Positions 1-64,000 of a stretch of 64,000 bases of DNA are shown piece after piece. The DNA comes from an uncultured Clostridia bacterium. GTDB taxonomy: Bacteria > Bacillota > Clostridia > Christensenellales > Borkfalkiaceae. The position numbers and the translations under genes are program-made. The first letter of the stretch is position 1, and every line of letters starts with the position of its first letter. The stretch is taken from contig CANQUL010000003.1 of assembly GCA_947627015.1 (NCBI GenBank), positions 2,895-66,894 on the forward strand, given 5' to 3'. The notes beneath the pieces are model-generated. The model had not been told where the DNA came from. It worked only from the letters and a program-made list of their open reading frames with translations, and ran no database searches.

Positions 1-231
1 TCCGCCGTCGAGCCCGAGACCGTCGATCCTCGAGACGCAGCACGGAATGACGAGATGGCGGATGTCCGCCATGTCTTTTTTGAGCCCGAGGACGGTGTAG
101 CTCCCGTCCGCGTTTTTGGCCGCCCGGAAGAGGCTCTTGACGGCCTTCTCCGCGGCCTGCGGGTTGAAATACCATTCAAAGTTGAATTCGATCGGGGGCT
201 TTTTGCCCAAGCCGAAGAGGGACAGAAACAT
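1..231 (-). CDS. hypothetical protein, N-terminal part only (gene runs off the left window edge)
   Basis: ATG at 229-231 (minus) preceded by AAGGAG (plus 240-245) with 8-nt spacing. Frame stays open to position 1 (MFLSLFGLGKKPPIEFNFEWYF...). Absent from the ORF track because no stop lies in the window. No family recognised. Confidence 0.5.
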   Translation of the reverse strand, partial: MFLSLFGLGKKPPIEFNFEWYFNPQAAEKAVKSLFRAAKNADGSYTVLGLKKDMADIRHLVIPCCVSRIDGLGLDGG

Positions 232-266
232 GCGTTATTCTCCTTATCGCGAAGTTTTGTAACTTT

Positions 267-295
267 ATTATAATCCCGCGCGCGGCATTTGTCAA
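267..295 (-). promoter_or_regulatory. sigma-A type promoter for the truncated leftmost gene
   Basis: Minus-strand TTGACA (290-295), 17-nt spacer, TATAAT (267-272), about 35 nt upstream of the ATG at 231. Confidence 0.5.
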
Positions 296-360
296 TACGG
301 CGTCCGGAAAAAGTGCGGGGAGAATGAGGGTTGGGGTGCCTTTTTCGGGGACGGATCCGT

Positions 361-891
361 TCAGCGGCCGAAAAAGTTCCGGATGATCTCGGCGATGCGG
401 CTCCGGTAGACGACATTCCCCCCGCCCCCCGTAAAGCAGAGGGGAGGATAGACGACGCACCACCAATTGTCCCCGTTTCCCGACCCCAGTTCGAGAATGA
501 GCGCGTCATAGACGCCCGCACCGAGGGTCACGCCCTCATAGACGCGGGTGGGGAATTCCTCCTTCCGGATGCTCGCCCGCGCTCCGTACGGAAAGCCGTT
601 TTCTCCGAGGACGGCCTCCGCCGTCCGTTCGATGCGGGGAAGCGCCGCCGTAAGCGCCCGGATCGCCGCCTCCTTGCTCTCCGCCTGTGCGGCGAGGGGC
701 GTGAGCAGCTCCACCACGGCGTCGCGGACCTTGTATTTTACGGCCTGTGCCGCGGCTTCATTGGAATCGGCGCGGATGTGGATACGGAGATAGGCGGAAT
801 CGGGACCACCCATGTCCGAAGTACGGCCTCCGAAGAGCAGCAGGCCGCCGATGAGTGCGATGAGAACAAGACAGGCGATGAGTTTTTTCAT
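361..891 (-). CDS. spoIIR: stage II sporulation protein R (SpoIIR)
   Basis: Inside ORF 361..1191. Start moved to M101 (MKKLIACLVLIAL signal/anchor), preceded by GGGAGG. Contains LRIHIRADSNE...KYKVRDAVV and NWWCVVYPPLCF blocks typical of SpoIIR. Confidence 0.85.
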   Translation of the reverse strand: MKKLIACLVLIALIGGLLLFGGRTSDMGGPDSAYLRIHIRADSNEAAAQAVKYKVRDAVVELLTPLAAQAESKEAAIRALTAALPRIERTAEAVLGENGFPYGARASIRKEEFPTRVYEGVTLGAGVYDALILELGSGNGDNWWCVVYPPLCFTGGGGNVVYRSRIAEIIRNFFGR

Positions 892-909
892 GAAAGACCT
901 CCCGGGGAA

Positions 910-938
910 GGTATTGCCGTGAAGCAACGTTTTTATAC
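910..938 (-). promoter_or_regulatory. candidate forespore sigma-F type promoter of spoIIR
   Basis: Minus strand reads GTATA (934-938), 15 nt, GGCAATACC (910-918), resembling the GTATA-N15-GGnnAnAnT sigma-F pattern. spoIIR is sigma-F dependent in Bacillus. Confidence 0.35.
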
Positions 939-1009
939 CTTCAGAGGGCATTTGAAAAAGTCCGCATAAAAAATTTTCGCCTTGCGCACATTGTGCATAG
1001 GAGGAAATT

Positions 1010-1750
1010 ATGAAAAAGATTTTGCTTTCAGCCGCGCTTTCGGTCTGCATGCTTGCTGCCGCGGCCGCGGGCGTTACGGCGACCGTTCGTCCCGACTGTG
1101 CCGCCGCACAGAAGCAGGAGACGACGGAAGCGGCCGTACTCAGGCAGGGTTCCACGGGTGCGGAGGTCAAGGAAGTCCAGCGCCGCCTCAAAAATTGGGG
1201 ATACTATTCGGGCGCCTTGGACGGCATCTTCGGCTCCGGGACCAGACAGGCGGTCATCGTCTTCCAGAAGAAGAACGGGCTGACCGCCGACGGCATTGTC
1301 GGGAAGGCGACGTATGCCGCGCTCGGCATGATGGATTCGTACAACGCACTGGGCGGCGACACGTCGAATAAGCCGCAGACGGGCGCTTCGAATTACACCT
1401 CTTCGGACCTCTATCTCCTCGCAAAGTGCATCTATGCGGAGGGACGGGGCGAGAGCTATACGGGACAGGTCGCGATCGGCGCCGTCATCATGAACCGCGT
1501 CAAGAGCCCCAAGTTCCCCAATACCGTCTCGGGCGTCATCTACCAGAAGGGCGCGTTCACCGCGGTCACCGACGGACAGATCAACCTCGAGCCCAACCAG
1601 ACGGCTTACAACGCCGCCCGCGACGCCATGAACGGCTGGGATCCCTCTTACGGGAGCCTCTACTATTACAACCCCGCCGTCGCAACGAGTTCTTGGATCT
1701 TCGGCCGCAAGACGGTCACGGTCATCGGCAAGCATGTCTTTGCCATATAA
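1010..1750 (+). CDS. sleB: spore cortex-lytic enzyme SleB (peptidoglycan-binding domain plus hydrolase domain)
   Basis: Signal peptide, then a PG-binding repeat (GSTGAEVKEVQRRLKNWGYYSGALDGIFGSGTRQAVIVFQKKNGLTADGIVG). C-terminal SleB catalytic block (LLAKCIYAEGRGESYTGQVAIGAVIMNRV...VIYQKGAFTAV). GGAGG RBS. Confidence 0.9.
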   Translation: MKKILLSAALSVCMLAAAAAGVTATVRPDCAAAQKQETTEAAVLRQGSTGAEVKEVQRRLKNWGYYSGALDGIFGSGTRQAVIVFQKKNGLTADGIVGKATYAALGMMDSYNALGGDTSNKPQTGASNYTSSDLYLLAKCIYAEGRGESYTGQVAIGAVIMNRVKSPKFPNTVSGVIYQKGAFTAVTDGQINLEPNQTAYNAARDAMNGWDPSYGSLYYYNPAVATSSWIFGRKTVTVIGKHVFAI

Positions 1751-1759
1751 GGAGGAGCA

Positions 1760-3724
1760 ATGAAAAAGGAAATCGGAAAAAATCAGTCGAGCGGCGCCGA
1801 AAAGGTGGAGCGCATCGAGCGGGAGACCGCGGCAGACGTAAACAGCCGTATTGCGCCCGATGAGACCAAAAAGGACCATAGCATGTCCGAGGGAAAGCCG
1901 CAGAAAAGTACGAAATCTTCCGCAAAGAAGCCCGTCCGCAAGGAGGCGGCCCTTCGGGAGAAGAAGGCGGCCGCACAGCGCGTGAACACCGCCAAGGCGC
2001 GCGCCGAAAAAAAGAAGAAAAAGGCGGAGGAGAAGGCTTCTTATAAGGAGAAGAAGCTCGAAAAGAAGCGGGCCGTCAAGGAAAAGAAACTTGCCCGCAA
2101 GGAGATGATCGCGCGGAAGAAGGCCGACCGCATCGCGGCAAAGGAGAAGCGCAGGGCCGACCTCAAGGCAAAGCGCGTGGAGAAGAAGGCCGAGGCAAGG
2201 GCCCGCCGCGAGATGCTCAAAAACGAATCCAAGGCAGAGCGGCAGAAGCGCATTCTGCGCGAGAAGCGGGAGCGCATCGCCGCCAAGCGCAGTGCGGCGG
2301 AGGCAAAGGAGAAGGCGCGGGAGAACCGCCGCAAGGCACGGGAGACCGCACGGGCCCGCAGGGCGCAGGAGAGACGCGAAAAACGCGAGGAACGTGCTTC
2401 GCGCAGGACGCCCGGCTTCGGAGGATGGCTCGCCGCCGTCATTTCGCTCGGAACGGCCTGTCTCATTCTCGCAACGGTCGTCACGGCCGGAGCCTTCCGC
2501 ATGAACGACATGGACCTCACGGTCGAAAACGGTTACCGTTCCGCCCTTTATGAGATGGTCTCCGTCTCCGAGGAACTCGACGACAATCTCGGAAAGCTGC
2601 GCGTCGCCTCGGGTACGGACGAACAGCGGAAGCTGCTCACGAACATTCTCGTCGACTCCGCGCTTCTCGAGAGCGCCCTCGAAAAGGTCCCCGTCGAGAC
2701 GGCCACGGGCGCCGACCTCTCGTCCTTCGTCAACCGCACCAATTCCTATGCCCGCACCATGCTCAAAAAGCTCGATTCCGGGGCCCCGCTTTCGGGCGAG
2801 GAACGGGAGAGCCTTGCGAGCCTCTATGAGACCAACGGCAGGATGCATACCGCCCTCAACACCCTCATCAACGCGATGACGGAGGGCGACCTCAAGGACT
2901 TCGCCGCAGGGAAGGAGACGGGCATGAACGAGAAGCTCGGCGAACTCGGCCGCGGCATGCGCGGGGATGACGACCTTCTCGATGCTCCCTTCTCCGAGGA
3001 GGGCAACCTCGGCGAAAACCGTCTCTCCCGTTTCGAGGAGATCACGGCGTCGGAGGCCGAAGAGCGCGTAAGGGCGTACTTCCGTTCCTATCATGTGCGC
3101 GACGTCAACTACACGGGCGAGACGTCGGCGAAGGGCGTCATGTGCTACAACTTCGTGCTCGTCGACGAGAACGACGTCGAGATCTACGCGCAGATCAGCA
3201 AGCGCGGAGGAAAGCTCGTGTTCTTCAACACCTATGAGGAGTGCACGCAGAAGAACTTCGACCTCGAGGCCTGCGATGCGATCGCACGCAAGTTCTTAAA
3301 GGAGATCGGCATCGGCAACGTGGAGGCCGTGTGGCTGTCCGACGGCGGCATGGTCGCAAATCTCACCTACACGACGGTCGAGGAGCACGTCCGCATCTAT
3401 CCCGAGCTCATCCGCATCCGCGTCTGCGAGGAGAAGGGCCGCGTCATCGGCATGGACGCCAACAACTACCTCGTCAACGACAAGGAGTATGACCTCTCGC
3501 ACCGCATCACAAGGGACGAGGCGCGGGGCAGGCTCTCCGCCGACCTCGAGGTCCTGAGCGGAACGCTTGCGCTCATCCCCATCGACGGGGAGGAAGTGCT
3601 CGCCTATGAGTTCCATTGCAAGACGGGCGACGAGGAGTACCTCATCTATATCGACGCGAATTCGGGCAAGGAAGTCGAGATCTTCCGCGTCCGCGAGAGC
3701 GCAAGAGGGTCCTATCTGCGATAA
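1760..3724 (+). CDS. ypeB: germination protein YpeB-like (PepSY-domain partner of SleB) with a long charged N-terminal extension
   Basis: Lies 10 nt downstream of sleB with an AAGGAGG RBS. Single TM (aa ~222-246) followed by a YpeB-like ectodomain and C-terminal PepSY-like repeats (EEVLAYEFHCKTGDEEYLIYIDANSGKEVEIFR). Confidence 0.8.
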   Translation: MKKEIGKNQSSGAEKVERIERETAADVNSRIAPDETKKDHSMSEGKPQKSTKSSAKKPVRKEAALREKKAAAQRVNTAKARAEKKKKKAEEKASYKEKKLEKKRAVKEKKLARKEMIARKKADRIAAKEKRRADLKAKRVEKKAEARARREMLKNESKAERQKRILREKRERIAAKRSAAEAKEKARENRRKARETARARRAQERREKREERASRRTPGFGGWLAAVISLGTACLILATVVTAGAFRMNDMDLTVENGYRSALYEMVSVSEELDDNLGKLRVASGTDEQRKLLTNILVDSALLESALEKVPVETATGADLSSFVNRTNSYARTMLKKLDSGAPLSGEERESLASLYETNGRMHTALNTLINAMTEGDLKDFAAGKETGMNEKLGELGRGMRGDDDLLDAPFSEEGNLGENRLSRFEEITASEAEERVRAYFRSYHVRDVNYTGETSAKGVMCYNFVLVDENDVEIYAQISKRGGKLVFFNTYEECTQKNFDLEACDAIARKFLKEIGIGNVEAVWLSDGGMVANLTYTTVEEHVRIYPELIRIRVCEEKGRVIGMDANNYLVNDKEYDLSHRITRDEARGRLSADLEVLSGTLALIPIDGEEVLAYEFHCKTGDEEYLIYIDANSGKEVEIFRVRESARGSYLR

Positions 3725-3736
3725 GAACACCCCGAT

Positions 3737-3772
3737 CCGTTATTTCGAAATATATCGAAATAACGGATTTTT
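3737..3772 (+). terminator. intrinsic terminator candidate after ypeB (also palindrome A of the repeated module)
   Basis: Perfect 12-bp arms CCGTTATTTCGA / TCGAAATAACGG with a 6-nt loop, followed by ATTTTT. Begins 13 nt after the ypeB stop. Confidence 0.55.
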
Positions 3773-3840
3773 GCATAAAAATAAGTAATTTCTTCGAAAA
3801 GAATCAGAAAAATCATTTAATTCGATGAAAATCGAAATAA
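3740..3840. repeat. AT-rich module, copy 1: two 24-bp palindromes 77 bp apart
   Basis: TTATTTCGAAATATATCGAAATAA (3740-3763) and TTAATTCGATGAAAATCGAAATAA (3817-3840). The same pair with the same spacing recurs at 22372-22472. Confidence 0.6.
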
Positions 3841-3932
3841 TGATGTTCCGTCCGACGGGGAGCTCTTCCCGGGCAGAGAGGGGAAGGCGCGGGGCGGGCC
3901 GGGCGAAATTTTTGCGGAGACCTTGCAATCGC

Positions 3933-3961
3933 TTGCAAAACGGCGCGGAAAGTAGTACAAT
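3933..3961 (+). promoter_or_regulatory. promoter of trmL; geometry suggests a leaderless mRNA
   Basis: TTGCAA (3933-3938), 17 nt, TACAAT (3956-3961). The trmL ATG starts 7 nt after the -10 and has no Shine-Dalgarno. Confidence 0.45.
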
Positions 3962-3967
3962 ATTGGT

Positions 3968-4465
3968 ATGTTCCACATCGTATTGGTCGAGCCGGAGATC
4001 CCGCAGAACACGGGCAATATCGCGCGAACCGCCGCGGCGACGGGGTGCGTGCTTCATCTTGTCAAGCCGCTCGGCTTTGAACTTTCCGACAAATATCTCC
4101 GCCGTGCAGGCCTCGATTACTGGCCGCTGGTCGAGGTGACCGTCCACGAGGACCTCGGCGAGGTCCTTGATGCGATGGGAGATGCGCCTTATTTTCTCTT
4201 TACGACCAAGGCGGAGCGCGCCTATACGGACGTCCGCATCCCCGCGGGGAGCTATCTCTTCTTCGGAAGGGAGACGGCGGGGCTCGAAGAAGAATTTCTG
4301 GTCGCACATCGCACGCACTGCGTCCGCATCCCCATGCGGGAGGGCCTCCGCTCGCTCAATCTCTCCAACAGTGTGGCGGTCGCCGTGTATGAGGGATTGC
4401 GGCAGAACGCGTTTGGCGGCCTTTCGGAGGCAGGGAGCCTCCGCCGACTGCAATGGAACGGCTGA
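3968..4465 (+). CDS. trmL: tRNA (cytidine/uridine-2'-O-)-methyltransferase TrmL (SpoU family)
   Basis: MFHIVLVEPEIPQNTGNIARTAAATG...LFFGRETAGL...IPM...RSLNLSNSVAVAVYE, the canonical TrmL/SpoU-TrmD fold motifs. 165 aa. Confidence 0.9.
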   Translation: MFHIVLVEPEIPQNTGNIARTAAATGCVLHLVKPLGFELSDKYLRRAGLDYWPLVEVTVHEDLGEVLDAMGDAPYFLFTTKAERAYTDVRIPAGSYLFFGRETAGLEEEFLVAHRTHCVRIPMREGLRSLNLSNSVAVAVYEGLRQNAFGGLSEAGSLRRLQWNG

Positions 4466-5538
4466 AGCGGCGTCTGCCCGCGCTCACAGGGCTCTTTTTG
4501 GCTGCGGCCATGCTGCTCCTTGTCTTTGTCCCGCCCGCGCGGAGCGTGTTTTCGGACGAAAAGCACTATCACTGCGTCTGGGAGGACGGCACGACGGAGG
4601 AGAGCTTTGCATCCGCCTCGTTTTTCCTCGACGGCATCGCGGAGGACGGGCGTCTGCGCCTTGTAGACGGCGACAGGACAGGTTACGTCTCCGTAAGCCC
4701 CTCTTTCGGACATGCCTATGCCATTTTATGTCACGGCGATCTTTTTGAACTTCTGACCTCGGACATGGGTGGCCTCGATCCGCTCGAACGGACCGCCCTC
4801 TATGCCCGCTTTTCGGAGACGGTCTTTTATTCCTCGGGTGCATTCTCCTTTGACGGCGCCGCGGTGCACCCCTCCGATCCCGTATTCGCGCGCGAAGTCG
4901 TCCTGCTCGACGGGCCCTTGCCGTCCGGATACCTCAAAGAGATGGGTGCCGTCTCGCTCCGGATCGCGTCCGAAGCGGAAATTTCGCCCTATGACCTTGC
5001 GGGGAGCAAGGTCATAGAACTCTCGGCCGAATCCCCGTACCGGACGGAAAACGGAGCCCTGTACCGCGACACGCCGGGCGGCGTGCGCTTCGTCTGCTCG
5101 CTCCCGGACTGCGCCGATCTGACGGTCTCCGATTGCGATTTTGCGGACATGGGGTCACTTTTTCCAAGCCAAAACCTCGTTTCGGTGCGGCTTCCTTTCG
5201 TGGGAAGCGCAAAGAATGCCCAAGGAAGCGACTTCCAAGGCCGTTTTGCATACCTGTGGTCGAAAAACGGCGAAATTTTTGTTCCCGAGACCCTCAAGCG
5301 CGCGGAGGTGACGGGCGGGGTGCTCGTCGCGTATGCCTTTTACGGCGCGCCCGCCCTCGAGGAGGTCACGGCCTGCGGCATCCCCGCCCACGACGTCTCG
5401 CGGCAGGCCTTTTCGGGTGTTCCGTCGCTGCGGCTCATCCATTCGCCCCGCGACGATCTCGAACTTGACGGGACCTTCGAACGCGAGCCCCTTCCGTGCG
5501 GCTGTACTCTTTACCGAAGAACAGGAGGAATCCAATGA
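4453..5538 (+). CDS. membrane-anchored/secreted hypothetical protein with weak BspA-type leucine-rich-repeat-like C-terminal half
   Basis: N-terminal hydrophobic anchor (LTGLFLAAAMLLLVFV). 13-nt overlap with trmL and ATGA overlap with cls. C-terminal segments resemble LRR_5 strands (AYAFYGAPALEEV...RQAFSGVPSL). Confidence 0.6.
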   Translation: MERLKRRLPALTGLFLAAAMLLLVFVPPARSVFSDEKHYHCVWEDGTTEESFASASFFLDGIAEDGRLRLVDGDRTGYVSVSPSFGHAYAILCHGDLFELLTSDMGGLDPLERTALYARFSETVFYSSGAFSFDGAAVHPSDPVFAREVVLLDGPLPSGYLKEMGAVSLRIASEAEISPYDLAGSKVIELSAESPYRTENGALYRDTPGGVRFVCSLPDCADLTVSDCDFADMGSLFPSQNLVSVRLPFVGSAKNAQGSDFQGRFAYLWSKNGEIFVPETLKRAEVTGGVLVAYAFYGAPALEEVTACGIPAHDVSRQAFSGVPSLRLIHSPRDDLELDGTFEREPLPCGCTLYRRTGGIQ

Positions 5539-7124
5539 AAAACCGAACGCTGAAAAAGCTGATGAGCCGTCTTCCCCTCACGGCGCTTGCCATCATGGGG
5601 ACCTTTGTGGCGCTCTTTCTTTTGAGCGTGTACTGTTTTTATCATCTGAGCGGATGGATTGTCTTTCTCATTCCCGCCCTCGCGCCGCACAAGGACATCA
5701 TCGATGCCGTGCTCGAGGTCATCCGGTTCCTCATCATCTTTATTACCGCGCTGCACTGCGCCAACCGCGATCTCGTGCCCGAGACCAAGATCCCGTGGCT
5801 GATCTGCATCACCATTCTGAACCTCTTCGGCGTGGCCATCTACATCGTGTTCTCCAACCACCGTCCGTCGCTGAAAACGCGCCGTCTCTATAACGCCTAC
5901 ATGGCGCGCACGGCAAAGTACGAGACGCGCGTCTTTTCGCGGGAGGAACTGCGCGAGAAGATGGGGCATTGGGCGTCCGTGTCCGAAGCTCTCACGACGG
6001 CGAGCCGTGCATCCGTCGTCCGCGGCGGAACGCGCACCGAGTACTTCGAGAGCGGCGAGGCCTTCCGCGACCGTCTGCTTGCCGACCTCGAGAGCGCCGA
6101 AAAGTACATCCTCCTCGAGTTCTTCATCATCGAGAAGGGGGAATTCTGGAATGCCATCCTCGACATTCTGGCCCGCAAGGTGAAAGAGGGGGTCGAAGTC
6201 CATCTCATGTACGACGACATCGGCTGCATGGGCAAGATCCATCTCAACTATCACAACACCATGCGCAAGATGGGCATCGACTGCGTCAAGTTCAACCCCT
6301 TCATCCCCGTCGTCTCGGCCGTGCACAACAACCGCGATCACCGCAAGATCGCCGTCATCGACGGGAAGGTCGGCTACACGGGCGGCGTCAATCTTGCCGA
6401 CGAATACGTCAACGCGGTCGAATACTTCGGCCACTGGAAGGACACGGGCGTGCGGCTCGAGGGCGCCGCGGTCGCCGATCTCGTTCTGCTCTTCTTCCGC
6501 CTCTACGGCCTCAACAAGAACGCCGTGCAGGACATTGCGCCCTACATGCCCGAACCCTTCGAGACGGAGGACGACGGTCTCGTGCAGGTGTACGGCGACG
6601 GCCCGTTCCCCCTCTACAAGCGGCACATGAGCGAGGACGTCTATGTCAACATCATCAACAATGCCGTAAAGTATGTGTGGATCACCACGCCCTACCTCAT
6701 CATCGACTACCGGATGCGCGAGGCGCTGACGCTCGCCGCCCAGCGCGGAGTGGACGTCCGCGTCCTTACGCCCCACATTCCCGACAAAAAGATCGCCTTC
6801 GCCCTGACGCGCTCCAACTACGCCGCGCTCATCAAGGGCGGAGTCAAGGTCTATGAGTACACGCCGGGATTCATCCATGCAAAAAGTTTTATCGCCGACG
6901 ACGCGGTGGGGGTCGTGGGCACCATCAATCTCGATTACCGCGCCTTTCTGTATCACTTCGAGGACGCCGTGCTGATGTATCGGACCAAGGCTGTCGAACA
7001 GCTGAAGGCGGACATGCTGGCCACCTTTGAGGTCTCTAAGGAACAGACGATCGAAGATGCAAAGCGCAGCGTGGTGTGGAGATGGGTGTGCGAACTCGCC
7101 AAGATTTTCGCTCCGCTCTTCTGA
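5535..7124 (+). CDS. cls: cardiolipin synthase (phospholipase D family, two HKD motifs)
   Basis: Start set to M14 of ORF 5496..7124 (AGGAGG 6 nt upstream). HKD motifs HRKIAVIDGKVGYTGGVNLADEY and HAKSFIADDAVGVVGTINLDYRAF. Two N-terminal TM helices. Confidence 0.9.
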   Translation: MKNRTLKKLMSRLPLTALAIMGTFVALFLLSVYCFYHLSGWIVFLIPALAPHKDIIDAVLEVIRFLIIFITALHCANRDLVPETKIPWLICITILNLFGVAIYIVFSNHRPSLKTRRLYNAYMARTAKYETRVFSREELREKMGHWASVSEALTTASRASVVRGGTRTEYFESGEAFRDRLLADLESAEKYILLEFFIIEKGEFWNAILDILARKVKEGVEVHLMYDDIGCMGKIHLNYHNTMRKMGIDCVKFNPFIPVVSAVHNNRDHRKIAVIDGKVGYTGGVNLADEYVNAVEYFGHWKDTGVRLEGAAVADLVLLFFRLYGLNKNAVQDIAPYMPEPFETEDDGLVQVYGDGPFPLYKRHMSEDVYVNIINNAVKYVWITTPYLIIDYRMREALTLAAQRGVDVRVLTPHIPDKKIAFALTRSNYAALIKGGVKVYEYTPGFIHAKSFIADDAVGVVGTINLDYRAFLYHFEDAVLMYRTKAVEQLKADMLATFEVSKEQTIEDAKRSVVWRWVCELAKIFAPLF

Positions 7125-7140
7125 CGGGAGGGACTTCTTT

Positions 7141-7389
7141 ATGATCCATTCGCTTGCGGGCGGCGTGCTCGCGGACAATTCCAATCAACTCTTTGCGAAG
7201 GTGGAGGTATGCGGCACGCCCCGCTGGTACCTTGCGCCCTTTTCCGTCGCCGCGGGGGACCGCGTGCTCGTTCCCTTCGGCCCCGCCGAGGCGCTCACGG
7301 AGGGCACGGTCCTCAGGACCGAGCTCTGCACGCCCCAGACCGCGCCCGTCCCCGCAAAGCACAGAAAAGCCATCGAAAAAAAGCTCTAA
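7141..7389 (+). CDS. small conserved-looking hypothetical protein (82 aa)
   Basis: M39 of ORF 7027..7389 (MIHSLAGGVL...) preceded by GGGAGGG. Sits between cls and the mntP promoter. No family assigned. Confidence 0.55.
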   Translation: MIHSLAGGVLADNSNQLFAKVEVCGTPRWYLAPFSVAAGDRVLVPFGPAEALTEGTVLRTELCTPQTAPVPAKHRKAIEKKL

Positions 7390-7393
7390 ACGG

Positions 7394-7422
7394 TTGACAT
7401 TCTCGTTTCCGTATGGTACAAT
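7394..7422 (+). promoter_or_regulatory. sigma-A promoter driving the Mn riboswitch-mntP unit
   Basis: TTGACA (7394-7399), 17 nt, TGG-TACAAT (extended -10, 7414-7422). Confidence 0.6.
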
Positions 7423-7431
7423 CAAGATGGT

Positions 7432-7554
7432 CATAGGGGAGTAATCGGCTTGCCGCGGGGCAAGCGGCAGCGTCCACATCATGCGGAGGATCCGCGGGTG
7501 CTGCATGAAACGGTGAGACTTATGCACGGCTCTTTCGTGCGTGAGTCTTTTTTA
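7432..7554 (+). promoter_or_regulatory. yybP-ykoY (Mn2+) riboswitch with terminator expression platform
   Basis: CAUAGGGGAGUA...GUCCACAUC...GGUGAGACUUAUG matches the conserved GGGGAGUAG / ACAU / GAGAC cores, with P1 CAUA/UAUG. Terminator arms 7516-7526 and 7538-7548 (two G-U pairs) plus U6 at 7549-7554 overlap the 3' strand of P1. Directly upstream of mntP. Confidence 0.8.
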
Positions 7555-7617
7555 TACCCTTTCCGGTTGCGCGCTTCGGCCCGTGCTTGCCCCTTTTCGA
7601 GGGGGGCGGAGGATGGT

Positions 7618-8265
7618 ATGGAGATCTGGGAAGTTGTGCTGATCGGGGTCGCCCTTTCCATGGACGCCGTCGCCGTCGGATTGACGGACGGCATGTCGGA
7701 ACCCCATATGGGGCGGGGAAAAACGTGCTTGGTCGCCGCCGTGTTCGCCGTCTTTCAGTTCCTGATGCCCGTTCTCGGGTACTATGCGGGGTACGCTTTT
7801 TCTTCCGTTGTGGAGAAGGTCGCACCCTACGTCTCGTTTGCCCTCCTCGCCCTCATCGGCGTCAAGATGATCGTCGACTGCGCGCTCGAACTGTACAAAA
7901 AGCGGCGCGCGGCCCGCGCGGCCTCTTCCGAAGATACGGAAGGAGACTTTGCTCCCCCCGAGCCGTCCGAACTCTCCCGCAAGGGCAAGTTCGGCGTGGG
8001 GAAACTGCTCTTGCAGGGGATCGCGACTTCGATCGACGCCCTTGCCGTTGGCGTGACCTTTTTCGCCCTCGACACCGCGGACAGCCTACCCATGTCCGCG
8101 ATTTGGTGCTCGGTCATCATCGGAGCCATCACCTTTGCGCTGTCCTTTTGCGCTGTCCTTCTCGGCAAGCGCGCGGGAGACCGCTTTTCGGACAAGGCGG
8201 AGATCGCGGGCGGCGTGATCCTCATCGGGGTGGGCCTGAAAATTCTGCTCGAAGGCATCCTTTAA
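7618..8265 (+). CDS. mntP: manganese efflux pump MntP
   Basis: M57 of ORF 7450..8265 (MEIWEVVLIGVALSMDAVAVGL...). Second half repeats the motif (QGIATSIDALAVGVTF). Preceded by the Mn riboswitch. Confidence 0.9.
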   Translation: MEIWEVVLIGVALSMDAVAVGLTDGMSEPHMGRGKTCLVAAVFAVFQFLMPVLGYYAGYAFSSVVEKVAPYVSFALLALIGVKMIVDCALELYKKRRAARAASSEDTEGDFAPPEPSELSRKGKFGVGKLLLQGIATSIDALAVGVTFFALDTADSLPMSAIWCSVIIGAITFALSFCAVLLGKRAGDRFSDKAEIAGGVILIGVGLKILLEGIL

Positions 8266-8277
8266 TCGGAGAATCGT

Positions 8278-9258
8278 ATGCTGTATCTTTGGATCTTTCT
8301 CATCCTCGTCGGATTTCTGCTCCTCATCAAGGGGGCAGACTGGTTTGTGGACGGCGCCTCCGCGGTCGCGAAGAAGTTGCACATTCCCGCGCTCGTCATC
8401 GGCCTCACCGTAGTCGCCTTCGGAACGAGCGCGCCCGAGCTCGCCGTCTCGATCACGTCCGCCGTGCAGCACTCCACCGACATCGCCATCGGCAACGTCG
8501 TGGGGAGCAACATCACCAACATCCTGCTCATTCTCGGAATATCCTCGCTCATCCATGTCCTTCCCGTGCGGCGGGATTCCGTCGTGCTCGACATCCCCGT
8601 GCTCCTGATCGGGTCCGTCCTTCTCGTCGGGCTCGGCGCATGGGGGAACGCGCTCTCATGGTGGGACGGGCTCATCCTGATCGTCGTCTTTTCCGTGTAC
8701 ATGGGGCTGCTCTTCCGCAATACAAAAAAGAATCCGCGCCCGGAGGAAGACTCGGGATTCGCGCCGCCCAAGGGGAAATTGAACGCCTGGATCTCCAAAA
8801 TGGAGGAACGGACGTGGTTCGCCGTCCTCCTTACCCTCGTGGGGCTCGGGCTCGTGGTCGGCGGCGGGACGCTCCTCGTCGACGGTGCGCGCTATGTCGC
8901 GGAGTTCTTCGGCGTGAGCGAGCGCGTCATCGGATTGACCGTCGTCGCCATCGGGACAAGCCTTCCCGAACTCGTGACGAGCATCGTGGCGGCGTCCAAG
9001 GGGGAGACGGATATCGCGGTCGGCAACGTCATCGGGAGCAACATCTTCAACATCTTTCTCGTGGGAGGCGTCTCCTCGCTGTTCTATCCCCTCACCTTCA
9101 CGGCGCAGGGAAATCTCGTCGACGCGCTCGTCGCACTCGGTGCGGCCCTTCTTCTGTATGCGCTCGTCTTTTTGGGCAAGCGGAAACTCTCCAAGGCCGC
9201 AGGTGCGGTCATGGTACTATCCTTTGCCGCCTACTATGTCTATCTCTTCCTCGTATAG
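8278..9258 (+). CDS. CaCA-family cation/Ca2+ antiporter (YrbG-like)
   Basis: Two alpha-repeats: GLTVVAFGTSAPELAVSI...GNVVGSNITNILLILG and GLTVVAIGTSLPELVTSI...GNVIGSNIFNIFLV. About 10 TM segments. Confidence 0.85.
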   Translation: MLYLWIFLILVGFLLLIKGADWFVDGASAVAKKLHIPALVIGLTVVAFGTSAPELAVSITSAVQHSTDIAIGNVVGSNITNILLILGISSLIHVLPVRRDSVVLDIPVLLIGSVLLVGLGAWGNALSWWDGLILIVVFSVYMGLLFRNTKKNPRPEEDSGFAPPKGKLNAWISKMEERTWFAVLLTLVGLGLVVGGGTLLVDGARYVAEFFGVSERVIGLTVVAIGTSLPELVTSIVAASKGETDIAVGNVIGSNIFNIFLVGGVSSLFYPLTFTAQGNLVDALVALGAALLLYALVFLGKRKLSKAAGAVMVLSFAAYYVYLFLV

Positions 9259-9267
9259 GAGCCTCGC

Positions 9268-10977
9268 ATGAGACATCTTATGACCTGTATGAAACCATAT
9301 CGGACGGTGTCCGTGCTCGCGCCGCTCTTCAAGCTCTTTGAGGCGGCGATGGAGCTCACGGTCCCCCTCGTCGTGGGAGCCATCGTCGACGTCGGCATCG
9401 CGAACGGAGACCGCGGCTATGTCGTCTCCGCCTGCCTGCTGCTCGCGGCCTTCGGGCTCGCGGGGCTCGCTTTCGCGCTCACCGCACAGTTCTTTGCCGC
9501 CAAGGCGGCGGTGGGGACTTCGGCGGAACTCCGCCATCGGCTCTTTGAAAAGCTTCTGTCCTTTTCTTATGCCCAAATCGACGACATGGGTACCGCCTCG
9601 ATGGTCACCCGCATGACGAGCGACGTCAATCAGGTGCAAAACGGCGTCAACATGACCCTGCGCATTCTGCTCCGTTCGCCCATCGTGGTATTCGGCGCGG
9701 CGCTCATGGCCTTCTTCGTGGACCCGTACGGCGGACTCGTCATCCTCGGCGTCATTCCGCTCCTCATGATCGTCGTGTTCGCCGTCATGGCTCTCACCGT
9801 TCCGCGCAACCGGGCCGTGCAGGAAAAACTCGACGACGTCTATCTCTCCGCACGGGAAAATCTCGCGGGCGCGCGGGTCATCCGCGCCTTTCGCATGGAG
9901 AAGAAAGAGGAGGCGGAATTCGAACAAAAGAGCAAGTCGCTTCTTGGCGAACAGATCGGCGTGGGTCGGATCGCGGCGCTCACGGCGCCCCTCACCTTCG
10001 CCCTCGTCAACCTCGCCGTCATCGTGCTCATTTGGGTGGGCGCCCTCCGCGTGGAGCTCGGCTCGCTCAGTCAGGGCGACGTGCTCGCCCTCTACAACTA
10101 TCTCGCCCTCATCCTCGTCGAACTCATCAAATTCGTCAACCTCATCGTCACCGTCTCCAAGAGCGTCTCGTGTATGAAGCGCATCGGTGCGGTACTCGAT
10201 TCGGAGGGCGAAGAGCGGGGCGGCGTCTGTCCCGAACCCGACAAAACCGCACCCCATATCGCATTTGAGGACGTTTCTTTCACCTATCCCGGTGCGGGAG
10301 CACCCGCCCTCGAGGGCATCACGTTCACGGTCGCCGCGGGCGAGACGGTGGGCATTCTCGGCGGAACGGGGTCGGGAAAATCGACGCTCGTGCGTCTGCT
10401 TCCCCGCTTTTACGAGATCGGCGGAGGCAGCCTCAAGGTGTGGGGGAGAGAGATAAGCTCCATCCCCAAGGACGCCTTGCGCAAAAGCATCGGCTATGTG
10501 CCGCAGCGGGCGCAGCTCTTTGCGGGGACGATCGCCTCCAATCTCCGGTGGGGCAACGAGGAGGCCTCGGACGAAGCGCTTCTCCATGCGGCCGAACTCG
10601 CCGAAGCGCGCGATGTTGTGGAGGCAAAGGGGGGCATTTACGGCCCCGTCGCGCAAGAGGGACGCAACCTTTCGGGCGGCCAGCGCCAGCGGCTCACCAT
10701 TGCGCGCGCCCTTGTAAAGGACCCCGACATCCTCGTGCTCGACGATTCCTCTTCGGCGCTCGACTACCGCACGGACGCCCGTCTCGGTGAGACCTTGAAG
10801 AGCCTTCCGCAGACGGTGTTCCTCGTCTCCCAGCGGGTCTCGTCCGTCATGCGCGCGGACAAGATCATCGTGCTTGACGAAGGCCGTATCGCGGGCATGG
10901 GTACCCACGACGAGCTCATGGCGGGCTGTGAACTGTACCGCAGGATTTACGAATCGCAGACGGAGGAGACGGCATGA
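9268..10977 (+). CDS. ABC exporter half-transporter (TMD-NBD), degenerate-site subunit
   Basis: Walker A GGTGSGKST, signature LSGGQRQRL. Walker B ILVLDD has D in place of the catalytic E, and the H-loop reads VSQRVS (Q for H). 4-nt overlap with the next gene. Confidence 0.9.
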   Translation: MRHLMTCMKPYRTVSVLAPLFKLFEAAMELTVPLVVGAIVDVGIANGDRGYVVSACLLLAAFGLAGLAFALTAQFFAAKAAVGTSAELRHRLFEKLLSFSYAQIDDMGTASMVTRMTSDVNQVQNGVNMTLRILLRSPIVVFGAALMAFFVDPYGGLVILGVIPLLMIVVFAVMALTVPRNRAVQEKLDDVYLSARENLAGARVIRAFRMEKKEEAEFEQKSKSLLGEQIGVGRIAALTAPLTFALVNLAVIVLIWVGALRVELGSLSQGDVLALYNYLALILVELIKFVNLIVTVSKSVSCMKRIGAVLDSEGEERGGVCPEPDKTAPHIAFEDVSFTYPGAGAPALEGITFTVAAGETVGILGGTGSGKSTLVRLLPRFYEIGGGSLKVWGREISSIPKDALRKSIGYVPQRAQLFAGTIASNLRWGNEEASDEALLHAAELAEARDVVEAKGGIYGPVAQEGRNLSGGQRQRLTIARALVKDPDILVLDDSSSALDYRTDARLGETLKSLPQTVFLVSQRVSSVMRADKIIVLDEGRIAGMGTHDELMAGCELYRRIYESQTEETA

Positions 10978-12713
10978 AGAACATGACGCTCTCCTCGGTT
11001 TTCCGTTACTTAAAGCCCTATGCGCTCCCGATCGCGCTCGTCCTTCTCTGTGCGCTCGCGGTCGTTGCGGGGCAGCTGCTCGCCCCCTTCTTTGCGGGAC
11101 GTGCCATCGACTGCATCACGGCGGAGGGCATCGACCGCGCGGGACTTGCGGCCAACCTCGCCGGCATCGGCGGAGCCCTTCTCCTCGTACTTCCCTTCCA
11201 GTGGGCGATGGGCCTCTTCAACAACCGGATCGCCTACCGCGTGCTCTGCGATCTGCGGCGGGACGCTTTCCAAAAGCTCTCCCGCCTGCCTCTTCGCTAT
11301 GTGGACGGACGCGCATACGGCGACGTCGCGAACGTCATCGTGACGGACGCCGAACAGTTTTCCGAGGGCCTTCTCCTCGGCTTCACCCAATTTTTTACGG
11401 GCATCCTGACCATTGTCGGCGTGCTCGGCATCATGCTCGCCCTCCGTTGGGAAGTCGCCCTCGTGGTGTTCTGCATCACGCCCGTTTCTTTCTTTGTCGC
11501 GCGGTCCATCTCCAAGCGGACGTACAAGTCCTTCCGTGCGCAGGCGGAAGCGCGCGCCGAGGAGGCCGCCTATGCCGACGAAATGCTCGCCGGGCTCAAG
11601 GTCGTAAAGGCCTTTTCCCGGGAAGAAGCCGCGGGACGGACCTTCGACGAAAAGAACAGAGCGCTCGAACGCGCCTCGCTGCGGGCCGTGTTCTTCTCCT
11701 CGACGGCCAACCCCGCAACGCGGTTCGTCAATGCGCTCGTCTATGCGGCCGTCACGCTCGTCGGAGGCTTTCTTGTCATCTCGACCGCGGGCATGGCTGC
11801 CCCATTTACGGTCGGTTCGCTCGGAATGTTCCTCTCCTACGCCAACCAGTACACCAAGCCTTTCAACGAGATCTCGGAGGTCGTGACGGAGTTCCAGAAC
11901 GCCCTCGCCTGCGCCGCGCGCATCTTTGCGCTCCTTGCGGAGGAAGAGGAGCCCTCCGACGCGGAATATCCCGACCTCGGCACCGTCCGCGGGGAAGTTT
12001 CGGCCGAGCACGTTGCGTTTTCGTACGACCCCGCCCGTCCGCTCATCGAGGACTTCGACCTGTCCGTCAAGGCGGGCATGCGGGTCGCCATCGTCGGCCC
12101 CACGGGCTGCGGCAAGACGACGCTCATCAACCTTCTCATGCGGTTTTACGACGTCGACGCGGGTACCGTGTCCGTGGACGGGCATGACATCCGCACCGTC
12201 ACGCGCGCGTCCCTCCGCCGCAACTACGGCATGGTCTTGCAGGAGACGTGGCTCAAGACGGGCACAGTGCGCGAGAATCTGAAGATGGGACGCCCCGATG
12301 CCTCCGACGAGGAGATGATCGAGGCCGCAAAGGCCGCCAAGGCACATTCCTTCATTCGCCGTCTCCCCAAGGGGTACGATACCGTCATCGGCGACGAGGG
12401 GATCCTGTCGGCCGGGCAGAAGCAGCTCCTCTGCATCGCGCGCGTCATGCTCTGCCGTCCGCCCATGCTCATCCTCGACGAGGCCACGAGCAACATCGAC
12501 ACGCACACCGAACGTCTCGTCCAACAGGCCTTTGATACGCTCATGGAGGGCAGGACGAGCTTTGTCGTCGCCCATCGGCTCTCGACGATCGTGCACAGCG
12601 ACCTCATTCTCGTCATGAAGGACGGCAAGATCGTCGAACAGGGCACGCACGGCGAGCTGCTTGAAAAGGGCGGATTTTATGCCGGCCTGTACCGCGCGGG
12701 ATTTGCACATTGA
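10974..12713 (+). CDS. ABC exporter half-transporter (TMD-NBD), consensus-site subunit
   Basis: Walker A GPTGCGKTT, Walker B MLILDEATS, H-loop VVAHRLST, non-canonical signature LSAGQKQLL. Confidence 0.9.
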   Translation: MKNMTLSSVFRYLKPYALPIALVLLCALAVVAGQLLAPFFAGRAIDCITAEGIDRAGLAANLAGIGGALLLVLPFQWAMGLFNNRIAYRVLCDLRRDAFQKLSRLPLRYVDGRAYGDVANVIVTDAEQFSEGLLLGFTQFFTGILTIVGVLGIMLALRWEVALVVFCITPVSFFVARSISKRTYKSFRAQAEARAEEAAYADEMLAGLKVVKAFSREEAAGRTFDEKNRALERASLRAVFFSSTANPATRFVNALVYAAVTLVGGFLVISTAGMAAPFTVGSLGMFLSYANQYTKPFNEISEVVTEFQNALACAARIFALLAEEEEPSDAEYPDLGTVRGEVSAEHVAFSYDPARPLIEDFDLSVKAGMRVAIVGPTGCGKTTLINLLMRFYDVDAGTVSVDGHDIRTVTRASLRRNYGMVLQETWLKTGTVRENLKMGRPDASDEEMIEAAKAAKAHSFIRRLPKGYDTVIGDEGILSAGQKQLLCIARVMLCRPPMLILDEATSNIDTHTERLVQQAFDTLMEGRTSFVVAHRLSTIVHSDLILVMKDGKIVEQGTHGELLEKGGFYAGLYRAGFAH

Positions 12714-12903
12714 GCGGATTTTTTTCCGCCCCCATGTCTGTTTTTCCGGGTATTCCGTCGAACGTTCCGACGGCCGCTATACGCTTCTCTTCCGGGAAAC
12801 GAGGAAGTACCCGAGCCTCGCGTTGATCGGATGGGGCGGTGCGCTTGTCCCTGCGGCGGTCTGCCTCTTGGTTTCCCGCAAAAGACGCATCGCGATCGCG
12901 TAG
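12679..12903 (+). CDS. possible small single-TM protein (74 aa) at the 3' end of the ABC operon
   Basis: ATG at 12679 with AAGGG 8 nt upstream. C-terminal hydrophobic stretch LALIGWGGALVPAAVCLLV followed by SRKRR. Third codon positions are mostly G/C. The only good terminator (12923-12956) lies after this ORF rather than after the ABC stop. Weak call. Confidence 0.3.
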   Translation: MPACTARDLHIERIFFRPHVCFSGYSVERSDGRYTLLFRETRKYPSLALIGWGGALVPAAVCLLVSRKRRIAIA

Positions 12904-12922
12904 TTCTCACGGAAAACAAAAA

Positions 12923-12956
12923 CGCTCCCGGACGGGGTTCTCCGAGAGCGTTTTTT
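12923..12956. terminator. bidirectional intrinsic terminator between the ABC operon and the convergent permease gene
   Basis: CGCTCCCGGA / TCCGAGAGCG stem (9 of 10 pairs), 8-nt loop. T6 downstream and an A-rich run upstream. Confidence 0.6.
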
Positions 12957-12984
12957 CGTTTGGAAGGGGCATCTGTCCGGAACG

Positions 12985-14280
12985 TCACAGAAATTCGAGC
13001 GCCAGCGCGCCGAGTGCGGCGAGGAGGGTGGGCAGGGCGACGGTCACGCCCATCTTGAGAAAACTGCCGTAGCCGAACCGCACGCCTTCACGGCTGAGCA
13101 TGGAGCTCCACATGATGCCCGCAAGGGCGCCGATGGGGGTCAGAAAGGCGCCGATGTTGGACCCGATGACGGTCGCAAGCAGCGCGGGGAGCCCTGCCGA
13201 GGTCCCGAGCACGGCCGAAAAGAGCACGCTCATCGGGATGTTGTTGATGATGTTCGCCGAAACAAAGGAGGCCGCACCGTACGTCCATACGGGGGGAGCC
13301 TGTTCGAGGGCCTCCGCAATGATCTCCGTCACGCCCTGCTCTTCGAGCGCCACGATCATCACGAACATGGAGAGCACAAAGGGGATGAGGGCATAGGGCG
13401 CGCGTCGGACGCAGTCCAAAAGTTCCTTGGGCTTATGCCGCTCAAAGAGAGAGACGGTGAGGGCGCACACGGCGAGGCTTCCGACGGCGGCAAGCGCCAC
13501 GATCCACATCTCGAGCCCGAGATACGAGCCCACGGCGAGCAGTACGGTGCAGACGACAAGGTGCACGAGCCCGACCGCAAGGAGGGGCTTATTGGCCACA
13601 TGCTCCTCTTCGGCGCCGCCCGAAATGGGCATGGAGAGTTTCTTGCGATAGACGAAGTAGAGCGCGGACAGGGCTACCATGCCCGCAAGGACGGTGGGAA
13701 AAGCGCTCAATCTGAGGTAAGTGAAGAAGTCGAGCCCGTACCCTTCGGCAAGGTAGATGTTCGTGGGATTCCCGATGATGAGCGCCATGCTCCACGTGTT
13801 CGCGGCGACAAATTCGGCGGCGAGGTAGGGCATGGGGTCGATGTTCGCGTGCTTGGAAAAGTAGAGGATGAAGGGCGTAAAGGAGAGGATGATGATGTCG
13901 TTGGACGTAAAGACGGTGAGCACGGCGACGAGGGCATAGAGCGCAAAAAAGAGCTTTTTCTGACCCCCATGTGCATATTTGAGGGCCTTTCCCGCAAGGA
14001 CGCGGAAAAAGCCGAGCTCGTCGAGAAAGACGGAGAGGACGGTCATGGAGAGGAAGAGCACGAGGATCTTGAGCGGGTTGACCGCCGTATCCGCGGTGAG
14101 TGCGCCGAGGACCTCCCGTCCGTCGACGAGACCGAACGCGAGAAGGATGCCCGCGCCGATCACGGTCACGAGCCAATAGGTAGAGACTTCTGTCTTCCCG
14201 AGTTTCAGCTTGGGGAAGAAGAGGATGCAGAGGATCATCGCGGCGATGGTCAGAATGCAGACAAGCAGAGCAGCGAGCAT
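12985..14280 (-). CDS. ArsB/NhaD-superfamily anion permease (CitMHS/YbiR-like)
   Basis: 431 aa with about 11-12 TM segments. Sequence style of ArsB/NhaD permeases (GNPTNIYLAEG, NIINNIPMS, IGSNIGAFLTPIGALAG). Substrate not inferable. Confidence 0.7.
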   Translation of the reverse strand: MLAALLVCILTIAAMILCILFFPKLKLGKTEVSTYWLVTVIGAGILLAFGLVDGREVLGALTADTAVNPLKILVLFLSMTVLSVFLDELGFFRVLAGKALKYAHGGQKKLFFALYALVAVLTVFTSNDIIILSFTPFILYFSKHANIDPMPYLAAEFVAANTWSMALIIGNPTNIYLAEGYGLDFFTYLRLSAFPTVLAGMVALSALYFVYRKKLSMPISGGAEEEHVANKPLLAVGLVHLVVCTVLLAVGSYLGLEMWIVALAAVGSLAVCALTVSLFERHKPKELLDCVRRAPYALIPFVLSMFVMIVALEEQGVTEIIAEALEQAPPVWTYGAASFVSANIINNIPMSVLFSAVLGTSAGLPALLATVIGSNIGAFLTPIGALAGIMWSSMLSREGVRFGYGSFLKMGVTVALPTLLAALGALALEFL

Positions 14281-14359
14281 AGGAGATGCCTCTCAAAGAA
14301 AAAAACCGTACTATGTTCTATCACAAACGGTTCCGAAAGTCAACAAAATCCGCCCTCTT

Positions 14360-14376
14360 TCCGAAAAATTTTCGGA
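14360..14376. promoter_or_regulatory. 17-bp palindrome in the divergent permease/ClC control region
   Basis: TCCGAAAA-A-TTTTCGGA, perfect 8-bp arms. Lies 80 nt upstream of the permease start codon (14280) and 34 nt upstream of the ClC -35. Confidence 0.3.
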
Positions 14377-14409
14377 TTCGGCCCGAATTGATCTGCTTTG
14401 CGGAAATTC

Positions 14410-14438
14410 TTTACATTTTTCCGCGTCCGTGGTATAAT
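14410..14438 (+). promoter_or_regulatory. sigma-A promoter of the ClC gene
   Basis: TTTACA (14410-14415), 17 nt, TGG-TATAAT (14430-14438). Confidence 0.55.
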
Positions 14439-14459
14439 GAAAGGGATTTCATTGAGAGG

Positions 14460-15863
14460 ATGGCATTGCATATGGAAGAAGCGCATCGGGGCAAGACGGA
14501 GATCGGAAAGCGTGCCCACCGCACGGGTGTCATCGCGGCCGTGGGCGTTCTCACGGGCTGCTTTGCGGGGCTCATCGCAACGCTCTATAACAGCGTCGCG
14601 GAGATGGTGGAGGAATTTGCCGCGGGGTATTACGGCTACATCCGCGACAATCCGTGGTTCGTGCCCCTCCTCTTTTTGGGGCTCTTTTTGGGAGGCATCG
14701 TCATCGGCGGAAGTGTCAGGCTCTTCCCCGTCCTCAAGGGAAGCGGTTTCCCCCAGACGGAGGGCGTCGTAGAGGGAAAACTGCACTTCCGTTGGTATCA
14801 AGCCCTGATCGACATGTTCGCGGCCGGCCTCTTCTGCGTGTTTGCGGGAGCGAGCGCGGGCGCCGAGGGCCCCAGCCTCCTGCTCGGCGGAGCGTGCGGG
14901 GGCGGCGTCGGAAGGATTTTCCGCTGCGGCGACGATCTGCGCCGGTACAGTATCACGGGCGGCGCCTGTGCGGGTCTTGCCGTCTCGCTCAATGCTCCGC
15001 TCACGGGCATGATCTTCGCCTTCGAGGAAGCGCACAAGCGCTTTACGCCCGAGGTCTTTGTCTGTTCGTTCTCCTCCGTCGTCGCGGCGATGGCGGTGCG
15101 TGCCCTGCTCGGGCCCTGCGTCGGACTGCACGGCGGGCCCTTCCTCAAGACCTTTTCGCCCGTCGGCGATGCGGGGCTGCTCTTCACGCTCGAAGCGCTT
15201 GGGGCGGCGGCCGTCTGCGCCCTGCTCGCTGTCGCGCTCTATTATGCCATCCTCTTCGCCCATCGGCGGTTCCAAAAGCTCACCTTCTTCCGCGGCACGG
15301 GTCGGTATCTGATCCCCTTCCTCGCGATGGGGGTCCTCGGCCTCTTCTCCGTGTGGGCGATGGGGAGCGGGATCGGCGTGATCGAATCGCTCGGGAGCGG
15401 ATCGGAGCATACCATGTCCGTGTTCGGGGCTCCGATTTGGGCGACACTTCTCATCGTGATCGCGTTGCGGTTCGTCGCATCCGTGCTCAATGCGGGGTGC
15501 GATCTTCCCTGTTGCTCCTCGGTTCCCATGATGGCGATCGGCGCGTGCGTCGGATCCCTCATGAGCCTGCTCTTCGAACAATGGGGCATGGACCCCATGC
15601 TTGCGGACGGCCTCGTCATCGTCTGCATGGTGACCTTCCTCTCGGCGGTGGTCAAGGCCCCGCTCACGGGCATCATCATGTCGGTGGAACTCACCCAGAG
15701 CTTTTCCTTCCTTCTCCCCGCGATCGTCGGCGTGGCGGTGGGGTATCTCGTCGGCGAGATGTTCCGCACGGAGCCGCTCTATGAGGTGCTGCTCGAGGAT
15801 ACGTTCGGCCGCCCGGAGGAACCGAAAGCGCCGAAAGATCCGGAGGAGCCGGAGAAGGCCTGA
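14460..15863 (+). CDS. ClC-family voltage-gated chloride channel / H+-Cl- antiporter
   Basis: The promoter lies inside the 5' part of ORF 14286..15863, so the start must be 14460 (ATG), 14466 (TTG) or 14472 (ATG). ClC motifs GSGFPQ, GAEGPSLLLGG and GMIFAFEE are present. Confidence 0.85.
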   Translation: MALHMEEAHRGKTEIGKRAHRTGVIAAVGVLTGCFAGLIATLYNSVAEMVEEFAAGYYGYIRDNPWFVPLLFLGLFLGGIVIGGSVRLFPVLKGSGFPQTEGVVEGKLHFRWYQALIDMFAAGLFCVFAGASAGAEGPSLLLGGACGGGVGRIFRCGDDLRRYSITGGACAGLAVSLNAPLTGMIFAFEEAHKRFTPEVFVCSFSSVVAAMAVRALLGPCVGLHGGPFLKTFSPVGDAGLLFTLEALGAAAVCALLAVALYYAILFAHRRFQKLTFFRGTGRYLIPFLAMGVLGLFSVWAMGSGIGVIESLGSGSEHTMSVFGAPIWATLLIVIALRFVASVLNAGCDLPCCSSVPMMAIGACVGSLMSLLFEQWGMDPMLADGLVIVCMVTFLSAVVKAPLTGIIMSVELTQSFSFLLPAIVGVAVGYLVGEMFRTEPLYEVLLEDTFGRPEEPKAPKDPEEPEKA

Positions 15864-15923
15864 CCGGAGGGCAGAGCCCATGTTCGGGACCGGCGGGGGT
15901 TCCTCCCCCAAAAAAAGACAGAA

Positions 15924-15950
15924 AAGGACCCCGCGGTCTGCGGGGTCCTT
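15924..15950. terminator. bidirectional terminator between ClC and the EF-G-like gene
   Basis: Perfect 11-bp stem AAGGACCCCGC / GCGGGGTCCTT with a 5-nt loop. The minus strand has a T-rich tail (complement of AAAAAAAGACAGAAA); the plus-strand tail is weaker. Confidence 0.6.
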
Positions 15951-15966
15951 ACGTTTTCGAACGATC

Positions 15967-18015
15967 TTACTTGTTGAGGCTTTGGAGGACGGTTTCGGGC
16001 GCCTGTTCATAGCGCGCAAATTCCTGCGTAAAGCGGCCGCGGCCCTGCGTCATGGAGCGGAGGCTGGTCGCATAGGTCAGGAGTTCGCCCTCGGGCGCTT
16101 CGGCCGTGATGACCTGAAGGCCTTCCACGGTGTCCATTCCGATGATCCGTCCGCGGCGCTTGTTGAGGTCGCCCATGATGTCGCCGACGTACTGTTCGGG
16201 CACGGTGATCTTCATGGAGCAGATGGGCTCGAGGAGAATGGGCTTCGCACGCGGAATGCCGTCCTCATAGGCGAGGCGGGCGGCGGAGACGAAGGCAACT
16301 TCCTTACTGTCGACGGGGTGAGATTTTCCGTCGAACAGGGTCGCCTTGAGGTTGACCATCGGATAGCCCGCGAGGACGCCCTTCTGGATGGCTTCGCGCA
16401 GACCCTTTTCCACGGCGGGGATGAAGTTCTTGGGCACCGAACCGCCGACGGTCGCATCGACGAATTCGAACACACCGTCCGCCGCACCGGGCTCGAAGCG
16501 GATGTTGACGACGCCGAACTGTCCCGCGCCGCCCGATTGCTTCTTGTGCTTGCCCTCGGCCTCCGACTTGGAGAGGATGGACTCGCGGTAAGCCACGGTG
16601 GGGGTGGAGAACTCGGCATCCGCGCCGAACTTCGATTTGAGCTTTCTCTTGAGGATCTCGAGCTGCACTTCGCCCTGTCCGCAGACGAGCGTCTCGCCCG
16701 TCTCGTGATTCTTTACGACCTGAAAACTCTTGTCCTCTTCGGCAAGACGGTTGAGCCCGCCGAATACCTTGTCCTCGGTCCCGCGTACGGCCACGGAGAC
16801 GGCCATCGAGAGCACGGGTTCGGGGAAGGGAATGGGCTCGAAGCGGACGGGAACATTGGGGTCGCAGAGCGTGTCGCCCGTACCCGTGTTCGCGAGCTTG
16901 GACACCGCGCCGAGGTCGCCCGCAACCAAACTCTGCACGGGCTCGAGCTTTTTGCCGCGTACGATGTAGAGGGAGTTGATGCGTTCGGTGGTGTTCGTAT
17001 TGGGATTGAGCACGTCGGCGCCCGTCTTTAATACGCCGCGGCAGACGCGCAGATAGTTGAGCTTTCCGACAAAGTTGTCGACGGCCGTCTTAAAAACCTG
17101 TGCGGCGAGGGGACCCGTTTCGTCGCAGGCGATCTCCGTCTGCTCGTTCTTTTTGAGGTCCTCGGCCTTGAGCCCCGCACGCTCGGCAGCTTGCGGCATG
17201 TATTCCACGATCTCGTCCATGAGGTTGATGACGCCCTTGTTGAGGAGCGCACTGCCCGCCATGACGGGGATGACGCTGATGTTGAACACGCCCTTGCGGA
17301 GCCCGAGAAGCGTCTCTTCGGGGGTGAGGGAACCCTCTTCGAAGTACTTGTCGAGGAGCTCTTCGTCATTCTCGGCGGCCGCTTCCTGCAAGACGCCCTG
17401 CATCTCTTCGAGCTCACTTTGGTACTGCGCGGGAACGGCGATCTCTTCGACGCCCGCGGCGGAGAACTTGAAGGCCTTGCCCGTGATGACGCTGATGTAG
17501 CCCGTCATCTTTTCCCCTTCCATGATGGGGATCTGGATGGGCGCGATCTTGCCCTTGTACCGGTCGGAATAGGCGCGGACGGTGCCGGGATAGTCGGCAT
17601 TCTCCTTGTCCATGCCGTTGATGAAGAGGAAGAGCGGTTTTTTGCCCTTGAGGCAGCGGTCAATGGCCTTTTCGGCTCCGACCGTGACGCTTCCGCCCGC
17701 ACCCGCAACGACGAGCGCGCCGCCCGCCGCCCGCATGGCCGAGTCGAATTCGCCTTCGAAATCATAGAAACCGGGAACGTCGATGAGGTTGAGCTTGGCG
17801 TCCTTCCAGTTGCAGTATGCGAGGGAGAGCGAGATGGAGGTCTTTCTTGCGATCTCCTGTTCGTCGAAGTCGCTGACGGTGGTGCCGTTGTCGACCTTGC
17901 CCATGCGCTCGATGGCGCCGGCGTTATAGAGGATCGCCTCGCAGAGGGTGGTTTTGCCTTCGCCGCTGTGACCGACGATGGCGAGATTACGTATGTTTTT
18001 CGCTGAAATGCCCAT
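15967..18015 (-). CDS. elongation factor G paralogue (EF-G2-like translational GTPase)
   Basis: M131 of ORF 15967..18405 (MGISAKNIRNLAIVGHSGEGKTTL...DVPGF...INGMDK). The 130-aa upstream extension has no RBS and overlaps the promoter. 682 aa with full EF-G domain order. Confidence 0.9.
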   Translation of the reverse strand: MGISAKNIRNLAIVGHSGEGKTTLCEAILYNAGAIERMGKVDNGTTVSDFDEQEIARKTSISLSLAYCNWKDAKLNLIDVPGFYDFEGEFDSAMRAAGGALVVAGAGGSVTVGAEKAIDRCLKGKKPLFLFINGMDKENADYPGTVRAYSDRYKGKIAPIQIPIMEGEKMTGYISVITGKAFKFSAAGVEEIAVPAQYQSELEEMQGVLQEAAAENDEELLDKYFEEGSLTPEETLLGLRKGVFNISVIPVMAGSALLNKGVINLMDEIVEYMPQAAERAGLKAEDLKKNEQTEIACDETGPLAAQVFKTAVDNFVGKLNYLRVCRGVLKTGADVLNPNTNTTERINSLYIVRGKKLEPVQSLVAGDLGAVSKLANTGTGDTLCDPNVPVRFEPIPFPEPVLSMAVSVAVRGTEDKVFGGLNRLAEEDKSFQVVKNHETGETLVCGQGEVQLEILKRKLKSKFGADAEFSTPTVAYRESILSKSEAEGKHKKQSGGAGQFGVVNIRFEPGAADGVFEFVDATVGGSVPKNFIPAVEKGLREAIQKGVLAGYPMVNLKATLFDGKSHPVDSKEVAFVSAARLAYEDGIPRAKPILLEPICSMKITVPEQYVGDIMGDLNKRRGRIIGMDTVEGLQVITAEAPEGELLTYATSLRSMTQGRGRFTQEFARYEQAPETVLQSLNK

Positions 18016-18067
18016 AGGAATTGTGCCCCTTAAAACAATGAATACGGCAAAAAGGCCGCTTACAACC

Positions 18068-18096
18068 ATTATACATGGAAACAGAGCAAAAATCAA
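18068..18096 (-). promoter_or_regulatory. sigma-A promoter of the EF-G-like gene
   Basis: Minus strand TTGATT (18091-18096), 17 nt, TATAAT (18068-18073). Confidence 0.5.
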
Positions 18097-18226
18097 GGGG
18101 GTTGGGAAAAATAATTTCCGAAATCGCCGATTTTTTTCTTTTGCGCCCGTTCGGCTCGGAATGACGTAGCCTTGGCGCCCCTTATAGGGGAGCTGTCGAG
18201 GCGTAGCCGAGACTGAGGGGTTTATG

Positions 18227-19327
18227 TCAGCGGCTGCTCTTTTCGCGATTATGCTCCTTGCAGAGCATCTGCAGATTCTCGGGAACGGTCCTGCCGCCCT
18301 CGCACCACGGGGTGATGTGATCGCCCTCCATTTCGCCGAACTCGTAGTGCGTTCTCGCGCGGCCTTCCCTTGCGCAGAGGGGACAGATCCCGCCCTGCCG
18401 CTCATAGGCCTGCCGTTTTTGGCTCTCGGTAAAGGCCCGGATGTTCAAAAACTTCTCTTTCCCCGTCAATATATATGAATAGATCCCCTTCTTGTTCGTC
18501 ACGTCGTCGTCTGCCATGAGCGCGGCGATTTTTTGTTCGAGCGCTGCCGTGTCAAAGGTCTGCGCGTGAAATTCATCGTACAGCGCACCCCAACGGAGTC
18601 CCTTCATCTCTCTCCGATATTTGACGAAGGTGAGCTTCACCCATTCGATGACGTTCCGGAAATACGTCCAGAGTTCATTCGCATTGGGGACCTGTTGATG
18701 CGCCGACATGTAGTCCTCGATGTGTCCCTTGCTTCTCCAATCGAGCGCGGTCTCCAGAAGTTCCTGCCGGATGGGGGAGCCGCTCACATAGTCCTTGGCA
18801 AGGAGGTACGCGGCGCAGTTCGTCTTGCTGAAGACCGACTTCGCATGCGTGAGCCACGGCCCCGTGTAGGTCGCGTTGCGGAGTTCCTGCTCGGTGAGCC
18901 GTTCCCCCGCGATATTGATGATGCGGAACCAATCGAGCTTTTCCCGGTCGTTTCCCTCGCAGAAGTAGACGAGCACCTTGTAATCGAGGATCTGCTGCTG
19001 TTCGGGTTTGGTCAGATTGTGGAAATAGCGGCTGTCGATCGAGAAGTCCCCCTTCACAAATTGACAGAAACTGATCGTGCGCTGCTGGCCGTCCAGCACT
19101 TCGAAGGTCCCGTCCTCGTTCTTGACCCAATACATGACGTTGAGGGGGAAGTCCTTTCTGATGGTGTCGATGACGGCGTTGCGCTTCTTCTCGTCATAGA
19201 CGAATTCGCGCTGATACTTGGGACGGATGTTGAGTTTTCCGCCGTAGCCGACGACGCCCTCCTCGGCGTTGTCGACGTAGTTTTCCGTGATCTCGCCGAC
19301 CGTGATCTCGTGCAGTTGGATTTTCAT
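18227..19327 (-). CDS. DUF262 (ParB/Srx-like, DGQQR motif) - HNH endonuclease fusion; putative nuclease of the island
   Basis: N-terminus KYQREFVY...VLDGQQRTISF (DUF262 signature). C-terminus CPLC...EGDHITPW...NLQMLCKEHNREK (Cys4 HNH). The start overlaps the MTase stop (ATGA). 366 aa. Confidence 0.85.
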   Translation of the reverse strand: MKIQLHEITVGEITENYVDNAEEGVVGYGGKLNIRPKYQREFVYDEKKRNAVIDTIRKDFPLNVMYWVKNEDGTFEVLDGQQRTISFCQFVKGDFSIDSRYFHNLTKPEQQQILDYKVLVYFCEGNDREKLDWFRIINIAGERLTEQELRNATYTGPWLTHAKSVFSKTNCAAYLLAKDYVSGSPIRQELLETALDWRSKGHIEDYMSAHQQVPNANELWTYFRNVIEWVKLTFVKYRREMKGLRWGALYDEFHAQTFDTAALEQKIAALMADDDVTNKKGIYSYILTGKEKFLNIRAFTESQKRQAYERQGGICPLCAREGRARTHYEFGEMEGDHITPWCEGGRTVPENLQMLCKEHNREKSSR

Positions 19328-20388
19328 GACTTTCTCCTGTGTCTAATGAATAATCTTTTGAATTTCTTTTTTCCTTTTAACACTGCTTGCGGAATTTTAC
19401 TTATCGGGTTCCACAGTCCGCAAGAGAAACCGCGCCCCTCGCTCTCAGTGGCTCCGATGATTTCAAATTGTTCGGGATTATATTTGTCGAGAAAGGTGAT
19501 GGGAACGCCCATCACGCCGTCATAGTCATAGGGGATATCCGAAGTCTTGGAAACCTCGATCGCGTCGTAATTATCATACTTCGGATATTCTGTGGGGGAG
19601 TATTGTTTATAGAGGGTGAGAAATTCGTGCCGCTTTGCCGTATCAAGATCGGTAAACCAACATACATTCCGGAATTTCACTAAACCTGTCTCTTCATTAT
19701 AAACTCCGTTTGCCCATTCGCGATGATCAAAATTTGTAACCCTGAAATACGCGTTTCCGTTGGGGAAGCTCGGCCCGAGCCACATCTTATTCGCTCTGAT
19801 GAGCGGAAAGGTTTCCTTGTATGTGATCGCATTCTGCGGCCCGATGATCAAGAACTTCTTCTCATACTCCATGAGCTGTGCGACATACTCGCGGAAGAGC
19901 GAAAAGGGCGGGTTGGTTACCACGGTATCCGCCTCCTTGAGGAGTTCGATGCACTCCGCGGAACGGAAATCCCCGTTGCCCTTTAAGAGGGACAGCGAAT
20001 TTTTCCTGTTTTTCAGCAGCCACTCGATGTCGTAGAGATCGACCGCGCCGTCCCCGTTGTAGTCCTCGATCTCGGTGATCTCGATCCGATACGCGCGGCG
20101 GGTTTGGTTGGGAACCGTCCGCTCGTTTCCGAAAAACGACATCTGCGTGTGGGCGATCGGAGAGGGGTCATAGCAGGTCGCGATGAGCTTTTTGAGCCCC
20201 AAAAAGTTGAAGTTCATCGCAAAGTATTTGAAAAAGTTGCTCTCGTACGGGTCGTCGCAGTTGCAGAAGATGACCTTGCCCGCAAGCTGTTCCTTGTAAT
20301 GCTTGAGCTCTGCTTCGATATCCGAAAGTTGGGTGTAAAACTCGTCCTTTTTGTTTTTTCTTGCATTCCGCAGGGTATCCGTCGGCAT
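19324..20388 (-). CDS. EcoRI-family N6-adenine DNA methyltransferase
   Basis: N-terminal KDEFYTQLSDIEAELKHYKEQLAGKVIFCNCDDPYESNFFKYFAMNFNFLGLKKLIATCY closely follows the M.EcoRI-type N-terminal block as I recall it. Catalytic TNPPF is present. The gene is visibly AT-rich. Confidence 0.85.
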   Translation of the reverse strand: MPTDTLRNARKNKKDEFYTQLSDIEAELKHYKEQLAGKVIFCNCDDPYESNFFKYFAMNFNFLGLKKLIATCYDPSPIAHTQMSFFGNERTVPNQTRRAYRIEITEIEDYNGDGAVDLYDIEWLLKNRKNSLSLLKGNGDFRSAECIELLKEADTVVTNPPFSLFREYVAQLMEYEKKFLIIGPQNAITYKETFPLIRANKMWLGPSFPNGNAYFRVTNFDHREWANGVYNEETGLVKFRNVCWFTDLDTAKRHEFLTLYKQYSPTEYPKYDNYDAIEVSKTSDIPYDYDGVMGVPITFLDKYNPEQFEIIGATESEGRGFSCGLWNPISKIPQAVLKGKKKFKRLFIRHRRKS

Positions 20389-20485
20389 GATTTCCTCGTG
20401 TGTATAAAATTATAGTATCAAAATTATAACACGATAGTTTTAATCTGTCAACGCTACAGTTATGAGATATTCGCAAAAAAGTGCG

Positions 20486-20505
20486 TAAACTAAAACTAAA
20501 GTTTA
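20486..20505. promoter_or_regulatory. candidate operator (C-box-like palindrome) upstream of the HTH gene
   Basis: TAAACT-N8-AGTTTA, ending 17 nt before the HTH start codon, inside the 134-bp divergent region. Confidence 0.35.
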
Positions 20506-20522
20506 GAAAAAGGGGCTGCCAT

Positions 20523-20813
20523 ATGGATCGTCACGATGTTGCAAAACGGATACGGGAACTCAGGGAAGAGAGAAAGATGACGCAGAACGCGCTGGCATAT
20601 CAGGCAGGCGTTTCACCCACCTATATCTATCAGTTGGAGCGCGGCGAAAAGAACCCGACGGTCGAGTACATCGACAACATCTGTTGGGGGCTCGGGATCA
20701 CGATCGAAGAATTTTTCTCCACAAAAAAAGAGGAGCCGAAGGAAACCGACAGGCTTTCCTCGCTCACCTCCGAGCAGAGACAGCGGCTGAACCACTTTTT
20801 GAACAGCTTGTAA
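20523..20813 (+). CDS. XRE-family HTH regulator (controller/C-protein-like), 96 aa
   Basis: M15 of ORF 20481..20813, RBS AAAAGGGG. HTH_3 pattern IRELREERKMTQNALAYQAGVSPTYIYQLERGEKNPTVEYIDNICWGLGI. Divergent from the MTase-nuclease operon. Confidence 0.85.
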   Translation: MDRHDVAKRIRELREERKMTQNALAYQAGVSPTYIYQLERGEKNPTVEYIDNICWGLGITIEEFFSTKKEEPKETDRLSSLTSEQRQRLNHFLNSL

Positions 20814-20892
20814 TGCTCTGCCTTCCGCGTCCGCAGCCCGGGGCATGACCCCTCGGCGGCAGGGCAGACGGCAGCTCTCTTACAGAACAAAA

Positions 20893-20920
20893 AGACGGAG
20901 CAGGAGACCTGTTCCGTCTT
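20893..20920. terminator. bidirectional terminator between the HTH gene and tRNA-Arg
   Basis: GACGGAGCAG / CTGTTCCGTC stem (one mismatch), T6 downstream on the plus strand and A5 upstream. Confidence 0.55.
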
Positions 20921-20923
20921 TTT

Positions 20924-21000
20924 TGGTGCACCCGGCGGGGATCGAACCCACAACCTTCAGCGTCGGAGGCTGACACGCTATCCAATTGCGCCACGAGTGC
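20924..21000 (-). tRNA. tRNA-Arg (anticodon CCG), CCA encoded
   Basis: Hand-folded cloverleaf. Acceptor GCACTCG/CGGGTGC, D stem GCGC/GCGT, anticodon stem TCAGC/GCTGA with loop CTCCGAC. T arm GTGGG-TTCGATC-CCCGC, discriminator A plus CCA. 77 nt. Confidence 0.95.
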
Positions 21001-21242
21001 AGAAAATGGATTTTCGGCAGTGCGCTCTCGGGCATGGCCTGCCCGTCCGTCCTCTGCCAATCGGGAGAAGTGCGTGCACGCGGAGGCGTTTCCGCCCCCA
21101 AAAACCGTGCCGCACGGAGACGCTTCCGCCCTTCTCTTTTTCTATTATAGCATATTCCGCGGAAAAATGCTTTATATTTTCGGCAGTTTGTGGTAAAATA
21201 GAGAAAAAAATTTCCCGAAGGGGAGCAAGGAGGGGCATCGGA

Positions 21243-22334
21243 ATGAAAAAGCGGGTGGTCGTGGGACTTTCGGGCGGCGTGGACAGCTCGGTCGCGGCGC
21301 TTCTTCTCAAGCGCCGCGGGTACGACGTCGTCGGCCTCTTTATGCGCAATTGGGAGGAGACGGACGAGCGCGGCGTCTGCTGTGCGGACGACGACTTCGA
21401 GGACGTAAAGCGCGTTGCGGACCTTCTCGATATCCCGTACTATGCCGTCAACTTCGCACGGGAGTACGAGGAGCGCGTCTTTCGCGATTTCCTTGCCGAA
21501 TACGAGGCCGGCCGCACGCCCAACCCCGATGTCCTCTGCAACCGGGAGATCAAGTTTGGGCCCTTCAAGGAGCACGCCCTTGCGCTCGGCGCCGACGCGA
21601 TCGCCACCGGCCACTATGCGGGCATTCTCCACGAAGGCGGCGTGCACCGGCTCCTGAAGCCGCGCGATTCGGCCAAGGACCAGACGTACTTCCTGTGCCA
21701 GCTCTCGCAGTCCCAGCTCGACGGCGTGCTCTTCCCCCTGCAGGATCTCACCAAGGCGGAAGTCCGTGCGATCGCCTGCGAGGCGGGCCTTGCCACGGCG
21801 GAGAAGAAGGACTCCACGGGCATCTGTTTCATTGGGGAACGCAACTTCCGCGCCTTTCTCCGGACTTACCTTCCCGCACGCCCGGGGAAGATCCTGACCT
21901 TGGACGGCGAAGAGGTCGGACGGCACATCGGGCTCATGTACTACACGCTCGGCCAGCGGCGGGGGCTCGACCTCGGCGGAAGAAGGGGAGAGGACGGTCG
22001 ATGGTTCGTTGTGCGCAAGGACCTCGGGGAGAACGTGCTCTACGTCTCGCACGGCGACGAGACGCCCCTGTACTCGGCGGGCTGTCTCGTGAGCGGCATC
22101 AACTACATCCCGTCCGCACCCCAAAAGGACGCCTTCGAGTGCACCGCCAAGCTTCGCTACCGGCAGACCGAACAGCGCGTCCGCGTGACAAAGACGGGGG
22201 AGACCTCCGCCCGCGTCGACTTCTTCGAGCCGCAGCGCGCCGTGACGCCGGGCCAGTTCGCCGTGTTTTACAGTGAGACCGATTGCCTCGGCGGCGGCGT
22301 CATCGAGCAGACATTCGGCGAGAAAGAAACCTGA
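21243..22334 (+). CDS. mnmA: tRNA-specific 2-thiouridylase MnmA
   Basis: M83 of ORF 20997..22334 (MKKRVVVGLSGGVDSSVAALLLK, PP-loop SGGxDS). Also RNWEE...CC..DDFEDV and DSTGICFIGERNF motifs. Confidence 0.9.
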   Translation: MKKRVVVGLSGGVDSSVAALLLKRRGYDVVGLFMRNWEETDERGVCCADDDFEDVKRVADLLDIPYYAVNFAREYEERVFRDFLAEYEAGRTPNPDVLCNREIKFGPFKEHALALGADAIATGHYAGILHEGGVHRLLKPRDSAKDQTYFLCQLSQSQLDGVLFPLQDLTKAEVRAIACEAGLATAEKKDSTGICFIGERNFRAFLRTYLPARPGKILTLDGEEVGRHIGLMYYTLGQRRGLDLGGRRGEDGRWFVVRKDLGENVLYVSHGDETPLYSAGCLVSGINYIPSAPQKDAFECTAKLRYRQTEQRVRVTKTGETSARVDFFEPQRAVTPGQFAVFYSETDCLGGGVIEQTFGEKET

Positions 22335-22347
22335 TCTTTCGCACAGG

Positions 22348-22370
22348 AAGGGCCCTTCGGGGCCTTTTTC
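22348..22370 (+). terminator. intrinsic terminator after mnmA
   Basis: AAGGGCCC-TTCG-GGGCCTTT hairpin (8 pairs including one G-U) running into a T5 run. Confidence 0.6.
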
Positions 22371-22371
22371 T

Positions 22372-22472
22372 TTATTTCGAATTTCATCGAAATAAAGAAA
22401 AAGGACGGAAAAATCCGAGAAAAATCCGCAAAATAGTACAAAAATCAATTATTTCGATGAATATCGAAATAA
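22372..22472. repeat. AT-rich module, copy 2: two 24-bp palindromes 77 bp apart
   Basis: TTATTTCGAATTTCATCGAAATAA (22372-22395) and TTATTTCGATGAATATCGAAATAA (22449-22472). Same arms and same 77-bp offset as 3740-3840. Confidence 0.6.
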
Positions 22473-22535
22473 TAGACTTCCGAAGGGGCGAATGCGGACG
22501 TTCTATCCCGCAAGGCGGGCGCATAGGATAGCCGT

Positions 22536-25124
22536 ATGGAACAATACAGGCATTCCAAGGAGGAGGTCCTTGCTGCGCTCTCGGCAACGGAGAGGGGGCT
22601 TGCGGGCGAGGAAGCGGAGGCCCGATACAGGCAGACGGGCCCCAACGCGCTCAAAGAGGGAAAAAAAAAGAGCAAGATCGCCCTCTTTTTTTCGCAATTC
22701 CGGGATCTCATGACGCTCATTCTCATCGCGGCGGCCGCTCTTTCGGGCGTACTCGCCTTTTTGACGCGCGATGCGGCCGAGCTCGCCGATACGGGGATCC
22801 TGCTCTTTATCATTTTTTTGAACGCGCTCGTGGGCTTTTTGCAGCAGTACCGCGCCGACGCCGCACTCGAAAAGCTGAAAAAGCTCTCCCGCTGCGAGGC
22901 CAAAGTCATCCGCGACGGGCGGGTGGGAAAGATCGATGCCGAACGGCTCGTCCCGGGGGACGTCATCGAACTCGAGGAGGGCGACCGCGTCCCCGCCGAC
23001 TGCCGTATCCTTGCGGGCGAGGACCTTCTCTTTGACGAATCCGCCCTCACCGGCGAAAGCGCACCCGTCAAAAAGTGCGATTGCATCGTGACCAAGCGCG
23101 CCTTGGCCGAACGCAGAAACACAATACATCTCTCGACGTATTGCGTCCGCGGAACGGCACGGGCCGTCGTCACGGCCACCGGAATGGACACCGAGATGGG
23201 ACGGATCGCCAAACTTCTCGGGGAGGAGAAGGCCGATCCTTCGCCCCTCGACCGGACCATCGCGCGGCTCGGGAAGATCATCTCGGCCTTTGTGCTTACC
23301 GTGGCGGGCGTGCTCTTCGTCGGCGGCCTCTTCGCGGGGAAATTGAGCCTTCTCGACAACATCATGGCGGCCGTTGCACTCGCCGTTGCGGCCATCCCCG
23401 AGGGCATGGGTGCCGTCGTTACGGTCATCCTCGCCATGGGTGTCCAACGGATGGCGGGTCGGAACGCCGTCATGCGCAAGCTCTCCGCCGTCGAAGCGCT
23501 CGGCAGCTGCACCGTCGTATGTACCGACAAGACGGGCACCCTGACCCTCAACCGCATGACCGTTGAAGAAATAAGCGGGGACGCCGGGGAGGTCCTCCGA
23601 TGCATCCGCGCGTGCAATACCGTAAAGGGGGAGCCCGGGGCCTACCTCGGCGACGCTACCGAGATCGCCCTTCTCGAATATGCCGACCGCCTCAAATTTG
23701 CATTCCCGCACGAGAGGATCGCAATCGAGCCCTTCACCTCGGAGCGGAAGATGATGAGCGTCAGGGCTTCCTTCGGGGGCGAGAAGCGGCTTTACGCAAA
23801 GGGTGCGACGGAAATTCTGCTCAAAAAGTGTACCCATGTCCTCAAAACGGGAAAAAAGCAGCCCATGACGCAGGCCGAACGGCGTGCGATCGTAGAGCGA
23901 TCCGACGCCTACTCCGCGCGTGCGATGCGCGTCCTCGCCTTTGCATACGGCGAGGGCGACCGAGAGGAGGAACTTGTCTTTACGGGCCTTGCGGCGATGT
24001 CCGACCCACCCAAGCCCGGGGCAAGGGAGGCCGTTTCCGCCTTCCGCCGTGCGGGAGTCAAGACGGTCATGATCACGGGCGACAGTGCGAGAACCGCTCT
24101 CTCCGTCGCGAGCCGTCTCGGGATCGCGGAGCACCCTTCCGAAGTGATCACGGGAGAGCAAATTGACGACATGGGGTCGGAAAAATTCGCGAAAACCGTG
24201 CAAAATTATGCCGTCTACGCCCGCGTCTCGCCCAAGCACAAGTCGGAGATCGTGCGGGCGCTCAAGGCGCGCGGCGAGACGGTCGCCATGACGGGAGACG
24301 GGGTCAACGACGCCCCCGCACTCAAGGCCGCGGACATCGGCGTCGCCATGGGGTCGGGGACGGACGTCACCAAGAACGCCGCCGACATCGTGTTGGCGGA
24401 TGACGACTTCTCGACCATGGTGCATGCCGTTGAGGAGGGCCGCAACGTCTTTTTCAACATCAAAAAGACGATCGACTTCTTCCTTGCCACCAACCTTGCC
24501 GAGGTCTTGTGCGTGCTCATCGTCACACTTTTCTTCCGCGATCTCGCCTTTCTGACGTCCACCCAGCTCCTCTGGGTCAACCTCATTACCGATTCCCTGC
24601 CCGTGCTCGCCCTCGGCGTGGAGCGGACGGAGGGCGCCATGCTGCGGCCGCCCGTGTCCGACCGGGAAATCTATTCGAGGCGTTCGCTGCTCCGCGTGCT
24701 CTTTTTCGGCCTCGCGCAGACGGGGATCCTTGTTGGAATGTTTGTCGGCGCGAATGCCGCATGGGGGAACGCAACAGCGAGCACGATGGCCTTTGTCGCT
24801 CTCTCGCTCACCGAGCTCTTTCATGCCTTCAACGTGCGAAATGAGGATACCATGTCCAAGGTTCGGGACTTCGTTTCCAACAGAGTGCTGCTTCTGACGG
24901 TCGCCGTCGGCATCCTTCTCTCCGTGCTTCTCGTCGTGACGCCGCTCCGCACGCTCTTCGGTCTCGTGCCGCTTTCGCCCCTCTCATGGGCTGCGGCCGT
25001 CCTCCCGGCTGTCGCCGTCGTGCCCCTCGGGGAGCTCTTAAAGGGAGGCAGCCTTCTCGTCCGCCGCATCCGTTTTCGGCCGCGTGCCGTCAGAAGGCGA
25101 GGAAGCGGTAGCCGCGCGCTCTGA
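22536..25124 (+). CDS. P-type (P2A-like) Ca2+-transporting ATPase
   Basis: DKTGTLT phosphorylation site, TGES actuator motif (LTGESAP), AIPEGM in M4, TGDSARTA, MTGDGVNDAPALKAADIGVAMG. 862 aa. Confidence 0.9.
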   Translation: MEQYRHSKEEVLAALSATERGLAGEEAEARYRQTGPNALKEGKKKSKIALFFSQFRDLMTLILIAAAALSGVLAFLTRDAAELADTGILLFIIFLNALVGFLQQYRADAALEKLKKLSRCEAKVIRDGRVGKIDAERLVPGDVIELEEGDRVPADCRILAGEDLLFDESALTGESAPVKKCDCIVTKRALAERRNTIHLSTYCVRGTARAVVTATGMDTEMGRIAKLLGEEKADPSPLDRTIARLGKIISAFVLTVAGVLFVGGLFAGKLSLLDNIMAAVALAVAAIPEGMGAVVTVILAMGVQRMAGRNAVMRKLSAVEALGSCTVVCTDKTGTLTLNRMTVEEISGDAGEVLRCIRACNTVKGEPGAYLGDATEIALLEYADRLKFAFPHERIAIEPFTSERKMMSVRASFGGEKRLYAKGATEILLKKCTHVLKTGKKQPMTQAERRAIVERSDAYSARAMRVLAFAYGEGDREEELVFTGLAAMSDPPKPGAREAVSAFRRAGVKTVMITGDSARTALSVASRLGIAEHPSEVITGEQIDDMGSEKFAKTVQNYAVYARVSPKHKSEIVRALKARGETVAMTGDGVNDAPALKAADIGVAMGSGTDVTKNAADIVLADDDFSTMVHAVEEGRNVFFNIKKTIDFFLATNLAEVLCVLIVTLFFRDLAFLTSTQLLWVNLITDSLPVLALGVERTEGAMLRPPVSDREIYSRRSLLRVLFFGLAQTGILVGMFVGANAAWGNATASTMAFVALSLTELFHAFNVRNEDTMSKVRDFVSNRVLLLTVAVGILLSVLLVVTPLRTLFGLVPLSPLSWAAAVLPAVAVVPLGELLKGGSLLVRRIRFRPRAVRRRGSGSRAL

Positions 25125-25770
25125 ACGCGTCGATGATGGCGGGGAGCGCCTCCGCCGTCGCTTTATGCGGCGCCGAATCGTGCAGGAGCAGAATGACCTC
25201 GTCCTTGCCTTCGGCCGTCTCGAGCGAAGTTTTGAGGAGCGTCTCCGCACTCGCATGGGGGATCTCCTCGTCGCCGCAGACGGCATTCCAACCGACGATC
25301 TCGTATCCCTGTGCGCGCAGCCGTTCGGCCATCGGGGCATGCTTCCCGCCTCCCGGGAATCGGTAGACGCGGGGTGTGACGCCCGTGACGGTCCGGATCG
25401 CTTCGGCGCAGGCCGCGGCGTCCTCGAGGAGCGCGCCGACGGAGGCGTAGATGCGGTCATAGCGATGGCTCATGGAGTGTACCCCGAGAGTATGTCCCTC
25501 CGATGCGATGCGGCGGAGCGTCTCCTCGCGGCCTTCGATGCGTTCGCCGACGAGAAAGAAGGTGGCCTTGACGTCCTTTTCCCGGAGCGTGTCGAGGATG
25601 CGTCCGGTCACGACGGTGCTCGGCCCGTCGTCAAAGGTGAGATATACGGTCTTTTCTCCCTCTCCGTATGCCCAGACGGGCGCGGCGAGCGTGCGTCCGC
25701 AGAAGTGTGCAAAGAGGGCCACCGCGAGGACGAGAAGAAAGACGGCAAAGGGAACATAGCGTTTTTGCAT
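25090..25770 (-). CDS. polysaccharide deacetylase family protein (peptidoglycan/chitooligosaccharide deacetylase-like)
   Basis: M25 of ORF 25090..25842 (MQKRYVPFAVFLLVLAVALFA anchor). NodB motifs VYLTFDDGP, ATFFLVGE, HTLGVHSMSH. The 3' end overlaps the ATPase 3' end by 35 nt. Confidence 0.85.
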   Translation of the reverse strand: MQKRYVPFAVFLLVLAVALFAHFCGRTLAAPVWAYGEGEKTVYLTFDDGPSTVVTGRILDTLREKDVKATFFLVGERIEGREETLRRIASEGHTLGVHSMSHRYDRIYASVGALLEDAAACAEAIRTVTGVTPRVYRFPGGGKHAPMAERLRAQGYEIVGWNAVCGDEEIPHASAETLLKTSLETAEGKDEVILLLHDSAPHKATAEALPAIIDAFRARGYRFLAF

Positions 25771-25853
25771 ACCCCGAGTTTGTGGAATCCGCGCAAATTT
25801 ATTTACTTTTTCGGGCGGAAGGAGTATAATGAGAAAAAACACGCGGAGCAGTT

Positions 25854-26885
25854 ATGACAACGACAAGATCATTCGGAACGACAAGGGCGGGAGAGCCCGT
25901 GACCGCCTACACCATCTCGGACGGGGAGGGGAGCGTGACGCTCCTCGACTACGGCGCACTCGTTCAGAGCCTCTTTGTACCCGGTGCGGACGGACGGCTC
26001 CATGACGTCGTCCTCGGCCACAACGACCTTGCGGGGTACGAGGATCACCGCGGCCATCTCGGGGCCACGGTGGGACGGTTCGCAAACCGCATCCGGGACG
26101 CACGCATCGTCCTCGACGGGAGAACGTACGAGCTCGTCAAAAACGACGGCGCGCACCATCGCCACGGGGGAAGCTACAACTTTTCCAAGCGCGTCTGGAA
26201 GGCAGACCTCGGCGAAGATTTCGTGGAATTTTCTCTCCTTTCGCCCGACGGCGATCAGGGCTATCCCGGGAATTTACGGGTTTCCGTGCGCTATACTTTC
26301 GGACATGGTACCCTCGGAATCGCTTACCGTGCGACGACAGACCGTCCCACCGTCCTCAATCTCACCAACCACACCTACTTCAATCTCGGGGGAGAGGCGA
26401 GCGGCAGCGTCCTCGGGCAGCTGCTTCGGATCGACAGCGAAAAGATCGTCCGGACGGACGCCTCGCTCCTTCCCGTCGGCGGATTCCGGAGCGTTTTCGG
26501 CACGCCCTTCGACTTTACGTCGCCCAAGCCCATCGGCCGCGACATCGGGGCGGACGACGGGGATCTTCTGAATGCGGGCGGGTACGACCATTGCTACCTT
26601 CTCGGCGGGACCTTCTCCGTCTGCGCCGAGGCCTTCTGCCCCGGAACGGGCATCGCGATGACGTGCCGTACGGACATGCCTGCCGTGCAGTTCTATTCGG
26701 CGAACGGGCTCAGGCAGTTCGGAAAGGGGACGGAGTACGCCCCGCGCGACGGCTTCTGCCTCGAGACGCAGTTCATCCCCGACAACCCCAACATGCCCGA
26801 ATATGCGGCGTACGGAAGCTCCGTTCTCCGTCCCGGAGAGACCTTTGCCCGCCGCACCGAATATGCCTTTTCCGTCCGGAAATAA
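25854..26885 (+). CDS. galM: aldose 1-epimerase (galactose mutarotase)
   Basis: Motifs GATVGRFANRI, HHRHGG, LTNHTYFNLGG and CLETQ typical of the aldose epimerase family. Confidence 0.85.
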   Translation: MTTTRSFGTTRAGEPVTAYTISDGEGSVTLLDYGALVQSLFVPGADGRLHDVVLGHNDLAGYEDHRGHLGATVGRFANRIRDARIVLDGRTYELVKNDGAHHRHGGSYNFSKRVWKADLGEDFVEFSLLSPDGDQGYPGNLRVSVRYTFGHGTLGIAYRATTDRPTVLNLTNHTYFNLGGEASGSVLGQLLRIDSEKIVRTDASLLPVGGFRSVFGTPFDFTSPKPIGRDIGADDGDLLNAGGYDHCYLLGGTFSVCAEAFCPGTGIAMTCRTDMPAVQFYSANGLRQFGKGTEYAPRDGFCLETQFIPDNPNMPEYAAYGSSVLRPGETFARRTEYAFSVRK

Positions 26886-26963
26886 ATGCACAGAACGGCC
26901 GTGTGCCCTCATAGGATGAAGTGACCGCTCCCCGCACGGGGAGGGCCGACGGGGGTCTCACAA

Positions 26964-27728
26964 ATGCAGTGGTTTTTCGGACTCGGGACATGGCAGCAGG
27001 CGCTGCTCGTCTCCCTCATGATGGACGCGTCGACGGCGCTCGGCGCATCGCTCGTCCTCTTCTCCAAAAAATTTCCGCACGCCGTTCAGACGTGCCTCTG
27101 CGCGGGCGCGGCAGGCATCATGCTTGCCGCGAGCTTCTTTTCTCTGCTGCTCCCCGCGCTCGGATATGAGACGACCGTTCCCGCATGGCTCTCCGTCACC
27201 CTCGGATTTTTCCTCGGCGGACTGTTCATCGCCGGGAGCGATTTTTTCTTCGGGAAGCGGAGCTTTCGGCGGCTCGGTAAAAAGAACGGGCTGATGTTCC
27301 TTGCCGTGACGCTCCACAACATCCCGGAAGGCATGGCCGTCGGCGTGGCGATCGCGGCGGCCGGAAGCGGACACGGGGCCATGTTTTCGGCGCTCCTCTT
27401 TGCCGTCGGCATCGCCGTGCAGAACTTTCCCGAGGGCGCATGCGTCGCCTTTCCCCTGCGGGCGGGAGGAATGCGCGCGGCGCGGGCGTTTGCCTATTCG
27501 CAGGCCTCGGGACTTGTGGAGATCCCCGCATGCGTGCTCGGCGCACTGGCCGCATCCGTCGTGGAGGGCATCATGCCGTGGGCGCTTGCCTTCTCCGCGG
27601 GGGCCATGATCGCCGTCGTCTGTTCCGAACTCGTGCCCGAATGCTTTGCGGAGAGCAAGCGTCTCGCCACGGCGGGCGTCGTGCTCGGATTCTGCCTCAT
27701 GATGCTCCTCGACGTCGCCCTCGGCTGA
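26964..27728 (+). CDS. ZIP-family divalent metal transporter (ZupT-like)
   Basis: 254 aa with 8 TM-like segments. LHNIPEGMAVG and QNFPEGA signature motifs. Confidence 0.85.
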   Translation: MQWFFGLGTWQQALLVSLMMDASTALGASLVLFSKKFPHAVQTCLCAGAAGIMLAASFFSLLLPALGYETTVPAWLSVTLGFFLGGLFIAGSDFFFGKRSFRRLGKKNGLMFLAVTLHNIPEGMAVGVAIAAAGSGHGAMFSALLFAVGIAVQNFPEGACVAFPLRAGGMRAARAFAYSQASGLVEIPACVLGALAASVVEGIMPWALAFSAGAMIAVVCSELVPECFAESKRLATAGVVLGFCLMMLLDVALG

Positions 27729-27766
27729 GCCCGCATAATTTTTGCGCCGCGTCCCATACTTCGGGT

Positions 27767-28648
27767 ATGAAACAGCAAAAGAGCATGCAAGCGGCAGAAG
27801 AAGGGGAGGCGCGGAAATCCGCTCCCATGAGAGAAAACGAGCATACCGTGTCCGCAAGGAAGGCTGCGATCATCGTGGGAGCTTCCTCGGGGATCGGACG
27901 GGAAACGGCCCTTCGGCTGCTCGCGCGCGGGTATCGCGTCTACAACCTCTCGCGCACGGCCTTCAAGGGGGACCGGGTACGGACCATCCCCGCGGACGCC
28001 TCTGTGGAGGGGGAACTTACGCGGGCGATCGGAGAGGCGGGGGAGGAATCGGGCGCCGTCGATCTTCTCGTTTATTCGGCGGGATTCTCCATGGCCGCGC
28101 CCATCGAACACGCCGAGAGCCGCGACTACCGGTATCTCTTCGAAGTCAACTATTTCGGTGCGGTCGAGGCCCTGCGTGCGGCGGCGCCCTTCCTGCGGCG
28201 AAGGGGCGGACGGGCCGTGCTCGTGGGTTCGATCGGCGGGGACCTGCCCATTCCGTACGACGGATTTTACTCCTCTTCCAAGGCGGCGCTCGCCATGCTT
28301 GCGCGGGAGGCCGACGTCGAACTGCGTCCGCACGGGGTACGCGTCTCCGCCCTCCTTCCCGGGGGAACGGCGACGGACTTCACCTATGCGCGGAAGGTGT
28401 ACGGCGAACAGGACAGCCGCTCCTATGCGCCTTCCGTCAAGAGGGCGTCGGCGGCGCTTGCCAACATGGAGCAGGGCGGCATGAATCCCTCGCTCGTGGC
28501 GGAAGCGGTCATCCGGCTCGCCGAGAGGAAAAATCCCCCGCCCGTGTCTGCGGTCGGAGGCAAGAACAACGTCGTCCGTTATGCGGGCAAGTTGCTCCCG
28601 GAGCGTTTGACCGACTGGCTCGTGCGCAAGAAATTCAACCAGCGGTAG
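27767..28648 (+). CDS. short-chain dehydrogenase/reductase (SDR)
   Basis: AAIIVGASSGIGRETA (TGxxxGxG), NYFG, and a YSSSKAAL catalytic Y/K. The start is uncertain: in-frame ATGs at 27767, 27785 and 27827, none with a good RBS. Confidence 0.75.
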   Translation: MKQQKSMQAAEEGEARKSAPMRENEHTVSARKAAIIVGASSGIGRETALRLLARGYRVYNLSRTAFKGDRVRTIPADASVEGELTRAIGEAGEESGAVDLLVYSAGFSMAAPIEHAESRDYRYLFEVNYFGAVEALRAAAPFLRRRGGRAVLVGSIGGDLPIPYDGFYSSSKAALAMLAREADVELRPHGVRVSALLPGGTATDFTYARKVYGEQDSRSYAPSVKRASAALANMEQGGMNPSLVAEAVIRLAERKNPPPVSAVGGKNNVVRYAGKLLPERLTDWLVRKKFNQR

Positions 28649-28707
28649 AGCGCCGCAATTCCCGCCGCAAATGAAAAAAGAAAATTCCTCCGCCCCCCTT
28701 TGAATGC

Positions 28708-28737
28708 TTGACGGCCAAGCCCCCGATGTTGTATAAT
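28708..28737 (+). promoter_or_regulatory. sigma-A promoter of the pur operon
   Basis: TTGACG (28708-28713), 18 nt, TATAAT (28732-28737). Confidence 0.55.
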
Positions 28738-28808
28738 AAGGACATGAACAGGGCAGGCGCATCCCGCGCTCTCGGGCGCGACTTTCAACCGAATCGATGC
28801 ACGTTACG

Positions 28809-28850
28809 GGCAGTTTTTTTCGCGTAGAAAAGACTGCCTTATTTTACTTT
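28809..28850 (+). terminator. leader terminator/attenuator directly upstream of purE
   Basis: GGCAGTTTTTT...AGAAAAGACTGCC hairpin (~11-12 pairs, two G-U) followed by TTATTTTACTTTT. Located between the promoter and the purE RBS (CCGGAGG). Confidence 0.5.
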
Positions 28851-28866
28851 TCCGGAGGTACATTTT

Positions 28867-29361
28867 ATGAAGAAAATCGCCGTCATCATGGGGAGCGATT
28901 CCGATCTTCCCGTCGTGGAAAAGGCCTTTGCGGTCTTTGAGGAACTCGGGATCCCCTACGAAGTGCACGTCTTTTCGGCGCACCGTACGCCCATGGAGGC
29001 CAAGGAATTCTCCGAACGGGCGCGCGAGAACGGATTCGGCGCCGTCATCGCGGCGGCAGGCATGGCCGCCCACCTCGCGGGCGCCATCGCGGCAAACACC
29101 GTCCTTCCCGTCATCGGGATCCCCGTAAAGAGCGGCGGCCTCGGCGGGCTCGACGCACTTCTCTCCACCGTGCAGATGCCGTCGGGCATTCCCGTCGCGA
29201 CAGTGGCCGTGGACGGTGCCAAGAATGCGGCCTACCTCGCCGCGGAGATCCTCGCCGTGTCCGACGATGCGCTCTATGAAAGGCTCACGGCCGCGCGCAG
29301 GGAAGGCGCCGAAGCGGTGCTCGCCAAGGACAGACTGCTTTCGGAAAAATACGCGAAGTGA
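28867..29361 (+). CDS. purE: 5-(carboxyamino)imidazole ribonucleotide mutase PurE
   Basis: IAVIMGSDSDLPV...FSAHRTP...GMAAHLAG...PVIGIP, canonical PurE. Confidence 0.95.
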   Translation: MKKIAVIMGSDSDLPVVEKAFAVFEELGIPYEVHVFSAHRTPMEAKEFSERARENGFGAVIAAAGMAAHLAGAIAANTVLPVIGIPVKSGGLGGLDALLSTVQMPSGIPVATVAVDGAKNAAYLAAEILAVSDDALYERLTAARREGAEAVLAKDRLLSEKYAK

Positions 29362-29409
29362 GCCGAAACAAGACAGATTTTTGTGATTTTTATCAAGGAG
29401 ATAGATACC

Positions 29410-30123
29410 ATGGAAAAACAAGAACAGCTCTATGAGGGCAAAGCAAAAAAGGTCTACGCGACCGAGGACAAGGATCTCGTCATCGTCTCTTACAAGGACG
29501 ACGCCACGGCCTTCAACGGCCTCAAAAAGGGCACCATCGTCGGGAAGGGCGTCGTCAACAACCGCATGACCAACATGATGATGCAGCTTCTCGAAGAGCA
29601 CGGCGTTCCCACGCATTTCGTAAAGGAGCTCTCCGAGCGCGACACCCTCGTCAAGAAGGTGAAGATCGTGCCTCTCGAAGTCATTATCCGCAACGTCTCC
29701 GCGGGCAGCTTTGCCAAGCGCTACGGCGTGGAGGAGGGCATCGTGTTCGACGAACCCACCATCGAGTTCTCCTATAAGAATGACGCGCTCGGCGATCCGC
29801 TCATCAACACCTACCATGCGCTCGCCCTCAAACTCGCGACCAAGGAAGAGATCGCCCTCATCGAGCAATACGCCTTTACCGTAAACAAGGTGTTAAAGGA
29901 GTACTTCCTCACGCTCGGCGTCAAGCTCATCGACTTCAAGCTCGAGTTCGGCAAGACCGCGGACGGCAAGATCGTGCTCGCCGACGAGATCAGCCCCGAC
30001 ACCTGCCGCTTCTGGGACGCAAAGACCGACGAGAAGCTCGACAAGGACCGCTTCCGCCGCGACATGGGTGGGGTCGAGGACGCCTACAAGGAAATTTTCA
30101 AGCGCGTGACCCAAGGAAAATAA
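29410..30123 (+). CDS. purC: SAICAR synthetase PurC
   Basis: M10 of ORF 29383..30123 after [16 protein letters not shown]...DDATAFNG...PLEVIIRN...[12 protein letters not shown]. Confidence 0.95.
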
Positions 30124-30167
30124 GCCCTGCGGCGCACGCTTACGGACATCGGATATCGGGAGTATTT

Positions 30168-31619
30168 ATGTCGGAAATTCATGAAGAGTGCGGGGTGTTC
30201 GGCATCTTCGCACCCGAAAAGCAGGATGTCGCCTCCACGGCGTATTATGCGCTCTTTGCCCTCCAGCATCGGGGGCAGGAATCGGCGGGCATTGTCGTCA
30301 ACGACGACGGCGTGTTCCATACCCATAAGGACGCGGGCCTCGTCAACGACGTGTTCACCGCGGACAACCTCCGCCGTCTCGGCGAGGGGAACATGGCCAT
30401 CGGCCACGTCCGTTATTCCACGACGGGCGCGAGCGGCCGCGAGAATGCCCAGCCCATCGTCGTCAATCACTTAAAGGGCAACATGGCGCTCGCCCACAAC
30501 GGCAACCTCGTCAACGCATACGAGCTCCGCAGCGAACTCGAGAGCGAGGGGAGCATCTTCCATACGACCTCGGACAGTGAGGTCATCGCCTACATCGTCA
30601 CCAAGGAACGCGTCAAGACGCGCTCCATCGAAGAGGCCGTGCAAAACGCCATGGGCAAGCTGAAGGGAGCATACTCCTTCCTCGTGATGTCGCCCTCCAA
30701 GCTCATCGCGGTGCGCGACCCCGCGGGCTTCCATCCCCTCTGCTACGGCGTGCGGGAGGACGGCTCGTACATCGTTGCCTCCGAATCGTGCGCCCTCGAC
30801 GCGATCGGCGCCAAACTCGTGCGCGAAGTGGAGCCGGGCGAGATGCTCATCTTCACAAAGAACGGCGTGACGTCCGACCGCAGCCTGTGCGGAAAGCCCA
30901 AGCACCTCTGCGTGTTCGAATATCTCTACATCGCCCGTCCCGACTCCGTCATCGAGGGCAAGTCTGTCCACGAGGCGAGAAAGCAGGCGGGACGCTTCCT
31001 TGCGGAGCGGTATAAGATCGATGCGGACATCGTCATCGGCGTGCCCGATTCGGGACTGGATGCGGCCTACGGCTATGCGGAGGCCTCGGGCATCCCGTAC
31101 GGCATCGGCTTCATCAAGAACAAGTACATCGGCCGCACTTTCATCGCGCCCGGACAGGCCGCGCGCGAGGATCGGGTGCGCATCAAGCTCAATGTCTTAA
31201 AGTCCGCCATCGAGGGCAAGCGCGTCATCCTCGTGGACGACTCCATTGTCCGCGGCACCACCTGCGAGCGGATCGTGCGCATGCTCCGGAACGCCGGGGC
31301 GACCGAAGTGCATATGCTCTCCTCCGCGCCCGCCTTTCTCAATCCCTGCTACTACGGCACGGACATCGACTCGCGGGACAACCTCATCGCATGCCACCAT
31401 ACCGTGCCCGAGATCGCAAAGATCATCGGCGCCGATTCGGTGGGGTATCTGCCCCTCGAAAAGGTGGCGCTCCTCACGGGCGGCGACGGCAGCGGGTTCT
31501 GCACGGCCTGCTTCGACGGCAACTATCCCACCGAGGCGCCCACGTTGAGCGACAAGAGCCGCTTCGAGCGCTGGGAACGTCCCATCTCCGAAAATCCCAA
31601 ATTCCGCAACAAAAAATAA
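30168..31619 (+). CDS. purF: amidophosphoribosyltransferase PurF
   Basis: Ntn start MSEIHEECGVFGI, HRGQESAGI, and the PRTase motif VILVDDSIVRGTT. Confidence 0.95.
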   Translation: MSEIHEECGVFGIFAPEKQDVASTAYYALFALQHRGQESAGIVVNDDGVFHTHKDAGLVNDVFTADNLRRLGEGNMAIGHVRYSTTGASGRENAQPIVVNHLKGNMALAHNGNLVNAYELRSELESEGSIFHTTSDSEVIAYIVTKERVKTRSIEEAVQNAMGKLKGAYSFLVMSPSKLIAVRDPAGFHPLCYGVREDGSYIVASESCALDAIGAKLVREVEPGEMLIFTKNGVTSDRSLCGKPKHLCVFEYLYIARPDSVIEGKSVHEARKQAGRFLAERYKIDADIVIGVPDSGLDAAYGYAEASGIPYGIGFIKNKYIGRTFIAPGQAAREDRVRIKLNVLKSAIEGKRVILVDDSIVRGTTCERIVRMLRNAGATEVHMLSSAPAFLNPCYYGTDIDSRDNLIACHHTVPEIAKIIGADSVGYLPLEKVALLTGGDGSGFCTACFDGNYPTEAPTLSDKSRFERWERPISENPKFRNKK

Positions 31620-31629
31620 GGAATCCACT

Positions 31630-32664
31630 ATGAACAAAAGCTATTCCGACAGTTACAAGGCCGCGGGCGTCGACATCACCGCGGGTTACAGGGCCGTGGA
31701 GCTCATGAAGAAGCACGTTGCCCGTACCATGCCCGAGGGAACGGGCGACGCGATCGGCGGATTCGGCGGACTCTTTGCGCTCCCCGCGGGGATGAAGGAG
31801 CCCGTCCTCGTTTCGGGAACGGACGGTGTGGGGACCAAGCTGCGCATCGCCCAACTTTTGGGGAGGCACGACACCATCGGCATCGACTGCGTTGCCATGT
31901 GCGTCAACGACGTCCTCTGCTGCGGCGCGAGACCGCTCTTCTTCCTCGACTACATCGCCTGCGGGCGGAACGTCCCCGAAACGATCGCGACCATCGTGGG
32001 CGGCGTGGCAGAGGGCTGCGTCCGTGCGGGCTGTGCGCTCATCGGCGGCGAGACGGCCGAACATCCCGGTACCATGCCCGAGGATGACTACGACATCGCG
32101 GGCTTTACCGTCGGCGTCGTGGAGAAGGAGAAGATCATCGACGTCAAAAAGATGAGAGCGGGGGACCGCGTGATCGCCCTGCCTTCGACGGGGGTGCACT
32201 CCAACGGATTCTCCCTCGTGCGCAAGGTGTTCGACGTCGAGCACTGCGACCTCACGGCGCCCGTCGAGGCGCTCGGCGGGGCATCGCTCGGGGAGACGCT
32301 CCTCACGCCCACCGCCATCTATGTGAAGCCCATGCTCGCGCTCTTTGCGGAGACCGAAGTTTTGGGCGTTTCGCACATCACGGGCGGCGGCTTTTACGAG
32401 AACATCCCGCGCGCCCTTCCCGCAGGCCTCGGCGTGCGCATCCGGAAATCGGATGTAAAGGTGCTCCCCGTCTTCAATCTCATCCGAGCGGCGGGCAAGA
32501 TCTCCGAGCATGACATGTTCAACACCTTTAACATGGGCGTCGGCATGACCGTCGTCGTGCATGCGGAGGACGAAGCGCATGCGATCGAGGTGTTGAGGCA
32601 GAGCGGCGCGGATGCCTATCCGCTCGGCGTCATCGTCGAGGGCGAAGGCGTCGAGTTAGTGTAA
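31630..32664 (+). CDS. purM: AIR synthetase PurM
   Basis: YKAAGVDI...GGFGGLF...DGVGTKL...DCVAMCVNDV...GGETAEHPG. Confidence 0.95.
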   Translation: MNKSYSDSYKAAGVDITAGYRAVELMKKHVARTMPEGTGDAIGGFGGLFALPAGMKEPVLVSGTDGVGTKLRIAQLLGRHDTIGIDCVAMCVNDVLCCGARPLFFLDYIACGRNVPETIATIVGGVAEGCVRAGCALIGGETAEHPGTMPEDDYDIAGFTVGVVEKEKIIDVKKMRAGDRVIALPSTGVHSNGFSLVRKVFDVEHCDLTAPVEALGGASLGETLLTPTAIYVKPMLALFAETEVLGVSHITGGGFYENIPRALPAGLGVRIRKSDVKVLPVFNLIRAAGKISEHDMFNTFNMGVGMTVVVHAEDEAHAIEVLRQSGADAYPLGVIVEGEGVELV

Positions 32665-32784
32665 TTTTCAAGCCCCTTGCTGTCCCCGAAAGGGAAAGGG
32701 ATTGCGTCATCCTGCCCGCAAGGAAGGATCCCGGAGTACGAAGTCCGACATCGACCCAAGGGGGTTTCATTCAAAGAATCGCAT

Positions 32785-33384
32785 ATGGATAAGATCGGAA
32801 TTGCCGTCCTGTGTTCGGGCGGCGGAACCAATTTACAGGCCATTCTCGGAGCGGCCGAGGCGGGACTTCTCCCCGACGGGGAGATCGTTCTCGTCGTGGC
32901 GGACAGCCCGTCGGCCTATGCCCTGACGCGCGCTGCACGCTACGGCATCGAGACGGCGGTATTCGACCGCGCCCTCCTCGCAAGAGGGGAACGGGAGCAG
33001 CGGATCGCAGAACTCCTCACCGAGCGGAAGATCGGCCTCGTCGTGCTGGCAGGATTCATGACCGTCCTCTCCGCCGCCTTCGTAAAGCGCTTTGAGGGGC
33101 GCATCATCAACGTGCATCCCGCGCTCATCCCGAGCTTCTGCGGGGTGGGCATGTACGGACTTCATGTGCACGAAGCCGTCCTTGCCCGCGGCGTAAAGGT
33201 CACGGGCGCAACGGTGCACTATGTCACCGAGGAGTGCGACGGCGGACCCATCATCGCCCAGAAGGCGGTGGAGGTCAAGGCGGGCGACACGCCCGAAACG
33301 CTGCAAAAGCGCGTCATGCGCGAGGCGGAATGGGTCATTTTGCCCGAGTCCGTCGAGGCAGTCTGCAAAAAGTTGAGAGGCTGA
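32785..33384 (+). CDS. purN: GAR formyltransferase PurN
   Basis: M37 of ORF 32677..33384 (MDKIGIAVLCSGGGTNLQAIL). NVHPALIPSF...TGATVHYV.E..DGGPII. Confidence 0.9.
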   Translation: MDKIGIAVLCSGGGTNLQAILGAAEAGLLPDGEIVLVVADSPSAYALTRAARYGIETAVFDRALLARGEREQRIAELLTERKIGLVVLAGFMTVLSAAFVKRFEGRIINVHPALIPSFCGVGMYGLHVHEAVLARGVKVTGATVHYVTEECDGGPIIAQKAVEVKAGDTPETLQKRVMREAEWVILPESVEAVCKKLRG

Positions 33385-33424
33385 CCTCTCGCAAAATCAA
33401 AAAACCTATCAAAGGAGAATCATT

Positions 33425-34144
33425 ATGGCATACATCAGAAAGAGCATGGAACGCCTCTTAAAGGGCAATTCCTACCCCGGCCGCGGTCTCGTCATCGGCA
33501 AATCGAGCGACGGCCGCCGCGCATTCTTCGCCTATTTCATCATGGGCAGGAGCGAAAACAGCCGCAACCGCATCTTCACGGAGCATGACGGCAACATTAA
33601 GACGGAGCCCTTCGATGCGGCCAAGGTCACCGATCCCTCCCTCATCATCTACACGCCCGTCAAGACGCTCGACCGCGACATCGTCATCACCAACGGCGAC
33701 CAGACGGACACCATCGAGGAATTCATCGTAAAGGGCAAGACCTTCCATGACGCGCTCCTCACCCGCACCTTCGAGCCCGACGAGCCCAACTACACCCCCC
33801 GCATCAGCGGCATCATCCACCTCGCAAAGAAGAGTTTCACCTACGAGATGGCCATCTTAAAGAGCGCCGACGGCAAGGGCAAGAAGTGCAACCGCTACTT
33901 CTTCGAATACGAGCCCGTCAACGGCGTAGGACACTATCTTCACACCTATGAGAAGGACGGCAACCCCCTTCCCTCGTACATGGGTGAGCCCGATCGCGTC
34001 AAGATCGGGAATGATCTCAAAGAATTCGCCGACGAGATCTGGAACAATCTCAACAAGGACAACAAGATCTCGCTCTACTGCCGTGCCGTCAACCTTCGCA
34101 CATGGCAGGAGGAAGAGGTCCTTTATAACCGCAATCAGAAGTGA
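33425..34144 (+). CDS. purO: IMP cyclohydrolase, archaeal PurO-type
   Basis: YPGRGLVIGKSSDGRRAFFAYFIMGRSENSRNRIF pattern of the stand-alone IMP cyclohydrolase family. AAAGGAG RBS. Sits immediately upstream of the AICARFT gene. Confidence 0.8.
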   Translation: MAYIRKSMERLLKGNSYPGRGLVIGKSSDGRRAFFAYFIMGRSENSRNRIFTEHDGNIKTEPFDAAKVTDPSLIIYTPVKTLDRDIVITNGDQTDTIEEFIVKGKTFHDALLTRTFEPDEPNYTPRISGIIHLAKKSFTYEMAILKSADGKGKKCNRYFFEYEPVNGVGHYLHTYEKDGNPLPSYMGEPDRVKIGNDLKEFADEIWNNLNKDNKISLYCRAVNLRTWQEEEVLYNRNQK

Positions 34145-34150
34145 GGCAAT

Positions 34151-35335
34151 ATGAAAGAATTTTCCTTAAAGTACGGCTGTAATCCCAACCAAAAGCCCGC
34201 CCGGATCTTCATGGAGAACGGAGGGGACCTCCCCGTCGAGATCCTGAACGGCAGACCGGGGTATATCAACTTCCTCGACGCCTTCAATTCGTGGCAGCTC
34301 GTAAAAGAGATCAAGGACAACACGGGCTATGTCGCCGCGACGAGCTTCAAGCACGTCTCTCCGACTTCGGCCGCCATCGGGAAGCCTCTTTCGCCCGCTC
34401 TCAAACAGTCCTGCTTTGTGGACGACATCGAGGGGCTCGACGATTCGCCCCTTGCCTGTGCCTATGCGCGCGCCCGCGGTACCGACCGCATGTCCTCCTT
34501 CGGCGACTGGATCGCCCTCTCCGACGAGTGCGACGAAGTGACCGCGAGGATCATTGCCCGCGAGGTCTCCGACGGCATCATCGCCCCGGGCTATTCCCCC
34601 AAGGCGCTCGAGATCTTAAAGAGCAAGCGGAAGGGCGCCTACAACGTCGTCCGCATCGACAAGGATTACGTCCCCGCCGACATCGAGAGAAAGCAGGTGT
34701 TCGGCATCACCTTCGAACAGGGAAGGAACAACTTCCGCATTGACGCCGCTCTCCTCGGCAACCTCGTCACCAAGAACAAGACATTGCCCGCGGACAAGGC
34801 CGTCGACCTCATCATCTCGCTCATCACCCTCAAATACACGCAGTCCAATTCCGTCTGCTTTGCGGCGGACGGACAGGCCATCGGCGTGGGCGCAGGCCAG
34901 CAGTCGCGCATCCACTGCACCCGTCTTGCGGCGCAGAAGGCCGATCTCTGGCATCTCCGTCAGCACGAGAAGGTGCGTTCGCTCAAATTCGCGGAGGGCG
35001 TGGGCCGTCCCGAAAAGAACAACATCATCGACCTGTACCTCTCCGACGATGCCGAAGAGGTCCTCGGCGACGGCGTATGGCGGCAGAACTTTGCCGTCCG
35101 TCCCGAGCCGTTCACGCGGGAGGAGAAGGCGGAGTACCTCGCCGGCCTCACGGGAGTTTCCCTCGGCAGCGACGCCTTTTTCCCGTTTTCGGACAACATC
35201 GAGCGCGCGGCAAAGAGCGGCGTGAGCTATGTGGCCGAGCCGGGCGGCTCCGTCCGCGACGACCTCGTCATCGAGGCGGCGGACAAGCACAACATGGTAA
35301 TGGCCTTTACGGGCATGCGGCTGTTCCACCACTGA
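34151..35335 (+). CDS. purH: AICAR formyltransferase (PurH C-terminal-domain-only form)
   Basis: [14 protein letters not shown]...SFKHVSP...[14 protein letters not shown]...ASDAFFPF.DNIE.A...GV..V..PGGS.RD. 394 aa and lacks the MGS-like cyclohydrolase domain. Confidence 0.85.
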
Positions 35336-35575
35336 GGGGTTTGTAGTTTTTCGTGAATTTCTTCCGTACAGAAACCCCCTGCGGGGCAGAATGAGGGCAA
35401 AGAAATTTACGAGGAAACCTTCGTTTGCATCTTAACTTATTTGTCCTCTCGTTCGTTTCAAAAGGCAAGAAGCGCGGAGCGCAACAAATCGAGGTGCCCA
35501 CGGCGGAAGTGAATTCCGCCTGCAAGGCGGTTGGTGGGGGAATATTTTCGCAAAACAAATTTCCGTGAGGAGAGC

Positions 35576-36853
35576 ATGAATATTTTAGTCATCGGCGGCG
35601 GCGGAAGAGAGCATGCCGTCATCAAAACCTTAAAAAAGAGCAAGCACTGCGGAAAGATCTGGTGCCTTCCCGGGAACGGCGGGATCGCCGCCGATGCGGA
35701 GTGTCATCCCATCAAGGCGACCGACCTGAACGGGATCGCCGAGTTTACGCGGACGCACCCCGTAGACTTCGCCGTCGTCACGCCCGACGACCCGCTCTGC
35801 CTCGGCTGTGTCGACGTCCTCGAGGCGCTCGGCATCCCCTGTTTCGGGCCAGAAAAGAAGGCGGCCGTCATCGAGGGGAGCAAGGTCTTTTCCAAAGAGC
35901 TCATGAAGAAGTACGGCATTCCGACGGCGGACTCGAGGACGTTCGACGACCCCATGTCCGCGATCGGGTACTTAAAAACGTGCGACTATCCCACCGTGAT
36001 CAAGGCGGACGGGCTGGCGCTCGGCAAGGGCGCCGTCATCGTGAACTCCTTCGAAGAGGCGCAGCGGACCGTCGACGAGATGATGGTGAAAAAGGTATTC
36101 GGCGAGAGCGGGAGCCGCATCCTCGTCGAGGAATTTCTGACGGGGCCCGAGGTGTCCGTCCTCTCCTTTACGGACGGCAACATCGTCGTCCCCATGGTCT
36201 CGTCCATGGACCACAAGCGCGCGCTCGACGGCGACATGGGTCTCAACACGGGCGGAATGGGCACCGTCGCGCCCAATCCTTACTACACGGAGGAGATCGC
36301 CGCCCGCTGCATGAAGGAGATCTTCGTGCCCACGATCGAGGCGATGAAGAAGGAGGGCCGTGTCTTCCGCGGCTGCCTCTACTTCGGCCTCATGCTCACC
36401 CCCAAGGGCCCCAAGGTCATCGAATACAACTGCCGTTTCGGCGATCCCGAGACGCAAGTCGTCCTTCCTCTTCTCGAAAGCGACCTGCTCGAGATCATGC
36501 TCGCCGTGCATAACGGAAGCCTGACTGCGGACATGGTACGCTTCTCTTCGGCCTCTGCCTGCTGTGTGGTGCTTGCCTCCGAGGGCTATCCCAAAAAGTA
36601 CGAGACGGGATTTCCCATCACCCTTCCCGAGACGGCCGCGGGCGAGGACATCTTTATCGCAGGCGCAAAGCGGGAGGGGGACGCACTGCTCACGGCGGGG
36701 GGCCGCGTGCTCGGAGCCGTTGCGACGGCGCCCACGCTCTCGGGAGCCGTGGAACGCGCCTATCGGCTTGCGGGAAAGATCGGGTTCCGGAACGCCTACT
36801 GCCGTCGGGACATCGGTCAACGGGCGCTCAAGGCCCTCAAACGGAGCGATTGA
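35576..36853 (+). CDS. purD: GAR synthetase PurD
   Basis: M16 of ORF 35531..36853 (MNILVIGGGGREHAV) after GAGGAG. PGNGG, ATP-grasp motifs, EYNCRFGDPE. Confidence 0.95.
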   Translation: MNILVIGGGGREHAVIKTLKKSKHCGKIWCLPGNGGIAADAECHPIKATDLNGIAEFTRTHPVDFAVVTPDDPLCLGCVDVLEALGIPCFGPEKKAAVIEGSKVFSKELMKKYGIPTADSRTFDDPMSAIGYLKTCDYPTVIKADGLALGKGAVIVNSFEEAQRTVDEMMVKKVFGESGSRILVEEFLTGPEVSVLSFTDGNIVVPMVSSMDHKRALDGDMGLNTGGMGTVAPNPYYTEEIAARCMKEIFVPTIEAMKKEGRVFRGCLYFGLMLTPKGPKVIEYNCRFGDPETQVVLPLLESDLLEIMLAVHNGSLTADMVRFSSASACCVVLASEGYPKKYETGFPITLPETAAGEDIFIAGAKREGDALLTAGGRVLGAVATAPTLSGAVERAYRLAGKIGFRNAYCRRDIGQRALKALKRSD

Positions 36854-36874
36854 AGTTCTCACAAGGAGAAAGAT

Positions 36875-39800
36875 ATGGTTTACAGGGTATACGTTGAAAA
36901 AAAGGAAGGGTTTGACCACGAAGCGCGGGCGCTTCTTTCCGACTGCCGTGAGCTCTTGGAGCTCTCCCGTGTCGAGAAGATCCGCGTCCTCAACCGCTAC
37001 GACGCCGAGGACATCGACGGCGTACTCTTCAAAAAGTGCGTAAAGACCGTCTTTTCCGAACCGCAGATGGACCGCGCGAGCACCTATGTCGATCTGTCGG
37101 GTGCGCGCGTCTTTGCCGTGGAATATCTTCCCGGGCAGTTCGACCAGAGGGCGGATTCGGCCGCACAGTGCGTCCAGCTCGTCTCCATGGGAGCCCGTCC
37201 CCTCATCCGTACCGCCAAGGTCTATGCCGTATACGGCCCCGTCACGGAGGACGACCTCTCCGCCATCCGTAAATATGTCATCAACCCCGTCGAGAGCAGG
37301 GAGGCGAGCCTCGCCCTTCCCGAAACGCTCAAGATAGACCACCCCGTTCCCACGGAGGTGGAGACGCTCGACGGGTTCATCCGTCTCTCGCGGGAGGAGC
37401 TCGCGGAGTTCGTGAAAAAGTACGCCCTCGCAATGGACGAGGACGACATTGCTTTCTGCCAAAATTATTTCCGCAGCGAGATGCGCGATCCCACGCTCAC
37501 CGAGATCCGCATGATCGACACCTATTGGTCCGACCACTGCCGGCATACCACTTTCCTCACCACGCTCGACGGCGTGACCTTCGAGGATGAACTGCTCGAG
37601 AGGGCATACCGCGAATATCTTGCCGCCCGTGAGGAACTCGGCCGCACCAAGCCCGTCAACCTCATGGACATCGGCACCATCGCCTGCAAACTGCTCAAAA
37701 AGCGGGGGCTTCTCGAAAAGCTCGACGAGAGCGAAGAGATCAACGCCTGCACCGTCAAGATAAAGGTGCGCGTCGACGGGGAGCCGCAGAACTATCTGCT
37801 CCTCTTCAAGAACGAGACGCACAACCATCCCACGGAGATCGAGCCCTTCGGCGGCGCCGCCACCTGCATCGGCGGAGCCATCCGCGATCCGCTCTCCGGC
37901 CGCAGCTATGTCTATGCCGCCATGCGCGTCACGGGCGCGGGCGATCCGCTCGTCCCCGTCAAGGACACCATGCAGGGAAAACTCCCCCAGCGCAAGCTCG
38001 TCACGACGGCCGCGGCGGGGTATTCCTCCTACGGCAACCAGATCGGCCTTGCCACGGGCGAAGTCCATGAGATCTACCATCCCGGGTACGTCGCCAAACG
38101 CCTCGAGATCGGCGCGGTCATTGCGGCCACGCCCGAGGAGAACGTGAGGAGGGAAGTCCCCGCACCGGGCGACAAGGTCATCCTTCTCGGCGGAAGGACG
38201 GGCCGTGACGGCTGCGGCGGCGCTACGGGTTCCTCCAAGTCGCACACGCTGCAATCGCTGTCCGTCTGCGGCGCCGAGGTGCAAAAGGGCAACGCGCCCG
38301 AAGAGCGCAAGCTCCAGCGGCTGTTCCGGAGCAAGGAAGCCATGCTCCTCATCAAGCGGTGCAACGACTTCGGTGCGGGCGGCGTGTCCGTCGCCATCGG
38401 CGAACTTGCGGACGGCCTCGACATCGACCTCGGCCTCGTGCCCAAGAAGTACGACGGTCTCGACGGCACTGAACTTGCCATCTCCGAATCGCAGGAGCGC
38501 ATGGCGGTCGTCGTGGAGGAGAAGGACGCCGAGACGTTCATCCGTCTTGCGGAGGAAGAAAATCTCGAGGCGACCGTCGTTGCGACCGTCACCCGCGAGC
38601 CCCGTCTCAGGATGCACTGGAACGGCAAGACCATCGTCGACGTCTCGCGTGAATTTTTGAACTCCAACGGCGCGGAGAAGCATACCATGGCCGCACCCGA
38701 GCCTCTCAAAGACTATCAAAAGCAAATTCCCGAATCCTTTGCGGAGGGCATGCGCGCCCTTGCGGGCGACCTCAACGTCTGCTCCGAACGCGGCCTCTCC
38801 GAGCGCTTCGATTCGACCATCGGCGCGGGCACCGTCCTCATGCCGTTCGGCGGCAAGTACCAGATGACGCCGCCGCAGGCGATGGTGCACCTCGTCTCCA
38901 CCGAAAAGGGCCACACGGACACCGTTTCGTACATGGCATGGGGCGGAAATCCCTTCATCGCCGAAAAGAGCCCCTATCACGGGGCCTATCTCGCCGTGGC
39001 GGAGAGCATCTCCAAACTCATCGCCTCGGGTGCGTCCTTCGACGACGTGTATCTCACATTTCAGGAATATTTCTTAAAGCCCGGGAAGGATGCGGCGCGG
39101 TGGGGACAGCCCCTTGCGGCCCTCCTCGGCGCGTTCAAGGCGCAGATGGACCTCGGCGTCGCGGCCATCGGCGGAAAGGACTCCATGTCGGGCACCTTCG
39201 AACACATCGACGTGCCGCCCACCCTCGTCTCTTTCGCCGTGACGACGGGAAACGTCTCCGAGGTCATCTCTCCCGAATTCAAGGCGGCGGGCCATAAGGT
39301 CGTGCTGCTCTCGCCCGCCTATGACGAAAACGGTCTGCCCGTCCCCGCCTCGCTCATCGCGACCTTCCGTGCCGTGACGGCGCTCATCCGTTCGGGCCGT
39401 GCCGTCTCCGCGTGGACGCCCGGCTTCGGCGGCATTGCGGAGGGCATCCTCAAGATGTGCCTCGGAAACAAAATCGGATTCCGCTTCGCGGACACGGTAC
39501 CCATGGACACCGTCTTTGGTTATCGATACGGCTCCTTCATCCTCGAACTTACGGAGGAGACGGAGGCGGGCATTTTGCTCGGAAGGACGGTCGAACAGGA
39601 GACCGTGACGTACGGTCTCGACATCCTGTCCCTCGCCGTGCTCCAACGGGTGTACGAGGGCAAGCTCGAGCCCGTCTATCCCTGCACCGTCAAGATGCCC
39701 GAGCGCAACGCGTGGAACTTCACCTTCGAGGGCCGCAGCCCGATCACTCCGGCCGTCAAGACCGCCCGTCCCAAAGTGCTCCTGCCCGTATTCCCCGGTA

Positions 39801-40564
39801 CCAACTGCGAATACGACACGGCCAAGGCCTTTGAGGATGCGGGCGCGGAGGCGGACATCTTTGTCATCCGCAACAACACGGCGTCCGAAGTCGCACGCTC
39901 GGCGGAGGAATTCGCCCGCCGCATGCAGTCGGCGCAGATCGTCTTTATCCCGGGCGGATTCTCGGGCGGCGACGAACCCGACGGCTCGGGCAAATTCATC
40001 ACCGCATTCTTCCGCAGCGACATCATCAAGGAACAGGTAAAGGCCCTCCTCGGCGAACGCGACGGATTGATGGGCGGCATCTGCAACGGATTCCAGGCCC
40101 TCGTAAAGCTCGGCCTCGTGCCGTACGGAAAGATCATCGATACCGACGAGACCTGTCCGACGCTCACCTACAACGACATCGGACGGCACCAGAGCCGCAT
40201 CGTGCGCGTGCGTGTCGCCTCTACCAATTCGCCGTGGCTGTCGGGCGTGAACGCGGGAGAGGTGTATTCTGTACCCATCTCGCACGGCGAGGGACGGTTC
40301 GTCTGCCCCGAAGAACTTGCCCGCGAACTTGCGGCGCACGGCCAGATCATGACGCAGTACGTCGACCTCTCGGACAACGCGACGATGGACATCCGCTTCA
40401 ACCCCAACGGCAGCGTGTACGCCATCGAGGGCATTCTCTCGCCCGACGGGAGGGTGTTCGGCAAGATGGGGCACGCCGAGCGCAAGGGGTACGGCCTCTA
40501 CCGGAACGTTCCCGGCGAGTACGACATGAAGCTCTTCGAGAGCGCAGTCAAATATTTTAAGTAA
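36875..40564 (+). CDS. purL: FGAM synthase, large single-chain PurL (synthetase plus glutaminase domains)
   Basis: 1229 aa. WSDHCRH, ETHNHPTEIEPFGGAATCIGG. C-terminal class-I glutaminase (GICNGFQAL, ISHGEGRF). Confidence 0.95.
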   Translation: MVYRVYVEKKEGFDHEARALLSDCRELLELSRVEKIRVLNRYDAEDIDGVLFKKCVKTVFSEPQMDRASTYVDLSGARVFAVEYLPGQFDQRADSAAQCVQLVSMGARPLIRTAKVYAVYGPVTEDDLSAIRKYVINPVESREASLALPETLKIDHPVPTEVETLDGFIRLSREELAEFVKKYALAMDEDDIAFCQNYFRSEMRDPTLTEIRMIDTYWSDHCRHTTFLTTLDGVTFEDELLERAYREYLAAREELGRTKPVNLMDIGTIACKLLKKRGLLEKLDESEEINACTVKIKVRVDGEPQNYLLLFKNETHNHPTEIEPFGGAATCIGGAIRDPLSGRSYVYAAMRVTGAGDPLVPVKDTMQGKLPQRKLVTTAAAGYSSYGNQIGLATGEVHEIYHPGYVAKRLEIGAVIAATPEENVRREVPAPGDKVILLGGRTGRDGCGGATGSSKSHTLQSLSVCGAEVQKGNAPEERKLQRLFRSKEAMLLIKRCNDFGAGGVSVAIGELADGLDIDLGLVPKKYDGLDGTELAISESQERMAVVVEEKDAETFIRLAEEENLEATVVATVTREPRLRMHWNGKTIVDVSREFLNSNGAEKHTMAAPEPLKDYQKQIPESFAEGMRALAGDLNVCSERGLSERFDSTIGAGTVLMPFGGKYQMTPPQAMVHLVSTEKGHTDTVSYMAWGGNPFIAEKSPYHGAYLAVAESISKLIASGASFDDVYLTFQEYFLKPGKDAARWGQPLAALLGAFKAQMDLGVAAIGGKDSMSGTFEHIDVPPTLVSFAVTTGNVSEVISPEFKAAGHKVVLLSPAYDENGLPVPASLIATFRAVTALIRSGRAVSAWTPGFGGIAEGILKMCLGNKIGFRFADTVPMDTVFGYRYGSFILELTEETEAGILLGRTVEQETVTYGLDILSLAVLQRVYEGKLEPVYPCTVKMPERNAWNFTFEGRSPITPAVKTARPKVLLPVFPGTNCEYDTAKAFEDAGAEADIFVIRNNTASEVARSAEEFARRMQSAQIVFIPGGFSGGDEPDGSGKFITAFFRSDIIKEQVKALLGERDGLMGGICNGFQALVKLGLVPYGKIIDTDETCPTLTYNDIGRHQSRIVRVRVASTNSPWLSGVNAGEVYSVPISHGEGRFVCPEELARELAAHGQIMTQYVDLSDNATMDIRFNPNGSVYAIEGILSPDGRVFGKMGHAERKGYGLYRNVPGEYDMKLFESAVKYFK

Positions 40565-40736
40565 TTCACGAAATTTCTCGTGCCGAGAAATTTCCGTGAG
40601 GGGTTAGGAAAGTACATCTCTCGGCCCCGTCGGCCGCAATCCCGGCTTGTCCTCAAAGGCAAGAAGCCGAAAAGGTCCGGCGAATCAAGAACCCGATCCC
40701 ATACGGGGACGGCAAATAAAAAGATAGAGGTAGCAC

Positions 40737-42401
40737 ATGAAGACAGACATTCAAATCGCACAGGAAGCAAAAAAACAGCCCATCCTCGCCATCGCCCAAA
40801 AGCTCGGCATCGGGGAAGAGGACCTTGAGTACTACGGAAAGTACAAGGCCAAGATCGAGCCCTCCGCACTGAAGGGACGCGACAAGGAGGGCAAGCTCAT
40901 CCTCGTCACGGCCATCACGCCCACGCCCGCGGGCGAGGGCAAGACCACGACCACCATCGGCCTTGCGGACGGACTCTCGCGCATCGGCAAAAAGGTCGTC
41001 GTGGCGCTGCGGGAACCCTCCCTCGGCCCCGTGTTCGGCATCAAGGGCGGCGCCGCCGGCGGCGGCTATGCGCAGGTCGTCCCCATGGAGGACATCAACC
41101 TGCACTTTACGGGCGACTTCCACGCGATCGGGTCAGCCAACAACCTGCTCGCCGCCATGCTCGACAACCATATCTTCCAGGGCAACGCGCTGAACATCGA
41201 CATCGAGCGCATCCCGTGGAAGCGCTGCGTGGACATGAACGACCGCCAGCTCCGCTACATCGAGGACGGCTTCGGCGGTCCCAAGTCGGGCGTCCCGAGA
41301 AAGGACGGCTTTGACATCACCGTGGCGAGCGAAGTGATGGCGGTTCTCTGCCTTGCGACCTCGCTCTCCGACCTGAAGGCACGGCTCTCGCGCCTCGTGG
41401 TGGCCTACAACAAGGACGGCATGCCCGTGACGGCGGGCGATCTCAAGGCTGCAGGCGCCATGACGGCGCTCCTCAAGGATGCCATGAAGCCCAACCTCGT
41501 GCAGACGCTCGAGGGCACGCCCGCATTCGTGCACGGCGGCCCGTTCGCCAACATCGCGCACGGCTGCAACTCGGTCGTCGCGACCAAGGCGGCCTTAAAG
41601 CTCGGCGATTACGTCGTCACGGAGGCCGGCTTCGGCGCAGACCTCGGTGCGGAGAAGTTCCTCGACATCAAGTGCCGTTTTGCGGACCTGCATCCCGCGG
41701 CGGTCGTCATCGTGGCCACGGTCCGTGCCCTCAAGATGCACGGCGGTCTCGCCAAGACCGAACTTGCGACCGAGGACCTTGCCGCGCTCGAGAGGGGACT
41801 TCCCAACCTGCTCCGCCATGTGTCCAATATCAAGAACGTCTATGGGCTTCCCGCCGTCGTTGCCGTCAACCGCTTCCCGACGGATACCGACGCGGAGATC
41901 GCGCTCGTCATCGAAAAGTGCAAGGCGCTCGGCGTCAATGTGCGTCTCTCGACCGTGTGGGCCGAGGGCGGCAAGGGCGGCATCGAACTCGCCGAAGAGG
42001 TCGTCCGCCTGTGCGAAGAGCCCAACGATTTCCGCTTCGCTTATGACGAAAAGCTCCCCATCAAGGAAAAGATCCATGCCGTCGTCACCAAGATCTACGG
42101 CGGCCGCGGCGTCCTCTATACACCCGAGGCGGAGGAGGAGATCGCCCGTCTCGAACGGCTCGGCTTCGGACAGACGCCCGTCTGCATGGCCAAGACGCAA
42201 TACTCGTTTTCCGACGATCAGACCAAACTCGGTGCGCCGACGGGGTTCGACGTCACCGTCCGCTCGGTCAAGATCTCGGCGGGCGCGGGCTTTGTCGTGG
42301 CGCTCACGGGCAACATCATGACCATGCCCGGCCTTCCCAAGGTCCCCGCAGCCGAAAACATCGACGTGGACGAATCGGGCAACATCACGGGCCTCTTTTA
42401 A
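40737..42401 (+). CDS. fhs: formate-tetrahydrofolate ligase
   Basis: [11 protein letters not shown]...[16 protein letters not shown]...[31 protein letters not shown], canonical FTHFS. Confidence 0.95.
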
Positions 42402-42407
42402 GATTTT

Positions 42408-43418
42408 ATGAAGGAAACCGAATTTCTGACGCGCGCGGTCCCGCCCCTTCTCGGGTGGTTCCGTCTCCATAAGCGCGACCTTCCTTGGCGGAAGGCCCGC
42501 ACGCCCTACACCGTTCTCGTGTCCGAACTCATGCTCCAGCAGACGCGGGCCGAGGCGGTGCGGGATCGTTATGCGCGCTTTTTGGAGCACTTCCCCACGG
42601 CCGAGGCACTCGCCGCGGCGGACGAGGACGAAGTCTTAAAGGAATGGGAGGGGCTCGGATACTATTCCCGTGCGCGCAACCTGTGGCTCGCCGCAAAGGA
42701 GATCGCCGCAAACGGGTTCCCCCGGACATGGGAGGGGGTAAGGAGCCTTCCCGGCGTGGGCGACTACACCGCAGGCGCCGTCTCTTCCATCGCGCTCGGG
42801 CTTCCCTGTCCCGCCGTGGACGGCAACGTCCTGCGCATTCTGACGCGCCTTCTCGCCGATGCCCGCAACGTGGACGACGCCGCATCCAAGCGGTACTTTT
42901 ATGACCTCTTAAAGGAAGTCTACCCGCCCGAAGCGGGCGAATTCACCGAGGCGCTCATGGAGCTCGGCGCCGTCGTCTGCGTGCCGAACGGAGCACCGAT
43001 GTGCGGGGCATGTCCGTGGAACAGCCTTTGCAGAGCGCATCTGATGGCGGCCGAACAGGTCTTTCCCGTGCGCAAGGAAGTCAAGGAACGAAAGGTGGTG
43101 GAGGCCTCCGTCTTCATCGTGGAAGAGCGGGGCCGGTTCGCCGTCGAAAAGCGTCCGCAGGGCGGCCTTCTCGCGGGGATGTACGGCTTCCCCATCCGGG
43201 AAGGAAGTTACGAGGGCCGTGCGGCCGCGCGGATGGAGGCAAAGCACGTCTTCACGCATGTCGAATGGCACATGACGGGCTACCTTCTCGAGGGGATATG
43301 GGAAGAGGCGGAAGCGGAACTTTCGGGCCGCGACGTCGTATGGGCGACGGCCGAGGAACTGAAAACGCGCTACGCCATCCCGTCCGCCTTCAAGGCATTC
43401 TTCCGCTGGATCGTCTGA
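42408..43418 (+). CDS. mutY: A/G-specific adenine DNA glycosylase MutY
   Basis: LPWRK.R.PY.VLVSE.MLQQT, HhH-GPD (LPGVGDYTAGAV), Fe-S cluster CxxxxxxCxxCxxxxxC (CVPNGAPMCGACPWNSLC), NUDIX-like C-terminus. Confidence 0.9.
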   Translation: MKETEFLTRAVPPLLGWFRLHKRDLPWRKARTPYTVLVSELMLQQTRAEAVRDRYARFLEHFPTAEALAAADEDEVLKEWEGLGYYSRARNLWLAAKEIAANGFPRTWEGVRSLPGVGDYTAGAVSSIALGLPCPAVDGNVLRILTRLLADARNVDDAASKRYFYDLLKEVYPPEAGEFTEALMELGAVVCVPNGAPMCGACPWNSLCRAHLMAAEQVFPVRKEVKERKVVEASVFIVEERGRFAVEKRPQGGLLAGMYGFPIREGSYEGRAAARMEAKHVFTHVEWHMTGYLLEGIWEEAEAELSGRDVVWATAEELKTRYAIPSAFKAFFRWIV

Positions 43419-43445
43419 ACGTGAAAGAAAAAACCTTCGCCCGCG

Positions 43446-43474
43446 TTGACAATCGCGCGGGTTTTTGCTATAAT
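43446..43474 (+). promoter_or_regulatory. sigma-A promoter upstream of tmk
   Basis: TTGACA (43446-43451), 17 nt, TATAAT (43469-43474). Confidence 0.55.
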
Positions 43475-43511
43475 GGAGAAAAGAACGGACCGGACGGCAG
43501 GGAGGTGCGGC

Positions 43512-44147
43512 ATGGAACGGGGAAAATTTATCGTATTCGAGGGAACGGACGGCTGCGGAAAGTCCACCCAGATGAAACTTCTGGGCAAGTATCTTTCCGC
43601 AAAGGGCAAGGAGGTCTACCTCACGCACGAGCCCACCGACTCGCCCTTCGGCGCCATTCTCCATGCCTGCATGACGGGACGCATCGAGACGGACGAATAC
43701 ACCATCGCCGCGATGTTTGCGGCCGACCGCCTCGACCATATCCGCAACGGGAAGAACGGCATCCTCAAAAAGCTCGAAGAAGGAGTCACCGTCCTCTCCG
43801 ACCGCTACTGCCTCTCGTCGTTCGCCTACAACGGCGGGCTGGTGCCCCTCGATTGGGTCATCGCACTGAATACCCCCGCAATGGAGGCCTTAAAGCCCGA
43901 CCTCACCGTCTTTCTCGACCTTCCCGCAGAGGCGGGGATGAAGCGCATTTCCCGCCGCGGCGAGACGGAGCGGTACGAGACCCTCGAGCGGCAGAAGGAG
44001 ATCCGCAAGAAGTACTTCGAGCTCTTTGACCGTCTGCCCGACGAAAATCTGCGGATCGTGAAGAGCGAAGAAAACAAGGAACGGACCGAGGCGCACATCC
44101 GCGCCCTCGCAGACGAATTATTCGGGTGGACCCCATGCAAAAACTGA
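43512..44147 (+). CDS. tmk: thymidylate kinase
   Basis: M23 of ORF 43446..44147 after GGAGG. FIVFEGTDGCGKSTQ P-loop and the DRY motif (SDRYCLSS). Confidence 0.9.
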   Translation: MERGKFIVFEGTDGCGKSTQMKLLGKYLSAKGKEVYLTHEPTDSPFGAILHACMTGRIETDEYTIAAMFAADRLDHIRNGKNGILKKLEEGVTVLSDRYCLSSFAYNGGLVPLDWVIALNTPAMEALKPDLTVFLDLPAEAGMKRISRRGETERYETLERQKEIRKKYFELFDRLPDENLRIVKSEENKERTEAHIRALADELFGWTPCKN

Positions 44148-44632
44148 TCACAGGTACCGTTTTGAAGCCGCAGGGCATCCGCGGCGAACTCAAGATAAAG
44201 CCCTTTACCGATTCGGCCGAGGTGTTCCGTTCCTTCCGCCGTGTCTTTCTCGACGGGGAGGAATACAAGGTCCTCGGCGTACGGACGGGGGACGGCTTTG
44301 TCTATCTCTCTCTCCGCGGCGTGCCGGACCGCAATGCCGCGGAACTGCTCCGCGGCAAGGAAGTCTCCATCCCCCGCGACGAGGCGCCCGAACTCCCCGC
44401 GGGCAGCTACTATATCGCCGATCTCCTCGGTTCCGAGCTCGTGACCGAAGAGGGCAAACTCCTCGGCATCCTCACGGACATCACTCCGTCGGGCACCGAC
44501 GTCTATACCATGTCCGCAAACGGGCGTGAAATTCTGTTTCCCGCGGCCGCAGGCGTCGTCTTGCACGTCGACACGGAGGCCAAGCGGATCACGCTGTCCG
44601 AGACCCGTTTCAAGGAAGTTGCCGTCCTCTGA
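44135..44632 (+). CDS. rimM: 16S rRNA processing protein RimM
   Basis: M4 of ORF 44126..44632. G.VLKPQGIRGELKIKPFTD..., PRC-barrel C-terminus (YYIADLLGSELV...G.L.D...SGTDVY). Overlaps the tmk 3' end by 13 nt. Confidence 0.85.
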   Translation: MQKLITGTVLKPQGIRGELKIKPFTDSAEVFRSFRRVFLDGEEYKVLGVRTGDGFVYLSLRGVPDRNAAELLRGKEVSIPRDEAPELPAGSYYIADLLGSELVTEEGKLLGILTDITPSGTDVYTMSANGREILFPAAAGVVLHVDTEAKRITLSETRFKEVAVL

Positions 44633-44669
44633 CGGAACAAAATAAACCCAACAAAAAAGGAGGAACCTC

Positions 44670-45368
44670 ATGGGATCCATTCTCGAATGTATCGGGCTCC
44701 AAAAGAACTACGGCTCCAATCCCGCCCTCGTGGGCGTCGACTTAAAGGTCGAAGAGGGAGGCGTCGTCGGACTTTTAGGCCCCAACGGAAGCGGGAAATC
44801 CACGCTCATCAAGCTCGCGATGGGCATGCTGCAACCCACCCGCGGAAGCATCCTCGTGGACGGAAAACGCCCCTGTCCCGGGACCAAGGCCATCACGGCC
44901 TATCTTCCCGACAAGGACTTTCTGACCGACTGGATGCGCGTCGAAGAGGCCGTCTCGTACAGCGCCGACTTCTTTGCCGATTTCAGCCGCGAAAAGGCAT
45001 ACGTCATGTTCGACTGCCTCGGGATCGGGCTCAAGACCAAGATCAAGACGCTCTCCAAGGGCAACCGTGAAAAGGTGGGGCTCATCCTCACGATGGCGCG
45101 CAACGCGAGGCTGTACATCCTTGACGAGCCCATCGCAGGCGTCGATCCCGCCGCCCGCGACTTCATTCTCGGCACGGTCATGAACAACCGTCCCGAGGGG
45201 TCCACCATTGTGCTTTGCACCCATCTCATTGCGGACGTCGAGCCCATTCTGACGCACGCCGTCTTTCTGAACCGCGGCCGCATCGTTCTCGATGAGGATG
45301 TCGTTCCGCTCCGGGAACGCACGGGGAAGAGCCTCGACGAGCTCTTCCGGGAGGAATTCAAATGGTAA
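44670..45368 (+). CDS. ABC transporter ATP-binding protein
   Basis: Walker A GPNGSGKST, signature-like LSKGNREKV, Walker B LYILDEP, H-loop CTHL. AAGGAGG RBS. Confidence 0.85.
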   Translation: MGSILECIGLQKNYGSNPALVGVDLKVEEGGVVGLLGPNGSGKSTLIKLAMGMLQPTRGSILVDGKRPCPGTKAITAYLPDKDFLTDWMRVEEAVSYSADFFADFSREKAYVMFDCLGIGLKTKIKTLSKGNREKVGLILTMARNARLYILDEPIAGVDPAARDFILGTVMNNRPEGSTIVLCTHLIADVEPILTHAVFLNRGRIVLDEDVVPLRERTGKSLDELFREEFKW

Positions 45369-46180
45369 AACTCTTGAAGCATGAACTCCACGCCATCTTC
45401 CGTACGCTTCTCCTCTTTGCCCTTGCGGCGGTGCTGTTTGCCGTTGCGGCCCGCATCTCCGTCGATGCGGCGCTCCGGACGGACAGCGGAGAACTCGGAT
45501 GGGCCTTTATCATCATGTTCATCCTCTACACGGTCGCCCTTGCAGCGCTCCTTGTCGCGGCATGGGCCATCGGGGTTTCCCGTTTCTACAAGTCCCTCTT
45601 CACGGGAGAAGGGTACATGACGTTCTCGCTCCCCGTCACGTCCATGCAGATCGTCTGGGCCAAACTCCTGTCGTCCATCATCGCCATGTTCTTTGCGGCG
45701 ATCGTCGTCGTGCTCTCGTATCTCATCCTCTTCATGAGTTGGGGCGGGGAATTCGACTACTTCGAATTGGTCGGCAATTACTTCGGAGAGCTCTTCCAAT
45801 ACTTCCGGACGATGGTGACCCAATCGCCTCTGCTCTTTGCGGAGAACATCCTTTATGTGATCTTCTCCCTGCCCATGTCGCTGCTTGTCGTCTATGCCTG
45901 CATCTCGGTGGGGCAGCTCTCGACGTCTCACCGCAAGGGCCTCACCTTCCTCCTCGTCATCGGCGTCTACTTCGGATACAGCATCATCTACAGCCTGTTC
46001 ATCGAGCCCGCCATCGCGAGCATCGCAATGGGCCCCGACCACCTGATAGAGGAGACGGCCTACGAACTGTCCCAACACGTCAAGATCTGGGTCGACATCG
46101 GGATCGCCGTGATCGCCGACGTCGGGAGTTTTTTCATCATCCGCTATATCCTCAAGAACAAGGTCAACCTCGTCGCATGA
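45362..46180 (+). CDS. multi-pass membrane protein, probable permease partner of the preceding ABC ATPase
   Basis: 7-nt overlap with the ATPase gene. About 6 hydrophobic segments. No specific family recognised. Confidence 0.6.
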
Positions 46181-46208
46181 TGCCGCGGGGGATCGGAGAG
46201 AAACAGAT

Positions 46209-46895
46209 ATGAAGATCACCATTCTCACGCTCTTCCCCGAGATGTTCTCCGCACTCGGTGCGAGCATCCTCGGCCGCGCGAGGAAGGAAAACAAGCTCGA
46301 AGTGGAGATCGCGGACATCCGCGACTACACCGAGGACAAGCACCTCAAATGCGACGACTATCCCTTCGGCGGCGGAGCGGGCATGGTCATGATGGTCCAG
46401 CCCATCGGGAGCGCGATCGAAGCGGTCGATCCCGGACATGGCGCCCGCAGGATTTATCTGTCGCCCAAGGGAAAGACCCTGACGCAGGAGCGCGTCGTCG
46501 CCCTGTCCGGAGAGGAACATCTGGTCCTCTTGTGCGGCCACTACGAGGGCGTGGACCAGCGCGCCATCGACCTCTTTATCGACGAGGAGATCTCCGTGGG
46601 GGACTATGTGCTCACGGGGGGAGAACTCCCCGCGATGGTGCTCACCGACGCCGTTGCGCGCTATGTGGACGGCGTGCTCTCGCCCGGATCGCTCGTCGAC
46701 GAGAGCTTTTCGGACGGGCTGCTCGAGTACCCGCACTACACCCGTCCCGTGGAGTACCGCGGCCTCACCGTGCCCGAAGTGCTCCGCAGCGGCAACCATG
46801 CCGAGATCGACCGCTGGCGCCGCGAAAAGGCCCTCGAGATCACGCAAAGGAACCGGCCCGACCTTCTCAAGGGACCGGACGGGAACAACGTATGA
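46209..46895 (+). CDS. trmD: tRNA (guanine37-N1)-methyltransferase TrmD
   Basis: [13 protein letters not shown]...[13 protein letters not shown]...[10 protein letters not shown]...[19 protein letters not shown]. Confidence 0.95.
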
Positions 46896-47755
46896 AGGTC
46901 ATTCAATGGTTTCCGGGGCACATGGCCAAGGCCATGCGCATGATGGAGGAAAATATCGGCCTCAGCGACGCCGTCGTCTTTGTCCTCGACGCGCGTTGCC
47001 CGGCCTCGAGTTTCAATCCGCGCCTTCTTCTCTTCACCAAGGACAGGCCCGTGCTCTACGTCCTCAACAAGAGCGACCTTGCCGACGGACCCGACTTTGC
47101 CGCCCTCCTCGAACAGAGCGGAAGGCCCGCCGTGCGTCTTGCGGCCAATGCGGCCGCCTCGGCACGCCTTCTCCGCGAACGGCTCGAACGCCTTCTCCGC
47201 GAAAAGTCGGACCGTCTCAAAGAGCGGGGCATCGGCCGTCCGCTCCGGGTCATGGTGGCGGGCATTCCCAACACGGGGAAGAGCACGCTCATCAATCTGC
47301 TCGCGGGCGCAAAGCGTGCCGGGACGGGCGACAAGGCGGGGGTGACCCGCGGAAAGCAGTGGGTGCGCTGTGGCGCGTTCGACCTTCTCGATACGCCGGG
47401 GACCATGCCGCCCGCCTGCGAGAATCAGACATACGCCCGCCGTCTCGCCTATGTGGGCAGCCTCAACGACGACATCCTCGAGATGGATGAGATCGCGCTC
47501 GCCCTCCTCGAAGAGTTGCGGATTTCCTACCCCAAGTCGCTGATCGAGCGGTACGGAACGGCCGATGGCACGCCGCTCGAACTGCTCGACGCCGTCGCCA
47601 AAAAGCGCGGATTCGTGCTGCGCGGCGGGGAATATGACTACGAACGTGCCGAACGGGCCGTCATCGACGATCTCCGGAAGGGCCGCCTCGGCCGCGTGCT
47701 GTTCGATTCGGCAGACGATCTGCGTGCCGTGGGCCTGATCGGGCAGAAGGGGTGA
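46892..47755 (+). CDS. rbgA: ribosome biogenesis GTPase A (YlqF/RbgA)
   Basis: M182 of ORF 46349..47755 ([14 protein letters not shown]). Circularly permuted GTPase motifs NKSDL then GIPNTGKST and DTPG. ATGA overlap with trmD. Confidence 0.9.
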
Positions 47756-48378
47756 TCGTGGACATTCCGACTTATGAACGGGAATACCTCGCGCGGGGAT
47801 ACCGGTCCGTCGCGGGCGTCGACGAAGTGGGGCGCGGACCCTTGGCGGGCCCCGTCGTGTGCGCTGCCGTCATCCTTCCTCTCGACGACGCGCTCCGCAT
47901 CGAGGGCGTGGACGATTCCAAAAAGCTCTCCGCCAAAAAGCGCGAAAGGCTTGCCGAACGCATCCGTGCGGCGGCCGTCTCCTATGCGATCGCCGAGGTG
48001 GACGAGGAGACCATCGACGAGATAAATATCTTGCAGGCGACCCGTCTCGGAATGAAGCGCGCCGTCGAATCGCTCACCCCGCCCGCGGACATGGTACTCA
48101 CAGACGGCGTCATGACGTTGGATATTGCCCAACCGCAGCGGAGCATCGTCAAGGGGGACGCGCTCGTCTATTCCATCGGCGCGGCGAGCATCCTCGCAAA
48201 GGTCTACCGCGACGAGCTCATGCACCGCTATGCGCTCGAATTTCCCGAGTACGGCTTCGGGACCAACGTGGGATACGGCACCGCGGAACACATCGCGGCC
48301 ATCCGGGAGTATGGGATATGCAGAATTCACCGCAAGACCTTCGTAACAAAATTTTGGGACGGAAGGGTGAGGACCTGA
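47752..48378 (+). CDS. rnhB: ribonuclease HII
   Basis: GTG start overlapping the rbgA stop. GVDEVGRGPLAGPVV...DSKKLS...ASILAKV.RD. Confidence 0.9.
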   Translation: MIVDIPTYEREYLARGYRSVAGVDEVGRGPLAGPVVCAAVILPLDDALRIEGVDDSKKLSAKKRERLAERIRAAAVSYAIAEVDEETIDEINILQATRLGMKRAVESLTPPADMVLTDGVMTLDIAQPQRSIVKGDALVYSIGAASILAKVYRDELMHRYALEFPEYGFGTNVGYGTAEHIAAIREYGICRIHRKTFVTKFWDGRVRT

Positions 48379-48680
48379 CCGTCAAATACCTTAAGCGGAA
48401 GGGGTACAAGATCTTAAAGCGCAATTTCAGGACGCAGTTTGGTGAGGCGGACATCGTTGCGTTGAGCCCCGACGGCTACACCTGCTTTGTGGAAGTCAAG
48501 GCCCGCGAGAGCGACGCCTTCGGCATTCCCGCCGAGGCGGTCACGCGCGAAAAGCAGCGCCGCTACCGTCTGATGGCGGGTCTCTGGTGCTCCATGAAGC
48601 GCGAAGAAGTGCCCATCCGCTACGACGTCGCCTCCGTTTGGGAGGGCGAACTCGAATACTTCGAAAACGCGTTCATCTGA
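48318..48680 (+). CDS. yraN: YraN-family (UPF0102) endonuclease-like protein
   Basis: In the frame of ORF 47859..48680. G.KGEDL...YL...GY.IL.RN......GE.DIVA......FVEVK.R pattern. ATG at 48318 overlaps rnhB by 61 nt; a TTG at 48354 is an alternative start. Confidence 0.8.
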   Translation: MQNSPQDLRNKILGRKGEDLTVKYLKRKGYKILKRNFRTQFGEADIVALSPDGYTCFVEVKARESDAFGIPAEAVTREKQRRYRLMAGLWCSMKREEVPIRYDVASVWEGELEYFENAFI

Positions 48681-48687
48681 ACGGTCC

Positions 48688-48719
48688 GACCCGCCGGCTC
48701 TTCCCGGCGGGTCTTTTTT
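48688..48719 (+). terminator. intrinsic terminator after yraN
   Basis: Perfect 10-bp stem GACCCGCCGG / CCGGCGGGTC, 6-nt loop, T6. Confidence 0.7.
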
Positions 48720-48807
48720 GTCCCCCGGGGTCCGGGCGGCCTTCCCCAAGAGGGGAAGGCCCTTTCGGAAACGCAAGAAAAATTTTTCCCAACCTTCGCG
48801 CGGGAGA

Positions 48808-48836
48808 TTGCTTTTCTCGGCGGGAAATGGTATAAT
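48808..48836 (+). promoter_or_regulatory. sigma-A promoter of the giant helicase gene
   Basis: TTGCTT (48808-48813), 17 nt, TGG-TATAAT (48828-48836). Confidence 0.55.
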
Positions 48837-48854
48837 AGAATTTGACACCCCATC

Positions 48855-48868
48855 CGGAAAATTTTCCG
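48855..48868. promoter_or_regulatory. perfect 14-bp palindrome in the helicase 5' leader
   Basis: CGGAAAATTTTCCG lies between the -10 (48831-48836) and the RBS (AAAGGAG, 48869-48875). Confidence 0.3.
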
Positions 48869-48879
48869 AAAGGAGACAT

Positions 48880-51800
48880 ATGGCAGTCCGAAAAAGAAAA
48901 TTGACAACCGAACAGCTGACCCTCACGCTCCGCTTCCCCAAATATGTGGGCTATGCGGACTATTTCCTCGCCACGCCGGCGCGCATCCAGATCAAGAACA
49001 GCTTTGAGGAGGAGATCGCCCTGACCGTCACGGCCGAGTGCGACGAGGGCCTCCTTGTGCCCTACGAACAGAGCGTCTCCGTGCCCTTCGAGAGCTCGGT
49101 GGAGCTCGAGGCGGCGGGCATCTTCTCGCCCCTCTTCCTTGCCGAGGCCAACGAGGTGCGTACGGTCACCGTGCGCGTCACCGCACGGAGCGAGAGCAAG
49201 ATAAAGGCCATGGCGGAGGCCACCGTCACCGTCCTTCCCTTCGACTATTGGGAAGGTCTTTCGGGCAATGCCGAGCGTATCGCAACGTTCGTGCGGCCCC
49301 GTCTCGGCGACGTCTCCTATATCTTACAGGAAGCGGGAAAACGGTTGAGAAAGTGGAAGGCCGACGCCGAATTTTACGGCTATGCGGGCGCCGACAAGAA
49401 CACCGTGCGCCAGATCATCGCCGCCGTCTATGCCTCCGTGCACGCACTCGGCATCTCCCATGAGGACGAGGACGACCTCTACATGCCCGTCCGCGCCGCA
49501 CGGGAGGGTTCCATCGTCAAGGAGAAGAAGGCGACGCCCTTCGAACTCGCCGTCTTTACTTGCGCCTGTCTCGAAGCCGCACATCTCCATCCCCTCCTCG
49601 CAGTGGGCAGGAGCGGCCTTGGCGTGGGCGTCTGGCTGTACGACAGCTGCTTCCTCGACACCGCCTTCGACGACGCCGAGCTTGTCGGAAAATACACGTC
49701 GGAGGGCATCAACAACCTGAGTTTCTTTGACGTGGAGGACCTCTTCGCCGAACACAGCGTCGGCTATACGCCCTCCGAAAACCACTTCCGCCAGAAGCTG
49801 TCCCAAAACTACTTCGAATCCTTTGTGGATATCCGCCGCTGCCGCATGGGGGGCATCATGCCCTGTCCCGCGCGCGGAAAGGGTCTCAAGGGATATGAAC
49901 TCTACCGCGAAGAGGAGATGTCTCCCGAAGAGGCGCCCGCGCCCCTTCCCGTCTTTAAGGAGCTCAAGCTCGACGGCAAGCAGCCCAAGAACAAGCAGTG
50001 GGAGCGCCGTCTGCTCGACCTCACCACCAAGAACACGCTCCTCAACTTCACGGGGAAAAACGCCCTGCACCTCGCCTCGTCCGACTGCGAAACGCTCTAC
50101 AACACCCTCCTCGCACAGGGGAGCATGACGCTCAAGGCCGACGCTGCGGAGGATGCGCCCTTCGGAGCCGACGTCTCCCAGCAGAAGCGGGATCTCCTGC
50201 TTCTCGAGCTGCAAAAGGGCGTCCTGCGCGCACAGGGACGGGCGGCGGACACCCGTGAGGCGGCGGTCAAACTGCTCCGGAAGAACCGCGAAGCGGTGGA
50301 GGAATCGGGCGCCAAGATCCTGTACCTCGCGCTCGGCTTCCTTCGCTATGTGAGCAAGGAGGACGGCACGCCCAAGTATGCGCCCATCGTGCTCGCTCCC
50401 GTGGGCATCGGCCGCGCAAAGGGGAACGAGGACTTCTCGGTGGAGGCCTCCGAAGAGGGGTTCAGCGTCAATGCGACCCTGCTCGAATATCTGAAACAGG
50501 AATTCAACATCGATATCCGCGGCCTCGGCGGCGACGTCTCCGCTCTCCGCATCCCCGAGATCATCGCCATGGTCCGCGCCGAGACGGCCTCCATGAAGGG
50601 GTGGGACGTCGTGATGGACACCTACCTTGCGGCCTTCTCCTTCCAGAGTTTCCTTCTCTGGAACGACGTGCGGACGCAGATCGAGGAATTCAAGAAGAAC
50701 GCGACCGTTTCGGCGCTGCTCACGGGACGGGCCGAGAAGGCGGACTATCCCTCCCCGCACGAGGAGGACACCGCCGATCCCGAGGAAGTCCTTCTGCCTC
50801 TCCCCGCCGATAGCTCGCAGTTTTCCGCAATCTCTCTTTCGGGCACGGGTGCCTCGTTTGTGCTCCACGGCCCGCCCGGAACGGGCAAGAGCCAGACCAT
50901 TACCAACATCATCGCAAACGCCCTCGTGGCAAAAAAACGCGTCCTGTTCGTCGCCGAAAAGAAGGCCGCGCTCGACGTCGTCAAAAAGCGTCTCGACCAG
51001 ATCGGGATCGGGGAATTCTGCCTCGAACTGCACTCGGGAAAGACCGAAAAGGCAGGCGTTCTGCGCCGCATCGAGGAGACGCTCGCCCTTGCGGGAACGG
51101 AGGAAGCGTCGGCGTTCGGCGAACGTTCGCGCGAGCTCGTCGCCCTCCGCGAGGAGCTCAAAGTCCCCATGCAGGCTCTCCACAAAAAGCGCCGTTTGGG
51201 GCTCTCCGTCTATCAGGCCATCCTCGAATACCTCAAAAACAAGAACGCCCCCGACATCCTCGACATCGAGAGCTCCTTCTATGACACGCTGACCGAAAAG
51301 AAGCTGTCCGAATGCAAGGCGATGATCTTGACGGCGGCGTCTGCGGCCAAGGAGTGCGGCGGCGTGTTCAATTCGCCCTTCGAGAACGTCAACCTCGCCG
51401 CCTATTCGCAGGAACTGCGCGACCGCGTGTTCTGTGCCTCGGAGGTCGTCATTGCCGAGATCAAGCATCTGAAATCCTTCCTCGGGCTCTTCCTCGAATT
51501 CTACCGCCAACGCATCTCCACGCTCACCCGCAAAAAGCTCCGCTCCGTCGCGTCCATCGCCGCGGGCCTTGCCGAAGGGAAGTACCGCAAGTATTTTCAG
51601 GGCGTGCGTGAGGAGGAGTTCTACCTCTTCTACAATGCCAACCGCAGGCTGGATTCCTGTCTTGCCTACTACAACAAGCACTTCAAGGCGCTCGTGGACC
51701 TCGACGACTGTGCGGAGATCTCCCGCTATCTCGAGATGGGCGGGGACTGGCGGCTCTTCAAGGCGGCCAAGAACATGGTCAAGCGTCTGTCCCGCGTTGC

Positions 51801-54489
51801 CCTTCACGAACTCGCCGACGAGGACATTCCCAAGTACCTCGAGACGGTCGTGGAGATCGACGGCGCCATCGGACGCATCAAGGGGAGCACCAACCTCTCC
51901 AAGGTCTTCGTCGACCGCGGCGGGCGCATCGTTCCCAAAAAGCGCACGGAGTTCCTCGAAGCCCTCTACGGCCTGCACGAGACCTGCGCCGCGACCTTTA
52001 TGGATTACAACGCCGATTCCTTCAACGGAATGTGCGTCCGCGCCGCAAACGGCTATACCATGCCCATCCTCGAGGGTCTCTTAAAGGCTATCGACAGCTA
52101 TCATACCGCCGAGGAGAGCTTCCTCTCCGTCATCAACGCCGACCGCGCGAAACTGCGCGACGAGGACGTCCTCGACTACTTCTCCTCCAAGGCCTCGGCC
52201 CTCATCGACAACATCGACATGCTGCCCAATTGGTGCATGTACCGTGCGACCGCCCAGCGGCTCGCGGGCTACGGCCTGACCTTTATCACCGACAGTCTCG
52301 AGAGCGGACGGCTCAAGATCGAGAACATCCTTGCGGGCTTCGAAAAGAACGTCTACAAGAACTTCCTCGAGATCAACATCCCCGCCGATCCCGCCCTCTC
52401 CCGCATGACGGCGGGCACCTTCGAGGAGACCGTGGAAAAGTTCCGCCTTGCGTGGGAGGACTTCGGCAAGGTTACGCGGCAGTTCATCCGCTCCACGCTC
52501 ATCTCGCGCCTTCCGGGACCCGACGATGACGGCAGCCTCGCTCTCGAGCTCGCCGCGTTTACCCGTCTATCCAAGAGCAACCTGCGCGGCACGGGCATCC
52601 GCAGCCTGCTCGCCGAGATCCCCACGCTCTCGGCCGTCGTCTGTCCCTGCCTTCTCATGAGCCCTGTCACCGTGGCCCAATACCTGAAACCCGAGGCGGA
52701 CAGCTTCGACCTCGTCATCTTCGACGAGGCCTCCCAGATGTCCACGGCGGAGGCCATCGGCTCCATCGCACGGGCCAAGGCCGCCGTTATCGTGGGCGAC
52801 CCCAAACAGCTCCCGCCGACCGCCTTCTTCCACTCGACGTATGTCGACGAGGACAACCTCGAGAACGAGGACCTCGAGAGCATTCTCGACGACTGCCTCG
52901 CCCTCGGCATGCCCGAACGGCACCTCAAGTGGCATTACCGCAGCAAGCACGAGAGCCTCATCGCCTTCTCCAACAGCATGTACTACGACAACCGCCTCTG
53001 CACCTTCCCTTCTCCCGACGCCCTCGAGAGCAAGGTAAAGCTCGTCCTCGTGGACGGCGTGTACGACAGGGGATTCACCAAGCGCAACAAGAATGAGGCG
53101 GAGGCGCTCGTCAAGGAAGTCGTCCGCCGGCTCTCCGATCCCGTCCTGTCCCGTTCGAGCATGGGCATCGTGACCTTTTCGAGCGTACAGCGGGACGACA
53201 TCGAGCGTCAGCTCAACAAGGAGATCATCGCGCGGCACCTCGATTCCGTCGCCTATGACAGGGAGGAACCGCTCTTCGTCAAGAATCTCGAAAACGTGCA
53301 GGGCGACGAACGCGACGTCATCCTCTTCTCCGTCTGCTACGGGCCCGACAAGACGGGCAGGGTGTCGCTCAACTTCGGTCCGCTCAATCAGGCGGGCGGC
53401 TGGCGCCGTCTTAACGTCGCCGTCTCCCGTGCGCGCGAAGAGATGCTCGTATTCTCCACGATGACCGCCCCCATGATCGATCTCAACAAGACGTCCTCCA
53501 AGGGCGTTGCGGGGCTCAAGGCCTTCCTCGAATTTGCGGAAAAGGGCCGCACGACGCTCGCCGTCAAGTCCTCCGCCGTGAACACGGGCGAGGACATCGG
53601 AAAGTACATCGCCGACGAGCTCTCGGGCTACGGGTACGACTGCCGCGCCAACGTCGGCGTATCCGACTTTAAGCTCGACGTCGCCGTCGTCGACCCCAAG
53701 GACAAGCACCGCTTTGTGCTCGGCGTCCTCTGCGACGGCACCGACCGCTTCTCCGTCAAGGACCGCAACGTCCTGCAGGTGCAGACCTTAAAGCGCGCCA
53801 ACTGGAACGTGATGCGGGTCAACTGCGTCAACTATTACAACAACCCCAAGCGCGAACTCAAGCGCATCAAGGACATGCTCGACCGTCTCACGGGGGCGGA
53901 CAAGCGCTCCGATTCGTGGCTCAACAAGTACAAGCGGCCCTACAAGTGGGTCAAGCCCACGGCTTCGGAGACGTCCGTCTTTGTCACGGGCGGGGAGAAC
54001 GACCTCGCCATCATGGCCCGCATCAAGGAGATCGTCGCCGCCGAGGAACCCATTTCGCGCGCCTTCCTCCGCAAGCGCGTGCTCGCGACGTTCGGCATCC
54101 CCAAGAGCGGCAGCCGCGTGGACGCCCGTCTCGACGCGCTCATCGACGCCTGTGCCCTTCCCCGCGACCGCGTGATGGGCGTGGACTATTTCTACAAGAA
54201 TGCCAAGGCCATCCAGATCGGACGGTTCCGCGTGGAGACCGACGAGCCCGGCATGCCGAGAAGAGGGGAGGAAGATTTCACCGTCTACGAGACCCTCTCC
54301 CTCATCAAGGGCGCCCTCGAGGACCGCGTCGCCCTGTACATGGACGAGCTGCTCGCCGTCATCACGGGCGTCTACCGGGATCTCCGTCCGGGCGAACGGT
54401 TTGTCTCGTATCTTCGCGACTGCATCGCGTACGGCGAGGAGAAGGGTCTCTTCGTGCGGTCCGTCTCCGACCGCGTCTCGCTCGCATGA
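48880..54489 (+). CDS. 1869-aa DUF4011-type SF1 (Upf1/Dna2-like) helicase with C-terminal PD-(D/E)XK/DUF559-like and DUF3320-like regions
   Basis: M55 of ORF 48718..54489. DUF4011-like RLLDLTTKNTLLNF. Walker A GPPGTGKSQ (50869-50892), Walker B DEASQ (52723-52737), IVGDPKQLPPT, HYRSKHESLI, VQGDERDVILFS, RRLNVAVSRAR. Then YGYDCRANVGVSDFKLDVAVVDP...LGVLCDG, and a C-terminal EEPISRAFLRKRVLATFGI segment. Confidence 0.85.
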   Translation: MAVRKRKLTTEQLTLTLRFPKYVGYADYFLATPARIQIKNSFEEEIALTVTAECDEGLLVPYEQSVSVPFESSVELEAAGIFSPLFLAEANEVRTVTVRVTARSESKIKAMAEATVTVLPFDYWEGLSGNAERIATFVRPRLGDVSYILQEAGKRLRKWKADAEFYGYAGADKNTVRQIIAAVYASVHALGISHEDEDDLYMPVRAAREGSIVKEKKATPFELAVFTCACLEAAHLHPLLAVGRSGLGVGVWLYDSCFLDTAFDDAELVGKYTSEGINNLSFFDVEDLFAEHSVGYTPSENHFRQKLSQNYFESFVDIRRCRMGGIMPCPARGKGLKGYELYREEEMSPEEAPAPLPVFKELKLDGKQPKNKQWERRLLDLTTKNTLLNFTGKNALHLASSDCETLYNTLLAQGSMTLKADAAEDAPFGADVSQQKRDLLLLELQKGVLRAQGRAADTREAAVKLLRKNREAVEESGAKILYLALGFLRYVSKEDGTPKYAPIVLAPVGIGRAKGNEDFSVEASEEGFSVNATLLEYLKQEFNIDIRGLGGDVSALRIPEIIAMVRAETASMKGWDVVMDTYLAAFSFQSFLLWNDVRTQIEEFKKNATVSALLTGRAEKADYPSPHEEDTADPEEVLLPLPADSSQFSAISLSGTGASFVLHGPPGTGKSQTITNIIANALVAKKRVLFVAEKKAALDVVKKRLDQIGIGEFCLELHSGKTEKAGVLRRIEETLALAGTEEASAFGERSRELVALREELKVPMQALHKKRRLGLSVYQAILEYLKNKNAPDILDIESSFYDTLTEKKLSECKAMILTAASAAKECGGVFNSPFENVNLAAYSQELRDRVFCASEVVIAEIKHLKSFLGLFLEFYRQRISTLTRKKLRSVASIAAGLAEGKYRKYFQGVREEEFYLFYNANRRLDSCLAYYNKHFKALVDLDDCAEISRYLEMGGDWRLFKAAKNMVKRLSRVALHELADEDIPKYLETVVEIDGAIGRIKGSTNLSKVFVDRGGRIVPKKRTEFLEALYGLHETCAATFMDYNADSFNGMCVRAANGYTMPILEGLLKAIDSYHTAEESFLSVINADRAKLRDEDVLDYFSSKASALIDNIDMLPNWCMYRATAQRLAGYGLTFITDSLESGRLKIENILAGFEKNVYKNFLEINIPADPALSRMTAGTFEETVEKFRLAWEDFGKVTRQFIRSTLISRLPGPDDDGSLALELAAFTRLSKSNLRGTGIRSLLAEIPTLSAVVCPCLLMSPVTVAQYLKPEADSFDLVIFDEASQMSTAEAIGSIARAKAAVIVGDPKQLPPTAFFHSTYVDEDNLENEDLESILDDCLALGMPERHLKWHYRSKHESLIAFSNSMYYDNRLCTFPSPDALESKVKLVLVDGVYDRGFTKRNKNEAEALVKEVVRRLSDPVLSRSSMGIVTFSSVQRDDIERQLNKEIIARHLDSVAYDREEPLFVKNLENVQGDERDVILFSVCYGPDKTGRVSLNFGPLNQAGGWRRLNVAVSRAREEMLVFSTMTAPMIDLNKTSSKGVAGLKAFLEFAEKGRTTLAVKSSAVNTGEDIGKYIADELSGYGYDCRANVGVSDFKLDVAVVDPKDKHRFVLGVLCDGTDRFSVKDRNVLQVQTLKRANWNVMRVNCVNYYNNPKRELKRIKDMLDRLTGADKRSDSWLNKYKRPYKWVKPTASETSVFVTGGENDLAIMARIKEIVAAEEPISRAFLRKRVLATFGIPKSGSRVDARLDALIDACALPRDRVMGVDYFYKNAKAIQIGRFRVETDEPGMPRRGEEDFTVYETLSLIKGALEDRVALYMDELLAVITGVYRDLRPGERFVSYLRDCIAYGEEKGLFVRSVSDRVSLA

Positions 54490-54555
54490 GAGCGGGCTCC
54501 CGCCGCGGAACAAAGGGGGCGGCGCCGCCGAAGTGCACGTCCCCCGCAAAATCGC

Positions 54556-54584
54556 TTGACAAATCCTTCGGAACGTGGTACCAT
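54556..54584 (+). promoter_or_regulatory. sigma-A promoter of ktrBA
   Basis: TTGACA (54556-54561), 17 nt, TGG-TACCAT (54576-54584). Confidence 0.5.
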
Positions 54585-54598
54585 ACGCAGACAGAACG

Positions 54599-55954
54599 AT
54601 GAAACTTTTCAAGACGAAAAAGAGAATGAACGTCTGGAGCTACCTTGCACTCGGTTTTCTGACCGTGATCTTGCTTGGCAGTGTCCTTCTCGTACTTCCT
54701 TTTTCGGCGCGGGAGGGGCAGACGAGCTACATCGACGCGCTCTTCACCGCCGTATCGGCCGCCTGCGTCACCGGCCTCGTGCCCTTTGAGACCAACGTCC
54801 ATTGGAGCGAATTCGGGCAGGCCGTCATCCTCATTCTCATCCAGCTCGGCGGGCTCGGCTTCATGACGTTCGTCTCCGTCCTCCTGCTCATGGTCCGTCA
54901 CGGCCTCGGCCAATACGAGCGCCGCGCCGTCCTGCAATCGGTGGGCGGCGGCTCCCTCTCGGGGGTGAAAAAACTCGTCCGCCGCATCATCATCGGAACG
55001 GCCGTGTTCGAACTGCTCGGCGCCGCGCTGCTGTCCATCCGGTTTATTCCCGATCTCGGGGTGGGAAGGGGCATCTGGTACGCCTTCTTCCACTCCGTGT
55101 CGGCCTTCTGCAATGCGGGCTTCGACCTCATGGGCGGAACGGCCGTCGGCACGGGTTCGCTCTCCCATTATGTGGGCGATCCGCTCGTCGTGCTCACCGT
55201 GTGCGGGCTGATCGTATTCGGCGGGCTCGGCTTCTGCATCTGGGGCGACGTCATTGACTGCCACCTCAATCCCAAAAAGTTTTCCTTCTATACGCGGGTC
55301 ATCCTCGTCGTCAACACTACGCTCCTCGTCGGGGGTGCGGCGCTCTTCCTTCTCTTCGAATGGAACCATGCCTACGCGGGCATGGGGGTAGGCGAAAAGG
55401 TCCTTGCCGCGATTTTCAACTCCACGACGGCGCGCACCGCGGGCTTCTGGACGACCGATCCCTGCACGCTTTCGGACAGCGGATATCTTCTGACCGTCAT
55501 CCTGATGTTCATCGGCGGCTGTTCGGGAAGCACGGCGGGCGGCATCAAGGTGGGGACGTTCACCGTCATCGTGATGGGCATGTTCACCGCATTCCGCCGC
55601 TCGCACGACATCAACATCGGGAAGCGCAGGATCGAGGTGGGGCTGCTCTTTCAAGCACTTGCCATCTTCGCCGCCTATCTCTTCCTCGTGCTCATCGCGA
55701 CGCTCATCATCTCGGCAGTTCAGCCGGGCGGGCAGGACAGCTTCCGCGCCACGCTCTTCGAGACGGTCTCCGCGCTCGGCACGGTGGGACTGTCCATGTC
55801 CTTTACGGGCACGCTCTATTGGGGCTCCAAGCTCATTCTCATCCTGCTCATGTACGCGGGCCGCGTGGGCATTCTGACCCTCGCCTTCGCCCTTGCGCAC
55901 AAGCACACCGGGGGTACCGTCCGCCGTCCCGCCGACACCTTCTACATTGGGTGA
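54599..55954 (+). CDS. ktrB: K+ uptake system membrane subunit (KtrB/TrkH family)
   Basis: M9 of ORF 54575..55954. Four MPM repeats with selectivity-filter-like glycines (SAACVTGL, SAFCNAGF, TARTAGF, LGTVGLS). Confidence 0.9.
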   Translation: MKLFKTKKRMNVWSYLALGFLTVILLGSVLLVLPFSAREGQTSYIDALFTAVSAACVTGLVPFETNVHWSEFGQAVILILIQLGGLGFMTFVSVLLLMVRHGLGQYERRAVLQSVGGGSLSGVKKLVRRIIIGTAVFELLGAALLSIRFIPDLGVGRGIWYAFFHSVSAFCNAGFDLMGGTAVGTGSLSHYVGDPLVVLTVCGLIVFGGLGFCIWGDVIDCHLNPKKFSFYTRVILVVNTTLLVGGAALFLLFEWNHAYAGMGVGEKVLAAIFNSTTARTAGFWTTDPCTLSDSGYLLTVILMFIGGCSGSTAGGIKVGTFTVIVMGMFTAFRRSHDINIGKRRIEVGLLFQALAIFAAYLFLVLIATLIISAVQPGGQDSFRATLFETVSALGTVGLSMSFTGTLYWGSKLILILLMYAGRVGILTLAFALAHKHTGGTVRRPADTFYIG

Positions 55955-56009
55955 GCGGCCGTCCGGATCGCATCCCCGCGGCAAAAATCTTGCAAAGAGG
56001 AGTAACTGT

Positions 56010-56663
56010 ATGAAATCGTTTCTGCTGATCGGCATGGGAAAGTTCGGCCGCATGCTCGGCGAAAAGATGCTGAACATGGGCGACGAGGTGACCATCGTCG
56101 ACAAGAGCGAGAGCGTGATCGACACGCTCGGTTCCAAGTACACCAACGCCATGATCGCCAACTGCATGAATGCGGACGCTCTCGCGCTCATGGACGTCCC
56201 GTCGTATAACGCCTGCATCGTGGCCATCGGCGACGACTTTCAGGCGTCCCTCGAGATCGCATCCAACCTCAAAGATTTAGGGGCGAAGCGCGTCATCTCG
56301 CGTGCGGCCACCGAGATCCAGAGCAAGTTCCTCCTCCGCGTCGGGGCGGACGAAGTCATCTATCCCGACCGCGATATTGCGGAAAAGCTCGCCGTGCGGC
56401 TCAACTCCACCAACGTCATCAACTATATCGACCTCGACGCCGAGTACTCCATCTTCGAGATCGCATGCCCTTCGCGCTGGGCGGGGAAGAAACTCATAGA
56501 CATCAACCCGCGCAAAAAGCTCGGCATGAACATTCTGACCATCAAGAAGGGGAAGTCGGTCATCAGCACGCTCGACGGGGAATATGTGTTCGAGACGGGC
56601 GACCAGCTCGTCGTGTTCGGCAACACCGAGCGCATCCTCGAATTTACCAACAAGACAAAGTGA
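56010..56663 (+). CDS. ktrA: K+ uptake system peripheral NAD-binding subunit (KtrA/TrkA-N plus TrkA-C)
   Basis: M40 of ORF 55893..56663 after AAGAGGAG. Rossmann motif LLIGMGKFGRMLGEKM. 217 aa. Confidence 0.9.
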   Translation: MKSFLLIGMGKFGRMLGEKMLNMGDEVTIVDKSESVIDTLGSKYTNAMIANCMNADALALMDVPSYNACIVAIGDDFQASLEIASNLKDLGAKRVISRAATEIQSKFLLRVGADEVIYPDRDIAEKLAVRLNSTNVINYIDLDAEYSIFEIACPSRWAGKKLIDINPRKKLGMNILTIKKGKSVISTLDGEYVFETGDQLVVFGNTERILEFTNKTK

Positions 56664-56672
56664 GAAAAAATG

Positions 56673-56712
56673 AAGCGCGGCGGCTGCCAACATGGTAGCC
56701 GCCGCGCTTTTT
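56673..56712. terminator. bidirectional terminator between ktrA and fba
   Basis: Perfect 13-bp stem AAGCGCGGCGGCT / AGCCGCCGCGCTT, 11-nt loop, T-run downstream and A-run upstream. Confidence 0.7.
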
Positions 56713-56743
56713 GCGTTGTTTTTCGGGAAAGGGTTTGGGCCGC

Positions 56744-57679
56744 TTACGCCTTGTCGGCGGAGCCGAGCACGTCGATGATCTTGTGCTTGACGAGGGCCTT
56801 CATGTTGGCGCGCGCATCGCCGAGATACTGTCTCGGGTCAAAGTGCGAGGGGTTCTCCGTAAAGTGTTTGCGGATGGCCGCGGTAAAGGCGACGCGGAGG
56901 TCGGAGTCGATGTTGATCTTGCAGACGGCGAGCTTTGCGGCCTTGCGGAGTTCGGATTCGGGGATGCCGATGGCGTTGGGCATGGAGCCGCCGAATTCGT
57001 TGACGATGGCGACCTGATCCTGCGGAACGCTTGAGGCGCCGTGCAGTACGATGGGGAAGCCGGGCAGCCGCCTGCCGACCTCTTCGAGGATATCGATGCG
57101 GAGCTTGGGATCCTGACCGGGCTTGAACTTATAGGCGCCGTGCGAGGTCCCGATGGCGATGGCGAGCGAGTCGATGCCCGTGCGCTGCGTGAACTCTTCC
57201 ACTTCGTCGGGCGAGGTGAACATCGCATCGCTTGCCGCGACGTTGACGTCGTCCTCGATGCCCGCGAGCTTGCCGAGTTCGGCCTCGACGACCACACCGT
57301 GATCGTGCGCGTATTCGACGACCTTCTTGGTGAGGGCGATGTTCTCCTCCCAAGGCTTGGAGGAGGCGTCGATCATGACGGAGGTGAATCCGCCGTCGAT
57401 GGAGGCCTTGCAGATCTCAAAATCCGCGCCGTGGTCGAGGTGCATGGCGATGGGGATGTTCGTCGTCTCGACGGCCGCCGCGACGAGGTGTTTGAGGTAG
57501 ACGGGGTTGGCATATTTTCTCGCGCCCGCGGAGACCTGCAAAATGACGGGAGAATTGCACTCCTCGGCCGCTTCGACGATGGCCTGGATCATCTCCATGT
57601 TGTTGACGTTGAACGCGCCGACGGCATATCCGCCCGCGTAGGCTTTTTTGAACATTTCGGTGGTTGTGACTAAAGGCAT
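56744..57679 (-). CDS. fba: class II fructose-1,6-bisphosphate aldolase
   Basis: M20 of ORF 56744..57736 (MPLVTTTEMFKKAYAGGYAVGAFNVNNME) after GGAGG. HLDHG, SVMIDAS, LHGASS motifs. Confidence 0.95.
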   Translation of the reverse strand: MPLVTTTEMFKKAYAGGYAVGAFNVNNMEMIQAIVEAAEECNSPVILQVSAGARKYANPVYLKHLVAAAVETTNIPIAMHLDHGADFEICKASIDGGFTSVMIDASSKPWEENIALTKKVVEYAHDHGVVVEAELGKLAGIEDDVNVAASDAMFTSPDEVEEFTQRTGIDSLAIAIGTSHGAYKFKPGQDPKLRIDILEEVGRRLPGFPIVLHGASSVPQDQVAIVNEFGGSMPNAIGIPESELRKAAKLAVCKINIDSDLRVAFTAAIRKHFTENPSHFDPRQYLGDARANMKALVKHKIIDVLGSADKA

Positions 57680-57707
57680 ATGGGATCCTCCGGATGGGTT
57701 TTTCCCT

Positions 57708-57736
57708 ATTATACTATCATTGCCCGAAAAAAGCAA
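57708..57736 (-). promoter_or_regulatory. sigma-A promoter of fba
   Basis: Minus strand TTGCTT (57731-57736), 17 nt, TATAAT (57708-57713). Confidence 0.5.
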
Positions 57737-57798
57737 GCGTTTTCCCCGCCTTCCCCGAACTTGCCGCGAAAGGATTTTGCTTTCCCCGCTTCATTTGC

Positions 57799-57828
57799 TT
57801 GACAAATTGCAGGGGAAACGGCTATACT
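57799..57828 (+). promoter_or_regulatory. candidate promoter of the giant lipoprotein gene
   Basis: TTGACA (57799-57804), 18 nt, TATACT (57823-57828). A second TATAAT at 57834-57839 lacks a -35. Confidence 0.4.
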
Positions 57829-57860
57829 GTATGTATAATTTCTTGATTCGTTCCGCATAC

Positions 57861-57878
57861 ATTCATAAATATATGAAT
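57861..57878. promoter_or_regulatory. AT-rich palindrome in the lipoprotein gene leader
   Basis: ATTCATA-AATA-TATGAAT (7-bp arms), ending 20 nt before the start codon. Confidence 0.3.
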
Positions 57879-57898
57879 AATTGCGGAGAGGAGGAAGT

Positions 57899-60800
57899 AT
57901 GAAATTCATCAAGAGAGGCGCTCTTATCGTCCTTTCCGTGCTGCTTCTTGCGGCGCTGTGCGCCCTTGCGGCCTGCACGGATCCGGAGGACCCCAAGGAG
58001 ACGGGTACGCTCGTACTCGATGCGGGGGAGGGCGGAACGCTCGCGGAGAGCGAGTTCACGGTCGAAGTCGACACCCCGCTCACGGGCTTTTTGAGCGGAA
58101 AGACCCCGACCGCGGCAGACGGCCTCACCTTTGCGGGTTGGTACGATGCAAAGGGCGATGCGATCGCGGATGACGCTACCATGCCCGAGAATACGCTTAC
58201 ACTTTTTGCAAAATACACGGCCGAATACACCGTGACGCTCTCCGTGGAACAGGGCGACGGCAGCTTTACGGACGAGAATGCGACGGGCACGGCCTTCTTC
58301 GGAGAGCCCTTTACCTATCAGCCCGAACGCGCGCACTACGAAGTCGATCCCGACGCCGAGAACCGTCTTTCGACGGACAAACTCGGCGCGCACGAGCACT
58401 TTACCGCGCGGCTCCTGTTTGAGCGGTATTCCGTCGTATATTATGTAAATTCCCCGGACAAGGATATCGAAGTCTCGGGCTCGATCCCGACGGAAAAGGT
58501 TCGTTACGGCGAGACCGTCACCGTTGCGGACGGATCCGTGCTCGACGCCGGCCCCGACTATCGGTTCGCGGGCTGGTCGTTTACGGGGGAGGAGCCCGAT
58601 GCGGCCTACGCGCCGGGGACGGAGATTTCTCCCGAGGCGAATGTCTATCTCCGCGCCGTCTGGGATAAGGCCTATCCCGACCGTTATGGCGGGGTGGACC
58701 GCCTGTTCGTGCTTCGCACCGCGGAGAACAAGGTCATCCTCCGCCGTCCGGGCGTCGGCGAGTTCGAGGGAACGCTCGGCGAGAACGGCATCTTTACCGT
58801 GCCTGGCATGGCGTATACGGGGCGTATCAATTCCAACGGGACCTTCACCTATGTGCGCGAAGCGCAGGCGGGGACCTATCTGCATCTCGACGCCTACACG
58901 GGCGAGCTTGCGGAGGACGGGGCCACCATCGAGCTCGATGCCTATGACGGCGCCGTCTATCGGGACGGAAACGAGACCGTGACGGGAAGCTATGACCTCG
59001 ACGGCGACCTCTACCGCTTCTATTTCCCCGATTCGGCCGAGGGATTCGAATTCTATGTGCGCGAATACGAGAGCGCGGACGGGCCGATTTCCGTCTATGT
59101 CCGGCAGGGCGCCGAAACAGGCAGCTATCTCGGCTTCCGTCTTGCGGGAGCGGCCGGCATCGATTCGGAATACGATGACATTCTCGTCCTCGACGGCTTC
59201 GGCAACGCCGGCGTGTACGATGTGGCCGACCTCGTTCTCGAAGATACGGCCACGCTTGTCGAGGCGGGCACCTACCGTCCCGTGGGCGACAGCGAAGCGG
59301 AGCTGCTTCTCACCGACGGTACGTCCGCATACCGCCGTCTGCGCGTCCTGCTTGCAACGTACAACGACTCTCCCGCGTGGTTTGCCTATCACGAAGAGGC
59401 GGCGGGCGAATATACCTCCGAGGCGGGTACGCTCGTCCTCGACGGATACGGTTACAGTATGACGAGCGCAAGCCTCACGCCCGCAGGCGGCGGCAGGCCG
59501 ACGGGCGGCATGTACGTCGTCGAAGAGAGCTTCTTCGGGACGGTCGTTCGTCTCACTTCGGGCACGGGCGATTACAGCGTGACGACGACATACCTCCTCG
59601 AGGGCAGGACGTTCCGCGAAGTGGGCGGAGCGGATTATGGCGAATACCTCATGCTCGGCGAGGACGGCAATGCCGCCGCGCCCCTCCTCGTTCTCGACGG
59701 AAGGGGCGGCGCCGAACTCTGGAACAGCGGCACGCTGCTTGCGCGCGGCAAGGCGGAGACGGCGGACGGGCGGTTCCGCTATACCCAGACCGAATTGATC
59801 GACGAGACCGCGGAGGTCCCCACCATGTTTGCGTTCGACCTTCGCACAACACAGTTTACGGACGGCGTGCACACGGTGTATACGGTCTATGACGCGACCC
59901 GCGTCGTGACGCTCACGGGCGAGGACGGCACCCTCTCTTATGACAACTACGGCTTCGCGCACTATGTCACCGCAGGGGGTGAGACGTACGAGGGCCGCTA
60001 CTTTATCGTCGGGGAGAACCCGCACTTCACGATCGGCTTCTCCATCATGGAGTTCTACACCCTTACGGACGGCACATATCTGTACTTCCGTTTCGACGCC
60101 GCGGCGCACACCTTCAAGCGCCTTTCGGACGACATCGGCAGCTACGGGGAATACTTCAACGACTTTGAGCTCGACACGGAGAATGCGGGCACGGTCTTCC
60201 TCTCGGGCGACGAATTTGCGGCCTATCTCACGCAGGACGGCGCTGCGACGACGGGAACGTACCAAAAGAAGAACGGCGTGTATGTCTTTACGTCGGATGC
60301 GTTCACCTTTGAATTTATGCTCGTCGATTACGAGGGAGAGGCCTACTTCCTCCGCCGCACCGGGCGTTGGGACGGAAAGCTCGTCCTCCGCGATGCGGGC
60401 GGTTCTCCCGTCACGCTCACCCTTGACGGATACTGCACGGCGACCGATTCGAACGGCACGGAGGGGAACTACCTCTTGCTCGGGCCCCGCGGCGACGACA
60501 ATCTGCTCCGCGTGTATGTCTCCGACGGCACGGGCGACGCCTACTTCGATATCGATATCGACAAGGCGCTCTACCGCGAAGTGGGCTACGAGGTGGGCGA
60601 ATACTATGTCTATGCGGACGGCGAATACGGCAGCGCGATCCTCACCCTCGACGGCTACGGAAAGGCGGCGATCTATGACATCACCTCGGGCGATTACGTT
60701 TTGAGCAAGGAGGGGACTTACCGCATCACCGACCTTGAGGAGCTCTCTCTCGAAGTGACCTTTGCGGAGGAAGCGCCGCAGGAGGCGAGCCTCCGTTACA

Positions 60801-63800
60801 TCGAGACGGACGAGGGCGGCGACCGGATCGTCATCTTCGAACTCGCGCTTGCGGGCACCTACACGAGCACGGCGCGCGAACTGCTCGAGATCGGCACCTT
60901 CGGCGACGGCGCCTACATCGACGGCTACGGCATCCGCCGTGCGGGCAGCGTGGCCATCCTCGGAGAGAACATCGCCCGCTTCCGCTATGACGGCGGGGAG
61001 TTCTTCTTCGCCCTCACGGGCAAGACCTTTACGATCGAGACGGAGGGCTATCTCGCCTCCGCGACGACGCTCTACAAGTACCTCGGCGGTCTCGGGAAAG
61101 GCCTCACCGTCCCGGCGGGCATCACCTACATTGCGGCCGAAGCCTTTACGACCCCCGACCGCGGAAGCCTGTATAACGGCAGCGACATCGAGAGCATCGA
61201 CCTCGGCGGCGTCACCCGCATCGGCATGCACGCCTTCCACGGCTGCACCGCGCTCACGCGCGTCACGGGCAACAAGGTCGAGGAAGTGGGCGCCTATGCC
61301 TTCTACGGCTGTATCGAGCTCACGACCCTCGAAATGCAGGAAGCGAGGTTCATCGGCGACTTCGCCTTCTGGCGGTGCGAAGAGCTCGACGCCGTGGGTT
61401 TTGACAAGGCGACGTACATCGGCGCGGGCGCATTCGGCCTCTGCTACGACCTCGCTTCCGTCGATCTTCCCGCAGCCGTCACCGTCTGCAACGGCGCATT
61501 CCTCGACACCTTCTCCCTCGCAAGCATCACCTTCGGCGCGGGGCTCGAGACGCTCGGAAGCGCAACCGACACGACGGGCATCTTTGAACGCACCCCGGGC
61601 GAAGCGGACGAGGTTCCGCTCGTTGTGACCTTCGAGGGCGATACCATGCCCGTGTTCGGGGCTTCGATTTTCCAAGGCGTGTTGGAGTACACCCTCTGCG
61701 TGAAGGGCCTCGACGTCCTGCTCTCCTTCTATACGGACGAGGTGCTCTCGCCCTATGCGGACCGCGCGGGCATCGCTTCCCTCGCCGACGGCAGCTATTC
61801 GCGCGTCTCGAACAGCTCTTTCGTCGCGCTCGAACTCAAGATCGTCGCCCGCTATGAGGACCGCTTCGGCAATGTCCGCACGCTCGGCGCCTACACGGTC
61901 GATGCCGACAGCGGGGACATCACCTTCTACACCTATGCGCCCGAGACGGCGGAGGGCTATCGCTCCGCAGTGCTTGCACGGCGCACGGCCGATGGGCTTC
62001 TCTTCGACATCGACGATTACGGTCTGCAATTCGTCTCCGACTGGACGGCGTTCTACGGACCCGACCGCGAATACGAGATCAAGACATGGGGTGAGGAAAC
62101 CGAGCAGATCGCCTTCCGCTATACGGGCGGCACGCAGTTCGATGTCCCCGCCGTGTACACCGACAGAGACGGCGGGGCGCACGACGTCCGTCTCGTCGCA
62201 TACCGCGACGTCAACGACGGGTTGATGACCTACTTCGACCTCGACGGCTATCGGTATGTGTTCGATACCGTTTACGGCAACGGCCTTCCCACCGCATTCG
62301 AATACCGCACGCCCGCGTTCGTGCCCGTCGTCACGCGGTACGGGGCGGCGGACGGTAGCTATCTCGCCCTCTCGCAGGAGGACGCGGCCGCAACGCGCTA
62401 CACCCTCTCCGCCCTGCTCTCCGGCGTCACGGGACACACCGAGTTCCGCATCGAGCGTGCCGAGGCCGAAAAGACGGCCGAAAACACCTTTACGGCGGAG
62501 GCGGAAGTCGGCGGCATCCGCTACACCTTCACCTTCGTGCTCGACGGCGACGGCTTCACCTACACCTACCGCGGCGAAGGCGTGACCGAGCTCACCTCGG
62601 CGGACGGGACTTACAAGCTCATCGTGACGCAGGACGAGACGGGTCTCGTCACCGATCTGCTCCTGAGCGAGTACTACGACCCCGGCTACGGCGACGGTTC
62701 GGCCGATTGGCGAGCTCTCGGAGATGCCTTTTTCCGTCTGCGCGGCGGCGTGTATTTCTACTATGTCTATGGCAGTCTTGCCGCCCGCTATGAGATCCGT
62801 CTGACGATGAGCGGGGATACCGTGTCCGCGTTCACTGTTTCCGAAAGCGGGAAAGTCGTGAACGGATTCTATCAGGGCGACTCCGTCTATGTCTACCTCG
62901 GGGAGGACGGTTCCTTCGACGAACTTGCACTCTGGCTGCGCGACAGCGAGGGCAGGAACCATTACGTCGCCTATGCCTCCGTTTCGCAGGAGAACGGCTG
63001 CACCGTCACGGTCGAAGGGACGTTCGCCAACGAGTACTTCGTCGGCTGGAACGATACCGGTGCGACGCTCGTCCGCCGCTTCTCGACCTATGTCGGGGAG
63101 GCCGATGCGGGCCGCGGCTATGCGGCCGGCACCCTCAAGGTCGAGCGTGACAGGTCGGGTGCGATCGTCTCCATGACGCTGACCGTCGGCGCCCTCTCCC
63201 TCACCGAATTCACCGAACTCGCATACGATCCGGCTACGGGAATAACGGGCCGCTACTTCTTCGAGAAGGACGGGACGGCCTACGACGTCGAACTCACGTC
63301 CTCGCGCGCCGACATCCACACCTTGCAGCAAGCCGCAGCGGTGTCGGGGAGCTACACGGCGGAAATCTGGTTCCGTACGCACGGCGACCGGGATGTCGCG
63401 TTCGTCAAGCTGTCCTCGGGCGGCGTCTCGTACGATACGGAATTCTTCGCCCTCGATGAGAACGGAAACTATGCCGTCGTCGCCACGGTCGGAACGGAGG
63501 AGAGCGTGTTCCTCCTCACCGTGACTTCCTCGGGCACCGCCACCCTGCGCAAGGCAGACCTCATGACGGTGGAGCAGAACGTCGACGGAGAGGACATCCG
63601 CATGCGCATCGTCAAGGACGGCAACACCGTGCTCGGCATCCTCTCCGTGGAGACACGGAGAGGGACGCAGCCTTACGCGCCGCGCACCATCGTGGAGCGG
63701 TACGGCAGCGGCGGATACTACAACGCCGTGGTCGAACCGGCCCCCGGGTATTCGAGCGAGACGTACAGCGCCGAGTTCTCCGCGGACGGCAGCACGGTCA

Positions 63801-63823
63801 CCGTCGGACACAGCGCATACTGA
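57899..63823 (+). CDS. 1974-aa cell-surface lipoprotein: two Listeria-Bacteroides (Flg_new-type) repeats, about 9-10 novel ~80-aa modules, one BspA-type LRR_5 block, long uncharacterised C-terminal half
   Basis: M7 of ORF 57881..63823 after GGAGAGGAGG. Lipobox LAAC (Cys26). LTFAGWYDAKGD and YRFAGWSFTGEE motifs. LRR_5-like IAAEAF...IGMHAFHGCTAL...VGAYAFYGCIEL...IGDFAFWRCEEL...IGAGAFGLCYDL around 61120-61560. Confidence 0.85.
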   Translation: MKFIKRGALIVLSVLLLAALCALAACTDPEDPKETGTLVLDAGEGGTLAESEFTVEVDTPLTGFLSGKTPTAADGLTFAGWYDAKGDAIADDATMPENTLTLFAKYTAEYTVTLSVEQGDGSFTDENATGTAFFGEPFTYQPERAHYEVDPDAENRLSTDKLGAHEHFTARLLFERYSVVYYVNSPDKDIEVSGSIPTEKVRYGETVTVADGSVLDAGPDYRFAGWSFTGEEPDAAYAPGTEISPEANVYLRAVWDKAYPDRYGGVDRLFVLRTAENKVILRRPGVGEFEGTLGENGIFTVPGMAYTGRINSNGTFTYVREAQAGTYLHLDAYTGELAEDGATIELDAYDGAVYRDGNETVTGSYDLDGDLYRFYFPDSAEGFEFYVREYESADGPISVYVRQGAETGSYLGFRLAGAAGIDSEYDDILVLDGFGNAGVYDVADLVLEDTATLVEAGTYRPVGDSEAELLLTDGTSAYRRLRVLLATYNDSPAWFAYHEEAAGEYTSEAGTLVLDGYGYSMTSASLTPAGGGRPTGGMYVVEESFFGTVVRLTSGTGDYSVTTTYLLEGRTFREVGGADYGEYLMLGEDGNAAAPLLVLDGRGGAELWNSGTLLARGKAETADGRFRYTQTELIDETAEVPTMFAFDLRTTQFTDGVHTVYTVYDATRVVTLTGEDGTLSYDNYGFAHYVTAGGETYEGRYFIVGENPHFTIGFSIMEFYTLTDGTYLYFRFDAAAHTFKRLSDDIGSYGEYFNDFELDTENAGTVFLSGDEFAAYLTQDGAATTGTYQKKNGVYVFTSDAFTFEFMLVDYEGEAYFLRRTGRWDGKLVLRDAGGSPVTLTLDGYCTATDSNGTEGNYLLLGPRGDDNLLRVYVSDGTGDAYFDIDIDKALYREVGYEVGEYYVYADGEYGSAILTLDGYGKAAIYDITSGDYVLSKEGTYRITDLEELSLEVTFAEEAPQEASLRYIETDEGGDRIVIFELALAGTYTSTARELLEIGTFGDGAYIDGYGIRRAGSVAILGENIARFRYDGGEFFFALTGKTFTIETEGYLASATTLYKYLGGLGKGLTVPAGITYIAAEAFTTPDRGSLYNGSDIESIDLGGVTRIGMHAFHGCTALTRVTGNKVEEVGAYAFYGCIELTTLEMQEARFIGDFAFWRCEELDAVGFDKATYIGAGAFGLCYDLASVDLPAAVTVCNGAFLDTFSLASITFGAGLETLGSATDTTGIFERTPGEADEVPLVVTFEGDTMPVFGASIFQGVLEYTLCVKGLDVLLSFYTDEVLSPYADRAGIASLADGSYSRVSNSSFVALELKIVARYEDRFGNVRTLGAYTVDADSGDITFYTYAPETAEGYRSAVLARRTADGLLFDIDDYGLQFVSDWTAFYGPDREYEIKTWGEETEQIAFRYTGGTQFDVPAVYTDRDGGAHDVRLVAYRDVNDGLMTYFDLDGYRYVFDTVYGNGLPTAFEYRTPAFVPVVTRYGAADGSYLALSQEDAAATRYTLSALLSGVTGHTEFRIERAEAEKTAENTFTAEAEVGGIRYTFTFVLDGDGFTYTYRGEGVTELTSADGTYKLIVTQDETGLVTDLLLSEYYDPGYGDGSADWRALGDAFFRLRGGVYFYYVYGSLAARYEIRLTMSGDTVSAFTVSESGKVVNGFYQGDSVYVYLGEDGSFDELALWLRDSEGRNHYVAYASVSQENGCTVTVEGTFANEYFVGWNDTGATLVRRFSTYVGEADAGRGYAAGTLKVERDRSGAIVSMTLTVGALSLTEFTELAYDPATGITGRYFFEKDGTAYDVELTSSRADIHTLQQAAAVSGSYTAEIWFRTHGDRDVAFVKLSSGGVSYDTEFFALDENGNYAVVATVGTEESVFLLTVTSSGTATLRKADLMTVEQNVDGEDIRMRIVKDGNTVLGILSVETRRGTQPYAPRTIVERYGSGGYYNAVVEPAPGYSSETYSAEFSADGSTVTVGHSAY
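58930..60950 (+). repeat. coding tandem array of degenerate ~80-aa modules marked by L-x-L-D-G-[YFR]-G...G-x-Y
   Basis: Motif instances start near 58931 (ELDAYDGAVY), 59183 (LVLDGFGNAGVY), 59431 (LVLDGYGYSM), 59687 (LVLDGRGGAELW), 59933 (LSYDNYGFAHY), 60195 (FLSGDEFAAYL), 60414 (LTLDGYCTATD), 60641 (LTLDGYGKAAIY) and 60914 (YIDGYGIRRAG). That is every ~230-275 nt. Confidence 0.5.
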
Positions 63824-63878
63824 AGCGCCGCCTTTTCTCCGCTTTCTCCGATTCTTGGGAAAAATTCCCGAAAAAACA

Positions 63879-63907
63879 TTGACGCGGGGCAAAAAGCGTG
63901 GTATAAT
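63879..63907 (+). promoter_or_regulatory. sigma-A promoter of gap
   Basis: TTGACG (63879-63884), 17 nt, TGG-TATAAT (63899-63907). Confidence 0.6.
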
Positions 63908-63959
63908 ATGGTTTGAAAATCGGGTGCGGAAGCACCGTCAATTTCGGAGGATATTCATT

Positions 63960-64000
63960 ATGGCAAACGTAAAAGTAGCGATCAACGGATTCGGCCGCAT
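63960..64000 (+). CDS. gap: glyceraldehyde-3-phosphate dehydrogenase, first 13 codons only (runs off the right edge)
   Basis: MANVKVAINGFGR(I) is the canonical GAPDH N-terminus (INGFGRIGR). GGAGG RBS at 63946-63950. Confidence 0.8.
   Translation, partial: MANVKVAINGFGR

Follow-up and report, generated by a model that had tools for sequence, protein, structure and literature searches.

A probable restriction-modification cassette beside a tRNA-Arg gene, in which an EcoRI-family methylase is coupled to a ParB-like/HNH nuclease

The 64-kb stretch of DNA analysed here (the window) carries, next to a tRNA-Arg gene, a 2.6-kb cassette of three genes encoding a regulator, an EcoRI-family DNA adenine methylase and a ParB-like/HNH nuclease. 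The cassette is likely to be a self-contained restriction-modification (R-M) unit gained by horizontal transfer, in which the methylase directs an NTP-gated nuclease while an XRE-type regulator limits the expression of both. The kind of R-M system to which it belongs is very common and already catalogued. The features of the cassette and of its two junctions, with their positions in the window, are:

18117-18226: junction on the EF-G-like side, from the end of homology with the EF-G-like upstream region of a relative to the cassette
18227-19327, minus strand: nuclease open reading frame, 366 aa
19324-19327, minus strand: ATGA overlap of methylase stop and nuclease start, read directly from the sequence
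19324-20388, minus strand: methylase open reading frame, 354 aa
about residues 201-245 and 312-354 of the methylase: mosaic, recognition-like segments, delimited by regional identities
20408-20416, 20430-20439, 20452-20461 and 20486-20504: putative operator boxes, ACT-N2-(A/C)GT, from the conserved intergenic alignment
20423-20451, minus strand: promoter of the methylase-nuclease operon, TTGACA, 17-nt spacer and TATAAT with extended TG, 12/12 to consensus
20523-20813, plus strand: HTH regulator open reading frame, 96 aa
20814-20923: junction on the tRNA side, from the HTH stop to the tRNA 3' end, read from the sequence
20924-21000, minus strand: tRNA-Arg(CCG), by ARAGORN and Rfam (tRNA, 61.7 bits), a landmark outside the system

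Gene content, composition and family of the cassette

The three genes are intact, with reading frames that match the ORF listing exactly, and the domain assignments and gene layout given in a first-pass annotation of this DNA agree with the Pfam and PADLOC profile matches. With a GC fraction of 0.514, compared to a window mean of 0.609 (standard deviation 0.022 for stretches of equal size), the cassette is the lowest-GC stretch of the window, and equally low values are reached in just 0.3% of the equal-sized stretches of the 64 kb. The foreign composition claimed in the annotation is thereby upheld, although the background is about 61% GC and not the 73% it had quoted.

The methylase matches Pfam EcoRI_methylase (PF13651) over its full length (E 3e-139) as well as the PADLOC Type II methyltransferase model MTase_II (E 5e-121). 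It is 49.8% identical to the true M.EcoRI on E. coli pU90-3, and its catalytic motif TNPPF (residues 158-162) is invariant in the family; no solved structure was found for it by PDB sequence searches. As in the EcoRI R-M system, a PF13651 methylase that keeps the TNPPF motif and the N-terminal blocks forms part of a small mobile two-gene module. Unlike M.EcoRI, however, the window methylase carries an additional DxNGDGxxDxxD loop and different variable segments, and it is accompanied by a DUF262 and HNH nuclease, whereas R.EcoRI has a PD-(D/E)XK fold. The gene order also differs, being methylase then nuclease with an overlap in the window and nuclease then methylase in EcoRI (pU90-3 and a Klebsiella plasmid). 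The ATGA overlap reported earlier is indeed present, with GGAG preceding the nuclease start, and implies translational coupling. Such a stop-start overlap is found in 42 of 62 complete pairs, while the gap is at most 25 bp in 59 of the 62.

The nuclease matches Pfam GmrSD_N/DUF262 (PF03235, E 1e-19) and HNH (PF01844, E 1e-8), and aligns from residue 1 to 365 of its 366 with positions 1-371 of the 372 in the PADLOC REase_II profile PDLC03418 (E 4e-138), a model matched by 40 of 40 diverse members of the nuclease family. Its N-terminal part is DUF262/ParB-Srx-like, with KYQRE at residues 37-41 and DGQQR at 79-83. The middle region is helical, about 180 residues separating the ParB-like core from the HNH domain, and the C-terminus forms a zinc HNH (C315, C318, D336-H337, N351, C356, H359 and N360). 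Across 40 sequences drawn from many phyla, these key residues are either invariant or conserved to at least 90%, with the exception of H359. The motifs KYQRE, DGQQR, TNPPF, CxxC and DH...N...N pointed out in the annotation are accordingly confirmed as invariant or nearly so throughout the family, whereas the supposed Cys4 HNH is a CxxC...CxxH zinc site (C315, C318, C356 and H359), in which the fourth ligand varies between H, C and D. Among the profiles that the annotation had named, DUF262, HNH, EcoRI_methylase and HTH_3 were all matched, while the Pfam search found no match to DUF1524 (PF07510) in the nuclease, which has the PF01844 HNH instead. DUF262 and HNH were the only domains found in a domain search of the protein, with no helicase domain. 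When the family profile was compared to PDB sequences the HNH part alone was matched, the best solved relative being Gme HNH (4h9d, E 1e-6). An AlphaFold model of the nuclease, built from 17 close sequences, has a mean pLDDT of 62.8, is poor outside the HNH domain and gives weak Foldseek matches (ParB/Noc/KorB/Srx and Gme-HNH/McrA, E 5e-3 or worse), and for these reasons serves as qualitative support only.

The family is carried by at least 596 of 185,579 species-level genomes, with matches to about 500 clusters formed at 50% identity. An EcoRI-family methylase gene lies upstream of the nuclease homologue, on the same strand, at 79 of the 80 genome loci surveyed, which span many phyla (they were picked for resemblance to the nuclease, a choice that overstates its conservation), and at the sole locus without a methylase the nuclease has a premature stop at codon 100. 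The pair, with the same overlap, is also found on plasmids and in a Flavobacterium phage. The first-pass annotation regarded the coupling of a methylase to a DUF262 nuclease as paradoxical. The neighbourhood survey it proposed shows instead that this pairing is the rule for the nuclease family, and as PADLOC models both proteins as Type II there is no paradox. Its alternative reading, an R-M system with a ParB-like/HNH endonuclease, is corroborated by PADLOC, Pfam and synteny; in a cataloguing sense the nuclease is essentially already on record, with the methylase as its routine partner. The sources of the PADLOC RM models are not stated in the PADLOC papers. The searchable literature yielded no family member that had been tested biochemically or genetically, nor any description of the enzyme beyond a remark on plasmid genes of Sulfitobacter indolifex (PMC9025767), the sole published comment found on the methylase/DUF262-HNH architecture. 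The family is common and counted as Type II by defence-finding tools, yet apparently has no characterised member.

Which protein selects the DNA target

Compared to its counterpart in the related cassette L001, the window methylase is 83-92% identical in its cores, while identity is 33% in segment 201-245 and 19% in segment 312-354; the two nucleases are 88% identical. In an isospecific EcoRI-type pair, the same two segments are 92-93% identical. Close relatives have nucleases that are 85-98% identical (98% for L028 and L029) and have no swapped segment, whereas the two methylase segments are swapped. In six close pairs, nuclease identity never falls below 0.60 in any 30-residue window, while that of the methylase drops to 0.00-0.13, and no hypervariable region was found in the nuclease family. 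The segments 201-245 and 312-354 thus look like target-recognition modules, and these comparisons of sequence suggest that the DNA target is set by the methylase and not by the nuclease. Also suggestive is a natural protein of a code-4 organism in which EcoRI_methylase, DUF262 and HNH are joined; its degenerate catalytic motif (TFPSF), together with the absence of a methylase gene nearby, indicates that this fusion protein may be decaying.

The higher overall conservation of the nuclease was rejected as a stand-alone argument, because the classical EcoRI control shows an equal trend (nuclease 91% conserved, methylase 83%). Given this trend and the nuclease-based selection of loci, it is the regional mosaic pattern alone that carries weight. 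Co-variation between nuclease and methylase segments was unconvincing, with a weak partial correlation of 0.25 at nuclease residues 76-105. Motif depletion is too weak a signal in 64 kb for the target to be deduced from it; GAATTC, with 27 sites in the window, is not depleted.

An orthologous pair (DSM14862_04460 and its neighbour; nuclease 56% and methylase 54% identical) is located on pDSM14862_g of S. indolifex. It has the identical 4-bp overlap, and differs from the window cassette in being plasmid-borne, in having no HTH gene and in the variable segments of its methylase. S. indolifex leaves GAATTC unmethylated and shows an m6A motif particular to the strain, GGCATC, which is asymmetric and apparently methylated on one strand only (PMC9025767). 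The tentative link between this motif and the plasmid orthologue is a conjecture of the authors of that study, according to whom the pair may be a novel R-M system (PMC9025767). Swappable recognition modules in the methylase, serving an indifferent and conserved NTP-binding nuclease, would resemble the logic of Type III (Mod/Res) and Type I systems, and the tentative asymmetric, one-strand GGCATC of the orthologue would also fit Type III. Unlike Type III systems, the cassette has no SF2 helicase-like ATPase and no PD-(D/E)XK nuclease, and its methylase is of the EcoRI family and not a Mod protein.

One alternative is a classical, self-contained Type II system, in which the DUF262-HNH protein alone recognises the unmethylated site and cuts at or near it, with no need of NTP or methylase, the family having one or a few specificities. 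This would agree with the PADLOC label 'Type II restriction enzyme', with the Type II layout of separate, adjacent methylase and nuclease genes and with the EcoRI pair, where the nuclease is also the better conserved partner; the long region between the ParB-like core and the HNH domain could moreover bind DNA. It does not account for the swapping of recognition-like methylase segments between close relatives without a matching swap in the nuclease, nor for a nuclease without any hypervariable region, and the invariant nucleotide-pocket motifs would be unneeded by a plain Type IIP enzyme. One-strand methylation of the kind tentatively ascribed to the orthologue at GGCATC would, in addition, be intolerable for a simple Type IIP enzyme after replication (PMC9025767). 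On balance such a system is unlikely, while retaining an appreciable chance of being correct.

The nuclease also invites comparison with GmrSD, BrxU and SspE, in which an N-terminal, ParB/Srx-like DUF262 domain with the nucleotide-binding motif DGQQR is likewise followed by a His-Me finger nuclease. In those enzymes the latter is DUF1524, whereas the window nuclease has the zinc HNH of PF01844 and is much shorter (366 aa). They are, furthermore, stand-alone and modification-dependent, whereas in the family studied here a methylase is an obligatory partner (79 of 80 loci). Among PADLOC models, the DUF262 nearest in sequence is that of Menshen NsnA, which matches residues 30-165 of the nuclease (E 6e-25) and 40 of 40 family members; NsnA itself has an OLD-family nuclease and an ATPase as partners and is without an HNH domain or a cognate methylase (PMC12065111). 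All characterised DUF262 nucleases (GmrSD, BrxU and SspE) respond to DNA modification, SspE acting only with the phosphorothioate mark of its host (PMC10952713). By analogy, the DUF262 domain of the cassette might sense m6A, either as a host licence or as a foreign target, and the methylase would then not simply protect sites; a nuclease indifferent to the sequence specificity of the methylase would fit the conservation pattern. However, a nuclease attacking m6A would be suicidal beside an obligatory m6A methylase, and licensing offers no obvious pressure to diversify methylase specificity. The C-terminal domain is not DUF1524, and the family profile, run at E values up to 1, picked up neither BrxU nor SspE chains among PDB sequences. 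An m6A-sensing role of this kind is consequently regarded as improbable.

Regulation and insertion site

Both hexamers of the promoter are invariant among five aligned cassettes (window, L001, L002, L003 and L006), and the intergenic alignment of the same five shows conserved ACT-N2-AGT boxes. The putative operator boxes bracket the -35, -10 and +1 of the methylase-nuclease promoter and abut the start of the HTH gene. The regulator matches Pfam HTH_3 (E 6e-14) and PADLOC Control_protein (E 4e-13), its start at ATG 20523 is backed by the N-termini of homologues, and orthologues with 69-80% identity occupy the equivalent position in L001, L002, L003 and L006. As the boxes overlap a consensus promoter, repression is suggested and not activation, and the regulator is, from this arrangement, probably a repressor of the methylase-nuclease promoter and of its own gene. 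The description 'C-protein-like' in the annotation is reasonable with regard to the Control_protein match and the palindromic boxes, and less apt with regard to the orientation of the gene, which diverges from the methylase-nuclease operon, unlike classical C genes. A small XRE HTH protein and repeated short palindromic boxes are also features of C-regulated Type II systems (PvuII, AhdI and Esp1396I), but the C gene of these lies upstream of the nuclease gene and is co-transcribed with it, whereas the HTH gene of the window is divergent and on the opposite strand. An upstream HTH gene was found in 12 of 57 cassettes, and is thus missing from about 80%.

The adjoining tRNA-Arg(CCG) gene named in the annotation was recovered by ARAGORN and by Rfam, the Rfam search returning nothing else, and the cassette ends 110 bp from its 3' end. 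Homology to L001, L002 and L006 is limited to 18227-20813, in keeping with a foreign origin. On the tRNA side, 20814-20923 has no counterpart in the cassette relatives or in the relative L087, and holds, at about 20889-20923, a T-rich hairpin and possible terminator. The junction on the EF-G-like side holds a hairpin downstream of the nuclease stop and a 55-bp element (18170-18224), which is single-copy in the window and 93% identical to positions 11640-11694 of L087. In L087 the same tRNA gene lies between mnmA and a different cargo. Among the relatives at 83-85% identity, L087 thus has other cargo at the site while L088 and L089 have different neighbours; the cassette relatives, for their part, adjoin tmRNA or tRNA genes in unrelated genomic contexts. 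Because the relatives differ in cargo or neighbours, the tRNA-Arg site is considered an insertion hot-spot, with no precise insertion scar definable. Between the EF-G-like gene and mnmA there is no integrase, as had been claimed, no att-like repeats or direct repeat of the tRNA 3' end were found at the cassette boundaries, and exact look-ups of the flanking proteins were without match and revealed no empty site. The location at a tRNA 3' end and the different cargo in a relative recall a tRNA-targeted integrative island, from which the cassette differs in lacking the integrase and the tRNA 3'-end direct repeat. A primarily selfish role, with the cassette as an addiction or mobility module maintained by post-segregational killing or HNH-promoted insertion and defence as an incidental effect, is very improbable. 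It would agree with the sharply bounded 2.6 kb without integrase in unrelated contexts, with the occurrence on small cryptic plasmids and in a phage and with the variable hot-spot beside a tRNA gene, relatives lying at tmRNA or tRNA genes. However, such a role would not exclude an R-M mechanism, classical R-M systems behaving alike, and neither a target-site duplication nor an empty site was found that would tie the nuclease to insertion.

Proposed mechanism and implications

In the preferred reading, that of an R-M cassette in which the methylase directs the nuclease, a sigma-70 consensus promoter would drive a bicistronic operon, with the methylase translated first and the ATGA overlap coupling translation of the nuclease to it. 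The XRE-type regulator, from its divergent gene, would bind the ACT-N2-AGT boxes over this promoter and limit the synthesis of methylase, nuclease and probably itself. The methylase would place m6A marks on host DNA wherever its target sequence occurs, and the nuclease would cut or nick unmarked DNA through its HNH site. Most likely, the nuclease would not read the target itself and would instead be directed by the methylase, possibly within a complex of the two, as in Type I and Type III systems. The conserved nucleotide-binding pocket (KYQRE and DGQQR) may gate the nuclease, in which case cleavage would depend on NTP.

A more far-reaching proposal, which we put forward tentatively and with some doubt, is that these pairs constitute a new R-M class, in which an EcoRI-type monomeric methylase is the exchangeable specificity subunit for a generic, NTP-gated HNH nuclease of ParB/Srx fold. 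The nuclease could then correspond in function to Type III Res, a ParB-like switch or clamp replacing the helicase motor, and might mediate communication between asymmetric sites in the hemimethylated state, GGCATC being an example.

Within the host genome, the cassette is nothing out of the ordinary, an acquired element of defence or selfish character. Its wider relevance lies with the family: if specificity comes from the methylase and cutting is gated by the ParB-like domain, ParB-type nucleotide switches would be linked to classical restriction. A compact nuclease of this kind would also be retargetable through swaps of methylase modules, for which the comparison of the window with L001 and L006 provides a ready-made natural swap experiment.

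The cassette and its promoter

The three open reading frames proposed in the first-pass annotation, between an EF-G-like gene and tRNA-Arg(CCG), were recovered at the coordinates and on the strands reported there.

Features of the cassette and its surroundings (window coordinates)
18227-19327, minus strand: nuclease R, 366 aa; Pfam GmrSD_N/DUF262 (E 1e-19) and HNH (E 1e-8)
19324-20388, minus strand: methylase M, 354 aa; Pfam EcoRI_methylase over its full length (E 3e-139)
20408-20416, 20430-20439, 20452-20461 and 20486-20504: ACT-N2-(A/C)GT boxes, from the intergenic alignment
20523-20813, plus strand: HTH regulator, 96 aa; Pfam HTH_3 (E 6e-14)
20924-21000, minus strand: tRNA-Arg(CCG), a landmark beside the cassette

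Read from the sequence, the stop codon of M and the start codon of R share an ATGA, with GGAG upstream. R matches the PADLOC model PDLC03418, labelled 'Type II restriction enzyme', from end to end (E 4e-138), M matches the PADLOC 'Type II methyltransferase' model (E 5e-121), and the matches of the HTH protein include, among others, 'Control_protein' models. The cassette belongs to a restriction-modification (R-M) family already catalogued in PADLOC.

Across phyla, R keeps the KYQRE and DGQQR motifs of its nucleotide pocket and the HNH residues H337 and N351 without change, while D336 and N360 reach at least 90% conservation. The HNH domain noted at first holds, with the minor correction that its zinc site is CxxC...CxxH and not Cys4. 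This domain is the sole confident part of the predicted structure, in which the N-terminal part gives weak fold matches to ParB, Noc, KorB and sulfiredoxin, and the C-terminal part to Gme-HNH and McrA. By sequence, the closest other DUF262 protein among the PADLOC models is NsnA of the Menshen system. M carries at residues ~108-127 (20008-20067) a loop, DxNGDGxxDxxD(I/V)xxLLKN, resembling dockerin/EF-hand calcium repeats; it occurs in methylases partnered with DUF262-HNH nucleases, is absent from M.EcoRI, and may either bind calcium or dock the nuclease.

The M-R promoter, a perfect TTGACA-17-TATAAT with an extended TG, precedes the methylase start by 35 bp. In an intergenic alignment of the window with the four cassettes carrying an orthologous HTH gene (loci L001, L002, L003 and L006), its hexamers are invariant and are bracketed by the repeated ACT-N2-(A/C)GT boxes. 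This layout fits a putative controller-type repressor acting on both the M-R promoter and its own gene. The HTH protein is an optional accessory of the family, since an XRE HTH gene is the immediate upstream neighbour of the methylase in only 12 of the 57 assessable loci. A further site, TTCCCA-17-TATAAT (19477-19505, minus strand; 10/12 matches), lies within the 3' portion of the methylase gene, with the nuclease start ~150 bp further downstream, and, as a candidate by consensus match alone, could allow transcription of the nuclease independently of the methylase.

Pairing of methylase and nuclease across the family

The nuclease family is large, with more than 8,000 clusters matching R at 90% identity clustering and, at 50% and E up to 1e-30, ~500, nearly all of 360-420 aa; it is carried by at least 596 of 185,579 species-level genomes. 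Source annotations name its members merely 'DUF262 domain-containing protein' or 'HNH endonuclease'. The neighbourhood survey covered the best 80 genome loci by similarity to R, distributed over Clostridia, Chloroflexota, Patescibacteria, Bacteroidota, Pseudomonadota, Actinomycetota, spirochaetes and one DPANN archaeon. A same-strand EcoRI-family methylase gene lies upstream of the nuclease in 79 of these (within 370 bp in 76), and among 62 complete pairs, 42 have overlapping stop and start codons and 59 have them within 25 bp. Overlapping pairs are also found on plasmids from four phyla and in the Flavobacterium phage laban6-1. The sole locus lacking such a methylase (L024, 6001-7083) has a nuclease prematurely stopped at codon 100; its neighbours encode a GNAT acetyltransferase, a DUF2971 protein and a YhcG-type nuclease. 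The coupling of the two genes, which had been regarded as paradoxical, is instead the rule for this nuclease family, since 79 of 80 loci are paired and overlaps are widespread; PADLOC already models both proteins as Type II, so that the two genes form a routine, catalogued pairing. At two loci, extra co-directional ORFs lie between the methylase gene and an intact nuclease gene (L044, 5125-5985, 286 aa; L076, 1589-4429, 946 aa); these may encode further subunits or be insertions.

The assignment of M to the EcoRI family is correct, as it is 49.8% identical to the true M.EcoRI of E. coli pU90-3. There M.EcoRI adjoins the 'type-2 restriction enzyme EcoRI' in the order R then M, whereas in the cassette the order is reversed and the nuclease has an unrelated fold. 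Reviews of DUF262 proteins (GmrSD, BrxU, SspE, Menshen, Dazbog, PD-T4-2) describe no methylase-paired DUF262+PF01844-HNH protein. The sole published remark found on this architecture concerns an orthologous gene pair of plasmid pDSM14862_g of Sulfitobacter indolifex (PMC9025767), where the genes show the same 4-bp overlap and the nuclease is 56% identical to R. In that strain GAATTC is unmethylated and an m6A motif particular to it, GGCATC, is without a counterpart in REBASE; the authors put forward, as a conjecture, 'a novel restriction-modification system' (PMC9025767). In L. plantarum plasmid p9 (L084, 2180-4282), an EcoRI-family adenine methylase domain lies inside a ~700-aa ORF that carries a cytosine-5 methyltransferase (dcm) annotation, possibly a fusion of two methylase types.

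The insertion site

The GC content of the 2,587-bp cassette is 0.514, while the window averages 0.609 (sd 0.022); just 0.3% of equal-sized windows reach so low a value. The foreign composition claimed for it is therefore upheld, with the background corrected from 73% to ~61%. The three genes move as a unit, because nucleotide homology to the cassettes of L001, L002 and L006 is limited to the stretch from 18227-18233 through 20776-20813. A related genome (L087), with 85% identity in the EF-G-like protein, shares the arrangement of mnmA, tRNA-Arg(CCG) and EF-G, and homology to it ends at 18116 and restarts at 20922; two large Flg_new-repeat genes (400-5907) there replace the R-M cassette (window 18117-20921). 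The interval from tRNA-Arg(CCG) to the EF-G-like gene is a variable cargo hot-spot downstream of the tRNA. No integrase, in agreement with the first-pass annotation, and no att repeat or empty site were found at the cassette locus.

Related cassettes with an HTH gene likewise sit no more than ~300 bp from a tmRNA or tRNA gene (tRNA-Arg ACG, tRNA-Glu) at L001 (5398-5784), L004 (4161-4237) and L021 (4109-4183), which hints at an integrase-free insertion preference beside small RNA genes. A 55-bp element (18170-18224) with an internal GGGG...CCCC hairpin abuts the nuclease end; it is single-copy in the window, is 93% identical to a sequence in an unrelated intergenic region of L087 (11640-11694), and is a candidate terminator or dispersed intergenic repeat. 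Several palindromic hexamers are strongly depleted in the window relative to Markov expectation (observed vs expected: CTTAAG 1 vs 6.7, AAGCTT 2 vs 11.9, CTGCAG 4 vs 15.3, CTATAG 0 vs 3.5), which may reflect other R-M systems of the lineage, and GAATTC is common (27 sites).

The candidate DNA-reading subunit

Conservation was compared over 63 pairs, comprising the window and 62 loci picked by nuclease similarity. The nuclease is evenly conserved with no hypervariable segment, and the methylase has three variable patches set among conserved catalytic blocks. Whole-protein conservation is not diagnostic here, because the loci were selected by nuclease similarity and the classical isospecific EcoRI pair, used as a control, shows the same trend (nuclease 91% vs methylase 83% identity). 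The regional pattern within the methylase does appear diagnostic. Segments 201-245 and 312-354 of the methylase keep 92-93% identity in the isospecific EcoRI pair, where 78-135 alone is loose, whereas between the window and L001 the first two segments fall to 33% and 19%, with methylase cores at 83-92% and nucleases at 88%. Across 30-residue windows in six close pairs, the nuclease never drops below 0.60 identity and the methylase drops to 0.00-0.13; the nucleases of L028 and L029 are 98% identical. These regional identities, set against the EcoRI control, show that recognition-like methylase modules have been exchanged without a matching change in the nuclease, as happens in Type I and Type III systems and not in classical Type IIP.

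Physical cooperation of the two proteins is supported by a naturally occurring single chain that joins EcoRI_methylase, DUF262 and HNH domains (P0278, at L091 5001-7067; also P0392), in an organism of 33% GC with genetic code 4. The ORF is judged to be real because its in-frame TGA codons sit at invariant Trp positions. Against this support, NPPF is missing from its methylase half, and as TFPSF replaces TNPPF and CNAGDG replaces CNCDDP, this half may serve in DNA recognition alone; the 8 kb covered around the fusion contain no other methylase.

The comparative evidence supports the earlier proposal of an R-M system with a ParB-like/HNH endonuclease, and it is highly probable that M and R form an R-M pair. 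The joint statement, that they are such a pair with methylase-directed targeting and NTP gating as the likeliest arrangement, is held with good though lesser confidence, and methylase-directed targeting taken by itself stays tentative, a little short of an even call. A methylase that supplies specificity to an NTP-gated nuclease would be the specific possibility that these comparative data raise for the family.
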